A DNA stretch of 64,000 nt from the NCBI GenBank assembly GCA_963803805.1, contig CAWDOD010000003.1, forward strand, positions 384,001-448,000, in the 5' to 3' direction. Position 1 is the first letter of the stretch. Each line of letters starts with the position of its first letter. Below, in pieces: positions 1 through 64,000 of the stretch. The notes under the pieces were generated by a model. The model ran no database searches, had not been told where the DNA came from, and saw nothing but the letters and a program-made list of their open reading frames with translations. The stretch is from an uncultured cyanobacterium (GTDB taxonomy: Bacteria > Cyanobacteriota > Cyanobacteriia > Cyanobacteriales > CAWCAG01). The translations under genes were made by a program, and so were the position numbers.

Positions 1-179
1 GGAACTAAAGTATATTTAACTGAATCATTAAGGGAAACTTAACTTGAAGGATTACCAAACCTAAGTTATTGGTTGCATTTAACACTTAAGGTCAAATCCC
101 TTATAGTATCTGTTTATCGAGTGTATCTAAACCACTACTAATAGAAACAAGAGTATCAATTTTATAGTTAAGCGATTCC

Positions 180-1752
180 ATGAAATCACCTGCAAAAACC
201 CTACTTGTAAAATCTCAATCTGGAAGAAAACGCACTTTAAACTCTTTGGTAACAGGGTTGGTGACTATAAGTGGTTTGTTAACCCAATGTCTTTTTAGTG
301 TTCCAGTTAGCGCTCAAACCAGAGAATATTGTCGCTTTAATGCCCAAGCAGTTACTGAGAAGGAAAACCTTCGCCAAGCTTGGGTTAAAGGAGAGACAAA
401 CGCAGAAGCAAATTATCAAAATATGGTCATCAAGCATGGGGATCTTTTAAACCTATGTCGTTCTCGCAATTGGCCAAGATCCCAAGGAATTTGGTTACGT
501 CTCTATCCCTGCGATGCGAAATCAGGAGTTTTGGAGCAAACCTTAGACCGTATTGTTAATTTAGGCTACAACGAAGTTTATATAGAAACCTTTGGTAATA
601 GTCAAGTTCTTTTACCTGCGGCTGATAACCCAACTCCTTGGCTTTCGATGTTACGGAGTCCTGGGGACGAGAATCGAGATTTATTAGCTGAGGTGATTGA
701 GAAAGGGCGTAAAAGGGGGTTAAAGGTTAATGCCTGGATGTTCTCGATGAACTTTGGTTATGCCTATGGCCAAAGTCCCCAGACAAATAGTACCTTAGCT
801 TTAAATGGTCAGGGAGATAATAGTTTGGCTTTTGATGTGGGGCATTCAGAAGCTTTTATTGATCCGTACAATTCCCAAGCCCAGCAACAGTATAGCCAGT
901 TGGTGCGGGAAGTGGCCAAAAGGAAGCCTGATGAAATCATGTTTGATTATATTCGCTATCCCCGTGGTACAGGGGCAGCTTCTGTGGCTAGCAAAGTAAA
1001 AGATTTGTGGATTTATAGTGATGCTTCACGGGAAACTTTGTTGCGGCGATCGCTTAATAATCGCGGTAAGTTATTAATTGAGAGATATCTAGCTCAAGGC
1101 TCTCTTAAAACGCAAGATTTCCAGGATATGGTTCGTTTATATCCTGATGAAAGGGCCTCCTCTTTGGCAAGGGCGTACACCTACCCCCCAAGAACAAACC
1201 CAGTTAGACAAGCAATCAACAGATCCTGCCCAAACTACTAAATTAGTTAACTCTATTTATGATGGGGCATTACGTAATAAGATCCAACAAGAATTATGGA
1301 ATCTTAGTGTTGCCCATGCTGCCCAAGGGGTAATTGATTTTCTTTCCTTAGCATCTCGCATTTCTGAAAGTCAAGGTATTCCTGCGGGGGCTGTCTTTTT
1401 CCCCTATGGTAATCGAGGGGTAGGGCAACAAGGATATGATTCTCGCCTCCAACCTTGGGATCAATTCCCTGATACGATCAGATTGCATCCTATGTCTTAC
1501 GCTGTTTGCAACGAAGCTAATTGTATTGTAGATGAGGTTGAATGGGTGATGAAAGGAGCTAAAAATAAAACCAATAAGGTTATGCCCGTTTTAGCAGGGG
1601 TTTGGGGGGCTTCCCATACAGGTCGTCCTTCCTTAGAGATTCAAATGGCAGCACTACAGCAAGAATTTCCTCAAATTAATGCTGTGAGCCATTTTGCTTT
1701 TTCTTGGCAAGAACCTGAGTATACTGCGGCTCGTAAGCGTTGCCAAATTTAA
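180..1752 (+). CDS. GHL10/DUF187-like (family 10-like) glycoside hydrolase, exported; split by a +1 frameshift near 1150-1155
   Basis: ORFs 180..1241 and 1147..1752 join as ...YPDE|GPPLWQGR. N-terminal signal-like segment and GIWLRLYPCD, GYNEVYIETF and FDYIRYP motifs. Span is 1573 nt = 3n+1. Confidence 0.7.
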
Positions 1753-1820
1753 GTTGGTTTATTTGATGACTTAGTGTCGGCATTTTGTTACTATATCAAT
1801 GACTTAGTTACAAAATGCCT

Positions 1821-1901
1821 GCGGACGTGGCGGAATTGGTAGACGCGCTAGATTTAGGTTCTAGTGTCTTTGATGTGAGAGTTCGAGTCTCTCCGTCCGC
1901 A
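1821..1901 (+). tRNA. trnL: tRNA-Leu (anticodon TAG)
   Basis: GCGGACG/CGTCCGC acceptor stem, GGAATTGGTAGAC D-loop, CTAGA-TTTAGGT-TCTAG anticodon arm, long variable arm, GTTCGAGT T-loop; CCA not encoded. Confidence 0.96.
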
Positions 1902-1921
1902 TATTAAAGTTAAGCTGTTAT

Positions 1922-1954
1922 AAAAAGACTGCCACTCAACAAAGAATAGCAGTC
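1922..1954 (-). terminator. Intrinsic terminator on the minus strand
   Basis: Minus strand GACTGCTATTC-loop-GAGTGGCAGTC followed by TTTTT (pairing uses G-U). Confidence 0.65.
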
Positions 1955-2045
1955 ACTCAACCAAGGTGTTTGCGATAATGTACGGTTTATCTCTTACTAC
2001 GGAGAAAAGCTATCAACCGAAAAGCTTTCAACCTTTATGACCAAA
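1922..2045 (-). ncRNA. Candidate small RNA (possibly PsrR1/SyR1-like; 5' end approximate)
   Basis: ORF-free minus-strand segment with a 5' hairpin (2004-2029), a single-stranded ACACCTTGGTTGAGT stretch and a terminator with no upstream CDS. Family assignment is from memory and unverified. Confidence 0.4.
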
Positions 2046-2477
2046 TTAATTAATTAACTGGTGATAAAAATTGCTGCGCTTTTGGGAATAATCAATGAGA
2101 TGCTGGGAGTTGGATTTGGGGGAAAGGGTTGAGCATCTCATTTCTCCCGCCAGCAGCAAAGAGTTTTTTCTTTGCCATATATACATTAATCAAAAATCGG
2201 CCTTGTGAGTGTGAGCTTAGAAGGGAGCTTTAGTGATCAAGAAAACTACGATATTGTGACTGAAATTACTGATTTTCCGTCTATTAGGTTGTATTGGCTG
2301 CTTTTCGAGTATTTTCTCTTACATACGGTCTATTATAGCTGTTTTCAGCGTGTTTTCCCTTACAAAACACTATATCATTGAGAAAAAAGCGCCGTTCGGG
2401 AATAAAAGTTCGAGAATTCCGTCATCTACTACTGAACAGATTTTATTCCCGACTAGTGGTTTTAGCTGAAATATTTC

Positions 2478-3128
2478 ATGACTCGTGTATCTAGTTTAAT
2501 TTCTCAAGGTGGCCCAATTATGTGGCCTTTTCTTGCTTTATCGGTAATCACTGTAGCTTGTGCCATTGAACGTGGTTGGTTTTGGTTACGACTGTTAACT
2601 CAAGAAAATCGCATCGTTACAGAAGTACTTGAAGCCGCCAGTTACGATCTCGATAAGGCGGCGGAAATTGCTAAATTAGCCCAAAAATTACCCATTGGGC
2701 GCTTTTTGATTGCACCTTTAAAGTTGAAAAAGCCTACTCCGGAAACCTTTCGTTTAGCTATGGAAGCAGCAGGCGATCGCGAGTTTATAAAGATGCGGGC
2801 AGGAGATAAAATCTTAGAAACTATTGTTGCGGTATCTCCTTTGTTAGGCTTGTTGGGTACGGTGACAGGGTTGATTAGTACTTTTAATAACCTGAACATC
2901 GGCAGTGGTGGTTCCACAGAAGAATCTGCTGGGGTAGCCCAAGGTATTGGCGAGGCTCTTCTAACCACTGCTACGGGTATGATAGTAGCAATTATGGCTT
3001 TGTTAATATTTCGTACCTTAGTAGCTTTGCAATCTCAGCAAATGGACTATTTTTATGAGGTAGGAAGCGAATTAGAATTAATTTATCGTCAGGTTTGGTA
3101 TGAACCTTCTCTGTTGGATGATCGCTAA
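2478..3128 (+). CDS. exbB: MotA/TolQ/ExbB proton channel family protein
   Basis: GGPIMWP N-terminal TM, PLLGLLGTVTGLI and GIGEALLTTATG motifs. Confidence 0.88.
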   Translation: MTRVSSLISQGGPIMWPFLALSVITVACAIERGWFWLRLLTQENRIVTEVLEAASYDLDKAAEIAKLAQKLPIGRFLIAPLKLKKPTPETFRLAMEAAGDREFIKMRAGDKILETIVAVSPLLGLLGTVTGLISTFNNLNIGSGGSTEESAGVAQGIGEALLTTATGMIVAIMALLIFRTLVALQSQQMDYFYEVGSELELIYRQVWYEPSLLDDR

Positions 3129-3209
3129 TTACTTTAGGCAGTGGTAATTAGAAGTGATTATTACTTACGATACCAGAGAGGAATGATAAATGTTTAGTGA
3201 TAAATGACA

Positions 3210-6200
3210 TTACCTAACTTCCACAACCTCTTTGAGTTTAATTGGCAAATCAAGATCCCGATATTGCTTCTTAATCTTTAACATTGTCTCTATGGCTTTC
3301 GCCTTATCTTTAATCACTACTGTTAATGACTGCCTAGTAAGAATTTTAGCCACAATCGTAGCTGCTTGTTTGCTTTTTTGCGCTTCTGTGGCTAGGAAAT
3401 TAAAAATACGTTCTTTGGCAACTTTGCCGCAATTAACACCAGATAAAACTGTAATAAAATAGGGGGATAATTCCTCCAACCTTTCTGGATTATCCTTGGC
3501 ATAATTTGCTAAATAATTAGTAGTGAACTTTTGCATATCCTGACTAGGATGTTCGCTAAATTTAAGTAGATATTGATAGCCATAATTCGGTTGGAAATAG
3601 CGACTTAGTAAATCCCTACCAAACCGCCGCGCTTTTTCATTGGTACTATCACAAACACTCACCATAACATCTGGTGTCCAATCTTCTTCTCTAAAATCCC
3701 CAAAAACCTGCAAAGCAAACTGCCGTGAGTCTTCCCACTTCGCTTCTAACAAACGCACTGCCACTAACATTTCTTCTGGATTACTGCGAATGCGGGATAA
3801 ACTGGCACTAAACATTTCCCAAGCAGCTTGCCGCACTGCTAAAATTTCATGGTTAGCAAGTTGGACAATTTCCCTAGTACTAAATTCACTCAAGAAGCGG
3901 AGGTAATTTTCTTGCAACAAAATCCCTCCTAACTCTTGTACTACAGAGGACTTGCTGCGTAGTAGTTCCATGGTTTGAGAGTGAGTAATGCTACTTTGCC
4001 AATAGGGAATCTCTTGTTGCAACAGGTTGACTAAATCTTTGTGTATCCCTTCATGGCTTTCCGGTTCCACTAATAAATCAAGGAAATCTGTAGCCAACTG
4101 CCAAGCGAAATCTCTCTGTCCGGCAGTTATACGCCTAAGGATAGGACGAATAATATTGCGGATATCAGAATTAGCATTAACTGCCATCGCTACTAGGAAG
4201 AGGCGATCGCCCCTTAAGATTTCATCTGGTAATTGCCCAAATAACCTGACGCCGATTGTTCTTACTTGTTCATAGGTAGAAGCGAGGAGAGACTCTAATA
4301 AATGAGGAGGCAAGTCTGCTGGGGCAATTTGATGATGTAAAAGAATTGTTGCCCCCACAACCTGTACTTCTATTAACGGAGAGGCAAGTAAGTCTTCAAT
4401 GACACCAAAACCAAGGTTACGCAGTTGTAAAGTGAAGCTGGTTAGTAAGATTTCACCAATATCCTGCGCCATCTCCCCTTGTTCTGGAGACAATGCTAAC
4501 AAGGTAGCAATAACTTGAGCAATTAGAATTTTAGCATTGGTATCACTTAATGTTGCTGCATTTAATAAACGGCGGGCAAAATTTCGGCTGTCGGAGTATG
4601 AACTAGTAATTAAACTGACAAGAAAACCATCCGCTAATAAAAAGTATTCTCTTTGGGCTTCAATCCATTGATAGCCTTGTTCCCTAGCGGCTTGAGAAGG
4701 ACAATTAACTACAGCTAATACTAACTCTAAGTTAGGTTCTTCTGGGTTATAGCGATCGCGGATTAAGGCAAAGGCTAGTTGGATAGTAGCCGAGTAAGGT
4801 TTGTTGATTAAGGTAATTAAGGTTGCTGTATCGAGTTCCCCACAAAAGTCACTGCAACACTGCAACGCTTTTGTAGCAAAATCATGTACTGGAGTACAAT
4901 TACTTTGTAACAGCAATCGCAATAATACTTCCGGTTGTTGTTCCCATAATTGCGGGAATGCCTCCTCCCTCACTTCTGGTACAGGATCACCTGGTTTATA
5001 CCCTTCCTGACATCGCCAAGCTTTAGAATTACTTATCAAAACGTAGCGGGGGCTATTGGTATAGAGGATATGGTTGAAAGTTAAGTAGCCAGCAAAAGTA
5101 TCCCAATCGCTTGTATAACTATGATAAGTTTGATTAACAATATCCCAACGATAACGAGTTCCCTTCTTAACTTCCTGACGATCTGCATCACTATATTGCA
5201 ACAATACCTCTGCTGCTAAAGGAACATAATCTGTTTCCCCCTCATTCCCCAAACGTCGTAAGGTTCGCCAAACCCGCCGTTGCAAATACTCACGGGTGGC
5301 ACTGCTATAAGCAATTCTAGCATCGGGACGCTGCATTTCCTCTTGGAAAGGACTTTGTTCAAGTTCTTCATAACTACGAGTTTCACGATTGTACAGCCTA
5401 TTCCTTTTATTCAAATAACCAATATTTTTATGGTAAACTCCCCAGCTTTTGCTACGATACATTGCTTTTTCTGTTTCCAAGCGATGGGCAATAATTGCTA
5501 AAGCTTCCCCATCACGGCGATATTCAGCCATCTTGAAAATATGGCGAATGCTACGAAAATAGTTAGGAACAAAGTTAGCTGTACTTACAATATGGAGTAA
5601 AGCAGGGCGTACAGACTCATTATCAACTTGATAAATGGTATCAATTACCGGAAAATTCTCATAATTACCATCATGTAAATACTCCTCAAGCCTTTGCTGA
5701 AAGTCTGTTGCAGAACCACCACTCGCTACTTGAAACAAGGATATTGGCAAATCTCGTAACTTAGCTTGTCTCATTTCCGTTCGAGAATCGGCATCCGACA
5801 ACTTATAAGCAGCTTCCCAAGCAATACGTCGGACAAACTCTGGTTGAGACTCACTTTGGCATAACTCTCGCAACACCGGAATTGTAGTTTCATCACCACA
5901 CCAACCCAAACTCCAAGCAATGCAGTAATCCCGCAAAGGTTCCCCTGTTCCCAAAAGAGAAATCAATAAAGGTGTTGCTGCTGTAATTTTCAGTTCCCCA
6001 GCCCGCCAAATCACCCGATCTAAAGGCCATTTTTTATCATCACTACCGTTAGCTAAGGAAGTTAAAATAGCTTGGTTACGCGACTCTTTGCTTATAGGTT
6101 TAAGTTCCCGCCTACTTTGCTGTTGACTAACCTCTTTATATCCCTTCTTCGTCTTCGAGGTAACTAACTTCGTAAAAGTTTGTTCTGCTTTCGCTAAAGT

Positions 6201-6365
6201 TACAGATTCTGAGGTTTTGGTTCCCTCCTTTAAATTTCCACCACGCTTGCCGTAGCGAAAGTTAACTAAGTAGCGATCTTCCCCCACATAGCATAAATCG
6301 ACTTCGTAAACTTTGTCGGAATTTTCTGCTTGGTAGTGGAGTGTAGTGCGTTTAATTAGTTCCAT
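3210..6365 (-). CDS. WGR-domain protein with long HEAT/ARM-repeat body (1051 aa)
   Basis: N-terminal SDKVYEV...FRYGKRG...KTKKGY WGR pattern, followed by helical repeats (e.g. AWSLGWCGDETTIPVL). Confidence 0.8.
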   Translation of the reverse strand: MELIKRTTLHYQAENSDKVYEVDLCYVGEDRYLVNFRYGKRGGNLKEGTKTSESVTLAKAEQTFTKLVTSKTKKGYKEVSQQQSRRELKPISKESRNQAILTSLANGSDDKKWPLDRVIWRAGELKITAATPLLISLLGTGEPLRDYCIAWSLGWCGDETTIPVLRELCQSESQPEFVRRIAWEAAYKLSDADSRTEMRQAKLRDLPISLFQVASGGSATDFQQRLEEYLHDGNYENFPVIDTIYQVDNESVRPALLHIVSTANFVPNYFRSIRHIFKMAEYRRDGEALAIIAHRLETEKAMYRSKSWGVYHKNIGYLNKRNRLYNRETRSYEELEQSPFQEEMQRPDARIAYSSATREYLQRRVWRTLRRLGNEGETDYVPLAAEVLLQYSDADRQEVKKGTRYRWDIVNQTYHSYTSDWDTFAGYLTFNHILYTNSPRYVLISNSKAWRCQEGYKPGDPVPEVREEAFPQLWEQQPEVLLRLLLQSNCTPVHDFATKALQCCSDFCGELDTATLITLINKPYSATIQLAFALIRDRYNPEEPNLELVLAVVNCPSQAAREQGYQWIEAQREYFLLADGFLVSLITSSYSDSRNFARRLLNAATLSDTNAKILIAQVIATLLALSPEQGEMAQDIGEILLTSFTLQLRNLGFGVIEDLLASPLIEVQVVGATILLHHQIAPADLPPHLLESLLASTYEQVRTIGVRLFGQLPDEILRGDRLFLVAMAVNANSDIRNIIRPILRRITAGQRDFAWQLATDFLDLLVEPESHEGIHKDLVNLLQQEIPYWQSSITHSQTMELLRSKSSVVQELGGILLQENYLRFLSEFSTREIVQLANHEILAVRQAAWEMFSASLSRIRSNPEEMLVAVRLLEAKWEDSRQFALQVFGDFREEDWTPDVMVSVCDSTNEKARRFGRDLLSRYFQPNYGYQYLLKFSEHPSQDMQKFTTNYLANYAKDNPERLEELSPYFITVLSGVNCGKVAKERIFNFLATEAQKSKQAATIVAKILTRQSLTVVIKDKAKAIETMLKIKKQYRDLDLPIKLKEVVEVR

Positions 6366-6465
6366 AACCGGTTTGTCAATAATCAGTTATCAATGTACGG
6401 CAAGCTGTTGATGTTGGCATCAACGATTAGTTGTTACTCTTATTTTTCGATGGTGACATGACTAA

Positions 6466-6540
6466 GAGAACTCCAATAAATAAAATATCCTCACCAAGTA
6501 TAAGATTTTAGCAACTAGCGACTAGCGACTAGCTAATAGC
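6466..6540. repeat. Dispersed ~75-nt repeat, copy 1 (inverted copy at 30841-30922)
   Basis: 54-nt core matches the reverse complement of the 30.9-kb copy at 53/54 positions, then runs into a GC(A/G)ACTA heptamer array. Confidence 0.9.
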
Positions 6541-6752
6541 TCTCTCTAAGTAGTTTGTCTAGCACTAATGTACTATAGGAATGGTTGTTCGCCTAGTTTT
6601 TGATTTAAGTTTCTTAAACTTCCTGTTACTCCCTTTCTCCATTTCCAAATTTAGGCGAAATTTTAGCAACTTTCTCTGTAGAAAAATACTCTTGAGTAGT
6701 GGGAAGGATTAACTACCAGAACTAGCCATCATTACAACCTCAAAATTCTTTT

Positions 6753-7757
6753 ATGACTTTGACAAAAGAGACTATCAATTTAGTACAGAATCACCAATCT
6801 AATTTAGCAGTTGCCTATAGCGACATTGAAGCAGCAGCAAAAAACGGTTGTGGAGTTGTGCATCGAACTCCTGTAGTTACTTCCACCACTATAAACAAAA
6901 AAACCGATAGTCAGGTTTTTTTCAAGTGTGAAAACTTCCAACGTGCAGGTTCTTTTAAATTTCGTGGTGCTTACAATTCCTTATCTGGGCTATCCTCCAG
7001 TCAAAAGCAACGGGGAGTAATTGCTTACTCTTCAGGGAATCATGCCCAAGCGATCGCCTTAGCTGGTAAACTCTTAAATATTCCCTGTACCATTGTCATG
7101 CCCAACAATGCACCGGATGTCAAAATTGCAGCTACTCGCGGTTATGGTGCAGAAGTAATTCTCTACGATCCAACCACAACAGATAGGGAGAAATTCACCC
7201 AAGGAATCTCCTCAGAGAAGGGTTTGAAGATTATTCCTCCTTATAACTATGCACCCACAGTAGCAGGACAAGGAACAGCCGCTAAAGAACTAATTGAGGA
7301 AGTCGGAGAATTAGACTTATTGTTAGTCCCCTGTGGTGGTGGAGGCTTATTATCTGGTTGTGCGATCGCCGCCAAGACTCTCTCTCCCCAATGTCGAATT
7401 ATTGGTGTAGAACCCAAGCAAGCTGATGATGCTACCCGTTCTTTTCATACGGGGGTTCTGCACAAAGTTAATAACCCTGATACCATTGCTGATGGGGCAA
7501 GAACTCCTTGTTTAGGAGAGATCAACTTTCCTTTAGTACTGCATTATGTAGATGATATGGTGACTGTTTCAGAAGAAGCAATCATGACGACAATGTTCTT
7601 CCTGTGGGAGCGCTTAAAAATTGTTGTAGAACCTACAGGTTCCCTTGCAGCAGCAGCTTTACTTCAAGGAGTTGTAACCTATCCCAAAGCAAAAATTGGC
7701 GTCATTATCAGTGGTGGTAATGTATCTTTGTCTAGTATGAGGGAGTGGGGTAAGTAA
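6753..7757 (+). CDS. PLP-dependent serine/threonine dehydratase (threo-3-hydroxyaspartate ammonia-lyase-like)
   Basis: KCENFQRAGSFKFRGA, SSGNHAQ, PCGGGGL and SGGN motifs; no ACT domain. Confidence 0.88.
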   Translation: MTLTKETINLVQNHQSNLAVAYSDIEAAAKNGCGVVHRTPVVTSTTINKKTDSQVFFKCENFQRAGSFKFRGAYNSLSGLSSSQKQRGVIAYSSGNHAQAIALAGKLLNIPCTIVMPNNAPDVKIAATRGYGAEVILYDPTTTDREKFTQGISSEKGLKIIPPYNYAPTVAGQGTAAKELIEEVGELDLLLVPCGGGGLLSGCAIAAKTLSPQCRIIGVEPKQADDATRSFHTGVLHKVNNPDTIADGARTPCLGEINFPLVLHYVDDMVTVSEEAIMTTMFFLWERLKIVVEPTGSLAAAALLQGVVTYPKAKIGVIISGGNVSLSSMREWGK

Positions 7758-7847
7758 TAAGTAATAAGTAATAAGTTTTGAATCTACTCGAACTTTATGG
7801 CAACGGAGTTCGTGAACCCATTACCCATTACCCATTACCCATTACCC
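7751..7847. repeat. Heptamer tandem repeats (TAAGTAA and CCCATTA) flanking a short hairpin between convergent genes
   Basis: TAAGTAA x~3.5 at 7751-7776, CGAACT...AGTTCG at 7789-7812, CCCATTA x4 at 7817-7844. Confidence 0.85.
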
Positions 7848-7858
7848 CTCAATCTCCC

Positions 7859-9025
7859 TTAGATTTCTTGCCCTAAGAGATCCTCAATCGCCTTACGTTC
7901 TTGTGGTTCGTCTGTGGGTAAACTTTGGCGAGTGTCGGTAATTAACCAATCTAAGGCTGCTGCACGGACATCAATTGCTGTACCTGTCTTATCAACGCAA
8001 TAACGTCCAAATACCAGCTTATCAACTAACCGTACCCCAGGCCCTAAACGGGAGTATTCAAAAATAACACTCTTGTCTACCGTTGCCCCCTTGCAAACCC
8101 AACAATTGGGACCAATCATAGTAGGGCCAATAATCTTAGCACCATCTTCAATTTTAGTCATACCACCAATATAAACTGGCCCTGTAATGTCAACTTTGTC
8201 CCAATTAACTGCCACATTCAAACCTGTAAAAATGCCGGGGGCAACTTCTGTCCCTGGTATATCAACATTTTTGATTTCCCCTTGTAACACTCCTTGAATA
8301 GCATTCCAATAGTCAGGAACTTTACCAATATCCACCCATTCAAAATCCATAGAGACAGCATAAAAAGGGGCATTATTCTCTACCAACTTAGGGAATAATT
8401 CGCCACCAATATCGTACTTTTGATTTGGGGGAATATAATCAATCACCTCTGGTTCAAAAATGTAAATCCCGGTATTAATTTCATTACTTAGTGCTTCTTC
8501 AACCGTCGGCTTTTCTTGGAAAGCTTTAATTTTTCCCTCTTCATCTGTAACCACCACCCCATAACTAGAGACTTGTTCTTTGGGAACTGATTTAGTAACT
8601 ACTGTGGCGATCGCCCCTTTTTCCCGGTGTTTTTTCACAGCAGCAGTAAGATCCAAATCGATTAAAGCATCCCCGCAAAGAACAATGAAAGTATCATCAA
8701 AGAAAGGAGAAAAATCTTGAATGCGTCGCAATCCTCCAGCAGAACCCATCGCTTCCCCAATTAAACGTCCGTCATCGACGATTTTCCCCTCAAAGGAATA
8801 GGCAATATCTACCCCAAAACGCTGTCCATCCCGAAAATAAGCTTCTATACGATCAGCAAGATGGCTAACATTAACCATAACCTGATCAAAGCCATGACTC
8901 CTAAGCAGTTCTAGCAAGAACTCCATCACTGGTTTCTGAAAAATTGGAATCAGTGGTTTGGGAATTGTGTGAGTAATTGGACGCACGCGAGTACCTTTGC
9001 CAGCGGCTAGGATCATGGCTTTCAT
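7859..9025 (-). CDS. cugP: Cyanobacterial UDP-glucose pyrophosphorylase CugP (NDP-sugar pyrophosphorylase family)
   Basis: MKAMILAAGKGTRVRPIT...PKP, GSAGG, FQEKP and WVDIG motifs, C-terminal left-handed beta-helix; 388 aa. Confidence 0.82.
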   Translation of the reverse strand: MKAMILAAGKGTRVRPITHTIPKPLIPIFQKPVMEFLLELLRSHGFDQVMVNVSHLADRIEAYFRDGQRFGVDIAYSFEGKIVDDGRLIGEAMGSAGGLRRIQDFSPFFDDTFIVLCGDALIDLDLTAAVKKHREKGAIATVVTKSVPKEQVSSYGVVVTDEEGKIKAFQEKPTVEEALSNEINTGIYIFEPEVIDYIPPNQKYDIGGELFPKLVENNAPFYAVSMDFEWVDIGKVPDYWNAIQGVLQGEIKNVDIPGTEVAPGIFTGLNVAVNWDKVDITGPVYIGGMTKIEDGAKIIGPTMIGPNCWVCKGATVDKSVIFEYSRLGPGVRLVDKLVFGRYCVDKTGTAIDVRAAALDWLITDTRQSLPTDEPQERKAIEDLLGQEI

Positions 9026-9173
9026 ATTTATTTGTCCCTCAACCCTAAATCAAATTTTGTTTACTGATTTTGTTCAACGTATCTAAGCCTTCATTATGAA
9101 TACTTAGGGTCAAACTATTCTGTTTTAACTCATTTAGATTGATAATGATGGTCTTTTAACCGTTTTGAGCTTA

Positions 9174-9962
9174 TCATCTTAAAGGTTTTATTCTTAAATC
9201 CTGGTAAAATTCATCTTGAGATAACTCTACTTTTGACTGTGCCGAAAGTAAGAGTAAAGCCCAAAAAACCCCTACCTTATCGTGAGTTTTAGAACCATGG
9301 TAAGTATCGTTTCTGCTGGTAGCCTCACTCCACCAATTCAATAATTGCTCCAAGTTTAACCAACTTTGTTCTGGAGAAAGTTGGGGTAATTCAAAAGTTA
9401 AAAATTGTTCTAATTGGCTGGCTACCTCGGTAAGATTCTCATTATGTGCTAGTTGGGTAACAATACGGGTTGCTTCTTGGCGAGAGTGGCGGCGGTTATG
9501 CCCTGAATCTGAAGAGGAGGGAGTTTCTTCTAGGGTGGCAGCTATTTCTTTGATTTGCCCAATCAATTCGTTTAAGGTTACTCTCCTGCGACGCAAAGGA
9601 GGAGCGCTAGGACGGCGACGAATGTGCTTCTCTAGGCGTACAGGTAAACGCCGTTTCCCCTCTACCTCTACTATCTCCTCTTCTAAAAAATCTTCATCTT
9701 CTGGTTCCTCTTCCAGTTTTTGCAGGGTATCAGCTTTGAGGAAAACTAGCATTGATGCCCACAAAAAAGCTTGTCCTGATTGAGGTAAATCAGCTTCTTG
9801 GGTTCCTGGTTCAGAGTTGCCAGGAAGTGTCAATTTACTTAAATAGCGATCAATCACCTCAATCACCTGGACATCCCAAGGATCAATTTCTCCCCGTTGG
9901 GCTAAATCAAGTAAAACTGCGATCGCTCCATCAACACTTTCTGGCATTTTTTCGATGATCAA
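9174..9962 (-). CDS. scpA: Segregation and condensation protein A
   Basis: GEIDPWDVQVIEVID and VGVFWALLLLSAQSKVELSQ motifs. Confidence 0.9.
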   Translation of the reverse strand: MIIEKMPESVDGAIAVLLDLAQRGEIDPWDVQVIEVIDRYLSKLTLPGNSEPGTQEADLPQSGQAFLWASMLVFLKADTLQKLEEEPEDEDFLEEEIVEVEGKRRLPVRLEKHIRRRPSAPPLRRRRVTLNELIGQIKEIAATLEETPSSSDSGHNRRHSRQEATRIVTQLAHNENLTEVASQLEQFLTFELPQLSPEQSWLNLEQLLNWWSEATSRNDTYHGSKTHDKVGVFWALLLLSAQSKVELSQDEFYQDLRIKPLR

Positions 9963-10148
9963 TGATCAAGTATTTGAAACTCTTTATAAAGCTAAAGCTA
10001 GACATAGGGCAAAAATTAAGATGAAATTAATTTGTGACATAACAATTTACTCTTTACACTTCAACAGATAAATTTAAACAAGGGAAAGAGGCAACCTAAT
10101 AACAAATATGGAGAAAAGCTATAATTCCTTTTGACTTACTATACCTAA

Positions 10149-10794
10149 ATGAATTTGTCCATTGCTGATTTACGCCAAAATTATACTCTTGCTGGTTTAA
10201 CAGAAGAATATGCTTCTGCTAATCCTTTTGAGTTATTTCAAACTTGGTTTAATCAAGCCCTAGAAGCCAAGTTAAACGAACCTAATGCAATGACCCTTGC
10301 TACAGCTACTCCTGATGGTAAACCTTCAGCCCGAATGGTTCTACTGAAGGGTTTTAATGAACAGGGCTTTATCTTTTATACCAACTATGAAAGTAAAAAA
10401 GGGCAACAATTATTGCAAAATCCTTGGGTCCTCCTTAGTTTTTTGGTGGGCTGAATTAGAAAGACAGGTCAGAATTTCAGGTGAAGTAGAAAAAACTTCT
10501 CACCAAGAATCCGATGAGTATTTTAAAAGCCGTCCCCATAATTCTCAATTAGGTGCTTGGGCATCAGCTCAAAGTCAAGTTATTCCTAATCGTCAGATGC
10601 TAGAAGAGAAATTGAAAGCGATTAAAGAGCAGTATACTGAACAAACAGTACCGCGTCCGTCCTATTGGGGAGGATTCAGGGTTATGCCCCAGTCTATAGA
10701 GTTTTGGCAAGGAAGACCTAGTAGATTACACGACCGCTTACTTTACCAAAAAAGTCAAGATGGGAATTGGATCAAGAAAAGATTATCACCCTAG
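10149..10794 (+). CDS. pdxH: Pyridoxamine 5'-phosphate oxidase; +1 frameshift near 10426-10431
   Basis: EPNAMTLAT, PSARMVLLK and FYTNYES in the first ORF; LERQVRI and IEFWQGRPSRLHDR in the second. Span is 646 nt = 3n+1. Confidence 0.92.
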
Positions 10795-10809
10795 CAGCTA
10801 ATTCTTTAA

Positions 10810-12288
10810 ATGACTAATGATCTTTTAAGCAACCGCTATCGCTTACTTCGTCCTCTAGGTAAGGGGGGTTTCGGCGAGACTTTTTTAGCCGAAGATACCC
10901 ATATGCCATCAGGAAGAAGTTGCGTTATCAAGTTGCTTAAACCTATGACCCAAGATCCTAAAGTATATGAACTTGTTAAAGAAAGGTTTCAAAGGGAAGC
11001 GGCTATTCTTGAAGAATTAGGGGAAGCCAACAATCAAATTCCGAGACTTTATGCCTATTTTACTGAAGAGGAGCAATTTTATTTAGTTCAAAAGTGGATT
11101 CAAGGAGCTACCTTAGCTGAAAAAGTCCAACAGCAAGGGCGTTTGGGGGAAGAAGAAGTTAGGAGAATTCTGGTTGGTATTTTGCCTGTATTGGATTATG
11201 TTCACAGCAAAAAGATTGTTCACCGAGATATTAAACCAGAAAATATTATCTTACGATTCTCTGACCAGAAACCAGTTTTAATTGATTTTGGGGCAGTAAA
11301 AGAAGCCATGGGAACAGTAGTTAATTCCCAAGGTAATACCACTAGTTCCATTGTTATCGGCACTCCTGGTTTCATGCCCAGTGAACAGGCGGCGGGAAGA
11401 CCCCTTTATTCTAGCGATTTGTATAGTTTGGGTTTAGTAGCAATTTATTTGCTTTCTGGACAAAAACCTCAAATGTTGGCAACAGACTCTTTAACAGGAG
11501 AGGTTCTCTGGCGAAAGTATGTTAGTCAAGTTAGTTCCGAGTTAGCTGCTGTCTTAGATAAAGCAATTAGATATCATCCTAGAGAGCGCTTTCCTACAGC
11601 TATGGATATGTTGGCGGCGTTGGAAAATCAGGAAATAAGTTTTCCTGCTACTGTTGCATACGGTGTCCCCACAGAACCCCCTCCTTCTACCACTCAACCT
11701 CCGCCGTCAACTCTATCTCCCACCATACCCGTAGCCCCCACTTCCCAAGAACCTTCCTTGGTTGGCCCTAGAAAGACTTCGTTTCAGGCAACCCAGGCTG
11801 GATATCAGCAAAACCTGTTCTTAAGTGCTTTTGTGGCGTTACTAATTTTAGGGGGTTTAATTGGTAGTTCAGTGGCTATTGGTCGTTTGATAACTCGTTC
11901 TCCAGAAACCTCACCAGTTGAGTCGTTTACCAACAGCAGCAATCAAACCCAGCGCCCTTCCCCGCAAAAAGCCATTGAAGATTATTATGAAGATATAAAC
12001 AATGGTCAATATCGAGCAGCTTGGGAGCGTTTACCACAAGGGTTGCAAAACGATCAAGGTTTACATCCAGAGGGCTATTTTTCCTATGTTAACTGGTGGG
12101 AAACTATCGATTCTGTGGATCTTCAAGACCTTAATGTAGTAGAAAATAATCCTGATACGGCTAAGGTTGATGTGCAGTTAGTCTATAACAAGAATGACGG
12201 AAAGGTTAGTCCCCAAAAATTACAATTTTCTCTCTTTTGGGATTACGATAACAATCAATGGATGTTTGCCAAAATAAGAGCAAAGTAA
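10810..12288 (+). CDS. Pkn2-type membrane Ser/Thr protein kinase
   Basis: GKGGFGETF, HRDIKPEN, DFG and GTPGFMPSEQ motifs; Pro/Thr linker, TM helix, C-terminal extracytoplasmic domain. Confidence 0.93.
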   Translation: MTNDLLSNRYRLLRPLGKGGFGETFLAEDTHMPSGRSCVIKLLKPMTQDPKVYELVKERFQREAAILEELGEANNQIPRLYAYFTEEEQFYLVQKWIQGATLAEKVQQQGRLGEEEVRRILVGILPVLDYVHSKKIVHRDIKPENIILRFSDQKPVLIDFGAVKEAMGTVVNSQGNTTSSIVIGTPGFMPSEQAAGRPLYSSDLYSLGLVAIYLLSGQKPQMLATDSLTGEVLWRKYVSQVSSELAAVLDKAIRYHPRERFPTAMDMLAALENQEISFPATVAYGVPTEPPPSTTQPPPSTLSPTIPVAPTSQEPSLVGPRKTSFQATQAGYQQNLFLSAFVALLILGGLIGSSVAIGRLITRSPETSPVESFTNSSNQTQRPSPQKAIEDYYEDINNGQYRAAWERLPQGLQNDQGLHPEGYFSYVNWWETIDSVDLQDLNVVENNPDTAKVDVQLVYNKNDGKVSPQKLQFSLFWDYDNNQWMFAKIRAK

Positions 12289-12462
12289 TTTGCTAATTGC
12301 TAAGAGATGATCAAGTTCGATACTGAAAAAATTTCCACTTAAATTCTGGCTAATAAGGGATAGAAACTATTCTCTTGCTAGACTAATTAACAAAGACTTC
12401 AAGTCCTGGACTGGTGGTTCTCCAGCTAGGACACACATACTAACAACTATCTCTAATTCTCT

Positions 12463-13209
12463 ATGTTGCTACATCTGTGTACTTGGCAAGAAGTGGAGGC
12501 ATATCTCGAAAAATCTCCAGGTATCATCATTCCGATCGGTTCGACTGAACAACATGGCCCCACAGGATTAATTGGTACGGATGCTATTTGTGCTGAGGCG
12601 ATCGCCAAAGGAGTGGGAGAAGCAACTCAAGGTTTGGTAGGACCGACGATTAATGTTGGTATGGCTCTTCACCATACTAATTTCCCTGGTAGTATTAGCT
12701 TGCGCCCTAGCACCCTCATTCAAGTAGTGGGTGACTATGTTACTTGTTTGGCCAACTCAGGATTTACTCATTTCTTTTTTATTAATGGCCATGGGGGAAA
12801 CATGGCTACATTAAAAGCAGCTTTTGCCGAAACTTATTACCACTTGTCCCACACCAACTTAGCCAGTGCAGAGAAAGTAAAGTGTAAGCTAGGTAACTGG
12901 TTTATGTGTAAGTCGGTTTATCAATTAGCTAAAAAACTCTACGGCGATCGCGAAGGTTCCCACGCTACTCCTAGCGAGGTAGCTTTGACTCAATACATCT
13001 ATCCTGATGTAATTAAAGAAGCCCCCCTATCTCCAGAAGTTGCTTCCGGGCATCCCATCTACAGCGCCGCTAACTTCCGCCTCCACTACCCAGATGGGCG
13101 TATGGGTTCTGACCCCAGCTTAGCAACTCCAGAACGAGGACAACAGTTTTATGAATTAGCTGTTCAAGATTTGAGCAATACTTATACAGAGTTTTTGAAA
13201 CAAGAATGA
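12463..13209 (+). CDS. Creatininase family amidohydrolase
   Basis: PIGSTEQHGP, GTD, NGHGGN and HATPSE motifs. Confidence 0.92.
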   Translation: MLLHLCTWQEVEAYLEKSPGIIIPIGSTEQHGPTGLIGTDAICAEAIAKGVGEATQGLVGPTINVGMALHHTNFPGSISLRPSTLIQVVGDYVTCLANSGFTHFFFINGHGGNMATLKAAFAETYYHLSHTNLASAEKVKCKLGNWFMCKSVYQLAKKLYGDREGSHATPSEVALTQYIYPDVIKEAPLSPEVASGHPIYSAANFRLHYPDGRMGSDPSLATPERGQQFYELAVQDLSNTYTEFLKQE

Positions 13210-13358
13210 TTGCCTACTCATCAATTCTATCTCAAGCAAATTCCCGCTTTCTTAGCACGCATTGGTAGAGTAACTTCAGCCGGTACTTTAAGTTTTGACC
13301 CTAGTAAGTATTTATTGTTTTATTTACTGTAAGTACTAAAGTAATAGCTTTTTCGCTA

Positions 13359-13694
13359 TTAGTCTGTTACTTCCACATCAACTAATTCTACTTGATTTTT
13401 TTCGGGGACATCGGTTTTAATTTTCAGATGAGCCACATTGGTTATACCTACACTAACTTCTAAAGAAACTCTTTCTGTCGAAATGTTTTCTTTTCTAACT
13501 CGTTGACTAGCAATTTGTAGTACGTTAATAGCATTGTCAACCGCCGCTATTATAGCGTCTTCAGTTATTTCTTCAGCTTTATTTTCGGTGAGATTAGAAA
13601 CTTGGTTAACAACTTTTTTGCCTGTTTCTTCTACTGCATTAGATACTTGATTCATTAATTTTTTACTTTTTTTAGGTATATTGTCTAAATTCAT
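13359..13694 (-). CDS. Hypothetical protein
   Basis: 111-aa ORF with ATG start and upstream AGGA; internal NQVSN duplication; no recognised family. Confidence 0.55.
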   Translation of the reverse strand: MNLDNIPKKSKKLMNQVSNAVEETGKKVVNQVSNLTENKAEEITEDAIIAAVDNAINVLQIASQRVRKENISTERVSLEVSVGITNVAHLKIKTDVPEKNQVELVDVEVTD

Positions 13695-13933
13695 TTATTA
13701 ATTGTTCCTGGTAGCAATTGAGTGAAAAATCCCCAAGTATCCTGAAAGGATATTAATTATTTAGATAATCTTATGAAAATCATTATAAACTAATAGCTAA
13801 GTTGGAACTATCCTACCCAAGTTAGATTAAAATAGCTTTTAAATACATATCTTTGGGGGAATATAACTTTATTTTATAGAGCAATTTATAGTGGCTCTAT
13901 AAACTTTTGCTTATCGAGTAAATTGAGTTGAAC

Positions 13934-15229
13934 TTAGAAAATAAATCCTAACTTTAACTGCCAAGTTTGCCCTTCACTACGAATAATCTCAATTTTTTGT
14001 AGAAATTCACGAAAATAAAACCTTCGTTCTGCTTCGGATAAATCTAACCAAAATTGAGGTAAAGAAACAGCTTGGGCGATCGCTTGTAAATTAACAGGGG
14101 GAAGTTGAGCTAATTTGGTTTTGATTTGAGCTATTTCTTGATTCAATTTATAGCGGCGCAAAGCAGCAGTTTCTTGATCTAGAATTCCTTGTTCTTCCAA
14201 GGTAGGTAACTGAAGCAAAATTCCTTCTTTTGTTTGGATATCTGCTTGGCAAGTTTGTTTAATAACTTCTAAATTAGGGCCTTGCATCTGTGCCACAGCC
14301 AAAGGTAGATCCTGACAAATACGCTCAATGGTTTGTTGAAGAACTTTTTGATAAGAGATTGCTTTGCATTTCGGTTTTTGAGGACAATTAATCGGCCGTA
14401 GATAAAGGTATTTGTATTTTTTATTCCTGGTTTTCACTTGAGTAATTGTCATTGCTGAGTTGCATTGGTGACAAACCACTAAACCCGCCAAAGAACGAGG
14501 CGCACTAGCTGTACGAGGTGCAATAAGGCTATTACGGCGCAACAAACGGTCAATTTGAGCAGCTTCTTCGGAGGAGATAATCGGTATATGGGTGTTGGTA
14601 ATAACTTCACCATTTTTATAAGCTAAATTACCGCGATAAACTGGATTAGTTAACCAACGTTTTCCTGTAGTGACAGAAATTTTCTTACCATATTTATTTT
14701 CTAAATACCTTACTGCTCCTCGCAAAGAACCGTAGATCAAAAAACGTTCAAAAAACTCTTTCACCACCGGGGCAGTACTACGATCAACAATATAACGGTC
14801 TTTGCCGCGACGATAGCCGTAGGGGGCTTTTCCTGGAGGAGGTAAAGCTTTAAGACGGTTACGGGCATGGCCTTGACGTAGACGATGACAATTTTGATTC
14901 TTAGCAACCTCTGTGGCGAGTTGCCATAAATTCCCTTGTGGTTCCCTTTCTAGAGAACTATAGGGCTGTTCTGTAGCGATAACTTCAATATCTAACTCTG
15001 CCAACTTTGTTAAGCGATCGCTCACCTCTTGTAAAGATGCCCCTAATTCTTCTAAGCGGCGAATGAGAAGATATTCCGGGGGGTCATCTTGGCAATCGAG
15101 AACCATCTGTCTAAGCTGTTGTCTCTCTCCTAAGTCTTGATAAACTCTATCCACCTCCAAGCCCCATATTTCTGGCTCTGGGGAAGATTCTAACAAAGGA
15201 TCGCTATAGATATAAGCGAATATTTTCAT
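13934..15229 (-). CDS. Large serine recombinase family protein with degenerate catalytic domain
   Basis: Resolvase-like N-terminus, GKAPYGY, LTNPVYRG, HIPIIS recombinase domain, LAGLVVCHQC zinc ribbon, coiled coil. Confidence 0.85.
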   Translation of the reverse strand: MKIFAYIYSDPLLESSPEPEIWGLEVDRVYQDLGERQQLRQMVLDCQDDPPEYLLIRRLEELGASLQEVSDRLTKLAELDIEVIATEQPYSSLEREPQGNLWQLATEVAKNQNCHRLRQGHARNRLKALPPPGKAPYGYRRGKDRYIVDRSTAPVVKEFFERFLIYGSLRGAVRYLENKYGKKISVTTGKRWLTNPVYRGNLAYKNGEVITNTHIPIISSEEAAQIDRLLRRNSLIAPRTASAPRSLAGLVVCHQCNSAMTITQVKTRNKKYKYLYLRPINCPQKPKCKAISYQKVLQQTIERICQDLPLAVAQMQGPNLEVIKQTCQADIQTKEGILLQLPTLEEQGILDQETAALRRYKLNQEIAQIKTKLAQLPPVNLQAIAQAVSLPQFWLDLSEAERRFYFREFLQKIEIIRSEGQTWQLKLGFIF

Positions 15230-15575
15230 TTTTTACCGACAAGCTTAAGAGAAGCTGAAACTCTATTCAATAATATTGAATCCAATGTAAATTATGATTC
15301 TCAAGAAAAGTTCCTACTTCTGGCTAGTCTACAACTTCCCAGAAAAAACTTAGACTTATTTGTAAGTAAAAGAAAAAGTGACACAACAAATCCAACCTTC
15401 TGGTTTAACCAAAAATCTTTTTTATATTGTGTCACTAATAAATAACATTTGCTCCTAGACGTATTATTTGCTTACTATTGGCTATTAAACAACGGCCAAA
15501 TGTCGCAAAGAAAAGCATTTTTTCTCAGCATATTGTCGTAGACGAAGTAGCCAATAACACTAGGATTTGCTTCTT

Positions 15576-16070
15576 TTACTGAACTGCCTCAACTTGAGCT
15601 TGAGAAAAGTAAAGCCAATTATTGCAACCTGAACCAGCACAAGTAGCTTCTACAGCGAAACTCTTAGCTGTCTCAGTACCTAGTAACAAACTTTTGACTT
15701 CTCCTGGTCTGACAGTTTCTGAACTAAACATTAGTCCATCTAAATAGAGATTAACGGTAATAGGAGCGCTGTTAGCTTGGGCATCATGAATCCCAAACTG
15801 AAGTTTGAGTAACAATCCGCCACTATTAATTTCTGGTAGTTTACAGGTCATTGCAGCCCCAGGATAAGCCCGCATAACCCCATTAAGAAACTGTCTGTTA
15901 ACAGAAAAATAATTCCTAGTTGCTTCAAAATCATTGCTTTTTTTACCATCAATATCTACACAAGGTAGATCTAGTAAAAAAATGGCTTCTTGGGCAGCTA
16001 AAGAAGAACTTCCTGCAACCACCAAAACAACAGAGGCGATCACCGCAGCGAGAAATTTAATAGGTTGCAT
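15576..16070 (-). CDS. Secreted hypothetical protein, NPCBM/NEW2-like beta-sandwich
   Basis: Signal peptide (...SSLAAQ); FGIHD...VNLYLDG pattern resembles NPCBM domains. Confidence 0.5.
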   Translation of the reverse strand: MQPIKFLAAVIASVVLVVAGSSSLAAQEAIFLLDLPCVDIDGKKSNDFEATRNYFSVNRQFLNGVMRAYPGAAMTCKLPEINSGGLLLKLQFGIHDAQANSAPITVNLYLDGLMFSSETVRPGEVKSLLLGTETAKSFAVEATCAGSGCNNWLYFSQAQVEAVQ

Positions 16071-16273
16071 AAACTAAGCTAAAGGTTTTAGATTTCAACA
16101 TCCTCTAATTTAAGATTTAGAGTTTTGAGGTTTAACTTTTCTTACAAGCTTGATTTTAGGCGATTTGAGTATCAATTCACTATAGGCATTTGGGGAACCA
16201 TTGATATAACATCGAAGCAGTCAATCAAATGTTCTGTCTCTAATTTATTATTTAACTGTCTAATCAGCTCCCT

Positions 16274-18571
16274 ATGACTAAGCAGTCGGTCAATCGAGGA
16301 CTTTCTTCATCTTTAGAAATTCTCAAGCCAACGTTGGACTTGCCCACAAATTTTTTAGATTTAACTAATGCTTTGGCGACAGTTTTAGATCCTTCAGGAT
16401 GTATTGTTTACAGCAATCAAGCCTGTACCAATTTGCTTGGTTATTCTTCTCAAGAACTATTAGGGCGCTATATTTGGGAATTTCTTACTCTTTCAGTCCA
16501 GAAAGAGTCGTTGCAAGCAGATTTTTCTCAGTTGAACTTTAAAGAATTTCCTGTTGAACAGGAAAATTGCTGGCTAACTAAACACAAAGAAACACGCTGG
16601 ATTGCTTGGACAAATAACACTTGTTTTGACAATCAGGGTAGAGTGGCCTATGTTATTGCCACAGGTATTGATATCACCAACCGCAAGCTCACAGAAACAA
16701 GATTGCAGAATCAATGCAATCTCCTCCAATCAGTAATCCAAGCTACTCCAGATGTGGTTTTTGTCAAAGATTTACAAGGAAACTTTCAACTCATTAACGA
16801 ACCTTTTGCACGTCTGTTTAACAAAAAAGTTGAAGATATTGTGGGAAAACATATGAGTTCCATTTTCCCCCCCAAAGTATGTGTTCAATTAAAAATAGAT
16901 GATGCCCAAATTATTGCCTCTGGTGAGTCAGAGACTTTTGAAGAAAACGTCTTTATCCAAGGGGAATGGCGTACTTATTTGACCACTAAAGCTCCTTATC
17001 GTGATATTGAAGGTAATATTCTTGGTGTAGCTGGTTTTGCTAAAGATGTTAATTACCTCAAACAAATTCAAAGACAGTTAAGGGAAGCAAATGGAGAATT
17101 GGAAAAAAGGGTACAAGAACGTACCAGAGAATTGCAAAAAGCTAATCAACAATTGCAGCGTTACGTAGAAAATTCCCCCATGGCAGTGGTGGAATGGAAT
17201 AATGAATTTTGCATCCAAGTTTGGTCGCCAGCAGCAGAACAAATGTTTGGTTGGCAAGAACAGGAAGTTTGCGGTAAATGTCTTTTTAAATGGCGATTTT
17301 TCCACGAGGAAGATGCAAAAACAATTCAAAGTACCGCTCAAGTTTTACTTGATGGGGGACAAGAGAGTGAAGTTAACTCGATTCGCAACTATACCAAAAC
17401 AGGTAAGATAATCCATTGTGAATGGTATCACTCGGTATTATTTGACGAAAATGGTAAATTTATTTCGATTCTTTCTTTAGTATTAGATGTCAGCGAACGT
17501 AAACAAGCCCAAGAAGCGCGAGATCGCTTTTTCGATTTGTCTATGGATATGATGACCATTGCTAACGATCAAGGCAACTTCCTACAAGTTAACCCAGCAG
17601 TAACCAGAATTCTCGGTTATACACCCCAAGAGTTTATCGCAAAGCCTTGTATTGAGGTAATTCATCCTGAAGATAGGGAAGCAACTTTAGCTGAAGTAAG
17701 CAAACTTTTGTCTGGTATTCCCAGTCTCTATTTTGAGAGTCGCTATCGTAGCCAGGACGGTACTTACAAATCTCTAGCTTGGACATCTGTTGCTGTACCA
17801 ACTGAAGGTATTATATATGGCGTTGCTCGCGACATTACAGAACGCAAGGAAGCAGAAGCAGCCCTAGAACGGGCTAATCTCGAATTAGCCCGTTCTAACC
17901 AAGAATTAGAGCAATTTGCCTCTGTTGCTTCCCACGACTTACGGGAACCTGTGCGTAAAGTCCAAAGTTTTGCTGAACTGTTAGTAGAAGGGTATAGTGA
18001 TCGCCTTGATGGCAGTGCAGAAAAATACTTGAACTACATCATAGATGGGGCTACAAGGATGCAAACTATGATCCAAGACCTCTTGACTTATTCTCGTTTA
18101 GGTAGGAATGAGATTGCTTTAAAACCAACAGATTTAGAAAAAGTTCTTAAGCAAGTTACTGATGATTTGAGTATTACTATCGAAGAAAATCAGGCACAAA
18201 TAGTTTGGGAGAATCTCCCTACAGTTCTTGCCAATCCATCAGAAATGATGCAATTATTCCAGAATTTGATTAGTAATGGGATTAAATTTCACGGCGAAGC
18301 TGCACCTCGAATTAAGATTCAAGCTCAACTGGAGGAGGGAAAATGGCTAATTTCTGTCCAGGATAATGGTATTGGTATTAATCCTAAGTTTACCGAGCGC
18401 ATTTTTGTACTTTTCCAAAGATTGCACAGTCGCAATAAGTATCCAGGTACAGGAATTGGTTTAGCCGTTTGCCGCAAAATTGTTGAGCATCACGGCGGGA
18501 AAATCTGGATAGAGTCTGAGGTGGGCAAAGGAACAACTTTCTACTTTACTTTGCCTAAGTGTAAAAGCTAA
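16274..18571 (+). CDS. Cytoplasmic multi-PAS sensor histidine kinase
   Basis: Four PAS/PAC repeats; H-box ASHDLREP, N-box NLISNGIKF, DNGIGI, GTGIGL. Confidence 0.93.
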   Translation: MTKQSVNRGLSSSLEILKPTLDLPTNFLDLTNALATVLDPSGCIVYSNQACTNLLGYSSQELLGRYIWEFLTLSVQKESLQADFSQLNFKEFPVEQENCWLTKHKETRWIAWTNNTCFDNQGRVAYVIATGIDITNRKLTETRLQNQCNLLQSVIQATPDVVFVKDLQGNFQLINEPFARLFNKKVEDIVGKHMSSIFPPKVCVQLKIDDAQIIASGESETFEENVFIQGEWRTYLTTKAPYRDIEGNILGVAGFAKDVNYLKQIQRQLREANGELEKRVQERTRELQKANQQLQRYVENSPMAVVEWNNEFCIQVWSPAAEQMFGWQEQEVCGKCLFKWRFFHEEDAKTIQSTAQVLLDGGQESEVNSIRNYTKTGKIIHCEWYHSVLFDENGKFISILSLVLDVSERKQAQEARDRFFDLSMDMMTIANDQGNFLQVNPAVTRILGYTPQEFIAKPCIEVIHPEDREATLAEVSKLLSGIPSLYFESRYRSQDGTYKSLAWTSVAVPTEGIIYGVARDITERKEAEAALERANLELARSNQELEQFASVASHDLREPVRKVQSFAELLVEGYSDRLDGSAEKYLNYIIDGATRMQTMIQDLLTYSRLGRNEIALKPTDLEKVLKQVTDDLSITIEENQAQIVWENLPTVLANPSEMMQLFQNLISNGIKFHGEAAPRIKIQAQLEEGKWLISVQDNGIGINPKFTERIFVLFQRLHSRNKYPGTGIGLAVCRKIVEHHGGKIWIESEVGKGTTFYFTLPKCKS

Positions 18572-18688
18572 TCATACCAAACCAGCCGTAGGCATCGCAT
18601 GATACATATAAGTCCCAGAAATTAGAAATAACAAACGTTTTCCGAAAGTGACACAATAGGTATGAGATTAAAAGGGAATTGCCTGGCT

Positions 18689-19294
18689 TCAACTGCTCAT
18701 AGTGGTAAATAGTTTGTAGGGCTGATAACAGTAATACTTGGGGCGTGAATCCAATCTGATATGAAGCCAGTGAACCCCTAGTCCTGATGTACTGACCCAA
18801 ATAGACTGCTTTTGCTCTTCAAGTTTCTGTCGTAGCGATCGCCCTAAAGTTTTCCACAACAAGTGCTGCTGAGAACTGGGTGCTTCTCGGACAAAATTTG
18901 CTAGATGAGTGCTAGCCGGTATGTCAGTAACAGGACAAGGCACGACTAATAAAGCATCTTTCCCTAGATTAGGAAAGGTAGCAACTTCTCTATTTGCCAA
19001 TTCAAAGTGTTGTTGGAAGTCACTATAATCTGGTTCTAGATTAGCTAACTTGGGACTATCGATTAGAACAAATTCAAATTCTCGCTGTACATTAGATTGA
19101 CTTACAGGTGGTGTTTCCCAAAAGTAAGCTGGCATGGAGGTATCGGCTAACAAAGAAATAAAAAATGTTCTAAAGCTTTCATCTTGTTGCCATAACTCAA
19201 TCACTTCTGAGTAAGCAATCTGCTTATCGCCTTTGAAAATAGAGATTTTCTGAATGCGCTCATTATCAATTAGTTCGCGTTTGGATTGCCACAT
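18689..19294 (-). CDS. Conserved hypothetical protein (DUF6940-like)
   Basis: FWETPP, FPNLGKDALLVVP and WVSTSGLGVHWLHIRLDSRPKYY motifs recalled from a widespread uncharacterised family. Confidence 0.6.
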   Translation of the reverse strand: MWQSKRELIDNERIQKISIFKGDKQIAYSEVIELWQQDESFRTFFISLLADTSMPAYFWETPPVSQSNVQREFEFVLIDSPKLANLEPDYSDFQQHFELANREVATFPNLGKDALLVVPCPVTDIPASTHLANFVREAPSSQQHLLWKTLGRSLRQKLEEQKQSIWVSTSGLGVHWLHIRLDSRPKYYCYQPYKLFTTMSS

Positions 19295-19348
19295 ATTACT
19301 CTTTACAACTTTAACTTCAAAGAAATATTTCTTTTTTAATCCAAGTAC

Positions 19349-20989
19349 TTACCAACTAACTCTGCCATCTAACTTTTGTTGAGAACTTGGGCCGATACCA
19401 GACACCCTTTGTAAATCTTCTAGGGAAGTGAAGGGTTTTTCTTGGCGAGTAGCAATGATACGTTGGGCTAAAGCCGGTCCAATTCCTGGTAAAGTTTCTA
19501 ATTCTTGTTGAGTTGCCGTATTGATATTAACTAAACCTGAAACAGAATTAGGAGAAGAAACCGTCGTTATTTGAGAACAAGCTTTTTCTTCTGCTTTAAT
19601 TTTCTCCTGTAGTTTGACAGGAACTCCTAAGACGGCTGGAGCATACAAACGTTCAAATTCCCTAGAATAATGTGCGGCAATGACCGGATTTTCTAAAATT
19701 AAAACTGTTTCATCATTGTTATGATTAGCTGCTGCTGACCAATTATGGGAACCAGTAATCACAGTTTTACCATCTATCACAGCCATTTTGTGATGTAATT
19801 TATCACCCTTAGCTAACTGGGGTACACCAACATCAGCAATAGGCATTTGCCAAGGACGATTATTGGCTTCGTATTGGCATTTTTGACTTAAAGCAACTCC
19901 CAACATATCCAAGCCCTCGCTATAGTTACGAAAGGCAAAACTGGGGTCAATTAAACTACTAATTTTAACCCCTTGTTGTTGGCGAGTTTCTAGGACATTA
20001 ACTAGCTGCTGTTCTGTAAAGACGAAAAGAGCTAAATTTACCGATGTAGTACTACTAGCTAAGATTTTAGCAATCAAGCCATTACTGCTACTCTGCCAAG
20101 ATTGGCTAGGGGAGGTGGGAGAAAATGTTACAGTTACTTGAGTGTTGCCGATGCTAACTTGTTGGGGAGGGCGAGGGGGTTTTTGTAAACCAAACTTACT
20201 ATCAGGTTTTCCTTCAGGACCATCTCCCCACATTAAATTGAATTCTTGGCTGAAGATTTGCGCGAGTTTAGGATCGTTTATTTTGAGGAGATTATTGGCA
20301 TTACCACGACTGTCGGGATTATTAAAGTCCCCATGTATACCACTAGTGGTAAAGTTTGCTGAACCTGTTACCACTGTTCGCCCATCCACCACCACAAACT
20401 TATGGTGCATCAAGTCACTACCCTCAGAACCATCAGCAGTATCATCAATCAAAGGAACCCCAGCGTTGCGTAACATGACTAAAGCATCCCCTTGATTAAT
20501 TTCCTCGTTGCTAAGTTGTTTATCTTGGTTTTTATCAACCAAAGCAAGAAATTCTTGATAATTACCTCGTTCCCTTGGCTCTAATTTGGCAACTTCTGCC
20601 CTCGTTAAATCACTCCAAGGACGATTGTAAGTATTCTCGATAATAACCCTAACCTTAACCCCAGCTTGATGTTTCTCAAGGAGCGATCGCGCCACACCAG
20701 GCAACCGCAATTCTTGCACAGCAATATCAATACTAGATTGAGCCGCATTAATAGTTTCGATGATAAGTTGTTCTAAATTATCCCCAGGACGAGTTATTTT
20801 CCGGTAAGGTTCTTGATAATCTGCACCTTGAGCTTGATTATGATTAAAATAAACCTGAATAAAAGTATCTTGGGGTAACGGCAGGGGGCGATCGTTGGCA
20901 ACTTCCTCTTGTTTGGGACAGCTTTTCAACAAAAACAGAAAGGAAATTAAGGCTAAAGGTAGAAGTAGAAAAAGGCGATGCACTCTCAT
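19349..20989 (-). CDS. comA: Competence protein ComA/ComEA-like: two PLD domains plus C-terminal helix-hairpin-helix DNA-binding domain
   Basis: Two HKD motifs (HHKFVVVD, HHKMAVID); C-terminal VNINTATQQELETLPGIGP. Confidence 0.82.
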   Translation of the reverse strand: MRVHRLFLLLPLALISFLFLLKSCPKQEEVANDRPLPLPQDTFIQVYFNHNQAQGADYQEPYRKITRPGDNLEQLIIETINAAQSSIDIAVQELRLPGVARSLLEKHQAGVKVRVIIENTYNRPWSDLTRAEVAKLEPRERGNYQEFLALVDKNQDKQLSNEEINQGDALVMLRNAGVPLIDDTADGSEGSDLMHHKFVVVDGRTVVTGSANFTTSGIHGDFNNPDSRGNANNLLKINDPKLAQIFSQEFNLMWGDGPEGKPDSKFGLQKPPRPPQQVSIGNTQVTVTFSPTSPSQSWQSSSNGLIAKILASSTTSVNLALFVFTEQQLVNVLETRQQQGVKISSLIDPSFAFRNYSEGLDMLGVALSQKCQYEANNRPWQMPIADVGVPQLAKGDKLHHKMAVIDGKTVITGSHNWSAAANHNNDETVLILENPVIAAHYSREFERLYAPAVLGVPVKLQEKIKAEEKACSQITTVSSPNSVSGLVNINTATQQELETLPGIGPALAQRIIATRQEKPFTSLEDLQRVSGIGPSSQQKLDGRVSW

Positions 20990-21058
20990 TGGGTTAAGTT
21001 CAAAAGCCAGGGAAAAAGGGGGAAATGTTCATGTTTAATGATAAATGTTCAATGATAT

Positions 21059-22564
21059 TTAGCCAAACCAAGCTACATCTAAATAATTAATCCGGGCAAA
21101 AGGTTCTAAAGCCGCTAAAACTTCGCTGCCGTAGCTACGGTGGTTAACTCTATTGTCTAACAGCGCCACCCCTCCACCTGCTTCCCTAACAGGGATTACA
21201 GCCAATTGTAACTCCCTTACTGCCTCTGGTAAAAGATAGAGACGAAACCAATCTTGACGTTGACTTTTATAGTAAGCAACTCGACTAGCTACCAGGGGAT
21301 TTTCCAAAGAAGGAATAGGTAAGGTAGCAATTACAAAGAGTTGGGGAGTCGGTAATTTATCTTGATAGTTACGCCAGAACTCCCAACCGCAAACCAAAAT
21401 ACTATCGTCCTGGCATGACCGAAAAACTGTCTTTTCAACCTGAACCTTAGAACCAAACTCTGAAGCTAAAATGGTGGCAATTTGCGCTTTTAAAGGTACA
21501 TCACCAATAAGAATAACAATAGGTTTTTGTAAGTTACTACTTAAGCTAACTAAAGCCCTAACTTGGTGGGTTAAAGCATATTGATACTGAGGATTATTAG
21601 GTAAGGGTAAGCGTTCTGGCAAATAAAGGGGTAGTTCTCGATAGCGGTTGGGGGGAAATTTCAAACAGGTTAAATCCCCTAAACCAACTCTTTGGCGATA
21701 AGCTTCAGCTTGGGTATCCCGATCTAAGGCTTTACCAATAAGAATAAAGGGTTGTTGCGGCCAAACCTGGCTAAGCATGGGGGCCACCGAACCTGGTGCG
21801 ACGTGGAGAGTAAATTGACCTTTTTCTCTTATAACAAAAGTCCGTAGCATCTGATTATCACTTTGCCAACGCTGCCAAAATTGCTGAATTTTGCTAGGTA
21901 ACTGTTGCCAAGAAGCTAAGTTGGTTAATAAATTTCTTAAGCTTTCTTCCTCTTCACTATCCAATAAATAGCATTCATAGGGATTTTGGGGGCGAGAGAA
22001 AATCGCTTTGGTAAGCTGAATCCTTACATTACGAATTTGGTCAACCTGGGCTGTATAGTGAACCATTAATTCTTCCCATTCCTGGCTACCGAGATAATGG
22101 CTTAGTTGCTGACGAGTTAATTCTTCTAATTCGTTACCACCATCAATGAGGGTAGGAATATTTTTTGGAAAACGTCCTTGATTGTGGAGGCGATCTTCTA
22201 GCCAAGAAGAAATAGTTGTGAGTAAAATTCCTGAGAAATCATCTGTTTCTAACCAGCGATCGCTCTTTTTAAATTCTCGTTCTGTTTCTAACCAGGCTTG
22301 CAAAGGAGGAATAACTTCTTCAATTAATCTCTGTTGTTCTTGAGATGTAGTAACTAAGATAACTGGACTGTTCCACAATAAAGCATTGGTGAGGTAACTT
22401 AAAGCATATTGCTCTGGGGTAGTTCCTGTTTGGATCAAGGCAGGACGACCTAAACGTAAGGCTCGTGCTACTAATCTAGCCATGGTTAAATAGTGAGGCC
22501 AATTAGATTCACCTCGCTGGCGTAAAAAACCCCGTAGGGAAGAATGAACTTGTACCTCGATCAC
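21059..22564 (-). CDS. DinG/YoaA-like helicase C-terminal domain protein, degenerate ATPase motifs
   Basis: HYLTMARLVARAL, ATLPIPSLENPLV and VALLDNRVNHRSYG motifs; no intact Walker A or DEAH. Confidence 0.75.
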   Translation of the reverse strand: MIEVQVHSSLRGFLRQRGESNWPHYLTMARLVARALRLGRPALIQTGTTPEQYALSYLTNALLWNSPVILVTTSQEQQRLIEEVIPPLQAWLETEREFKKSDRWLETDDFSGILLTTISSWLEDRLHNQGRFPKNIPTLIDGGNELEELTRQQLSHYLGSQEWEELMVHYTAQVDQIRNVRIQLTKAIFSRPQNPYECYLLDSEEEESLRNLLTNLASWQQLPSKIQQFWQRWQSDNQMLRTFVIREKGQFTLHVAPGSVAPMLSQVWPQQPFILIGKALDRDTQAEAYRQRVGLGDLTCLKFPPNRYRELPLYLPERLPLPNNPQYQYALTHQVRALVSLSSNLQKPIVILIGDVPLKAQIATILASEFGSKVQVEKTVFRSCQDDSILVCGWEFWRNYQDKLPTPQLFVIATLPIPSLENPLVASRVAYYKSQRQDWFRLYLLPEAVRELQLAVIPVREAGGGVALLDNRVNHRSYGSEVLAALEPFARINYLDVAWFG

Positions 22565-22702
22565 TTTTGTTCCTAGTCATTAACTTGCTCCACTATTAAT
22601 TTATGCACATCACCATAGCAATTGCAGCGAAGCATAATCGATAACTGAATTATTGATCAATTGATCATTGATATCTGTTCGGCTTGTCGTTGCCCCTAGA
22701 CA

Positions 22703-24103
22703 TCATTGATTAACTGACTCTGGTTCTGGGGAATCAAACTCTTTGATAAAATCAATAGCTGTGCTTAAAGAGGGTACTTTCCCTCCTTCAGTGACTCCAT
22801 TCGCCTTAACAGGTTCTTCTTGGGCGACAGAACCCCTTAACCAACGTTTGCCAAAGTGGGGATGGCGATAAAGATCCATTTTCTGGGAACTAGAGTTGGT
22901 AAGAATTATATGGGTAGGAGCTTGAAAAAAACTAGCGCTTTGGGCTAATAGTGAGTCTAGTCGGTGTACTTTAACTGATTTCAAAGTTCTGATAACCTGA
23001 ATTAAAGTTTTGCTTAGTTGCTGCATACCTTGGCGCTTTTTTTGATTAACTTGCTCAGGGTTATGAGATTGTAAGTTGTGGACGATGCCAATTAAATTGT
23101 GTCGAGCAGCGATCGCATCGCTAAAGGGAAAAACGGCTAGATAAGCAATAGTAAATAGTTGATCGTTGCTATCAACCCGAAATTTTAAAGTGGTTTTACG
23201 CCCTTTAAGTTCAATGGTGGGGGGATGACTTAAACCCGGATAAACCAAGGAAATTTGTCGATAGATTGCGGCTAAGGCGAGATTAGCATCAAAATCCAAA
23301 TGAGCGTCAATATTAATTTGAACTGTGGGTAAAGTTTCTTCAAAGAAACTATGAATTGTTTCTGGGGTGAATTTATGAATTTGAGAGCGATCGCCCCCAG
23401 AACTTAAATCAACCCATTCACAGACTAAACTTTCGGTTTTCAGCCCAAAACGGGAAGCCCCATAAAGCTTGGCTCCGGTTAAAGTGGCCCCTGTCAAGTC
23501 AGCACCAATCCAATCTGCTTCCATTAAATTAGCTTGGGTAAGATTGGCATGAACTAAACTGGTGTTGCGTAAGTTAGCATTGCTCAAGTTTGCTCCCACC
23601 AAATTGGCCCCACTCAACTTAGCCCCTTGCAAATCTGCCCAACTTAAATCTGCTCCTTGTAAATCTGCCCAGCGTAAATTAGCCCCTCTGAGGTCAGAAC
23701 CACTTAGTTTCGCTCGATTCAAAGCTGTTTGGCGCAATTCTGCCCCTCTGAGGTTAGTAGAGATTAATTCGCTACGACGTAGGTTGGCTCCATTGAGGTT
23801 AGCCTTTTCTAAATTAGCGCGATTGAGACAAGCCCCTTGAAGATTGGCTTGGCTTAAGCTACTATAGCTCAGGTTGGCATCGGATAAATCTGCACTATTG
23901 CTAATTCTGGCCACATTGAGTTGAGCATAGCTGAGGTTAGCACGCTTTAAAATCGCTCCGCTTAAGTTAGCAGCATTTAAGTTAGCTTGGGTTAGATTTG
24001 CACCACTGAGGTTTATGCTGCTCAAGTTCGCCTCTCTGAGGTCAACGGCGGTAAAATCCCTGATACCAGAAGTATATCTCTTCGTAAGTTCTGTAACTCT
24101 CAT
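22703..24103 (-). CDS. Pentapeptide repeat protein with C-terminal domain
   Basis: About 200 aa of A(N/D)LxX repeats after a YTSGIRDF cap. Confidence 0.92.
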   Translation of the reverse strand: MRVTELTKRYTSGIRDFTAVDLREANLSSINLSGANLTQANLNAANLSGAILKRANLSYAQLNVARISNSADLSDANLSYSSLSQANLQGACLNRANLEKANLNGANLRRSELISTNLRGAELRQTALNRAKLSGSDLRGANLRWADLQGADLSWADLQGAKLSGANLVGANLSNANLRNTSLVHANLTQANLMEADWIGADLTGATLTGAKLYGASRFGLKTESLVCEWVDLSSGGDRSQIHKFTPETIHSFFEETLPTVQINIDAHLDFDANLALAAIYRQISLVYPGLSHPPTIELKGRKTTLKFRVDSNDQLFTIAYLAVFPFSDAIAARHNLIGIVHNLQSHNPEQVNQKKRQGMQQLSKTLIQVIRTLKSVKVHRLDSLLAQSASFFQAPTHIILTNSSSQKMDLYRHPHFGKRWLRGSVAQEEPVKANGVTEGGKVPSLSTAIDFIKEFDSPEPESVNQ

Positions 24104-24279
24104 TAAAATTTCTCTTTAAACAATTGCAAAAATTGCAAGTTGGTTTTAGATCGGACGATACCTCCTAGCTAAGATTTATGGTCTGGACAACTAATGAGCA
24201 GAATTTAGATAAGCTATTTTTATCTACAGGTAGTGTAAACAGAATTCCCAAAAGGGCTTTTCTATAAGCAAGGGTAAAA

Positions 24280-25131
24280 ATGAAGGTAGGAATCGTTGGT
24301 TTAGGCTTAATTGGTGGCTCATTAGGGCTAGACTTGCGATCGCTAGGTTTTCAGGTTTTAGGAATCTCTCGTCGAGAAAAAACCTGTCGGCAAGCTTTAG
24401 ATCAGAAGATAGTAGATGAGGCTAGTGTGAGTTTGAGCCTCTTGAGAAAAGCCGAGCTTGTCTTCGTTTGTACTCCTATCGCTGCGATCGCCACTACCGT
24501 AGAACAGTTGGTTCCCTATCTTAATGCCGACGCTATCATTACTGATGTTGGTTCGGTTAAGATGCCAATTATAGAACCTTGTTCGCAATTATGGGCTAAT
24601 TTTGTGGGGGGACATCCCATGGCAGGGACGGCTGAACAAGGCATCAGCGCAGCACAAAAGCAGTTGTTTTCTGGTGCAGCTTACGTTTTAACCCCCAATG
24701 CAAGAACCTCTTGGACTGCGGTGCAAAGAGTTCAAGAAATTGCTAAACTACTGGGGGCAAAAACTTATATTTGTCCCCCAGAAATCCATGATAAAGCGGT
24801 GGCTTGGATTTCTCATCTACCTTTGATAGTAAGTGCAGGTTTAATCGCCTCTTGTGTGGCGGAAGCAGACCCAAAAGTGTTAGAGTTAGCTAGGAATTTA
24901 GCTAGTTCTGGATTTCGAGATACTAGTAGGGTAGGAGGAGGTAATCCAGAATTAGGCTTAATGATTGCTAATTACAATCGCCAAGCCCTGCTGCGATCAC
25001 TTTATCAATATCGCCACAGTTTAAACTCTATAATAGAAAATATAGAACAAGAAGATTGGGTGCATTTGGAAGAATTCTTGGCTTTAACAAAGAAAGAAAG
25101 GCCTTCATTTATCAAGAATCCTTCTCAGTAA
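24280..25131 (+). CDS. tyrA: Prephenate/arogenate dehydrogenase
   Basis: GLGLIGGS, TDVGSVK, GGHPMAG, ISHLP and GFRDTSRVGGGNP motifs. Confidence 0.94.
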   Translation: MKVGIVGLGLIGGSLGLDLRSLGFQVLGISRREKTCRQALDQKIVDEASVSLSLLRKAELVFVCTPIAAIATTVEQLVPYLNADAIITDVGSVKMPIIEPCSQLWANFVGGHPMAGTAEQGISAAQKQLFSGAAYVLTPNARTSWTAVQRVQEIAKLLGAKTYICPPEIHDKAVAWISHLPLIVSAGLIASCVAEADPKVLELARNLASSGFRDTSRVGGGNPELGLMIANYNRQALLRSLYQYRHSLNSIIENIEQEDWVHLEEFLALTKKERPSFIKNPSQ

Positions 25132-25390
25132 GTTTGAGGGTACTATCTACTGCTCCAAATATTTTCCACAAAAGTATTTTTTTACTTGTTAGGGTGTTGT
25201 CACAATTTCTCTGACAGAAACCTAGCAAAAGAGTCATCAGGTTCTTTTTTCTTCTTGCTAATTCATCTACTTAAAAAAACTAATTTTCCAACATTTTATT
25301 AAATCTGGAAAATCTAGTTATGATAATGAATCTAAGCCATATAGATATAGTTTTTTTGACTTTTTCGAGAAATTTGAGGAAACAGAGCCA

Positions 25391-26044
25391 GTGAGAATCT
25401 CTACTTTTACACTATCAATTAAAAAAGCTATTCCTGTTAATAAAGCCAGCAAAGATAACCAAAAAATGGTAGCCGGCTACTTTTTAAGTATATCTAACTT
25501 AGCCAACCGAGATTTCAGACTAAGAATTGAGTTTACTTTAACCCAACTAAGTTTGCCTTCTGAACAAGCTAATTTTGAAGGGAAAGCTATTTTGGCCTGT
25601 GATTTAACAGGAAACATTACTTATCTTTCTTTAAATCAATCTCCTACCAACAAAAATAAGTATAGTAGTTATTTTACGATTCCTGCTAAAGAAACAATTT
25701 CTATTGAGCTACTTCCTGAACTCAGCAATAACCTACCCAATTACAACGGTGATTTAGAAGCAAGTGGCTTTGTATCTTTGTTATTGCCAGCTAATCTCAA
25801 TTTCTCAACTCGTCGCGTAGAGTCCCAAAGTCAAACTCCGGTGGAGTTCATCTTACATCCAGAAATACGCAGCGCAGTTATTCAAACTGATGAAGCTATC
25901 AAAAGTCCGGCTCATCTTAACTTTAACAAAGTGGTTTCTACCCTATCAACTACAAATGAGAACCCCTTAGTTTGTTTGGAACCAGAACCCGGTTATCCCC
26001 TCTTTTTTGAGCCAGATATTATTGCTAATATTTCTTTACCTTAG
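25391..26044 (+). CDS. Hypothetical protein
   Basis: 217-aa ORF, GTG start after GAGG; beta-rich (GYFLSISNL); no recognised family. Confidence 0.6.
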   Translation: MRISTFTLSIKKAIPVNKASKDNQKMVAGYFLSISNLANRDFRLRIEFTLTQLSLPSEQANFEGKAILACDLTGNITYLSLNQSPTNKNKYSSYFTIPAKETISIELLPELSNNLPNYNGDLEASGFVSLLLPANLNFSTRRVESQSQTPVEFILHPEIRSAVIQTDEAIKSPAHLNFNKVVSTLSTTNENPLVCLEPEPGYPLFFEPDIIANISLP

Positions 26045-26146
26045 AGAATTTAGAGAATAGGGAATAGGAAATACAGACCACTACTCCCTACCTCCATAAA
26101 TAACCTGTGTAACTAGAACGGATTTGGTATAAGAATAGCTATAGTC

Positions 26147-26632
26147 TTAAACAAGAATAGTAAACTCAAGTACATCATAATCATTACCCCGGAGTACAGA
26201 CTCAGTTTGTTTGCCTCTAAGTCGCTTGTTTAAAAAAGCTTCCAATATTCCTTGAATAGCTCCTAAAGTATAAGTACATTGGCGAGAAGAACCTTCTTCT
26301 TCAGCAAAAGAACAAACGGTTTCTTTCGCATAAACTTTGTATACTCCTCCTTCAACAATTATTTCATCAACAATGCAAAGACGAGTCCCTTCTTTACCTA
26401 AAGCCTTGTTTACTAATAATTGAATATCTGCCAGACTTTTTTCTTGTTCTTGATCTACTAAACCTAGTTCTTTGGCTAAAGTTTTACCCCTTTGGCGACC
26501 GGCAGAAATCATGGCGATCGCCGCGGCTTTTGCTCCTAATGCTTCTTCAACACCAGTGATAATTGCTTTGAGGCAAACTACGCTACTAAAATGGCCTAAT
26601 TCTTTTCTTAATGATTTTTGAGCGACGGACAT
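26147..26632 (-). CDS. V4R-like (hydrocarbon-binding) domain protein
   Basis: AGRQRGKTLA helix, ETVCS and CTYTLGAIQGILE motifs; GAGG RBS. Confidence 0.72.
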   Translation of the reverse strand: MSVAQKSLRKELGHFSSVVCLKAIITGVEEALGAKAAAIAMISAGRQRGKTLAKELGLVDQEQEKSLADIQLLVNKALGKEGTRLCIVDEIIVEGGVYKVYAKETVCSFAEEEGSSRQCTYTLGAIQGILEAFLNKRLRGKQTESVLRGNDYDVLEFTILV

Positions 26633-26685
26633 ATTATTTCCTCTTCAATTGTTGAGTTTGCTGGTATTTTGGTAGTAAGCTATAA

Positions 26686-27540
26686 CTAAACTTTGTTACG
26701 TAAAAAGCCTACTAAGTTATTCAAAAAAGATTCACTAATATCTTGAGTTGAGTCTGTTTTAGCCACCGCTGATTGCATTGCTTCTACTTGAGAATTTTGG
26801 ACTGTGTTATCTAGGGATAGCAGAGGTAATTCTTCTACTAAACCTACTACGATTAAGCGAAAAGCAATTTGCTGTACCTGGGCAATACTTAGCTTAAGCT
26901 GTTGGCTTATTTCCTTTAAGGAGGTAGCGCCATCAGTAAATTCCCAAACCTGCCATTCTAGTTGGTTAATACGGACTTTAGGCTTACCTTCAATTTGGCT
27001 GAACAAAGCTGAAGTAGATTCAGGGAGTTTATCTTGGAGATTTGACCAATCTTTGAGGGCCCGTAAACCGGCTAAGGTAACTTCTGTAGCTGGGGTACTT
27101 AAACCTGTCATTTCTGCCCAAGGTAAGGACGCTTGGTTATCAAACTCAAAGTTACCGTTGGCATAGGTAAATAAAGCGCAAACTTGGCGCAAAACCTGTA
27201 CAGAAAAGAGAATTTTTAACTGTTCTGGTTGCAATATTCCTTGGGATTTAAGCTGCAAACCTAAAGGAATATCCGCAGATAAATTTTGACTTAGTTGAGA
27301 AGCTATCTCCTTGTTTAACCAACCACGTTTATGAATTGAAGAAAGCAAACCGTTACCATCCAAACGGTTAGCAGCACCCATAATACGACCTTGACGGAAC
27401 CAAACATAGTGACTTTGGATGACTCCTGACTCAAAGTTTGGTAGGGCGCGAATAGTTAGCAGTCCTGTTTTGTTACCTCTATCGAGAAACTGAAACAACT
27501 CTGCTAAGGAAAATTCTGATAAATATCCAGTAATAGCCAT
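26686..27540 (-). CDS. DUF4388/PATAN-domain protein with C-terminal wHTH-like segment
   Basis: GYLSEFSLAELFQFL...KTGLLTI; EWQVWEFTDG..SLKEISQQL..FRLIVVGLVEE. Confidence 0.85.
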   Translation of the reverse strand: MAITGYLSEFSLAELFQFLDRGNKTGLLTIRALPNFESGVIQSHYVWFRQGRIMGAANRLDGNGLLSSIHKRGWLNKEIASQLSQNLSADIPLGLQLKSQGILQPEQLKILFSVQVLRQVCALFTYANGNFEFDNQASLPWAEMTGLSTPATEVTLAGLRALKDWSNLQDKLPESTSALFSQIEGKPKVRINQLEWQVWEFTDGATSLKEISQQLKLSIAQVQQIAFRLIVVGLVEELPLLSLDNTVQNSQVEAMQSAVAKTDSTQDISESFLNNLVGFLRNKV

Positions 27541-27551
27541 GATCTTTCTAA

Positions 27552-28091
27552 CTACACCAAGGTTTTTTGCCTCAACTGCTGTACTAAAGCAATTATTGCT
27601 TGTGCTACCGAAGCAGCCTCATTAGCATTGACTTTGATTATGGGTGGGCGTTGACTTTCTTCTGGCAATCCCAAAGCAACAGCAATATTATCTTCTTGCC
27701 ATGCCCCTTGACAGTCACTATGGGTAATACCGATAATCATCGGGACTTGAGTGCGTTGATTCATGAAACTCATGATTCGCCGGGCATAACGAAATTCATT
27801 AGGACGATGGGCAGCTACTAAAAGAATATAAGCATGGGCTTTTTGAATGAGAATATCCCACATAAAGTTAAATCTTGCTTGTCCAGGTGTACCGTAAAGA
27901 TGCAGTGCCATATCTAGCCCAAACTGCAACCGACCAAAGTCAAAAGCGACAGTGGTTTGAGGTTTGATACTGGTGGTTTCGTCAGTAGCTTTTCTATCGG
28001 TATCTACTACTTCAATCTCACTAACAGAACGAATGAAGCTAGATTTTCCCGCTCCTACAGGCCCTGTAACGACCAAGCGCATTATTTCCAT
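27552..28091 (-). CDS. MglA/CvnD-like small GTPase
   Basis: G1 GPVGAGKS, G2 TTVAFDFG, G3 YGTPGQARF, atypical G4 THSD. ATG at 28091 preferred over the TTG at 28118. Confidence 0.88.
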   Translation of the reverse strand: MEIMRLVVTGPVGAGKSSFIRSVSEIEVVDTDRKATDETTSIKPQTTVAFDFGRLQFGLDMALHLYGTPGQARFNFMWDILIQKAHAYILLVAAHRPNEFRYARRIMSFMNQRTQVPMIIGITHSDCQGAWQEDNIAVALGLPEESQRPPIIKVNANEAASVAQAIIALVQQLRQKTLV

Positions 28092-28136
28092 GAGTTTGTT
28101 GGCGTAGGCAGTTATCAATTAATTAATGATTGACCC

Positions 28137-28508
28137 TTACATTAAGGCTGGTTTTATTTCGGTAATTGCTCGCTTGATTTCTAGCATTAGTACCCCTTGT
28201 TTAGCAGCTTTGTTGGCTAGGACTAAGAAAACTGCATCTTCGCCACAACTAGTTAAGATGCCGTAGCCGGCATCTCCTTCAACATAGATTCTGTCCACCA
28301 CACCTCGATGTAGTTCACTGGAGATTCTTTCACCTAATGACAGCATTGCCGCAGACATAGCGGAAACCCTTTCTTCATCCATGCTGCCCGGTAAAATTGT
28401 TGCTAAGGGTAAGCCATCGGGGGTTACTAAGGCTGCACCAACAACATCGTTGGTGGCAGTGACAAAGTTTTGAATAATACTGCCTAATTTTTCTGTATTA
28501 ATTGCCAT
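28137..28508 (-). CDS. Roadblock/LC7 (MglB-like) protein
   Basis: GAALVTPDGLPLA, EERVSAMSAAMLSLG and VEGDAGY motifs. Confidence 0.92.
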   Translation of the reverse strand: MAINTEKLGSIIQNFVTATNDVVGAALVTPDGLPLATILPGSMDEERVSAMSAAMLSLGERISSELHRGVVDRIYVEGDAGYGILTSCGEDAVFLVLANKAAKQGVLMLEIKRAITEIKPALM

Positions 28509-29021
28509 AATTTTTCCCTTTTCTTCTTTGAAGTGAGACGCTAAGGTTTGAGAACTAAAGTTTAGGAAGAGAAGGAGTATTTTAATTCTATTCCAGAAAA
28601 GTTTGTTTGTAAAAACTCTTCTGAAATTCGATTTTTTCTAGCTGGTAAATCTGGAGATAATAACATGAACAAACCTCTTCTTTTGTACTATTTATTTTTC
28701 GTAGACCCTGAAAGCTAGTTTGAACGAATTAATTTGCTGGCTTCAACACATTTATTGGTTACATAACAAATTATTTTCTCTTTAACAAAAGGAAAAGTAA
28801 TGGTAGAAGCCTTGTTTTTTATGGTAATCTGGACTTCAGATAATATCAAGCTTATAAGCTTGATATTCCTTTTCTCTATTGTCTAACTATATACTTGAGA
28901 TATCCTACAGCGTTATTACTTATTTTCCGGAATGATATAAAAAGATTGCTTAATATAAGCAAAAGATAACCTTTAAGTGTCTTCTTTCTTACATTTACTG
29001 GTTAAAATGATTGTTTCAATA

Positions 29022-29750
29022 TCAGTTAGTAATAATTGAGTGCATCCCTAGAAAAATAAGGCATGGATTTACAAGTAATTTTTCTTTTAATGTAGGAAAC
29101 TGAGCTTTTAAATAAGTTGATAGCAATTCGCCCTCACCTCCAGTAAAAATAATCTGGCTGTGAGGAAATTTCTGCTGCCAATCCTGAATAAAATCGTAGA
29201 TGCCTGCTGTAAGAACATGAATAATACCACTAGCGATCGCCTCAGTTGTTTGTCGCGCCCACTTTGGTGGTATTTGGTTCGGTAATTGGATTTGAGGTAG
29301 GGCAGGAGTTTGTTGCTGCAAGGCTTTTAATTGTAGGCTTAACCCTGGTAAAATTGCGCCGCCGAGTAGTTCCCCTTTAGGGTTTGCACCGGTAAAAGTC
29401 AAGGCTGTTCCTCCATCAATAACTAAGATAGGAAAACCATAAATACAACCAGCCCCCCACAAAGCCAAGGCACGATCTAAGCCTAGGGTGGGATACATTC
29501 CCGAAAGAGGAACATCTTTTAAGGTAAGGAGTTTTTTGGGTTGATAGTGTTGCCACAAGTCCGTTTGAGGCGTAACCACAGAAGCGATGTATAAAGGTAG
29601 GGCAGCTAATTCTTCTGGCAATTGATTCTTCTCTACAGGTTGTTGTAGATGGGGAGTATGCCAGATTTGGTGTAAAGTGTTGTTTTTAAATAAAGCCCAA
29701 TGTAGTCTTGAGTTGCCAATGGCTAGGGCTAACCATTTATCATTTATCAT
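29022..29750 (-). CDS. coaX: Type III pantothenate kinase
   Basis: IGNSR, LGLDR, IDGGTALT, GGAILPG and TGG motifs. Confidence 0.92.
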   Translation of the reverse strand: MINDKWLALAIGNSRLHWALFKNNTLHQIWHTPHLQQPVEKNQLPEELAALPLYIASVVTPQTDLWQHYQPKKLLTLKDVPLSGMYPTLGLDRALALWGAGCIYGFPILVIDGGTALTFTGANPKGELLGGAILPGLSLQLKALQQQTPALPQIQLPNQIPPKWARQTTEAIASGIIHVLTAGIYDFIQDWQQKFPHSQIIFTGGEGELLSTYLKAQFPTLKEKLLVNPCLIFLGMHSIITN

Positions 29751-30057
29751 TTAACAGAAAATTATTAGTCAATCAACGAAGAATTAAATTGACAAGCTGT
29801 CACTCTGGTAATAATGCCTCCTTACATCTTTAGGGCTACCAAAGTTTCTTTTATTTAACCTTAAAAATATTAAAATCTGGTGCTTTTAGCACTGACGAAA
29901 TCTATACTTAAATTTAAAGCTATTATACAAGGTTTTCTGCCCTGCTCCCCCATGATAATTTGTTGAGATTGATGAGGAGACTGAATGACACTGGAGAGGA
30001 GGAAGTAATAAGTTTTGAATATACTGTTCCCCGTTCCCTATTCCCTGTTTCCTAATT

Positions 30058-30804
30058 ATGAAAATCACTCGAAACCACCAACAAATACTGCAAGATCCTC
30101 GCCGCAAAAGCCAGTTGCAAAAATTGGTGCAAAAGTTAGGATTAGCGAAAGATGCTCCGATTAACTGGTTTTTGCTGGATTTAGCTTTAACCCATCCTAG
30201 TTTGTCGGGGGAAGCTAATTATCAACAGTTAGAATTTATAGGTGATGCAGTAGTACGTTTAGCGGCTTCTGAGTTGTTGTGGGAAATTTATCCTGATGCT
30301 TCTGTGGGGGAGTTTTCTGCTATTCGTAAAGTATTAGTTAGCGATCGCACTTTAGCCAACTTTGCTCAGAGTTTGGGGGTGGAGCCTTATTTATTGGTGG
30401 GGGGGAGTGCTGTCAATAATAAAGGGGGCAGGATGTCCCGTTTGGCAGATGCTTTTGAAGCTATTTTAGCCGCACTCTATCTAAGTAGCCAGAGTATGGA
30501 GTTAATAAGGCCTTGGTTAGATCCTATACTTAAAGATTTAGCCACAGAAATTCGCAAAGATCCTGCTAGACAAAATTATAAGGATGCGTTGCAAGAATGG
30601 ACTCAAGCACAATACAAAATTCTGCCTGAATATCGAGTGACAGAAAACGAGAATTATCGAGTTGATGGAGAGCGTTTTGTTGCTGAAGTATGGTTACAAG
30701 AGCAGCTTTTGGGGAAAGGTAAGGGAAGTTCCAAAAAAGCTGCTGAAAAGGCTGCTGCAAAAGAGGCTTTTGTATCTTTTGTGTTAAATTCCCAAAAGGT
30801 ATAA
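30058..30804 (+). CDS. rnc: Ribonuclease III
   Basis: ALTHPS, QQLEFIGDAV, LADAFEA motifs; dsRBD with NYKDALQEW and SKKAAE. Confidence 0.93.
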   Translation: MKITRNHQQILQDPRRKSQLQKLVQKLGLAKDAPINWFLLDLALTHPSLSGEANYQQLEFIGDAVVRLAASELLWEIYPDASVGEFSAIRKVLVSDRTLANFAQSLGVEPYLLVGGSAVNNKGGRMSRLADAFEAILAALYLSSQSMELIRPWLDPILKDLATEIRKDPARQNYKDALQEWTQAQYKILPEYRVTENENYRVDGERFVAEVWLQEQLLGKGKGSSKKAAEKAAAKEAFVSFVLNSQKV

Positions 30805-30840
30805 GAGAGAGCCAAGAAAAGACTTATCCAAAAGCGATAA

Positions 30841-30922
30841 GCTAATGGCTAGTCGCTAGTTGCTAGTTGCTAGTTGCTAAAATCTTATACTTGGTGAGGA
30901 TATTTTATTTATTGAAGTTCTC
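30841..30922. repeat. Dispersed repeat, copy 2 (inverted relative to 6466-6540)
   Basis: TAGT(T/C)GC heptamers then TAAAATCTTATACTTGGTGAGGATATTTTATTTATTGAAGTTCTC. Confidence 0.9.
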
Positions 30923-31018
30923 CAAAGAGAAAACTGTTCCCTGTAGCCTTACGGCAACCATAAGCGCGAACCCCTGTTCCCTATTCATTTACAAAAAGCA
31001 ATAATTCTAGGAAATGGC

Positions 31019-32038
31019 ATGAAAACAAAAGTTGCAATATTAGGAGTAGGGCGCTGGGGTACTCATTTGTTGAGAAATTTTCATCAACATCCTCAAGCAG
31101 AGGTTGTTGCTGTTGTCGATCCTCACCAGAAAAGGTTGGTAGCTTGTAGAGAGAAGTTAGGTTTAGATGAACAGAGTATTGTTATGAGTACTCAGTGGTC
31201 TGCTGTACGGCAGTTAGAAGGGCTTGAGGCAGTGGTTGTTGCCACTCCTGCTTCTACCCATTACCCTTTAATTTTGGATGCCCTAGAACTCGGTTATCAC
31301 GTTCTAGCAGAAAAGCCCTTAACCTTAGAACCAAGTGAGTGTGTAGAACTTTGTGATTTAGCTCAAAAGCAGCAGAAACAGTTGTTAGTAGATCATACCT
31401 ATTTGTTTAACCCTGCGGTGGCAAAAGGGAAAGAAGTGGTTGCAACAGGAAAATTGGGAGCCTTGCGTTATGGTTATGCTAGTCGTACCCATTTGGGACC
31501 AGTACGACAAGATGTGGATGCCCTCTGGGATTTAGCAATTCATGACATTGCGATTTTTAACCATTGGTTGACAGAACAACCGATACAAGTACAGGCTAAT
31601 GGTTCTGTATGGTTACAACCAGAGGTGGCAGATTTGGTTTGGGTAACATTAACCTATCCTAGCGGCTTCCGAGCTTATATTCACCTTTGTTGGCTCAATC
31701 CTGATAAACAAAGGCGTTTGGGGATGGTTGGGGAGAAAGGAAGTTTGATTTTTGATGAAATGCTTACGGATGCACCCTTGACTTTGCAACAGGGTTATTT
31801 TGAGCGACAAGGTGCATATTATGCTCCTAAAGATCAACATCGTGAGGTAATTCCTGTTCCTGATGCTGAACCTCTTAAACAAGTCTGCGATCGCTTCTTA
31901 GAAAATATTCATTCTGGAACGAATCAGGCTGTTTCTTCTGGTTGGGTGGGTGCAGAGTTGGTACAGGTTCTTAGTTGTTTGAGGAAGTCTTTGGCACAGA
32001 GAGGAGAAGTTATCGAGGTTCCTATTTTAAGGCAATGA
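31019..32038 (+). CDS. Gfo/Idh/MocA family oxidoreductase
   Basis: GVGRWG, ATPASTH, AEKP and WDLAIHD motifs. Confidence 0.92.
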   Translation: MKTKVAILGVGRWGTHLLRNFHQHPQAEVVAVVDPHQKRLVACREKLGLDEQSIVMSTQWSAVRQLEGLEAVVVATPASTHYPLILDALELGYHVLAEKPLTLEPSECVELCDLAQKQQKQLLVDHTYLFNPAVAKGKEVVATGKLGALRYGYASRTHLGPVRQDVDALWDLAIHDIAIFNHWLTEQPIQVQANGSVWLQPEVADLVWVTLTYPSGFRAYIHLCWLNPDKQRRLGMVGEKGSLIFDEMLTDAPLTLQQGYFERQGAYYAPKDQHREVIPVPDAEPLKQVCDRFLENIHSGTNQAVSSGWVGAELVQVLSCLRKSLAQRGEVIEVPILRQ

Positions 32039-32217
32039 TGCCGTTGGGCTATAGTTACTCTTCTAATAGAGGTTTCCAGATATTGTTTTATCTGGGTGCG
32101 TAAATTTTGTTAATTCAATTTTTAGCTTCATCTTTAGCAAGAGTTTGGCCACTTTATATAATTAGGTAGAATTATTTCCTATTCTCTGTTCTCCGTTACC
32201 TATTTTTAATAATTATC

Positions 32218-35200
32218 ATGTTAACAAATAATAGTCAAGTCAAGTTACTTCTTTCTACTGCTGAATTTAGTGATAGCAATTTCTTGAAGAGTTTATTGTC
32301 AGAAAAAGGATATGAAGTACGAACGTTGGCTGCCGGAGAAACAGTTCTTCAAACTGTCAGACAGTTTTTACCAGACTTGATTTTACTAGCTACTAATTTA
32401 GCTCCTCTCAATGGTTATGAAATTTGTCTTAAGTTAAAAGACAACATGAATACTGCTCAGATTCCAGTAATATTTTTATTAGATGAGCAACAACAAAAGC
32501 AACGGGGTAAATGTTTCCAAGTTGGTTGTGCTGATGTTGTTGCTAAACCTTGGCAAATAGAAGAAATTACTGCTCGAATTAACCATCAAGTTACTATTCA
32601 AAACCTTAAGCAAGAATTAATAGAAGAACATCAAGCTAGAGAGAAAATTGAAAAAGAGGTTAATACAAGCATTCAAGAATTATTTAGTGAAGTTGTTGAC
32701 AAAAATTTACTTCAAGAGAAATTAAGCAATTCTGAAGCAGAAATGCAGGTTTTCTTTGAGGCGATGACGGATATAATTTTAGTTGCTGAAGCTGATGCTA
32801 GAAGTGTTAGAGTTATTCCTACTCGTAATAGTCTGGGAAAACAAGAGCAAATAGAGATTATTGATTTAACTATCAAGCAATTTTTTCCTGGTGCGGGAGA
32901 ACCGATTTTTTGGTCGCAAGTTGAAAAAGCTATTAAAAAGCAAGAGAAAGTTGATTTTGAATATAGCCTATGTTTACGAGGAAAAGATATTTGGTTTGCT
33001 GCTAGTATTGCTCCTATTACTAATTTAGAAACGGAAGCAGTTATTTGGGTTGCTCGTAATATAACTGAACAAAAGCAAGCTGAATTAGCTCTACAAAAAC
33101 TAGCTCATGATTTGGAATCAAGGGTTGATAACAGAACGAAAGAACTTCACAAAGCCAACAAAACTCTAAAACAAGAAATGGGCTTTCGTGAAGTAACGAA
33201 AATAGCTTTAGAGGATAGTGAACGTCGTTTCCGAGCTATATTTAATAATGTTTTTCAGTTTATTGGTTTATTATTACCTGATGGGACGGTTTTAGAAGCT
33301 AATCAAACTGCCTTGAATTTTGCAGGTATTAAACATGAAGATATTGTCGGCAAGCCCTTTTGGGAAGCGAAGTGGTGGACTATTTCTTCTGCTACCCAAG
33401 CAAGACTGAAAAAGGCGATCTCCCTAGCAGCAAAAGGAGGTTTTGTACGTTATGAAGTGGAAGTTTTAGGTAAAGAAGACAGAATTGCTACTATTGATTT
33501 TTCTCTGAAGCCTGTCCGTAATAAACAGGGGCAAGTAATATTATTGATTCCGGAAGGATGGGATATAACTGCACGGAAAGAAACTGAACAGGAATTACAA
33601 TGGCGTTCTCAAAGAGATAGTTTACTCAGAGATATTTCCCGAACTTTTCTTAATGGGGCAGTTTATGAAGCTATTGAATTCACTTTAAAAACAGTAGGCA
33701 AATTTCTTGGGGGCGATCGCTGTTCTCTTATTCATCTTGATAAAACTAAAGGAGATTTTTCCCTAACTCAGCAATGGTGTCGCCAAGGAGTTAAGTCCTC
33801 TTTTCAATACTATCAAGGAGTTAAGTTAGAGGACTATCTTCGGTTATACCAACAGTTTATTGAAAAAGATATTATTGAAATTCCTTTAGTTGCAGCAATG
33901 CCCCCAGAGGCCAAACAAGAGCAAAATGATTTGCAAAAACACGCAATTCAATCTTTGCTAATTGTACCAATGAATGATGCAGGAGAAGCGGTAGGATTTA
34001 TTTGCTTAGATGCGGTTTATTCTCCTCAAATTTGGAATCAGAAACAAAAAGATTTTCTTAGATTTGTTGGGGAGTTAATTGTTATTGCCCAAGAACGTTA
34101 TAAAGCCAAAAAACAACTCAAAGAATCTCAACAAAGACTTTCTTTTTTGATTGAGCAAACTCCTTTGGCTGTGATTGAATGGTCAACAGATAAGAAACTT
34201 TTAACTTGGAATCAGGGGGCAGAAAAAGTATTTGGTTATACTGCCGCAGAAGCTATCGGTAAAGGGACAGAATTATTAGTTCCTGAAAGGGTTGCTCAAG
34301 AAGTTAATCAGGTAATTGACAACATTATTGAGCAACAGGGAGGAACTCATAGCATTAATAAAAACATTACTAAAGATGGTCGTATTATTACTTGTGAGTG
34401 GTTTAATACACCACTGCTAGATGAAAGTGGTTCAGTTATTGCCTTAGCTTCTATTGCTATGGATATAACCGAACGTAAGCAGAGAGAATGGTTGCGGAAT
34501 ACTCGCAGTCAGGTTTTGTCGATGCTGGCTTTTGGGTTGCCATTGCCGGAAGTTTTACTTGAGTTGGTGATGCAGGTAGAAAGACAGATGCCGGAATTGT
34601 CTTGTTCTATTTTGCTCAAAGTTCCTGAAAGCAACTGTTTACGTCCCTATGTTAGTGCAAATATTCCTGAAGCTTGGAATAAGCTGATTGACTCTTTACC
34701 TATCGCTCCTCATACTGGGGCTTGTGGGAGAGCAGCTTATTTAGGGAAGCGGGTTATAGTAGAGGATATGAGCCAAGATCCTTTGGTTGCTCCTTGGCGA
34801 GAACAAGCTGCCCAGTGTAAGTTACAAGCTTGTTGGTCTGAACCCATTAAATCAGAACAAGGGGACATTTTGGGAACCTTTGCCCTCTATTTCAAGCAAC
34901 CGCAATCCCCTAAACAACTGGAGATAGAAGTCATTGAATCCTTAGCTCAACTAGCAGCTTTGGTGATTCTACGTAAACAAGCAGAAGCAGCTTTGCAAGA
35001 GTCTAAGGAAGTTGCTGAGGCTGCAAACCGAACCAAAAGCGACTTTTTAGCGAAGATGAGCCACGAGTTGCGCACTCCCCTTAATGCCATCCTTGGCTTC
35101 AGTCAGTTGATGACTCGTGATCCGTCTTTGAGTTCACGACAACTAGAACATTTAAGTATTATTAATCGTAGCGGAGAACATCTCCTCACCTTAATTAATG

Positions 35201-36426
35201 ATGTTTTGTCTATGGCCAAAATTGAAGCTGGCAAGGTGGCATTGCAAGAAAATAGCTTTGATTTATCTATCTGCCTCAATTCTTTAGAGAAAATGTTGCA
35301 ACTTAAAGCTCAGGGCAAAGGTTTGCAGCTTCACTTTGAATACCATGATAATTTACCCCAGTTTGTTAAAGCAGATGAAAGTAAATTGCGTCAGGTTTTG
35401 CTTAATTTACTCGGCAATGCCATCAAGTTCACTCAAGCTGGGGAAGTTAGGTTACAGATTAACCAAGTATTGAGTGAAGACAGTACTAATTGCATCTTAG
35501 CTTTTGATGTAACTGATAGCGGTGCAGGCATTGCCTCAGAAGAACTAGACCAATTGTTTGACCCCTTTTCTCAAACCGATTCAGGGCGCAAAGCCATGAT
35601 GGGAACTGGTTTAGGTTTGCCAATTAGTCAGCAGTTTGTAGCTTTGATGGGTGGAGAAATAAAAGTTATTAGCAAGGTGGGGCAGGGCAGTAGTTTTAGC
35701 TTTGCCATTCCGGTTCAAGTTGTGCCACAGCTTGAACAGACGAAGGAAGCCCAACCTCAAAAGGTGGTTGGTTTGCAGTCTGAACAGGAAGAGTATCGCA
35801 TTTTGATAATTGAAGATGTGTTAGAAAATCGCCAATTAGTTAAAGAAATTCTCCAACCCCTTGGTTTTCAAGTGCAAGGGGCAGAAAATGGGCAAGAAGG
35901 TTTAGTGACTTGGGAAAGTTGGCAACCTCAGTTAATCCTGATGGATATGGCTATGCCAGTTATGAACGGTTATGAAACTACAAAAAGGATTAAAGAAACT
36001 CCTCAAGGCGAACAAACAACAATAATTGCTCTGACTGCCAGCGCTTTTGAAGAACAAAGAGCCGAGATTTTGTTAGTAGGTTGTGATGACTTCTTGCGCA
36101 AACCCTTTAAAGAATATATATTGTTAAGAAAGATTAAGAAATTTTTAGGAGTTGAATATATTTATGAGGAAAATGATTGCTTAATTGAAGAAAATCATAG
36201 TAGTACCTTACTTCCTCTCAAGGCTGAAGATTTAAACTCAATGCCCAAAGAATGGCTAGAAAATTTATATTTGGCAGCCCTATCTATAGATCATCAACAA
36301 GTGATGGATTTAATCGAAAAAATTCCAGAAAAGGAGGCTAATTTAGCTCTGACCTTAACTAATTTAGTTGAAAATTTTCGTGTGGATTTAATTGTTAATT
36401 GTATAGAAGAAGGGAATAGTCAATAG
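32218..36426 (+). CDS. Hybrid sensor histidine kinase: pseudo-REC, PAS, PAS, GAF, PAS, GAF, HisKA, HATPase, REC
   Basis: MSHELRTPLN H-box, NLLGNAIKF, GTGLGL, C-terminal ILMDMAMP receiver; the N-terminal receiver has LILLA in place of LILLD. Confidence 0.92.
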   Translation: MLTNNSQVKLLLSTAEFSDSNFLKSLLSEKGYEVRTLAAGETVLQTVRQFLPDLILLATNLAPLNGYEICLKLKDNMNTAQIPVIFLLDEQQQKQRGKCFQVGCADVVAKPWQIEEITARINHQVTIQNLKQELIEEHQAREKIEKEVNTSIQELFSEVVDKNLLQEKLSNSEAEMQVFFEAMTDIILVAEADARSVRVIPTRNSLGKQEQIEIIDLTIKQFFPGAGEPIFWSQVEKAIKKQEKVDFEYSLCLRGKDIWFAASIAPITNLETEAVIWVARNITEQKQAELALQKLAHDLESRVDNRTKELHKANKTLKQEMGFREVTKIALEDSERRFRAIFNNVFQFIGLLLPDGTVLEANQTALNFAGIKHEDIVGKPFWEAKWWTISSATQARLKKAISLAAKGGFVRYEVEVLGKEDRIATIDFSLKPVRNKQGQVILLIPEGWDITARKETEQELQWRSQRDSLLRDISRTFLNGAVYEAIEFTLKTVGKFLGGDRCSLIHLDKTKGDFSLTQQWCRQGVKSSFQYYQGVKLEDYLRLYQQFIEKDIIEIPLVAAMPPEAKQEQNDLQKHAIQSLLIVPMNDAGEAVGFICLDAVYSPQIWNQKQKDFLRFVGELIVIAQERYKAKKQLKESQQRLSFLIEQTPLAVIEWSTDKKLLTWNQGAEKVFGYTAAEAIGKGTELLVPERVAQEVNQVIDNIIEQQGGTHSINKNITKDGRIITCEWFNTPLLDESGSVIALASIAMDITERKQREWLRNTRSQVLSMLAFGLPLPEVLLELVMQVERQMPELSCSILLKVPESNCLRPYVSANIPEAWNKLIDSLPIAPHTGACGRAAYLGKRVIVEDMSQDPLVAPWREQAAQCKLQACWSEPIKSEQGDILGTFALYFKQPQSPKQLEIEVIESLAQLAALVILRKQAEAALQESKEVAEAANRTKSDFLAKMSHELRTPLNAILGFSQLMTRDPSLSSRQLEHLSIINRSGEHLLTLINDVLSMAKIEAGKVALQENSFDLSICLNSLEKMLQLKAQGKGLQLHFEYHDNLPQFVKADESKLRQVLLNLLGNAIKFTQAGEVRLQINQVLSEDSTNCILAFDVTDSGAGIASEELDQLFDPFSQTDSGRKAMMGTGLGLPISQQFVALMGGEIKVISKVGQGSSFSFAIPVQVVPQLEQTKEAQPQKVVGLQSEQEEYRILIIEDVLENRQLVKEILQPLGFQVQGAENGQEGLVTWESWQPQLILMDMAMPVMNGYETTKRIKETPQGEQTTIIALTASAFEEQRAEILLVGCDDFLRKPFKEYILLRKIKKFLGVEYIYEENDCLIEENHSSTLLPLKAEDLNSMPKEWLENLYLAALSIDHQQVMDLIEKIPEKEANLALTLTNLVENFRVDLIVNCIEEGNSQ

Positions 36427-36529
36427 TCACTCTTTTCTAAGAAAGCTCAACCCACAAAAAATCCAAAAACCTATTCTGTAAAAAAACCACTTCCTATTGA
36501 AAGATGGACTATTCTCTATTTTTTAAAAA

Positions 36530-39490
36530 ATGCTTAAAGAAAATTACATTCTGCCCCAAGATGTTGATTTAACCAACTGCGATCGCGAGGCAATTCATAT
36601 ACCAGGACAAATTCAACCCCACGGTGTTCTTTTAGTGCTTGAAGAACCTAGTTTAAGGATTTTACAAGCAAGTAGCAATACAGAGCAGCTTTGGGGTATT
36701 ACTGCTCAATCTTTAATTGGTCAATATTTAGATTTTTTACTAATTGCAGAAGATCTAAGTAATTTAAAATCCTCTTTGAAAGAGGATAATATAGAAGTCT
36801 ATAATCCTTGGCTTTTGAAGCTAGAGTTAGGCAAGAAACATTTTGCTTATGAAAGTTCTCTACATCGCTATCAGGGAGCTTTGATTTTAGAATTAGAACC
36901 TTTGACTTTATATAACAGAAAATCTGCTTCGGGTTTTTATCAGTTAGTTAAAACAGCTTTAGCTACTATTAGACAGGCAAATAACCTTTCTGAAGCCACA
37001 GAACTTTTAGCCCAAGAAGTAAAAAAAATAACTGGCTATGATCGAGTCATGGTTTATCGCTTTGAACCTGATGATAGCGGGGTAGTAGTAGCAGAAGATA
37101 AAAAAGCAGGATTAGAACCCTATTTACATTTACATTACCCTGCTTCCGATATTCCTAAGCAAGCAAGAAAGCTTTATTATGAAAATTGGTTACGCTTAAT
37201 TGTTGATGTTAGCTACGAACCAGCTAATATTATTCCTGCCCATAATCCTCTTACTAGTGAGCCTTTAGATTTAAGCCGTTCTGTGTTAAGGAGTGTCTCT
37301 CCTTTGCATAGAGAATATTTACAAAATATGGGAGTTTATTCTTCCTGTAGCATTTCTTTGATTAATGAACAAAAACTCTGGGGTTTGATTGCTTGTCATC
37401 ACTATACCCCGAAATATGTAGATTATGAAACCAGAAAAGCTTGTGAGTTTATTGGGCAATTAATGTCTGCTGCTTTGGTAAAGAAGCAACAGGAAGATTT
37501 CCTGGTTTATCAACAGCAGATTAAATCACTGCAACAAAAGTTCCGAAAAATCACCACCAATAAAAATAATTCTCAGCATGAAATATTAACTGCTAGCGAT
37601 CAGAGTTTATTAGAGCTAGTTGATGCCAAAGGGGCAGCTATTTTATTAGAGGGAAAATTAACTTTATTAGGGCAAACTCCCAGCCGAGAACAAGTTAGTA
37701 ATTTGATTACTTGGTTGAAAGAATCTTCTCGCCCAGAAATGTTTTTTACTAATCACCTCAGTCAAGATTATCCCCCAGCCACAGCTTTTGTAGAACAAGC
37801 TTGTGGTTTACTCGCCATTTCTTTATCTGTCAAGCAAATTTCCTATCATGTTCTTTGGTTTCGCCCCCAATATATTCAAATAGTGAACTGGGCAGGAAAC
37901 CCCAAAAAATCTGTAACTATTGATGAACAGGGGGGCATAAATTTACTGCCCCGTAAATCTTTTGCCTTGTGGACAGAAACAGTTAAAAATAAGTCTTTAC
38001 CTTGGCAGCAAATCGAACTTGATGCAGCCCAAGAATTTAGAAACACCTTACTTCTAGCGGCATTACAATCTTCTCAAGAAGCATTAGAAAAAACTGCTCA
38101 AGAAGCAGAAATTGCCAATAAGGCTAAGACTCAATTCTTAGCAAAAATGAGTCACGAATTACGTACTCCCCTCAACGCAATTCTGGGCTTTAGCCAAGTA
38201 ATGAATAAAAACGATACTTTATCTGTTAAACAAAGAGAGCATTTAGGAATTATTAATCGTAGTGGGGAGCATTTATTAACCCTCATTGATGATGTTTTAA
38301 ATATGTCTAAAATCGAAGCTGGTGGAGTCATCCTCAATGAACATGGCTTTGATTTATTTAAAGTACTAAACTCTTTGGAGGAAATGCTCAAATTCAAAGC
38401 TAACGCTAAGGGATTGCAACTTGAATTTCAACTAGCTGCAAACTTACCTCAATATGTTTACAGCGACGAAAGCAAACTACGTCAGGTTTTGCTTAACTTA
38501 TTAGGCAATGCTATCAAATTTACCCCCCAAGGAAAAGTTACCTTACAAGTAAATAATATCTCTCACCAAAAAAGTTCTGATCTACTTTTATCATTTTCCG
38601 TCGCTGATACAGGTTTGGGCATCGCCCCAGAAGAGTTGAATAAATTATTTGATCCTTTTGTACAAACAGAAACAGGGCGTAAGTCAATGGAGGGGACAGG
38701 TTTAGGAGTTTCTATTAGTAAACAATTTGTTAGTTTATTGGGGGGAGAACTCAAAGTTAGTAGTGTGGTAGGAGAAGGTAGTACTTTTTCCTTTGAGATT
38801 CCTGTTCAAGAAGTTCCTGAAACTGAGGTAGAAACTACTGAAAGTAAAAGAGTAATTGGTTTAGCCCCAGGGCAACCTCAATATCGCATTTTAGTTGTCG
38901 AAGATGTTTCGGAAAACCTCCAACTCATTGTAGAAATTCTAAAACCTTTGGGCTTTCAGCTTCGCAAAGCTAAAAATGGCCAAGAAGGAGTGAATTTGTG
39001 GCAAATTTGGCAACCTCAGCTAATTTTAATGGATATGGAAATGCCTATCATGAATGGCTACGAAGCCACCAAAGACATCAAAAATACCCCAACAGATAAA
39101 GAAACAATTATCATTGCCCTCACTGCCAGCGCTTTTGAGGAACAAAGGGCAGAAATTTTAGCTGCCGGGTGTGATGACTTTTTGCGTAAACCTTTCCGAG
39201 AAAGCCTTTTGTTAGAGAAGATCAGCCATCATTTGGGGGTACGCTATATATACGCTGAAACAAATCAACAAAGTAGCCCAACCCAAAACCTAACCCCCGA
39301 AGCCCTACAAGTCATGCCACAACAGTGGCGAGAAGAATTGCGCTTAGCAGCCCTTTCTATGGATGAAGAACAACTTTGGCAATTGATTAAGAAGATTCCC
39401 CCGTCAGAAGCTAATCTTGTAGAGAGCTTAACAGAATTGATTAACAACTTCCGGTTAGATATAATAGCGGAATCTACTGAATTAGGGTAA
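36530..39490 (+). CDS. Bacteriophytochrome-type (CphB/AphB-like) PAS-GAF-PHY hybrid histidine kinase
   Basis: LTNCDREAIHIPGQIQPHG, YDRVMVYRF, PASDIP, RSVSPLH and PRKSF tongue; HisKA, HATPase and REC domains. Confidence 0.93.
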   Translation: MLKENYILPQDVDLTNCDREAIHIPGQIQPHGVLLVLEEPSLRILQASSNTEQLWGITAQSLIGQYLDFLLIAEDLSNLKSSLKEDNIEVYNPWLLKLELGKKHFAYESSLHRYQGALILELEPLTLYNRKSASGFYQLVKTALATIRQANNLSEATELLAQEVKKITGYDRVMVYRFEPDDSGVVVAEDKKAGLEPYLHLHYPASDIPKQARKLYYENWLRLIVDVSYEPANIIPAHNPLTSEPLDLSRSVLRSVSPLHREYLQNMGVYSSCSISLINEQKLWGLIACHHYTPKYVDYETRKACEFIGQLMSAALVKKQQEDFLVYQQQIKSLQQKFRKITTNKNNSQHEILTASDQSLLELVDAKGAAILLEGKLTLLGQTPSREQVSNLITWLKESSRPEMFFTNHLSQDYPPATAFVEQACGLLAISLSVKQISYHVLWFRPQYIQIVNWAGNPKKSVTIDEQGGINLLPRKSFALWTETVKNKSLPWQQIELDAAQEFRNTLLLAALQSSQEALEKTAQEAEIANKAKTQFLAKMSHELRTPLNAILGFSQVMNKNDTLSVKQREHLGIINRSGEHLLTLIDDVLNMSKIEAGGVILNEHGFDLFKVLNSLEEMLKFKANAKGLQLEFQLAANLPQYVYSDESKLRQVLLNLLGNAIKFTPQGKVTLQVNNISHQKSSDLLLSFSVADTGLGIAPEELNKLFDPFVQTETGRKSMEGTGLGVSISKQFVSLLGGELKVSSVVGEGSTFSFEIPVQEVPETEVETTESKRVIGLAPGQPQYRILVVEDVSENLQLIVEILKPLGFQLRKAKNGQEGVNLWQIWQPQLILMDMEMPIMNGYEATKDIKNTPTDKETIIIALTASAFEEQRAEILAAGCDDFLRKPFRESLLLEKISHHLGVRYIYAETNQQSSPTQNLTPEALQVMPQQWREELRLAALSMDEEQLWQLIKKIPPSEANLVESLTELINNFRLDIIAESTELG

Positions 39491-39544
39491 AACGCATCAC
39501 CATAAAAAAACCCAAAAATACTGGTATAAATACAGTGAAGCTGC

Positions 39545-40576
39545 ATGAACAATTCTAATCCAGCAAACCAAAAAGAAAGCATCTTAATTGTGGATGATAA
39601 GCCTGATAACTTAAGGCTTTTATCAACAATGTTAGAGGCTCAAGGATACAAAGTTAAAAAAGCCCTTGATGGTAATTTTGCGATTAAAGGAGCGCAGATT
39701 GCTCCTCCTGATTTAATTTTGCTGGATATAAATATGCCAGTCATAAATGGCTACCAAGTATGTAAAGAATTAAAGAAGCAGCCCAAAACCAGTCAAATAC
39801 CGATTATTTTTATAAGCGCCCTTGATCGCCCCCTCGATCAAGTCAAAGCTTTTAAAATTGGTGGAGCAGATTATATTACTAAACCGTTTCATTTAGAAGA
39901 AGTATTAGCAAGAGTTGAAAATCAGTTAAACCAACAAAGATTAGCGCAAAAATTGCAGGCACAAAACCTAATTTTAGAGAAAGAAATAGAGGGGCGTTTA
40001 CGGACAGAAGAAGCCTTGATTGCAGCAAATAGAGAACTAGAACGCCTTGCTAATTTAGATGGCTTAACAGAAATTTCTAATCGCCGTAGCTTTGATATTG
40101 CTCTCAATTTAGAATGGCAAAGACATTTGCATAAAAGTTTGCCTCTTTCTTTAATTTTGTGTGACGTAGACTATTTCAAAGCTTATAACGATACCTACGG
40201 ACATTTGCGAGGAGATGATTGTTTACGGCAAGTAGCTAATTGCCTCCGTCTAGTAGTAGAAAAAGCCGACATTCCTTGGGCAAGGGCTGCTCGTTATGGG
40301 GGAGAAGAGTTTGCTGTTATTCTTCCTAATACAAAAATTCAACAAGCTATGGAAATAGCAGCACAAATACAAATTGAATTAGCCAACTTAAAAATTCCTC
40401 ATATTCGCTCTCAAGCAAGCCAGTTTGTTACCCTAAGTCTTGGTGTAACAACGATTATTCCCCAAGCTAGCTTAACAACTAAGAATTTAATAGATATGAC
40501 TGACTGTGCGCTTTATGAAGCAAAAAAAAGAGGCAGAAATCGTATTTTCTCCGAGCAACTAATAGCAATTGGCTAA
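39545..40576 (+). CDS. Response-regulator diguanylate cyclase (REC-GGDEF)
   Basis: ILIVDD and LILLDINMP receiver; DGLT, DVDYFKAYND and ARYGGEEF. Confidence 0.94.
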   Translation: MNNSNPANQKESILIVDDKPDNLRLLSTMLEAQGYKVKKALDGNFAIKGAQIAPPDLILLDINMPVINGYQVCKELKKQPKTSQIPIIFISALDRPLDQVKAFKIGGADYITKPFHLEEVLARVENQLNQQRLAQKLQAQNLILEKEIEGRLRTEEALIAANRELERLANLDGLTEISNRRSFDIALNLEWQRHLHKSLPLSLILCDVDYFKAYNDTYGHLRGDDCLRQVANCLRLVVEKADIPWARAARYGGEEFAVILPNTKIQQAMEIAAQIQIELANLKIPHIRSQASQFVTLSLGVTTIIPQASLTTKNLIDMTDCALYEAKKRGRNRIFSEQLIAIG

Positions 40577-40593
40577 TTGATATTAGGCACTTA

Positions 40594-41526
40594 TCACTTA
40601 TTATCTTCATAAGCTGCATAAACACCTTGCACGTTATACCAATTCAGAAAAATACGGGCTACTTCCAAAGCTAACTGAGGCTTGCCGCGATTAATTAACC
40701 ATTGTAAAAAAGGAGCCATTGTTCTTTCATTTAAGGCTCCCCGCAAAGATAATATTCCCCACAAAAGACGATGCAACCAAGTCATTTGGATCATCATCTT
40801 CACCTCCCAAGTCGAGTGTTTCTCATAAAATAAAACTCCCATTCTGCCCCGTTGAATCTCCTTATCAATCAAACTAGGAAGTTGCTTAAGATTAAAAGCA
40901 GGATGCCAATGATAACCAACGGCTGCGGGACATTTAATCAACTTCAAACCCAACTTTTTTAACCTAACTCCTAACTCCAAATCCTCCCAACCATAAAGTT
41001 GAAAACGAGTATCAAAAAGCCCTGCTTCTTCCAGCCAATGACGAGGAATTGCCACATTCCCTGTAGCAAAATAAGCAGCGGAAAAGTCAGTTATCTTATA
41101 GGGTTCGGAGGTAGGATCATCAAAGTTAGCCGTATTAATCACCGCACCATAGGTAAAAAGGCGATCGCCACCTAATTCCTTTTCTCCTGCTTGTAAAGCA
41201 TCTCCATGTGCCTGCAAAAATTGTTCTGTAACAACTAAATCACTATCAATAAAAACAATTATTTCACCCTTTGCTTCCTCAACCCCTAAATTTCTAGCAG
41301 CAGCAGGACCTTGATGATCTTGAGCTACAATCCTTACATGGGGGATAATGGTTGAATTCTCTTCTAACCATTGCCTACTACCATCGGTAGAGCCATCATC
41401 TACCACCACAACTTCATAGCCTTCCACCACACTATTAGGCTTTAAATCCTGATTCTCCAACGCAAATAAGCATTTTTGGAGAATGGGTAAGCGGTTGTAA
41501 GTTGGAATAATAATACTAAAAAACAC
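40594..41526 (-). CDS. Family 2 glycosyltransferase
   Basis: IIIPTYNR, VDDGSTDG, FIDSD and YGWEDLE motifs. Confidence 0.92.
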   Translation of the reverse strand: MFFSIIIPTYNRLPILQKCLFALENQDLKPNSVVEGYEVVVVDDGSTDGSRQWLEENSTIIPHVRIVAQDHQGPAAARNLGVEEAKGEIIVFIDSDLVVTEQFLQAHGDALQAGEKELGGDRLFTYGAVINTANFDDPTSEPYKITDFSAAYFATGNVAIPRHWLEEAGLFDTRFQLYGWEDLELGVRLKKLGLKLIKCPAAVGYHWHPAFNLKQLPSLIDKEIQRGRMGVLFYEKHSTWEVKMMIQMTWLHRLLWGILSLRGALNERTMAPFLQWLINRGKPQLALEVARIFLNWYNVQGVYAAYEDNK

Positions 41527-41533
41527 AGCTTTG

Positions 41534-41626
41534 TCAGTTATCAGTTATCAGTTATCAACCGGTGCGCATTCCCTCTTACGCTGATGCAGGATCGCACCGC
41601 AATTATCAATTATCAATTATCAATTA
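41534..41626. repeat. Heptamer arrays (TCAGTTA, CAATTAT) interrupted by a 40-nt GC-rich hairpin
   Basis: TCAGTTA x3, CGGTGCG(41560)...CGCACCG(41599), CAATTAT x3-4. Confidence 0.82.
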
Positions 41627-42149
41627 ATCGGTAGCCATCAGGATGAATAGTATAGTTGTCTAGGTAAGCAGTAGAGAGATCGACATCCTTACTCCGAAAA
41701 AGGTTGCAACCATTCAATTGAGCTTTGAATAAATTCGCTTTTTCCATTCTTGCTCCTCTTAAATCTGCATTACTCAGATTGGCATAGCTTAGATTGGCTT
41801 TATAAAGATTAGCACCCTGTAAATTCACATCTTGCAAATCAGCGCCCTGTAAATTAGCAAAACATAGTTCTGCCCTCAATAAATTAGCTCTTCGCAAATT
41901 TACTTGAGAAAAATCAACTTGATTAAGTCTAGCGCTAGTGAATTCAGCATCTTGCAAATCAGCCTGCTGTAAGTTAGCCTGATTAAGATTTGAGTAAGGT
42001 AAATAGATTTTTTGTAGGCAGCTATAGGCAAGATTAATGCCTTGAAGTTCAGCTTCAAATAGATCAGCAGCATTAATATCTATCCCTTGGAAGTCTCGCC
42101 TGCCACTGGCGTATTGAGCTTTCAACTCCGTAACACCAATCTTTCTCAT
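41613..42149 (-). CDS. Pentapeptide repeat protein
   Basis: YASGRRDF cap, ANLxx repeats, C-terminal HPDG. Confidence 0.92.
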   Translation of the reverse strand: MRKIGVTELKAQYASGRRDFQGIDINAADLFEAELQGINLAYSCLQKIYLPYSNLNQANLQQADLQDAEFTSARLNQVDFSQVNLRRANLLRAELCFANLQGADLQDVNLQGANLYKANLSYANLSNADLRGARMEKANLFKAQLNGCNLFRSKDVDLSTAYLDNYTIHPDGYRLIDN

Positions 42150-42272
42150 AACGGAAATTTTCTACACCTTCTGTAGTCAAACTGACTTCAAGGTTAAATC
42201 ACAACTGTAGCAAGTGTATTTCCGTCTAAGTTTTTCTTAAGATTTGTAACGAAATAGATAAATACCACGAAA

Positions 42273-42311
42273 TTAACCTATCAAGCAAACTTAATTTGCT
42301 TGATAGGTTAA
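42273..42311. terminator. Perfect 17-bp inverted repeat, likely terminator for the vWA/Slr1339-like transcript
   Basis: TTAACCTATCAAGCAAA-CTTAA-TTTGCTTGATAGGTTAA immediately past the 42324 stop. Confidence 0.75.
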
Positions 42312-42323
42312 ACAAAAGGCAGC

Positions 42324-42887
42324 TTATTTCTGTAAAGCCTTTAAATAATCAATAGCTGCTGCTAACTTAGAAGGATAAGCGTAAGCAAACTCCTCAAACC
42401 ACAGTCCTTCTTCAGAATCAACATCTAGTTGTTTCAGCCAACTTTCAGCCTGCTTCTCTATCTCTATTAATTGCTGCTGGCGTAATTTTTCCTGACGAAC
42501 TTCCTCTTGTTGTTCCTGTTCTTTAATCTCTTCTCTAATCTCAGCAAAAACTTTATTTTCTGCCCCAAATCTCATTTTTCTAGAAGCAGAATAAGAGTTT
42601 TTACTCGGCGAAAAGCCACTTTTATTTATATCAGATTTAACCTCGGACAACAAACTATCAAACCCAGAACGATGATTCTTAACAGAAACATCTTTTCCCT
42701 CTTCAAACTCAGACTTGACATTTGCCAAAAGACTATCTAAATCAGATGATTTTTCTTTCTCCTTTACTACTCCTAAAAACTCACCGGAACTTAATTTACG
42801 CTTATCTTCAACAGGTTGCGGAGATAATTTATTCTGCTTATCTTTTTCCTCATACTCCTTCTTAATCTCAGATAAAAGCTCATCCAT
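42324..42887 (-). CDS. Hypothetical protein, Slr1339-like salt-stress family
   Basis: Repeated (M/L/F)DxLLxxV/IKx(E/D) motif; C-terminal WLKQLD..SEEGLWFEEFAYAYPSKLAAAIDYL. Confidence 0.65.
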   Translation of the reverse strand: MDELLSEIKKEYEEKDKQNKLSPQPVEDKRKLSSGEFLGVVKEKEKSSDLDSLLANVKSEFEEGKDVSVKNHRSGFDSLLSEVKSDINKSGFSPSKNSYSASRKMRFGAENKVFAEIREEIKEQEQQEEVRQEKLRQQQLIEIEKQAESWLKQLDVDSEEGLWFEEFAYAYPSKLAAAIDYLKALQK

Positions 42888-42930
42888 TCCAAATCACCTA
42901 TTAGCAATTAGCAACTAGCAATTAGCAAAA

Positions 42931-43536
42931 TCAATCAGTAATTGCATTCAACAAAACCTCAGTCAAAGTGATATCTTCCATATCATCTATAGTAATAGTA
43001 TCGACAATATCGAACTTAGCCCCAGCACTTTGCAATTCATCATCCAAAATCTTCAAAAACCTCGTTGCTTCTGCATCATTGCCAACCTGTACAAAAGAAA
43101 TAGCCAACTCTTCATCTCGATCAATACGCCGCGATGCTTCCACAATCGTCCGCATCACTGCCTTACGGTCATCTGGTTCACCATCCGTTACCACCAAAAT
43201 CGTCTCTCCGTTAGATTTTGATTGACCAGATGCTTTATTTTGGAAATAACTGCCCAAAGCGTCTTGCAAAACTGCCGTTAAATTAGTCCTGCCAGAAGGC
43301 TCATTTTCAGTGAATATCTGTGACACTTTGTTGGCAGTAACATTGTTGTAGCGCTTAAACCGCCCAGAAAAAGTATAAACTGTAATGCCATCAGGATCTA
43401 AATCTTCGCACTTACTAGCCAAAGCTAAGGTAGACTCCTGCATCACCTGCCAACGGCTTTTCCCTCCCCACTGGTCTTTGATCGACATACTGCCACTTTT
43501 ATCAATAATTAGGGTATAGTCGCGGTCTTCTAGCAT
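42931..43536 (-). CDS. Stand-alone vWA domain protein
   Basis: MIDAS DKSGSM, TNLTAVL and VVTDGEP motifs. Confidence 0.9.
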   Translation of the reverse strand: MLEDRDYTLIIDKSGSMSIKDQWGGKSRWQVMQESTLALASKCEDLDPDGITVYTFSGRFKRYNNVTANKVSQIFTENEPSGRTNLTAVLQDALGSYFQNKASGQSKSNGETILVVTDGEPDDRKAVMRTIVEASRRIDRDEELAISFVQVGNDAEATRFLKILDDELQSAGAKFDIVDTITIDDMEDITLTEVLLNAITD

Positions 43537-43588
43537 GGAGTCCCCTTCCCTAGCTGGATTTTTTTACCTAATCTTAACTTAGCAACTC

Positions 43589-44066
43589 CTAGGCAGAAGC
43601 TAAGGTTTGGTCTAACGAAACCCAGCTAAACTTGCGAATCGCCTCCCAATTCTAAAATTACTTTCACCTTGGGTTCAAGCTTAGGTAAATTAACTAAATA
43701 TTCTCTTTCCTGGCGAGAAAGAACCTGTCCTTCCAAAATCCAAACTAATAAACCCTTCGCCTTAGCAGGCAAATTTTCCAATTGATAATTAATCATTGGC
43801 GGAATGTAATAAACTGGACCAACTGCCGCATCTTGGCCAATATCCTTTTTGCCCAAATGAGGAGGACGTACACCGTGTATTCCCGTCAAATATGCGGCTA
43901 AATCTCCTAATCCTCTGGCTGTAATATGTAAGCTTACGTAGCCATTTGCTCGCAAACGCCTTTGATAGCGTCCTTCAAACCCCCCTTCCAGGGGCATATA
44001 AACTCCTAAAGCGCCAGACTTATCTAAGTCCCGGATAAAGGATTTACCGCTTGTAATCAGTGCCAT
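43589..44066 (-). CDS. ndhN: NAD(P)H-quinone oxidoreductase subunit N; +1 frameshift near 43634-43642
   Basis: PLEGGFEGRYQRRLRA and HGVRPPHLGK motifs. Removing one base restores GGDRKFSWVSLDQTLASA* ending at 43589. Confidence 0.93.
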
Positions 44067-44133
44067 TGCGTTTTAATTTTCGTTAAAATTCCCTAAGTCC
44101 TAATTATAGTATTTAACCTAAATTATTTTCTTG

Positions 44134-44162
44134 TTGACTAAACCAACTAAACTAGCTATAAT
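44134..44162 (+). promoter_or_regulatory. Sigma70-type promoter of the rplC superoperon
   Basis: TTGACT (44134-39), 17 bp, TATAAT (44157-62). Confidence 0.75.
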
Positions 44163-44446
44163 TTACGATTGTGACTAAAGTTAAAACCTTTACTTGCAAA
44201 CGTGCCTCGTTAAGATACTGGGGTTTTAAAAAATCTCTAAGTCTTAACGGTAACAGGCGAAAGTTAAAGCCAAGTATTTCTAATGTTGAGCTTAACTGGC
44301 GTACTTGGACTTTAGGACATTGCAGTAATAAATAAAGGTTCGCGCTCTCCTTTTGTGGAGAAGTTGCCTGTTGGCAGAAGACTCAGAATTTCTTTCGGTC
44401 TATCTGCTAGCTAAAGTGTCGTCTAGAAAGGAGAGGGGCTGCCGAA

Positions 44447-45091
44447 GTGTATTTAGGCATTCTTGGTACAAAACTAGGTATGACCCAAATCTTTGACCAA
44501 GAAACAGGGGTAGCTATTCCTGTAACAGTCATCGAAGCGGGTTCTTGCACAGTAACTCAAATAAAAACCGAAGAAACTGATGGCTATAATGCCATCCAAG
44601 TTGGCTATAAAGAAGCCAAACCCAAGGCAATTAACAAACCAGAGCAAGGCCACCTCAAAAAGGCCAATGCTCCTTTGTTACGCCATTTAAAAGAATATCG
44701 CTTAGATAGTCCCAACCAGTACGAACTAGGTCAAACCATCAAAGCCGATATCTTTAATCCTGGGCAAATAGTTGATGTGAGCGGAACTAGTACAGGAAAA
44801 GGTTTCGCCGGATATCAAAAACGACATAACTTTAAACGTGGTCCCATGTCCCACGGTTCCAAAAACCATCGCCTTCCTGGTTCAACTGGACCGGGAACAA
44901 CCCCAGGTAGAATCTTTCCTGGCAAGAAAATGGCAGGGCGCTTGGGAGGAGAGAAAGTAACTGTACGCAAACTCAAAGTAGTCAGCGTAGATGTAGAACG
45001 GAACCTCTTATTAGTCAAAGGGGCAATCCCAGGCAAACCAGGTGGTTTACTAAGTATTACCCCAGCCAAATGGGTTAAGCACAGTAATTAA
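44447..45091 (+). CDS. rplC: 50S ribosomal protein L3
   Basis: [14 protein letters not shown] and [11 protein letters not shown] start after AGGAG. Confidence 0.97.
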
Positions 45092-45125
45092 ATCATCTCT
45101 TGCAAATGACAATTCAAAGAAACAA

Positions 45126-45758
45126 ATGGTTAAATGTATAGTCAAAAACTGGGAAGGAGAAGAGTTCTCCGAAGCAACTTTAGAGCTAAAAGTAGCTAAA
45201 GAAGAAAATGCTGCTCATATTGTCCACCGAGCTTTAGTACGGCAAATGACTAACGCTCGTCAAGGCAATGCTTCTACCAAAACTAGAGCCGAAGTTAGAG
45301 GCGGCGGTCGCAAACCCTGGCGACAAAAAGGTACTGGTCGCGCCCGTGCTGGTTCTATTCGCTCTCCTTTATGGAAAGGCGGTGGGGTAATCTTTGGTCC
45401 CAAACCGAGAACTTTTAACCTCAAAATGAATCGCAAAGAGCGACGTTTAGCCCTAAGAACAGCCTTTGCTAGTCGCTCTGAAGACTTATTGGTAGTAGCG
45501 GATTTTGCTGAGCAACTGCCTAAACCTAAAACTCAAGAAATGGTCAAAGCTTTGGCTCGTTGGGGTGTAGAACCACGTCAGAAAGTCTTGCTGATCTTGC
45601 CGGAAGTAGCCGAAAACGTCAACCTCTCAGCGCGAAATATAGCTAACCTCAAGCTAATTCGCACCAACAACCTCAACGTTTACGATTTATTAGTAGCTGA
45701 CAAAATCGTCACCACATCTGAAGGTTTGGCAAAAATCCAGGAGGTTTATAGTGACTAA
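45126..45758 (+). CDS. rplD: 50S ribosomal protein L4
   Basis: [15 protein letters not shown]. Confidence 0.97.
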
Positions 45759-46053
45759 TTACAATCCCCGTGACTTGCCGGATCTAATTATCAAGCCCAT
45801 TGTTACAGAAAAGGCCACCTTACTCTTAGAAAACAATCAATACGTCTTTGATGTCGCTCTTAAAGCGGATAAACCGAAAATCAAAGCAGCCATTGAAAGC
45901 TTATTTGATGTCAAAGTAACCAAAGTCAACACCAGTCGTCCTCCCCGGAAAAAGCGCCGCGTTGGTAAATATATCGGTTATAAACCTCAATATAAAAGAG
46001 CGATTATCACCTTAGCAGAAGGTGACTCCATAACCTTATTCCCAGAAGTGTAA
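45751..46053 (+). CDS. rplW: 50S ribosomal protein L23
   Basis: [15 protein letters not shown]; operon position. Confidence 0.97.
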
Positions 46054-46079
46054 ACTTGTATCTTTTATTTCTTTAAGTT

Positions 46080-46928
46080 ATGGCTATCCGTTCTTATCGG
46101 CCCTATACTCCTGGTACTCGTCAAGCGACAGTTTCAGACTTTTCTGAAATTACCAAAAGTAAGCCGGAAAAATCCCTAACCAAATTTAAACATCGCGCCA
46201 AAGGTCGTAACAATCGTGGTGTCATCACCAGTCGCCGTCGTGGTGGTGGTCATAAGCGCCTCTATCGCCAAATCGACTTTCGCCGCGACAAGCGCAATAT
46301 GCCCGCAGAAGTGCTGGCAATAGAGTATGATCCCAACCGCAACGCCAGAATAGCTCTGTTGCACTATGAAGATGGTGAAAAGCGTTATATACTCTGCCCT
46401 GCCGGATTAACCGTTGGCACCACAGTAATTTCTAGTAGCGATGCTCCCTATGAAATTGGTAATGCCTTACCCCTAGCCAAAATACCTCTAGGTACCACGG
46501 TTCACAATGTTGAAATGAAACCAGGCAAAGGCGGACAAATTGTTCGTTCTGCTGGTGCAGCAGCTCAGGTTGTTGCTAAAGAAGGTAACTATGTCACTAT
46601 CAAATTACCTTCTAAAGAAGTGCGTATGATACGCAAAGAATGCTACGCTACCATCGGCCAAGTTGGTAATGCAGAAGCTCGTAACCTCAGCTTAGGAAAA
46701 GCTGGTCGTTCTCGCCGTCTAGGGCGAAGACCAAAAGTACGAGGTAGTGCCATGAACCCGGTAGACCATCCCCACGGCGGTGGAGAAGGGCGCGCTCCTA
46801 TTGGCAGAAGCGGTCCGGTGTCCCCTTGGGGTAAACCAACTTTGGGAGCTAAAACTCGTAAAAAGAAAAAGCTCAGCAATGCTCTGATTGTTCGCCGTCG
46901 TCGTTCTGGTAAAGGTAAAAAAGACTAA
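46080..46928 (+). CDS. rplB: 50S ribosomal protein L2
   Basis: [19 protein letters not shown]. Confidence 0.98.
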
Positions 46929-46969
46929 ACGAACTTTTGACTAAAATAACTTTACATCGGAAATAAACT

Positions 46970-47251
46970 ATGGGTCGTTCTTTAAAAAAAGGGCCATTTG
47001 TTGCTGATAGCTTACTAAGCAAAATTGAAAAACTCAATGCCAAGGACGAGAAAAAGGTTATAAAAACCTGGTCGAGGGCTTCAACAATCTTGCCTCAAAT
47101 GGTTGGTCACACTATTGCTGTCCATAATGGCCGCCAACACGTGCCGATTTTTATCAATGAACAAATGGTTGGTCATAAACTAGGGGAATTCGCCCCGACA
47201 AGAACCTTTCGAGGCCATTCCAAAGGTGACAAGAAAGCTGGTCGTCGATAA
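46970..47251 (+). CDS. rpsS: 30S ribosomal protein S19
   Basis: [20 protein letters not shown]. Confidence 0.98.
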
Positions 47252-47317
47252 AAAGCTCACCTAGCCGTCAACTGTTAATAAATTAAGTATTCATGATGGC
47301 TTTAAGAGGAGAAAACT

Positions 47318-47677
47318 ATGGTGGTAGATACTACAGAAGAAGTAAAAGCGATCGCTCGCTATATCCGGATGTCCCCCCGCAAGGTTAGACGGGTCTTAGA
47401 CCAAATTCGCGGTCGTACCTATAGAGAAGCCCTAATTTTATTGGAGTTTATGCCCTATCGTGCCTGTGGTCCAGTGCTTAAAGCATTGCGTTCTGCTGGC
47501 GCTAACGCTGAGCATAATGCCGGATTAGACAGAGCCTCTCTAGTTATTAGCCAAGCCTATGCCGATCAAGGGCCCACCTTGAAGCGCTTTAGGCCGAGGG
47601 CCCAAGGTAGAGCTTACCAAATCCGCAAACCAACTTGTCACATCACTATTGCTGTGGCTCCGGAAATGGAGGAATAG
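47318..47677 (+). CDS. rplV: 50S ribosomal protein L22
   Basis: [15 protein letters not shown]. Confidence 0.97.
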
Positions 47678-47715
47678 CTCCGAGATTTGACTAACTAGTA
47701 GTAAAGGAAAAGTTT

Positions 47716-48435
47716 GTGGGACAAAAAATTCATCCAATTGGTTTCCGGTTAGGGGTAACCAAAGAACACTCTTCTCGCTGGTATGCTGACACAAAACGCT
47801 ATCCAGAACTGCTGCAAGAAGACCATAAAATTCGCCAGTATGTTGACAAAAACCTTAATAATGCTGGAATTTCAGACATCCGTATTGAACGCAAAGCCGA
47901 TCAAATTGACTTGGAAGTTCATACAGCTAGACCCGGTGTTGTCGTCGGACGGGGTGGTAGCGGCATTGAATCCTTGAGAACGGGGCTACAAAATGCCTTG
48001 GGAAGCAATCGTCAAATTCGGATCAATGTCATTGAAGTAACTAGAGTAGATGCTGATGCTACTCTGATTGCCGAAAATATTGCTCAACAATTAGAAAGGC
48101 GGGTTTCTTTTCGTAGAGTAGTACGTCAAGCTATTCAAAGGGCTCAACGAGCAGATGTCCAAGGTATCAAAATTCAGGTAAGCGGCCGACTCAATGGAGC
48201 AGAAATTGCTCGTACTGAGTGGACTCGCGAAGGTCGAGTTCCCTTACATACTCTTCGGGCTGACATTGATTATTCCTACCGCACCGCTAAAACTATCTAC
48301 GGTATTTTAGGAGTCAAGGTTTGGGTCTTTAAAGGAGAGATTATTCCGGGACAAGAAGAACAATCAACCCCAAACCCGTCCCAAACTCCGCGCCGTCAGC
48401 TTCGCCGCCAGCAGTTTGAAGACCGATCTGAATAA
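47716..48435 (+). CDS. rpsC: 30S ribosomal protein S3
   Basis: [25 protein letters not shown]. Confidence 0.98.
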
Positions 48436-48453
48436 AGGGGCCAAAAACCAATT

Positions 48454-48873
48454 ATGCTAAGTCCAAAAAGAACCAAATTTCGCAAACAGCACCGCGGCCG
48501 TATGAGAGGTCTAGCCCATCGGGGAAATAGAGTTGACTTTGGGGATTTTGCTCTCCAAGCAATTGAACCTAGCTGGGTCACATCACGGCAAATCGAGGCT
48601 GCCCGTCGAGCTATGACTCGCTATGTCCGTAGAGGCGGTAAAATCTGGATTCGTATTTTCCCTGACAAACCTGTCACCATGCGTCCTGCTGAAACAAGAA
48701 TGGGTTCTGGTAAAGGCTCTCCTGAATACTGGGTAGCCGTAGTCAAGCCAGGACGCATCATGTTTGAAATGGCAGGTGTTTCAGAAGAAATTGCCAGAGA
48801 AGCAATGCGCCTTGCGGCTCAAAAGCTACCTTTGAAAACCAAATTTGTTACCCGCGCTGAGGATCAACTCTAA
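48454..48873 (+). CDS. rplP: 50S ribosomal protein L16
   Basis: [19 protein letters not shown]. Confidence 0.98.
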
Positions 48874-48876
48874 ATC

Positions 48877-49119
48877 ATGGCTTTTCCTAAAATAGCAGAA
48901 GTAAGAAGTTTAAGCGATGAAGAACTGGCTGAAGAGATTGTTGCTGTTAAAAAGAAATTATTTGAGCTAAGACTCGAAAAAGTCACCCGCCAGACAGAAA
49001 CGACCCATGAGCCTAAGCACGCTCGACATCGCTTAGCTCAACTATTAACTGTAGAAAGGGAGCGTCAACTGCAAGCTTCTACTAATGATTCCCCCATTGC
49101 TAAAGAACAAGAGGAGTAA
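48877..49119 (+). CDS. rpmC: 50S ribosomal protein L29
   Basis: KKKLFELRL...RLAQLLTV; operon position. Confidence 0.95.
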
Positions 49120-49127
49120 AACTTAAT

Positions 49128-49376
49128 ATGGCCGTTAAAGAAAGAGTGGGATTAGTAGTTAGCGACAAAATGGATAAAACCGTTGTTGTGGCTATAGAAA
49201 ACCGTTCTCCTCATCCTAAGTACGGAAAAATAGTTGTTCGCACTAAGCGATACAAAGTTCACGACGAGGAAAACAAATGTAAATCAGGAGACAGAGTTCG
49301 CATTAGAGAGACTCGTCCCCTCAGTCGTACCAAGCGCTGGAGCGTGACTGACATTCTCAATGAAAGCAGCAAGTAA
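49128..49376 (+). CDS. rpsQ: 30S ribosomal protein S17
   Basis: [20 protein letters not shown]. Confidence 0.97.
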
Positions 49377-49403
49377 ATAGTTAAATTAGTAACTACTAGA
49401 ACC

Positions 49404-49772
49404 GTGATTCAACAGCAATCTTACCTTAATGTTGCCGACAACAGTGGCGCTCGTCAACTAATGTGCCTGCGGGTTCTGGGGTCTGGAAACCGCCGCTACG
49501 GCGGCATTGGCGATGTTATTATCGCTGTGGTTAAAGACGCTATTCCCAACATGGCAGTCAAAAAATCTGATGTAGTACGAGCGGTTATTGTTCGTACCCG
49601 TCACAGCATCCGTAGAGAAAGTGGTATGAGTATTCGTTTCGACGATAATGCTGCTGTAATTATTAATCCTGATAATAATCCTAGAGGAACTAGGGTTTTT
49701 GGTCCTGTAGCCAGGGAATTAAGGGAAAAAAACTTTACTAAAATCGTTTCTCTCGCTCCGGAGGTGATCTAA
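49404..49772 (+). CDS. rplN: 50S ribosomal protein L14
   Basis: [23 protein letters not shown]. Confidence 0.98.
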
Positions 49773-50119
49773 TGGCTCAAACAAAAGGTAGCCCCACTCG
49801 CTACAAAATGCACGTTAAAAAAGGAGATACAGTACAGGTTATCTCTGGTAGGGATAAAGGGAAAGTCGGGGAAATAACCACAGTTTTTCCTAAGACGAGT
49901 AAAGTCTTAGTTGAAGGGGTTAACATTATAACCAAACACGTTAAACCGCAACAAGAAGGCGAATCAGGTCAAATCGTTACCGAAGAAGCGCCGATCCATA
50001 GCTCTAATGTGATGTTGTATTCCACTAAAGAGAAAGTAACTAGTCGAACTTCCTACACTTTTACAGAGGATGGTCGTAAAGTCAGGATGCTAAAAAAGAC
50101 AGGTGAGATTATTGACTAA
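49772..50119 (+). CDS. rplX: 50S ribosomal protein L24
   Basis: [25 protein letters not shown]. Confidence 0.97.
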
Positions 50120-50184
50120 TTTAGTCTCTCTAGCTGTTAAAAACATTCCCTGACCAAGCCCAGGGAAATTTACACTCAAAAACC

Positions 50185-50730
50185 ATGACACAAAGACTAA
50201 AGACTATTTATCAAGATAAAATTGTTCCTAAGTTAAAAGAACAGTTTGGATATACTAATATCCATCAAGTCCCTAAAGTCGAAAAAATTACCATTAATCG
50301 AGGTTTAGGAGAAGCATCTCAAAATACTAAAGCCCTGGAATCATCTCTTCGGGAATTAGCAACGATTACGGGGCAAAAACCTGTAGTTACTAGAGCGAAA
50401 AAAGCGATCGCTGGTTTTAAAATTCGTGAGGGGATGCCGGTTGGGGTAATGGTCACTTTACGCCAAGAAAGAATGTATGCCTTCCTAGATCGCTTAATTA
50501 GTTTGTCCTTGCCCAGAATTAGAGATTTCCGTGGTGTGAGTCCAAAAAGCTTTGATGGTAGAGGCAACTATAGTCTTGGCATTAGGGAGCAACTTATTTT
50601 TCCAGAAATTGACTACGATAGCATCGACCAAATTCGTGGCATGGATATTTCCATTGTAACCACAGCAAATACTGATGAGGAAGGCCGAGCTTTACTCAAA
50701 GAAATGGGTATGCCTTTCCGGAACAATTGA
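50185..50730 (+). CDS. rplE: 50S ribosomal protein L5
   Basis: [22 protein letters not shown]. Confidence 0.98.
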
Positions 50731-50825
50731 TTAGGCGGGAGGGTTAAGTCGACTTAATTTTTCACCATTAACGTTGCTACTAACTTGCCCCTATAACCTA
50801 TTAAAAGGAGACAAAAAAGCAAAGA

Positions 50826-51227
50826 ATGGCTTCTAATGACACAATTTCAGATATGCTAACCCGCATCCGGAATGCTTGCTTAGTTAGGCATTCCACCACC
50901 AACGTTCCTTCAACAAGGATGACTCGCAGCATAGCTCAAGTCCTTAAGGATGAAGGCTTTATCGCTGACTTTGAAGAAGTGGGTGAAGTTATTAAAAAAA
51001 ATTTAGTAATCTCCCTTAAATACAAAGGAAGAAACCGTCAGCCCATTATTACTAATTTAAAAAGAGTTAGTAAGCCTGGCTTAAGAGTTTACAAAAATCG
51101 CAAAGAATTACCAAGAGTTTTAGGTGGTATTGGCATTGCTGTCATTTCTACCTCAAGTGGCATCATGACTGATAGAGAAGCTAGACGAAAAGGAATTGGC
51201 GGAGAAATCCTCTGTTATGTATGGTAG
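50826..51227 (+). CDS. rpsH: 30S ribosomal protein S8
   Basis: [17 protein letters not shown]. Confidence 0.98.
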
Positions 51228-51313
51228 CCATTGGCTAGTTGTCACCTTGAGTCATCGATATTTAGTACCGTCAAAAACTTAAGAACAAAGTCAAACAATG
51301 GAGTAGCTCAATC

Positions 51314-51853
51314 ATGTCTCGTATTGGCAAGCGTCCAATTCCAATTCCTAGTAAAGTAACAGTAGATATAAAAGGGCAACAGGTTACTGTCAAAGGCCCT
51401 AAAGGTACTCTAGATAGAGTATTACCCGACAAAGTAACAGTGGAGCAACAAGGAGATACCCTTGAAGTTCAACGCCAGGATGAGTCTCGTATCTCTCGCC
51501 AACTCCATGGTCTATCTCGAACTCTAGTTGCCAACATGGTAGAAGGGGTATCTCAAGGGTATGCGAAACACTTAGATATTCAAGGTATAGGTTATCGCGC
51601 CCAGGTTCAAGGCAAAAAGCTGATTCTCAATGTTGGTTACAGTAATCCTGTGGAGATTGATCCTCCAGAGGGAATACAGCTAGCCGTGGAAAAAAATACC
51701 CAAGTAACAGTTAGTGGCATCAACAAAGAAATTGTTGGTAATGTAGCTGCCCAAATTCGAGCAGTTAGACCCCCAGAGCCTTATAAAGGTAAAGGTATTC
51801 GCTATAAAGGTGAATTCGTCAGACGTAAAGCTGGTAAAGCAGGTAAGAAGTAA
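51314..51853 (+). CDS. rplF: 50S ribosomal protein L6
   Basis: [19 protein letters not shown]. Confidence 0.98.
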
Positions 51854-51857
51854 AAAA

Positions 51858-52220
51858 ATGAAGCCTTCTCGTAAACAATTAGTTAAACGCCGTCATCAAA
51901 GAATACGTCGTCAAGTTCGCGGCACATCTACTCGCCCTCGGTTAGCTGTTTTTCGCTCTAACCACCATATTTATGCTCAAGTTATCGACGACCAAGCTCA
52001 GCATACTCTAGCTGCTGCCTCTACACTAGACCCAGACTTGAAAAGTAAAATACCTTCTGGGGCAACTTGCGAAGCTTCCTCGGAAGTGGGCAAATTAGTA
52101 GCAGCAAGAGCTAAAGAACAAGGTATCGCAAAAGTGGTTTTTGATAGGGGGGGCAATCTTTATCATGGTAGAGTCAAAGCTCTTGCTGATGCTGCTCGCG
52201 AAGGAGGATTAGATTTTTGA
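51858..52220 (+). CDS. rplR: 50S ribosomal protein L18
   Basis: [24 protein letters not shown] at 51858 preferred over the overlapping start at 51810. Confidence 0.96.
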
Positions 52221-52285
52221 TTTTTAATAAGTATAAGTCAAAGTGTTTATTTTTCAATTAAAACTCTAAAAAACAAAAAAGCGTC

Positions 52286-52807
52286 ATGGCTAAAGGTAAA
52301 AAAAACAAGCGTGCCAAAGAAAAAGAATCAACTTGGCAAGAAAGGGTAATTCAAATTCGTCGAGTTAGTAAAGTTGTTAAGGGTGGTAAAAAATTAAGCT
52401 TCCGTGCCATCGTTGTAGTTGGCAATGAGAAAGGTCAAGTAGGAGTTGGTGTCGGTAAAGCAAGTGATGTTATTGGTGCTGTCCGTAAAGGAGTTGCCGA
52501 TGGCAAAAAGCAGTTAATTGAAGTTTCTTTAACTAAATCCAATTCCATTACTCACCCAGCAAATGGTATCTCTGGAGGGGCGAAAGTCATAGTACGACCT
52601 GCTGCACCCGGTACTGGTGTAATTGCTGGCGGTGCTGTTCGTACCGTATTAGAACTAGCGGGAGTAAAAAATATCTTAGCTAAACAGTTAGGTTCTAACA
52701 ACCCTTTAAATAATGCTAGGGCAGCTATTAATGCCCTAGATGGTTTGCGAACTTTTTCTGATGTGGCTGAAGAAAGAGGAATCCCCATTGAAAAGCTCTA
52801 TATATAG
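52286..52807 (+). CDS. rpsE: 30S ribosomal protein S5
   Basis: [21 protein letters not shown]. Confidence 0.98.
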
Positions 52808-52844
52808 CTAGATTGCAACAATTGGAAGTTTACAAAAACAAATT

Positions 52845-53289
52845 ATGAGAATTAACGACGCTGTACCTAAAAAAGGTTCTAAAAAAAGGCCCCGCCGCTT
52901 AGGTAGGGGCATTTCCGCAGGACAAGGAGCTAGCTGTGGTAAAGGGATGCGTGGTCAAAAAGCTCGTTCAGGAACAGGAACAAAACCAGGTTTTGAAGGG
53001 GGACAAATGCCCCTTTATCGCCGCATCCCTAAATTAAAGCACTTTACAGTCATTAATCCTCGGCATTACACTACAATCAACGTTAAGAATCTTTCTTCTG
53101 TGGCTGCTAACAGTGAAGTAACTCTTGCCTCTTTATTAGAAAGCGGCATTGTAACTCAAAATGATGGCCCTTCTCAAAATTCTTGGCGATGGAGAATTAA
53201 ATGTTCCTTTACAAGTAAAAGCGGCTGCTTTTACAACTAGCGCACGCCAGAAAATTGAAGCGGCTGGTGGTAGCTGGGAAATTATTTAA
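52845..53289 (+). CDS. rplO: 50S ribosomal protein L15; +1 frameshift near 53166-53172
   Basis: [12 protein letters not shown]. Removing one base gives [35 protein letters not shown], stop at 53289. Confidence 0.95.
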
Positions 53290-53407
53290 AATGGGTCAAA
53301 TATCGGTTAGATAATTGCTAGTAGAGATTAGCTAGCAAAATAATTTTAAAAAAAAGAATTAAAATTATCATAAACCTATCTCTAGTAACCTTAAAAAGTC
53401 AAAATTC

Positions 53408-54724
53408 ATGGTTGTAAGTCGAGATAAAACACCAACAGCCCAAGAGACTTTTATGCAGATGGCTCAAGCAGCCGGCCTCCGTGGGCGGTTGCTAGTTACT
53501 GTTGGTCTGTTGATTTTAGTCCGCTTCGGGGTAAGAGTTCCTGTACCGGGAATCAACCGAACTGCTTTTGAAGAAGGAGTTCGTAATAATGCTGTCTTGG
53601 GATTTTTAGATATCTTCTCTGGAGGTGGTTTTACAGCAGTAGGGATTTTTAGTTTAGGAATTCTACCTTTTATTAATGCCTCCATTATTATGCAGTTGCT
53701 AACAGCAGCTATTCCCTCCTTAGAGAATTTGCAGAAGAATGAAGGAGAAGCAGGAAGGCGCAAAATATCCCAAATAACTCGCTATGTGGCCCTTGGTTGG
53801 GCTATTATTCAAAGTACAGGGTTTACCTTTGGTTTACTGCGAAATTATATAGAGAACGACGCGCTATTGTTTAAGCTAGCTATAGTACTTGCTCTCACCG
53901 CTGGTTCTATGTTCGTTATGTGGGTTTCTGAAGTAATCACAGAAAGAGGTATTGGTAACGGAGCCTCTCTATTGATTTTTGTCAATATTGTCGCTAGTCT
54001 ACCTAAAACATTAGGAGATACAATTCAGTTTGCTCAAAGTGGAGGTCGAGAAGCTGTAGCTCAAGTAGTTATCTTACTACTTGTTTTCTTAGTAATGATT
54101 TTACTGATCGTTTTTGTACAGGAAGGTACACGCCGTATTCCAATTATTTCTGCTCGGCGGCAAGTGGGCAAACGCTTATACAGAGAAAGAAAAAGCTATT
54201 TACCTCTACGTCTTAACCAAGGTGGAGTAATGCCGATTATTTTTGCCACCGCCATACTATTTTTGCCTAACTCTTTGGCACAATTCACCAATATTGAAGC
54301 TTTTGATACTATTGCTAGATACTTAAGTCCTAGAAGCACTGGGGGCATCCCTTGGTTATATGTAGCTGTACTAGGACTTTCTATTGTCTTTTTTAGCTAT
54401 TTTTATGCTTCTTTAATTGTCAACCCTGTAGATATGTCCCAAAACTTAAAAAAGATGGGTTCTAGTATACCTGGTATTCGTCCTGGTAAAGCTACTAGCG
54501 ATTATCTAGAAAAAGTGCTAAATCGTTTGACTTTTTTAGGGGCAATTTTCTTAGGTTTGGTCGCTATTGTACCTATTTTTGTAGAGACAGCTACAGGAGT
54601 AACAACCTTTCAGGGTTTAGGAGCAACTTCTTTATTGATTCTCGTCGGTGTAGCCATAGACACAGCAAAGCAAATCCAAACCTATGTAATTTCCCAAAGG
54701 TATGAAGGCATGGTCAAGCAGTAA
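53408..54724 (+). CDS. secY: Preprotein translocase subunit SecY
   Basis: LGILPFINASII, GIGNGASL, GVMPIIFA, IPGIRPG. Confidence 0.98.
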   Translation: MVVSRDKTPTAQETFMQMAQAAGLRGRLLVTVGLLILVRFGVRVPVPGINRTAFEEGVRNNAVLGFLDIFSGGGFTAVGIFSLGILPFINASIIMQLLTAAIPSLENLQKNEGEAGRRKISQITRYVALGWAIIQSTGFTFGLLRNYIENDALLFKLAIVLALTAGSMFVMWVSEVITERGIGNGASLLIFVNIVASLPKTLGDTIQFAQSGGREAVAQVVILLLVFLVMILLIVFVQEGTRRIPIISARRQVGKRLYRERKSYLPLRLNQGGVMPIIFATAILFLPNSLAQFTNIEAFDTIARYLSPRSTGGIPWLYVAVLGLSIVFFSYFYASLIVNPVDMSQNLKKMGSSIPGIRPGKATSDYLEKVLNRLTFLGAIFLGLVAIVPIFVETATGVTTFQGLGATSLLILVGVAIDTAKQIQTYVISQRYEGMVKQ

Positions 54725-54749
54725 GCTTTTAACCTAGTTAGGATAGCAA

Positions 54750-55310
54750 ATGACAAGTTCAAGAATTGTTTTTTTAGGCCCTCCAGGGGCAGGAAAAGGG
54801 ACTCAAGCTCAAAAATTAGCAGATTTGTTGGGCATTCCCCATATTTCTACAGGTGAAATTCTACGAGGGGCCATCAAGAAAAACACTACTTTAGGAAAAA
54901 AAGCTCAAAGTTATGTAGATAGAGGAGAGCTAGTTCCCGATGAATTAATTCTCGATTTAATCAAAGAACGGTTGAATCAAGCAGATGCGAGTCAGGGGTG
55001 GATTTTAGATGGCTTTCCTCGGAATGTTGAACAAGCTGAGTTTTTAGATAATTTGCTAGATGAATTACAACAGTCTGCTAGTCATGTAGTTAATCTAGAA
55101 GTCCCGGAAGCAGAACTAATTACTCGTCTTCTACAAAGGGGGCGTAGGGACGATACAGAAGAAACTATTCGCCGTCGCCTAGAAGTTTATCAAGAAGAAA
55201 CTGCTCCAGTACTTGATTATTATCACACTCGTCATAGTCTTAAGTCAGTGGATGGCAATCTTTTACCAGAAGAAGTGACCAAATCCTTAGAAAAGATAGT
55301 TACTTCATAG
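54750..55310 (+). CDS. adk: Adenylate kinase (short, no LID insertion)
   Basis: GPPGAGKGTQ, HISTG, LDGFPR. Confidence 0.97.
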   Translation: MTSSRIVFLGPPGAGKGTQAQKLADLLGIPHISTGEILRGAIKKNTTLGKKAQSYVDRGELVPDELILDLIKERLNQADASQGWILDGFPRNVEQAEFLDNLLDELQQSASHVVNLEVPEAELITRLLQRGRRDDTEETIRRRLEVYQEETAPVLDYYHTRHSLKSVDGNLLPEEVTKSLEKIVTS

Positions 55311-55477
55311 AAAATCAACTTCAAGAAAATTTAATCCTGATTATTAGAAATAGTTTTGTAGAAACTAAGCTAAACAGCCCAAGAGCAAATTTAATAAATA
55401 GGTATTTAAATCACCTTTTATTGTTTTAAGTTACATCAAACAGATGACCTATTGATAACAACTGAGGTATTTATAAA

Positions 55478-55702
55478 TTGGCTAAGCAAGATTTAATTGA
55501 GATGGAAGGCACAGTAACAGAATCTTTGCCTAATGCCATGTTTCGAGTCGATCTAGACAATGGTTTCAATATCCTAGCCCATATTTCTGGCAAAATCCGC
55601 CGTAACTATATCAAGATTTTACCTGGGGATAGGGTCAAAGTAGAGCTTACTCCCTACGACCTTACTAAAGGTAGAATCACTTATCGTTTGCGTAAGAAGT
55701 AA
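55478..55702 (+). CDS. infA: Translation initiation factor IF-1
   Basis: [18 protein letters not shown] start after GAGG. Confidence 0.97.
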
Positions 55703-55794
55703 ACGGTAGCCAACAAATAATCAGCAATAGTTGAAACTAATTGTAAATAAATAGGGTAAATCCAACTATAGACTTACAAAAATAAGTCAATGAT

Positions 55795-55803
55795 TGCTAT
55801 AAT
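55795..55803 (+). promoter_or_regulatory. Extended -10 promoter upstream of rpmJ
   Basis: TG-C-TATAAT about 30 nt before the rpmJ ATG. Confidence 0.55.
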
Positions 55804-55833
55804 AGTAAGCTTGCAGTATGGCCAAAAAGAGGC

Positions 55834-55947
55834 ATGAAAGTTAGAGCATCAGTAAAAAAAATGTGTGAAAAATGTCGCGTTATTCGTCGTCGTGGCAGAG
55901 TGATGGTGATTTGTACTAATCCCAAGCACAAACAGCGTCAAGGTTAA
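55834..55947 (+). CDS. rpmJ: 50S ribosomal protein L36 (not in ORF track; 37 aa)
   Basis: Manual translation [37 protein letters not shown]. Confidence 0.97.
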
Positions 55948-56037
55948 CTAGCTTAAAATTGGTTAAGTAATTCATTTTTAAGTTTTGAAGAATAATAAAG
56001 ATTAGTAGTAAAAGTGACAAATTAGGGAGAAGAAAGT

Positions 56038-56421
56038 GTGGCTAGGATTAGCGGTGTAGACCTTCCGCGCGATAAGCGAATAGAGATAGGTTTAACCTAC
56101 ATTTTTGGCATTGGATTATCTCGTTCCCAAGAGATTTTAGCAAATACAGGAATTGATCCAGATAAAAGAGTTAAAGATTTAACTGACGAAGAAGCAGCAA
56201 AATTGCGCTCTTATGTAGAAAGCAACTACCAAGTCGAAGGTGACTTGAGACGTTGGGAATCTATGAATATCAAACGTCTGGTTGACATTGGTGCATATAG
56301 AGGGCGGCGGCATCGCCAAGGGCTACCTGTTAGAGGGCAACGTACTCGTACTAACGGCAGAACAAGGCGCGGAAGGCGACTAACTGTTGCTGGTAAGAAA
56401 AAAGCTCCTGGTAAAAAATAG
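56038..56421 (+). CDS. rpsM: 30S ribosomal protein S13
   Basis: [20 protein letters not shown]. Confidence 0.98.
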
Positions 56422-56497
56422 ATAGTTTGTATTTGTTTTTCCTTAACCTATTCCTTCATTCAAACTCAATATCAAGTTAGCAAGTTCAGTAAGTAAT

Positions 56498-56890
56498 ATG
56501 GCTCGACCAACAAAGAAAAGTGGCGCTAAAAAACAAAAGCGTAACATTCCCAGTGGTATTGCCCACATTCATTCTACTTTCAACAATACCATAGTCACAA
56601 TTTCGGATACTCGTGGAGATGCAGTTTCTTGGGCTTCTGCTGGTTCGAGCGGTTTCAAAGGGGCTAAAAAAGGTACTCCCTTTGCTGCTCAAACCGCAGC
56701 AGATAGTGCTGCTCGGCGGGCAATGGAACAGGGAATGCGCCAATTGGAAGTAATGGTCAGCGGGCCAGGTGCAGGAAGAGAAACAGCCATCCGCGCTTTG
56801 CAAGGAGCAGGATTAGAAATTACTCTGATTCGGGATGTCACACCAATTCCTCACAATGGCTGTCGTCCCCCCAAGCGGCGTAGAGTTTAG
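56498..56890 (+). CDS. rpsK: 30S ribosomal protein S11
   Basis: [20 protein letters not shown]. Confidence 0.98.
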
Positions 56891-56967
56891 TCTCGATTCA
56901 TCCCCTAGTAAAAAAGACAAAACAACACCGCGAAACATGACAAAGGACAAAAAAGGGAGGTTACTCT

Positions 56968-57909
56968 GTGGCGCAGTTTAGTATTGATCCAGTAGAGTCT
57001 AAGACCCATAAAAATCAGAGCCAGTATAGCCAGTTTGTCATAGAGCCTCTAGAACGCGGTCAAGGGACAACTGTTGGCAACGCCCTGCGTCGGGTGTTAC
57101 TCTCCAACTTAGAAGGAACAGCGGTAACGGCTGTACGAATTGCTGGAGTAAGCCACGAATTTGCAACTCTTGAAGGTGTAAGGGAAGACGTTCTAGAAAT
57201 TCTTTTGAATATGAAAGAAATTGTCTTCAGAAGCCATACTTCTGCACCCCAAATAGCACGCCTTGTCGCTACAGGACCAGCAACAGTAATCGCAGCTCAG
57301 TTCGACCTACCTTCAGAAATAGAAATCGTCGATCCGAATCAGTACGTGGCTACTCTTGCAGAAGGGGCCAAACTGGAAATGGAATTTCGTCTAGAAAGAG
57401 GAAAAGGCTATCGGGCTGTACAAAGGGGAAGAGATGAAGCAACTTCATTAGATTTCCTGCAAATTGATGCTGTCTTCATGCCTGTAAGCAAAGTTAATTA
57501 CAGCGTAGAGGATATTCATACAGATGGTACTGTTGCTAAAGACAGGCTGATTATGGATATCTGGACTAATGGTAGCTTGAAGCCGGAAGAAGCGCTGTCT
57601 CAAGCTGCTGGAATTGTTGTAGATCTCTTTAGTCCCATTCAGGATCTCAACATTCAAGAGAAGCCTGAAGATTACCAGGAGGACGAAGATCCTACTAGCC
57701 AAATTCCTATTGAGGAATTACAACTTTCGGTACGAGCTTACAACTGTTTGAAGCGCGCTCAAATTAATTCAGTGGCAGATTTACTCGATTACTCTCAAGA
57801 AGACCTGTTGGAAATCAAAAACTTTGGTCAGAAATCTGCCGAAGAAGTTATTGAAGCCTTGCAGCAACGCTTGGGAATTACTTTACCCCAAGAGAAATCA
57901 AAAGTTTAG
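56968..57909 (+). CDS. rpoA: RNA polymerase alpha subunit
   Basis: PLERGQGTTVGNALRRVLLS, LSVRAYNCLKR. Confidence 0.98.
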   Translation: MAQFSIDPVESKTHKNQSQYSQFVIEPLERGQGTTVGNALRRVLLSNLEGTAVTAVRIAGVSHEFATLEGVREDVLEILLNMKEIVFRSHTSAPQIARLVATGPATVIAAQFDLPSEIEIVDPNQYVATLAEGAKLEMEFRLERGKGYRAVQRGRDEATSLDFLQIDAVFMPVSKVNYSVEDIHTDGTVAKDRLIMDIWTNGSLKPEEALSQAAGIVVDLFSPIQDLNIQEKPEDYQEDEDPTSQIPIEELQLSVRAYNCLKRAQINSVADLLDYSQEDLLEIKNFGQKSAEEVIEALQQRLGITLPQEKSKV

Positions 57910-58011
57910 TTGAGTTAGATAGTTGGTAAGTTTTTTTGATTATAAAGCTAACAAGGGATAACTTACCAACTACCTCAGTAGATAATTCGTACTTAATTAT
58001 GGAGGAACAAA

Positions 58012-58362
58012 ATGCGTCACCGCTGTCGAGTACCAGAACTAGGTTTACCCGCAGATCAGCGTAAAGCTTTATTGAGGGCTTTAGCTACCCAATTAATTCG
58101 TCATGGGCAAATCAAAACTACCAAAACCCGCGCCCGGGCAGTGCGCCCTAAAGTAGAGAAAATGATTACTTTAGCTAAGGATGGTTCTTTAGCTTCCCGT
58201 CGTCAGGCTATGGCTTTTCTTTATGATAAAAAATTAGTCCATGCTTTGTTTGAACAAGCTCAAGAACGCTACGGAAGTCGTAATGGCGGTTATACCCGCA
58301 TTTCTCGTACCATAAAAAGGCGCGGAGATAATGCAGAAATGGCTATTATAGAATTAGTCTGA
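58012..58362 (+). CDS. rplQ: 50S ribosomal protein L17
   Basis: [21 protein letters not shown]. Confidence 0.98.
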
Positions 58363-58375
58363 GGTCTTAAATAAT

Positions 58376-59191
58376 TTGAGAGACCAGAAACAGCGTATTG
58401 CTCTAGTTATTCAGTATGTAGGTACTCATTTCCACGGTTGGCAAAGGCAGCCCAACCAAAGAACAGTCCAAGCAGAAATAGAGCAGGCGATCGCCAAAGT
58501 TTGCCAGAGACAGGTAAACTTACATGGGGCAGGGCGTACAGATGCAGGAGTTCATGCTGCGGCTCAAGTAGCTCATTTTGAGGTTACTAGTCCTATTCCT
58601 GCTGTGAGGTGGGCGAAGCTTCTTAATAGCCTTTTACCTGATGATTTACTGATTAGAGCTTCTGCTTTAGTAGATCCTAACTGGCACGCTCGTTTTTCAG
58701 CGATCTGGCGACGCTATCGCTATACTTTTTATACAGGTGAGCAACCTAACCTTTTTGTGCAACCCTTCTGCTGGCACTACTACCACAATCAACTAGAGGC
58801 ATCTTTACTAAGCAAGGCACTCAAACCATTAATTGGCCGTCATCACCTCGCAGCTTTTAGGAGGGCAGGTTCTCAAAGAACTCATTCTTGGGTGGAGGTT
58901 CAAGGGGCGCAGTGTTATCGTAGAGGGCCTTTTATCCAACTAGAAATCCAGGCTAATGGCTTTCTCTATGGCATGGTGAGATTATTAGTAGGGATGTTAG
59001 TTGAAGTGGGAACAGGCAAGCGATCGCCAGAGAGTTTTACAGAAATTTGGGTAAATCAAAACAGAGAAGAAGTTAAATATTCAGCCCCAGCAAAAGGACT
59101 ATGCTTGTTGAGAGTTGGTTATCCGGATTTTCCTTTCTCCCGTGATATTTGGTTTGATAGTCAACCTCAATTCTTATTATCGAACTATTAA
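58376..59191 (+). CDS. truA: tRNA pseudouridine(38-40) synthase
   Basis: FHGWQRQ, AGRTDAGVHA, FLYGMVR. Confidence 0.96.
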   Translation: MRDQKQRIALVIQYVGTHFHGWQRQPNQRTVQAEIEQAIAKVCQRQVNLHGAGRTDAGVHAAAQVAHFEVTSPIPAVRWAKLLNSLLPDDLLIRASALVDPNWHARFSAIWRRYRYTFYTGEQPNLFVQPFCWHYYHNQLEASLLSKALKPLIGRHHLAAFRRAGSQRTHSWVEVQGAQCYRRGPFIQLEIQANGFLYGMVRLLVGMLVEVGTGKRSPESFTEIWVNQNREEVKYSAPAKGLCLLRVGYPDFPFSRDIWFDSQPQFLLSNY

Positions 59192-59278
59192 TAAAACTTT
59201 GTTTATAGTTCGAGATTATTAGATAATAGTTAATTGCTGATTATTTCTTAAACCGAACCACTTAAATATTACAGATAA

Positions 59279-59728
59279 ATGATTAAGACACCGTTACCAA
59301 ATAAAGAAACTCTAGAGCAAAAATGGTATATCGTTGATGCTGCTGACCAGCGTTTAGGAAGATTAGCAACAGAAATTGCTAGCATTTTGCGGGGTAAAAA
59401 CAAGCCTACTTTTACTCCCCATATGGATACTGGGGATTTTGTGGTGGTAATCAACGCTGAGAAAGTTATTGTTACTGGTAAAAAAAGTACTCAAAAACTT
59501 TACCACCGACATTCAGGAAGACCGGGGGGAATGAAAGTAGAAACCTTTGAAAACTTACAAAATCGCATTCCTGAAAGGATTATCGAAAAGGCTGTAAAGG
59601 GAATGTTGCCAAAAAATGCTTTAGGTCGAAAACTTTTTACTAAGTTAAAAGTTTATCCTGGCCCCAAGCACCCTCATCAAGCCCAAACACCTGAAAATTT
59701 GCAAATTAATACGATTCCAAGGAGATAA
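59279..59728 (+). CDS. rplM: 50S ribosomal protein L13
   Basis: [20 protein letters not shown]. Confidence 0.98.
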
Positions 59729-59731
59729 GTA

Positions 59732-60142
59732 ATGCCTGAAGAACAAAATGATCGAGCAGTATACTGGGGAACTGGTCGTCGTAAACGCTCTATAGCCAGA
59801 GTGCGCCTAGTTCCTGGCAATGGTCAACTTAAGGTTAATGGTAAAGAAGGTAACATTTACTTTAACCAAAACCCTAGTTACATCGCCGCAGCTAAAGCCC
59901 CTTTAGAAACTTTAGGTTTGGAAAACGAGTACGATATTTTGGTTAATGCCCACGGAGGTGGACTAACAGGTCAGTCTGATGCTGTTAAACTAGGAGTAGC
60001 TAGAGCGCTTTGTGAACTTGACCCAGATAATCGCCAACCTCTGAAAACTGAAGGGTATTTGACTCGTGATCCTAGAGCCAAAGAGCGTAAGAAATATGGT
60101 TTACATAAAGCCAGAAAAGCCCCTCAATACTCTAAGCGATAA
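59732..60142 (+). CDS. rpsI: 30S ribosomal protein S9
   Basis: [21 protein letters not shown]. Confidence 0.98.
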
Positions 60143-60166
60143 TTAATTAAGGGAAAGAAAAAGAAA

Positions 60167-60403
60167 ATGCCTAAACCAGATATCCATCCTGAATGGTATC
60201 CTGATGCCAAAGTTTATTGTAACGGCGAATTAGTTATGACTGTTGGCTCTACCAAGCCAGAAATTAGTGTTGAGGTTTGGTCGGGAAATCACCCCTTTTA
60301 TACCGGAACTCAGAAAATTATCGATACAGAAGGGCGTGTCGAGCGTTTTATGCGTAAATATGGGATGCTTTCCGGCGAAGAGTCTCAGTCTGACGAAAAA
60401 TAG
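60167..60403 (+). CDS. rpmE: 50S ribosomal protein L31
   Basis: DIHPEWY, NHPFYTG, GRVERF. Confidence 0.97.
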   Translation: MPKPDIHPEWYPDAKVYCNGELVMTVGSTKPEISVEVWSGNHPFYTGTQKIIDTEGRVERFMRKYGMLSGEESQSDEK

Positions 60404-60421
60404 CTACCTATTCAAATTTTG

Positions 60422-60450
60422 TTAACCCAGTAGATAATCTGCTGGGTTAA
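60422..60450 (+). terminator. Hairpin after rpmE (terminator or processing site before prfA)
   Basis: TTAACCCAGTAGA-TAA-TCTGCTGGGTTAA. Confidence 0.6.
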
Positions 60451-60501
60451 TTGCATTTAAGGGACTAAACAAAAACGCTATTTTTTAAAGGAGTAATTAT
60501 C

Positions 60502-61611
60502 ATGGCTGAGTCTTATTTATTAGACAAACTGAAATCTGTAGAACAAACCTTTGCTGAATTAACTCGGCGTTTAGCAGATCCAGATATTGCGACTAATCCA
60601 AATGAACTGCAAAAGGTAGCTAAAGCGCGTTCTTCCCTAGAAGAAACAGTTAATACCTATGTCGCATGGAAGTCTACTCAAGAAGAATTGGCAGGGGCAA
60701 AGGAAGTTCAAAAAGAAGCCAACAGCGAACCAGAGTTGCAGGAAATGGCAGCTTTGGAAGTGGCAGAGTTACAGGAAAAGTCTCTTGAGTTAGAAAATCG
60801 TCTCAAGGTTTTGCTTTTACCCAGAGATCCTAACGATGATAAAAACATTATGTTAGAAATTAGGGCGGGAACTGGGGGAGATGAGGCCAGTATTTGGGCT
60901 GGGGATTTGGTGCGTTTATACTCTCGCTATGGAGAGAGTCAGGGGTGGCGAGTCAAATTACTGAGTGAATCTACTGCTGATATGGGTGGTTTTAAAGAAG
61001 CTATCCTAGAAATTAAAGGGGAACAAGTCTACAGTCAGTTGAAATTTGAAGCGGGAGTTCATCGAGTACAAAGAGTCCCAACTACAGAGGCAGGAGGAAG
61101 AGTACATACTTCCACAGCTACTGTGGCAGTGATGCCGGAGGTGGATGACGTGGAGGTAAAAATCGATCCTAAAGATATTGAGATGTCTACTGCTCGTTCT
61201 GGTGGGGCCGGGGGACAAAATGTTAACAAGGTAGAAACTGCTGTAGATTTAATCCACAAACCTACAGGTATTCGGATCTTTTGTACTGAGGAGCGATCGC
61301 AACTACAAAACCGTGAACGGGCAATGCAGATTCTCAGGGCTAAACTTTATGAGATCAAGTTACAGGAACAAAAAGCTGCGGTTACTTCTATGAGGCGTTC
61401 TCAAGTAGGTACAGGAGCGCGTTCGGAAAAAATTCGTACCTATAATTACAAAGACAACCGTATTACAGATCATCGCTTGGGGCAGAATTTTAGTTTAGCC
61501 CCTGCCTTGGAAGGAGATGTGGAACATATCATCCAAGCTTGTATTTCTCAAGATCAGCAAGAACGTTTAGAAGAACTCGCTCGTTCTTCTAGTATGGCGG
61601 AAGTTGTTTAA
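60502..61611 (+). CDS. prfA: Peptide chain release factor 1
   Basis: PTT (PxT) anticodon-mimic motif, [17 protein letters not shown]. Confidence 0.97.
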
Positions 61612-62681
61612 TAATTTTCTGGCGCTTCTCGGACAAAAGCTAAATGAGGTCTTGCTTTGCCGCTAGTTAAGCTTAACCAGGCTAGCCCTTCTGTTGTACC
61701 GATCCAAAGTTTGTTACCTGAGTCTGGGGCTAAGGACATAATTTGGTCGGAAGGGAGGTTAGTGACGACTCCTAAAGAAGCACCACTATCAGCTTTGATC
61801 TTTAAAAGACCAGTGGTTGTACCTACCCAAACCGTACCGTCTTTAGCAAAACTTACTTTAGTAACATTTAGGCCTCTCAAAGGAGTTACTGAACGTTCAA
61901 TGCGCTGAGTTTCTGGGTCAATTACTAATAAACTATTAGGGGTTCCTACCCAAAGTTTGCCGTCTTTAGGATTGGTAGTGATGGTTTGGACTACACCACC
62001 TGGTAGATCAGCAATGCGTCCGACAGGGAAAGCACTACCTGTATTTACTTTGACTAGTCCTTGGAGTGTTCCTACCCAAAGTTGACCTTTTTTATCTAAG
62101 GTTAAGGCATTGGCGCTTACCCCTGGTAACTCTTGTAGGGTTGTCATTTGCAATCCCTTATCAGGACTAACTAAAGTTAAACCGCGATCGCCTCCTACCC
62201 ACAAAAATCCTCTTTGATCAATTAACAAAGAGAGTATTTTTTGAGAAGGTAAAGAAACACTATCTACAGTGACAGAGTTTAACTTAGAATCTACTCTTAG
62301 TAAGCCTTGGTGGGTTCCTACCCATACCCTTCCTACTTTATCTTGAGCTAAAGCACCAATTTTGTAGTTAGGTAAACTAATTCTGCTAATTATTGCCCCG
62401 GTGTTAGGGTTGATACGAGCTAAGCCTAGCCATGAACCTACCCAAAGATCCCCTGTGTAATGGCTTTGTAAGGCCGTAACTCGAAAATCCTTTTCTGAGC
62501 GCTCTACATCTTGCCTAATACGTTGAGGAGGCAAAGGCTCTATTCTGGCTGGAGGAGGTTCTTCTTCATACTCTCCAGTTGGTAGATTATTTCCGTCGGG
62601 AGTTTGCCCCCAAACAGGCATCGGTAAGCTTAAAGCTACCCCACTGAGGACAAAACCGATACAGGCTGATTTCCAGTACAT
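61608..62681 (-). CDS. Exported beta-propeller protein (two-component regulator propeller-like repeats)
   Basis: Signal peptide; about 7 repeats of DxxGxLWVGT.xGL. Confidence 0.8.
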
Positions 62682-62736
62682 TTATTGACAATTTTTGCTT
62701 TACTGCGCCTATTTTAGGCCATTTGCCCAAAATCAA

Positions 62737-62761
62737 GGCAGATACCTACGAGATACCTGCC
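62737..62761 (-). terminator. Putative petF terminator hairpin
   Basis: Minus strand GGCAGGTATCT-CGT-AGGTATCTGCC followed by TTGATTTT. Confidence 0.55.
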
Positions 62762-62858
62762 ATAAACTTTATCTAATTTTAGTCGGTGGTAATTTAAACG
62801 TAACTTCTGAGAATTGCTTAGAAGTCAAGAATAAACTTTCCCAAATTAAATCAGTTTT

Positions 62859-63158
62859 TTAATATAGCTCTTCTTCTTGATGAGTTGTGATTGTGCAGTC
62901 AGAAGTAGGATAAGCAACACAAGTAAGAACGTAACCTGCTTCGATTTGATCGTCATCTAAGAAAGACTGGTCAGACTGATCGATAGTACCGGATTTTACT
63001 TTACCTGCACAGGTAGAACAAGCACCAGCACGGCAGGAATAAGGTAAGTCAATACCTTGTTCTTCTGCTGCATCAAGAATATATTCATCATCAGGAACTT
63101 CGATAGTTTCGTTAATTCCTTCTTCTTCATTTACTAAAGTAACTTTGAAAGTGGCCAT
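62859..63158 (-). CDS. petF: Plant-type [2Fe-2S] ferredoxin I
   Basis: [14 protein letters not shown]...[18 protein letters not shown]. Confidence 0.97.
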
Positions 63159-63618
63159 GAGTTTCTCCTCTTGTTAAACAGAACGGCAGTAGTTGCTTTT
63201 TGTTTAAGCATTACTTTTGATACTACGAGAAAAATCTCCAGAGTTTAGCCTGCATTAGCAATGAAATTACTAATCTCTTAAAATATAAATTTTACTTATT
63301 TCATTTTAAGTCAAGTAATCTTTCTAATGAAGTAAAGTCTTTCTGGTAATGACCTTAATATACCTAGCTTATGAAGGTTGAAATCAATGTTTATTATCTA
63401 TTCGAGCCTTGATTAATCAGTATTAGTTATAGTTATAGTTAAGAAATATGAATTGTACTTAGCTATGATATTTTTCTTCGGAAAAGAGGTGATAATATAC
63501 AGTCCAAAATTGACTGATCCTGTAAAGGAGAACTAATAATTAGTAGGCGCTTACTCAGCTAGCTAATTTAAATTGTAATTCTTTAAAAATAATCTCATCT
63601 ATTAAAACCTTAAATAAT

Positions 63619-64000
63619 ATGGCTTTCAACTCTACAGGCATTGATGTTGCTAATTACATCGATCATTCTCTTCTTAATCCCACCGCTACTTCAGAACAAA
63701 TTAAGCAATATTGTGCAGAAGCAGAGCAATTCAACTTCCCTTGTGTATGTGTTTATCCAGGGGCTGTTTGGCAAGCAAAAGGTTTGCTTCAGGGAAAACC
63801 AATCAAAGTCGGAACAGTGATTGGTTTTCCTACAGGGGCTACAACTTCGGCGACAAAGTTGTATGAAGCTCAAGAAGCCGTAGAAAATGGCGCTACAGAA
63901 TTAGATGTTGTTATTAATCTTGGTTGGTTAAAAGAAGGAAAAACGGAAGATATTTATCGAGAAATTGCTCAAATTTGTGCTGAAACAGGGCAAGTTGTTA
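63619..64000 (+). CDS. deoC: Deoxyribose-phosphate aldolase (partial, runs off window end; not in ORF track)
   Basis: Manual translation [21 protein letters not shown]...CVYP...GTVIGFPTG...[10 protein letters not shown]. Confidence 0.93.

Follow-up and report, generated by a model that had tools for sequence, protein, structure and literature searches.

We identified, in a 64,000-nt stretch of DNA from an uncultured cyanobacterium (the whole of which is referred to here as the window), a putative four-gene operon that may encode a kinase-less, sensor-fed switch of the MglA type. According to this proposal, input from a V4R-fold protein, a protoglobin or both would reach the GTPase via a Roadblock protein, and a PATAN protein would convey the output, for which the motor of the type IV pilus is the probable destination—a reading that we hold with middling confidence, and in which we infer the protein–protein contacts, what the ligand is, which way regulation runs and the link to the pilus. 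The new elements are a tight linkage between V4R and Roadblock genes, the co-occurrence of V4R and GTPase genes across genomes and the presence of a protoglobin beside the module.

Organization of the operon and its upstream region

The list of open reading frames, with translations, places four co-oriented genes at positions 26147-28508, in agreement with the coordinates and the minus strand given in the initial annotation. The operon and the region upstream comprise the following features:

28137-28508, minus strand: Roadblock/LC7 (MglB-like) protein, 123 aa; Pfam PF03259
27552-28118, minus strand: MglA-family GTPase, 188 aa (TTG start at 28118) or 179 aa (ATG start at 28091); ATP_bind_1
26686-27540, minus strand: PATAN (DUF4388) and winged-helix protein, 284 aa; Pfam DUF4388
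26147-26632, minus strand: divergent stand-alone V4R-fold protein, 161 aa; fold predicted from a model
28509-29021, minus strand: AT-rich spacer, putative promoter region, 513 nt
29022-29750, minus strand: type III pantothenate kinase, the next gene upstream

The gaps between the genes are as short as first described: 11 nt between the GTPase and PATAN genes, 53 nt between the PATAN and V4R genes and, between the Roadblock and GTPase genes, 45 nt with the ATG start at 28091 or 18 nt with the TTG start. Pfam finds no kinase gene among the four, in line with the earlier description of the operon as kinase-less. Many cyanobacteria carry these genes grouped on a single strand, which puts their clustering far above chance. 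The AT-rich upstream region, previously put at about 510 nt, spans 513 nt and has a GC content of 0.28-0.32, compared with about 0.40-0.46 in the genes. This spacer contains one sigma-70-like site (minus strand, 28613-28585); such sites are not enriched relative to shuffled sequences (9 found, 7.7 expected), and the promoter and terminator scan likewise gave results no better than shuffles. Across the spacer and the operon, the Rfam scan returned zero matches and the repeat search found none.

Elsewhere in the window, a pentapeptide-repeat gene (22703-24103) was weighed as a possible MfpA-like partner and set aside: two plus-strand genes lie between it and the operon, and such genes are abundant in cyanobacteria. 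The window's copy of the module is single and lies among housekeeping genes, with no STAND neighbour.

The GTPase and its Roadblock partner

A Pfam search matched the Robl_LC7, ATP_bind_1 and DUF4388 families, all of which had been anticipated in the initial annotation. For the GTPase, the match to ATP_bind_1 (E 5.6e-13) was followed by weaker ones to Roc, Ras and Arf, just above their cut-offs, and the best solved relative was MglA (3t12, E 0.0017). The gene is present as a single copy in the genome. Because orthologues align from residues 7-10 onward, the ATG at 28091 is favoured as the start codon, and a protein of 179 aa is more likely, judging from the alignment, than one of 188 aa from the TTG at 28118.

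The translation carries the motifs GPVGAGKS, TTVAFDFG (G2), GTPGQ (G3) and THSD (G4). Among 74 orthologues, G1 (GxxGxGK[ST]) is conserved in 73-74, the TT of G2 is found in 73 and the GTPGQ of G3 in 73-74; the conservation of the P-loop, of TT, of GTPGQ with its catalytic Gln and of T-H-x-D across this set speaks for the proposed switch. The initial annotation had flagged THSD, in place of NKxD, as non-canonical, and the motif is indeed present; however, it is no oddity of one gene, T-H-x-D being a trait of the family (T in 72, H in 69 and D in 72 of the 74 orthologues), and it would be expected to alter base specificity. Two further assignments needed adjustment. The G2 sequence had been called conservon- or CvnD-type and the G3 sequence MglA-type, and both motifs exist as described, but TT in G2 and GTPGQ are general to MglA Groups 2-5, and TT is not specific to conservons; the MglA of Myxococcus, in Group 1, instead carries TVPGQ, and its G2 includes an intrinsic arginine finger (PMC4316618). 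The P-loop (GxxxxGK[ST]), GTPGQ and a Thr at the position of the G2 arginine finger place the window GTPase within Groups 2-5. According to the same source, the G4 motifs of Groups 1, 4 and 5 are consistent with [NT]KxD (PMC4316618), whereas the window protein has THSD, with His in place of Lys in 69 of the 74 orthologues; a Group 5 label is thus based only on taxonomy and on the MglB–MglA–PATAN neighbourhood listed in Table S2 of that paper.

The Roadblock protein belongs to Pfam PF03259 (Robl_LC7), with an E of 4.4e-15 and a score of 55.6 bits against a cut-off of 23. Its mean column identity across 29 cyanobacterial sequences is 78%, and D31-G32 is invariant in all 29; an Asp-Gly pair of this kind has been described for MglB proteins coupled to MglA Groups 2-5 (PMC4316618). 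When compared with solved structures, the family profile matched 7f8m (E 3e-32), the conservon protein CvnB5 (3leq, E 9e-15) and MglB (6izw, E 0.008). No second Roadblock gene was found in the genome, the window gene being the sole one. We presume that the protein regulates the GTPase, acting as a GAP and/or a GEF.

A divergent V4R fold at the end of the operon

The V4R fold ascribed to the 161-aa protein in the initial annotation was confirmed at the level of predicted structure, despite a Pfam V4R (PF02830) score of 14.8 bits (E 0.031) that falls below the cut-off of 31. The AlphaFold2 model (pLDDT 92, pTM 0.87) found its best Foldseek matches in the V4R domains of PoxR, MopR and DmpR (E about 1e-6, TM 0.67-0.70), followed by Bet3/TRAPPC3, Asgard TRAPPC3 included (E 2e-5 to 2e-4, TM about 0.6), with further matches to H-NOX and BcsD. 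The predicted structure displays the two-layer alpha/beta arrangement of the V4R/Bet3 fold superfamily, at a sequence identity of 11-16% to PoxR/MopR/DmpR and Bet3/TRAPPC3. Seven of 33 representatives of the family do match Pfam V4R (best E 1.3e-11), and the top PDB match of the family profile is the V4R protein MJ1460 (E 0.016).

The four Cys residues reported earlier (C20, C86, C107 and C119) are all there, but they do not form a conserved site: only C86 (102 of 103 sequences) and C107 (95 of 103) are well conserved. In addition, the C-terminal Cys pair of V4R domains (CxxxGxxxC-type) is replaced by Ser145 and Asp153, each in 100 of the 103 cyanobacterial members. This pair is part of a Zn site in PoxR and Thor-TRAPPC3 (PMC10933270), and its replacement suggests that metal and ligand binding may differ from those of PoxR and MopR. 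The canonical pair is retained in the distant members P0176, P0186, P0194 and P0196, and a single-protein metagenome scan for such relatives recovered one marginal fragment (L091).

The V4R-like gene is present as a single copy in the genome. Complex prediction for the Roadblock and V4R-like proteins gave a score of 0.17 (mark 0.32), a value that counts neither for nor against binding. We presume that the V4R-fold protein is a ligand or redox sensor coupled to Roadblock.

Linkage and co-occurrence across cyanobacteria

A neighbourhood survey of 78 V4R-centred cyanobacterial loci, containing 102 V4R-like genes, together with a sample of 301 cyanobacterial genomes, established that the genes co-occur in other genomes. 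All 323 matches to the four proteins in these loci lie on the same strand, and 86 of the 102 V4R-like genes have a Roadblock gene within 400 nt. Forty-two of the loci span 11 kb or more; 21 of these contain all four genes and 16 contain V4R, Roadblock and GTPase genes; the rest contain V4R and Roadblock (three) or V4R alone (two). The four-gene module noted at first therefore recurs, but its composition varies: 27 of the 78 loci have PATAN, which was not detected in the other 51, some of them short, and the gene order of the window was seen in one of the 78, plus the sister genome G001. The commonest order is V4R–Roadblock–GTPase–PATAN. In the window, the V4R gene is located at the 3' end of the operon, apart from Roadblock, and the usual adjacency of the two is absent.

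In the sample of 301 genomes, a V4R-like gene is present in 25 and the GTPase in 36; 23 genomes have both, where independent distribution would give about 3, although the genomes are related and the counts overstate independence. The two genomes with a V4R-like gene and no GTPase include one with broken fragments only. V4R and Roadblock genes are duplicated together as a cassette: mirror-tree analysis of the two yielded r 0.825 (21 pairs, six loci), whereas shuffling partners within loci gave a mean of 0.03, and none of 2000 shuffles reached the observed value. Loci of the Coleofasciculus type carry tandem arrays of up to five V4R–Roadblock pairs. In one genome (G319), stop codons interrupt the V4R and GTPase matches alike, an instance of the module decaying as a unit.

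The tandem arrays, together with an NB-ARC and TPR protein that follows the module in 22 of the 78 loci, also speak for a conflict or defence system, in which the module would sense invaders, the V4R–Roadblock pairs being diversified sensors and the STAND NTPase their partner. A 2026 preprint assigns certain V4R, MglA and MglB-like proteins to predicted immune systems (10.64898/2026.10.19.760177). We consider this explanation very improbable. PADLOC gave no credible match—none at E <= 0.01 for Roadblock and V4R, and one marginal match each for the GTPase (E 0.0046) and PATAN (E 0.0071)—and an effector domain is absent. Moreover, the 78% column identity of Roadblock is unlike that of fast-evolving immune sensors, and the window copy is single, with housekeeping surroundings and no STAND neighbour.

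Protoglobins and the nature of the input

Of the 36 GTPase-bearing genomes, 13 have no V4R-like gene. A protoglobin lies beside Roadblock–GTPase–PATAN in 10 of the 13 GTPase loci without V4R, one of these being a weak case (30% identity), and a same-strand protoglobin accompanies 37 of the 78 V4R loci; the neighbouring protoglobin matches Pfam Protoglobin with an E of 1.5e-21. No protoglobin was found in the window's own genome. The initial annotation had left the V4R protein with either a ligand-input or a GEF-like role, and the operon slot that it shares with protoglobin favours the former.

The GEF-like role has a bolder version, foreshadowed by the parallel with TRAPP-like assemblies in the initial annotation, in which the V4R/Bet3-fold protein is a structural or catalytic subunit of an exchange factor formed with Roadblock, as Bet3 does with longin, and not a sensor. 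The matches of the V4R model to Bet3/TRAPPC3 of TRAPP–Rab complexes and to Asgard TRAPPC3 are consistent with such an arrangement, as are the tight V4R–Roadblock linkage and the duplication of the pair as a cassette, and the Roadblock and longin folds, which are related, both act as platforms for GTPases (PMC3747258; PMC10933270). We regard it as unlikely, however, given that the top structural matches are ligand-sensing V4R domains rather than Bet3 and that protoglobin, a sensor family, takes the usual V4R slot in most V4R-less loci. V4R is also dispensable for the switch, because more than a third of the GTPase-bearing genomes have no such gene. As weak evidence in the same direction, no fused or longer V4R-like form (V4R–Roadblock or V4R–GTPase) was found among proteins of 283-2000 aa.

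The PATAN protein and its possible output

The PATAN protein matches DUF4388 (PF14332) over residues 4-166, with an E of 7.1e-26 and a score of 91.1 bits against a cut-off of 25, and is one of two DUF4388 genes in the genome. The title of a 2006 paper by Makarova et al. reportedly refers to an alpha-helical insertion within the PATAN domain. In the AlphaFold2 model (pLDDT 83), helices at 64-124 are indeed predicted between strands at 3-57 and 129-134, followed by a winged helix at residues 167-242, a stretch predicted to be disordered (243-266) and a helix at the end of the chain. The whole model returned zero Foldseek matches at E <= 0.001, and in a wide VIA search the match list was filled by the winged-helix part. 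We presume that this protein is the output adaptor of the module.

The winged helix raises the prospect of a transcriptional output, with the protein acting as a DNA-binding regulator set by the GTPase and governing gene expression, e.g., in development, rather than pilus polarity. It resembles many wHTH transcription factors (AsnC/Lrp and MarR regulators among them, Z about 6), a weak Pfam HTH_47 match was obtained, and Streptomyces conservons regulate development (PMC4316618); motility genes, moreover, are absent nearby. On the other hand, the best matches of the winged helix in VIA-align are protein-scaffold domains of GATOR1 (chain 8fw5_B, Z 10.1 over 73 residues) and a SEA subunit (Z 9.7), not DNA binders, and the PATAN domains described in PMC9090330 and bioRxiv 10.1101/2021.06.11.447907 bind the pilus ATPase. 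A transcriptional output is, in our judgement, improbable.

We favour the sensor-fed switch, which might operate as follows. The GTPase would alternate between GTP and GDP states, and Roadblock, probably a dimer like MglB and CvnB, would set this state as a GAP and/or an exchange factor. The stand-alone V4R-fold protein would be the input sensor, responding to a small hydrophobic ligand or to redox, with Roadblock as its target or its intermediary. Related cyanobacteria have a protoglobin, a haem sensor, in the corresponding position of the operon, either by itself or alongside V4R. The PATAN and winged-helix adaptor would read the GTPase state and relay it, the likeliest recipient being PilB, the extension ATPase of the type IV pilus, so that the direction or activity of surface motility would be controlled. 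PATAN-REC regulators of Synechocystis bind PilB1 (PMC9090330; bioRxiv 10.1101/2021.06.11.447907), but these have a receiver domain, in place of which the window protein has a winged helix that might contact DNA rather than the pilus ATPase. The genome encodes PilB and PilT homologues, located on contigs other than that of the window, and no pilus or taxis genes lie within about 15 kb of the operon in the window.

Ras-like GTPase and Roadblock pairs govern polarity and motility in myxobacteria, and the gene context examined here suggests that one conserved Roadblock–GTPase–PATAN core takes two inputs of sensor type, a divergent V4R and a protoglobin. If this is true, gliding cyanobacteria might, with no need of a histidine kinase, link the sensing of oxygen, redox or a metabolite to the pilus motor. 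A bolder and rather doubtful extension is that the V4R/Bet3-fold protein, Roadblock and the Ras-like GTPase form one ancient bacterial unit, in which ligand-bound V4R directly sets the nucleotide state via Roadblock. Such a unit would stand as the prokaryotic equivalent, perhaps even the forerunner, of the eukaryotic Bet3-plus-longin/Roadblock regulators of TRAPP and Ragulator, and in cyanobacteria it would steer pilus-driven movement in response to oxygen, redox or a hydrophobic metabolite. The module offers a simple bacterial setting in which to examine if a small GTPase can come under the control of a Bet3-fold protein—a question relevant to how the TRAPP-like and Ragulator-like machinery of eukaryotes arose.

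Comparison with known systems

The Roadblock–GTPase–PATAN trio is already known, while its V4R partner seems to be unreported. Wuichet and Sogaard-Andersen (2015) list the trio at five cyanobacterial loci under MglA Group 5, including tlr1990 of Thermosynechococcus elongatus (MglB>MglA>PATAN>), and V4R has 0 occurrences in the same table (PMC4316618, Table S2). The expression "uncharacterised GTPase switch" in the initial annotation is accurate insofar as we found no functional study of the cyanobacterial module in the literature, but the trio itself had been catalogued. The window operon shares with the Group 5 modules the three families, their order, the length of the GTPase (179-188 aa), GTPGQ, a Thr replacing the G2 arginine finger and the Asp-Gly of the MglB partner; it differs in its V4R partner and in the G4 sequence (THSD against [NT]KxD).

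MglA and MglB of Myxococcus xanthus and Thermus thermophilus (Group 1) are likewise a Ras-like GTPase and a Roadblock regulator, and are tied to type IV pilus polarity, an output that is proposed here. They differ in that Group 1 combines TVPGQ with an arginine finger where the window protein has GTPGQ and TT, and MglB is only a weak match to the Roadblock profile (E 0.008). The Streptomyces conservon (CvnA-D; MglA Group 2) also pairs a Roadblock protein, CvnB, with an ATP_bind_1 GTPase whose G4 has no lysine, and CvnB5 matches the Roadblock profile well (E 9e-15); however, PATAN and V4R stand in place of the histidine kinase CvnA and of CvnC (DUF742). Conservon membership is ruled out, as no histidine-kinase or DUF742 domain occurs in the four proteins or in the flanking ORFs.

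Finally, the V4R-fold protein shares its predicted fold with the V4R domains of PoxR, MopR and DmpR and with Bet3/TRAPPC3 (Foldseek E 1e-6 to 2e-4). Unlike PoxR, MopR and DmpR, it stands alone, with neither AAA+ nor DNA-binding output, and its family has Ser and Asp at the positions of the C-terminal Cys pair of V4R domains. Membership of a TRAPP complex is likewise ruled out: the likeness is one of Bet3 fold only, and the operon partner of the window protein is Roadblock, where Bet3 of TRAPP is partnered by longin.

Gene organization and conservation of the cluster

The four-gene observation is real and strongly conserved. Our ORF listing agreed exactly with the minus-strand cluster proposed in the initial annotation:

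Coding sequences of the operon and the next gene upstream
26147-26632, minus strand, V4R-like gene (gene 4), 161-aa ORF
26686-27540, minus strand, PATAN gene (gene 3), 284-aa ORF
27552-28118, minus strand, GTPase gene (gene 2), 188-aa ORF counted from TTG
28137-28508, minus strand, Roadblock/LC7 gene (gene 1), 123-aa ORF
29022-29750, type III pantothenate kinase gene, next upstream of the operon

An ATG at 28091 is the likelier GTPase start, because orthologues align only from residues 7-10 on; with this start, the 45-nt Roadblock-GTPase gap described previously was obtained, the remaining gaps being 11 and 53 nt. The 513-nt spacer before the pantothenate kinase gene (GC 0.28-0.32) holds a sigma-70-like site at 28613-28585—a type of site no more frequent there than in shuffled sequence—and an Rfam scan and repeat search of the spacer returned no Rfam match and no repeats.

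Several other genes of the window were recorded. A 217-aa ORF (25391-26044, plus strand), convergent with the V4R gene, occupies the same place in the sister genome (74% identity) and has no match in Pfam or NCBIfam. A 466-aa pentapeptide-repeat protein with a long, non-repeat C-terminal half is encoded at 22703-24103 (minus strand); loci L029, L064, L066 and L086 likewise have pentapeptide proteins in the vicinity of the module. MfpA, a pentapeptide protein, adjoins the mycobacterial conservon; the genes found here recall that pairing, although the resemblance may be chance. A signalling cluster on the plus strand (32218-40573), starting about 3.7 kb from the upstream end of the operon, encodes two histidine kinases, one a 1402-aa PAS/GAF hybrid and the other of the phytochrome type with a receiver, together with a receiver-GGDEF diguanylate cyclase. 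The ORF at 13937-15229 (minus strand), with Recombinase and zinc-ribbon domains of the large serine recombinase type and no resolvase catalytic domain in its Pfam list, may be a mobile-element remnant.

Species-representative genomes were scanned for relatives of the V4R-like protein; 407 were found, and 78 cyanobacterial loci with 102 V4R-like genes were kept. Of these 102 genes, 86 have a Roadblock gene no more than 400 nt away (downstream of 76 and upstream of 16, some being flanked on both sides), and all 323 hits to the four operon proteins are on the V4R strand. The four genes do co-occur elsewhere: among the 42 loci of at least 11 kb, 21 carry the full set, 16 V4R, Roadblock and GTPase, three V4R and Roadblock, and two V4R alone. 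V4R-Roadblock-GTPase-PATAN is the most frequent order (16 loci); the V4R-last order of the window recurs only in L089, out of all 78 loci, and in the sister genome, a member of the same genus whose operon proteins are 79-91% identical to those of the window.

Coleofasciculus-type loci display tandem V4R-Roadblock pairs and lack PATAN; L014, L021 and L028 each hold four or five such pairs on one strand, with one or two GTPase genes. The mirror-tree correlation between V4R and Roadblock reached r = 0.825 (21 pairs from six loci, the loci being close kin), against a mean of 0.03 for within-locus partner shuffles, none of 2000 attaining the observed value. The two proteins of a pair thus diverge in step, and the pair is therefore the unit of duplication; physical contact is not proven by this co-divergence. 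The V4R-like gene contains stop codons in some genomes (G319, G060, G035 and G038), as does the GTPase match in G319, and the module seems to decay as one unit.

Putative sensor partners across genomes

Gene content was counted in one sample of 301 cyanobacterial genomes, with overlaps obtained by comparing genome lists. The V4R-like gene occurs in 25 genomes and the GTPase in 36, both being present in 23; two genomes have V4R without GTPase (one with fragments only) and 13 the reverse. In 10 of these 13 GTPase-only loci, a protoglobin adjoins Roadblock-GTPase-PATAN (one match being weak, at 30% identity), while the others comprise one bare trio, one GTPase alone and one locus cut by a contig end. 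Together, the counts and the GTPase-only loci identify Roadblock-GTPase-PATAN as the stable core. The slot next to Roadblock is taken by protoglobin, the V4R-like protein or both. Loci L092-L102 have a stand-alone protoglobin gene directly beside the trio and no V4R gene (e.g., L092:5028-5579).

ORF clustering showed that 37 of the 78 V4R loci have a same-strand protoglobin (PF11563, E 1.5e-21), often beside V4R itself. It also recovered, in 22 of the 78, a STAND-type protein of about 650 aa with NB-ARC and TPR domains, downstream of the module and on its strand for 21 of 22 ORFs (e.g., L051:5462-7420), with no counterpart in the window. The genome under study encodes single Roadblock and GTPase proteins, one V4R-like protein and a second DUF4388 protein elsewhere; a search of this genome found no protoglobin. 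The second DUF4388/PATAN gene (G000:C6:140486-141031, minus strand), inside a 417-aa open frame, may encode a PatA-type regulator.

Structural features of the encoded proteins

The 161-aa protein scores below the Pfam V4R cut-off; judged from its AlphaFold2 model (pLDDT 92), the predicted V4R fold is beyond doubt. PoxR, MopR and DmpR gave the best matches, through their V4R sensor domains (E about 1e-6, TM 0.67-0.70), followed by Bet3/TRAPPC3, H-NOX and BcsD. This small family comprises 96 representatives at 50% clustering and has mostly cyanobacterial clusters as its nearest neighbours; 7 of 33 representatives match Pfam V4R (best E 1.3e-11), and the top PDB match of its profile is the V4R protein MJ1460. 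The four cysteines highlighted by the initial annotation were confirmed, good conservation being limited to C86 and C107; in place of the canonical C-terminal Cys pair, which distant family members retain, the protein has Ser145 and Asp153.

Roadblock/LC7 (PF03259, E 4.4e-15) is unusually conserved, with a mean column identity of 78% and an invariant Asp-Gly pair across 29 cyanobacterial sequences. Its profile matches 7f8m (E 3e-32) and the conservon protein CvnB5 (E 9e-15), whereas Myxococcus MglB is matched far more weakly (E 0.008). The GTPase is a small Ras-superfamily protein with ATP_bind_1 as top Pfam match and MglA as closest solved relative. Its non-canonical G4, THSD, is genuine yet not peculiar to this gene: about 69-72 of the 74 cyanobacterial orthologues retain T-H-x-D. 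In the model of the PATAN protein (DUF4388, E 7.1e-26; model pLDDT 83), the PATAN domain is followed by a winged helix at residues 167-242 and then by a disordered linker, with a helix at the end of the chain.

Proposed function and comparison with known systems

The operon is most parsimoniously read as a sensor-fed switch without a kinase; its contacts, its ligand and its output are all inferred. The GTPase would be the switch and Roadblock, by analogy with MglB and CvnB, its regulator; V4R and/or protoglobin would supply inputs through Roadblock, and PATAN would act as output adaptor. The output most likely targets the pilus motor: Synechocystis PATAN-REC regulators bind PilB1 (PMC9090330; bioRxiv 10.1101/2021.06.11.447907) and MglA homologues sort pilus ATPases (bioRxiv 10.1101/2021.06.11.447907). 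This genome encodes PilB and PilT homologues on contigs other than that of the operon, and no motility genes were found near the operon. The output may instead be transcriptional, through the winged helix of the PATAN protein.

PMC4316618 provides the closest comparison. In G2 the GTPase has TT in place of an arginine finger, and in G3 it has GTPGQ, both as described there for MglA Groups 2-5; Group 1 has TVPGQ instead, and THSD departs from the [NT]KxD of Group 5. The Asp-Gly pair is a feature of MglB proteins coupled to Groups 2-5. According to that paper, a PATAN gene is occasionally found close to mglA of Group 1 or Group 5, and MglB-PATAN neighbourhoods are credited to Makarova et al. 2006. 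Five cyanobacterial Group 5 loci appear in its Table S2, each with MglB, MglA and PATAN, and the table makes no mention of V4R. Neither Roadblock nor GTPases are mentioned by Podar et al. 2008, whose subject is V4R and Bet3. In Asgard archaea, GTPase genes generally lie outside operons of Roadblock or TRAPPC3 genes, as stated in a 2024 paper (PMC10933270). In line with the earlier claim for cyanobacteria, full-text searches (exclusive of subscription journals and bioRxiv supplements) found neither a functional study of the module nor a described V4R or protoglobin link to it. The cyanobacterial V4R proteins covered in publications, of the Slr0144 type, come from a different cluster that includes globins and an Fe-S protein. 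The core of the module is of a known but unstudied kind, and the putative sensor partners—V4R in the genome under study, protoglobin in relatives—seem to be a new variation on it and are worth testing.
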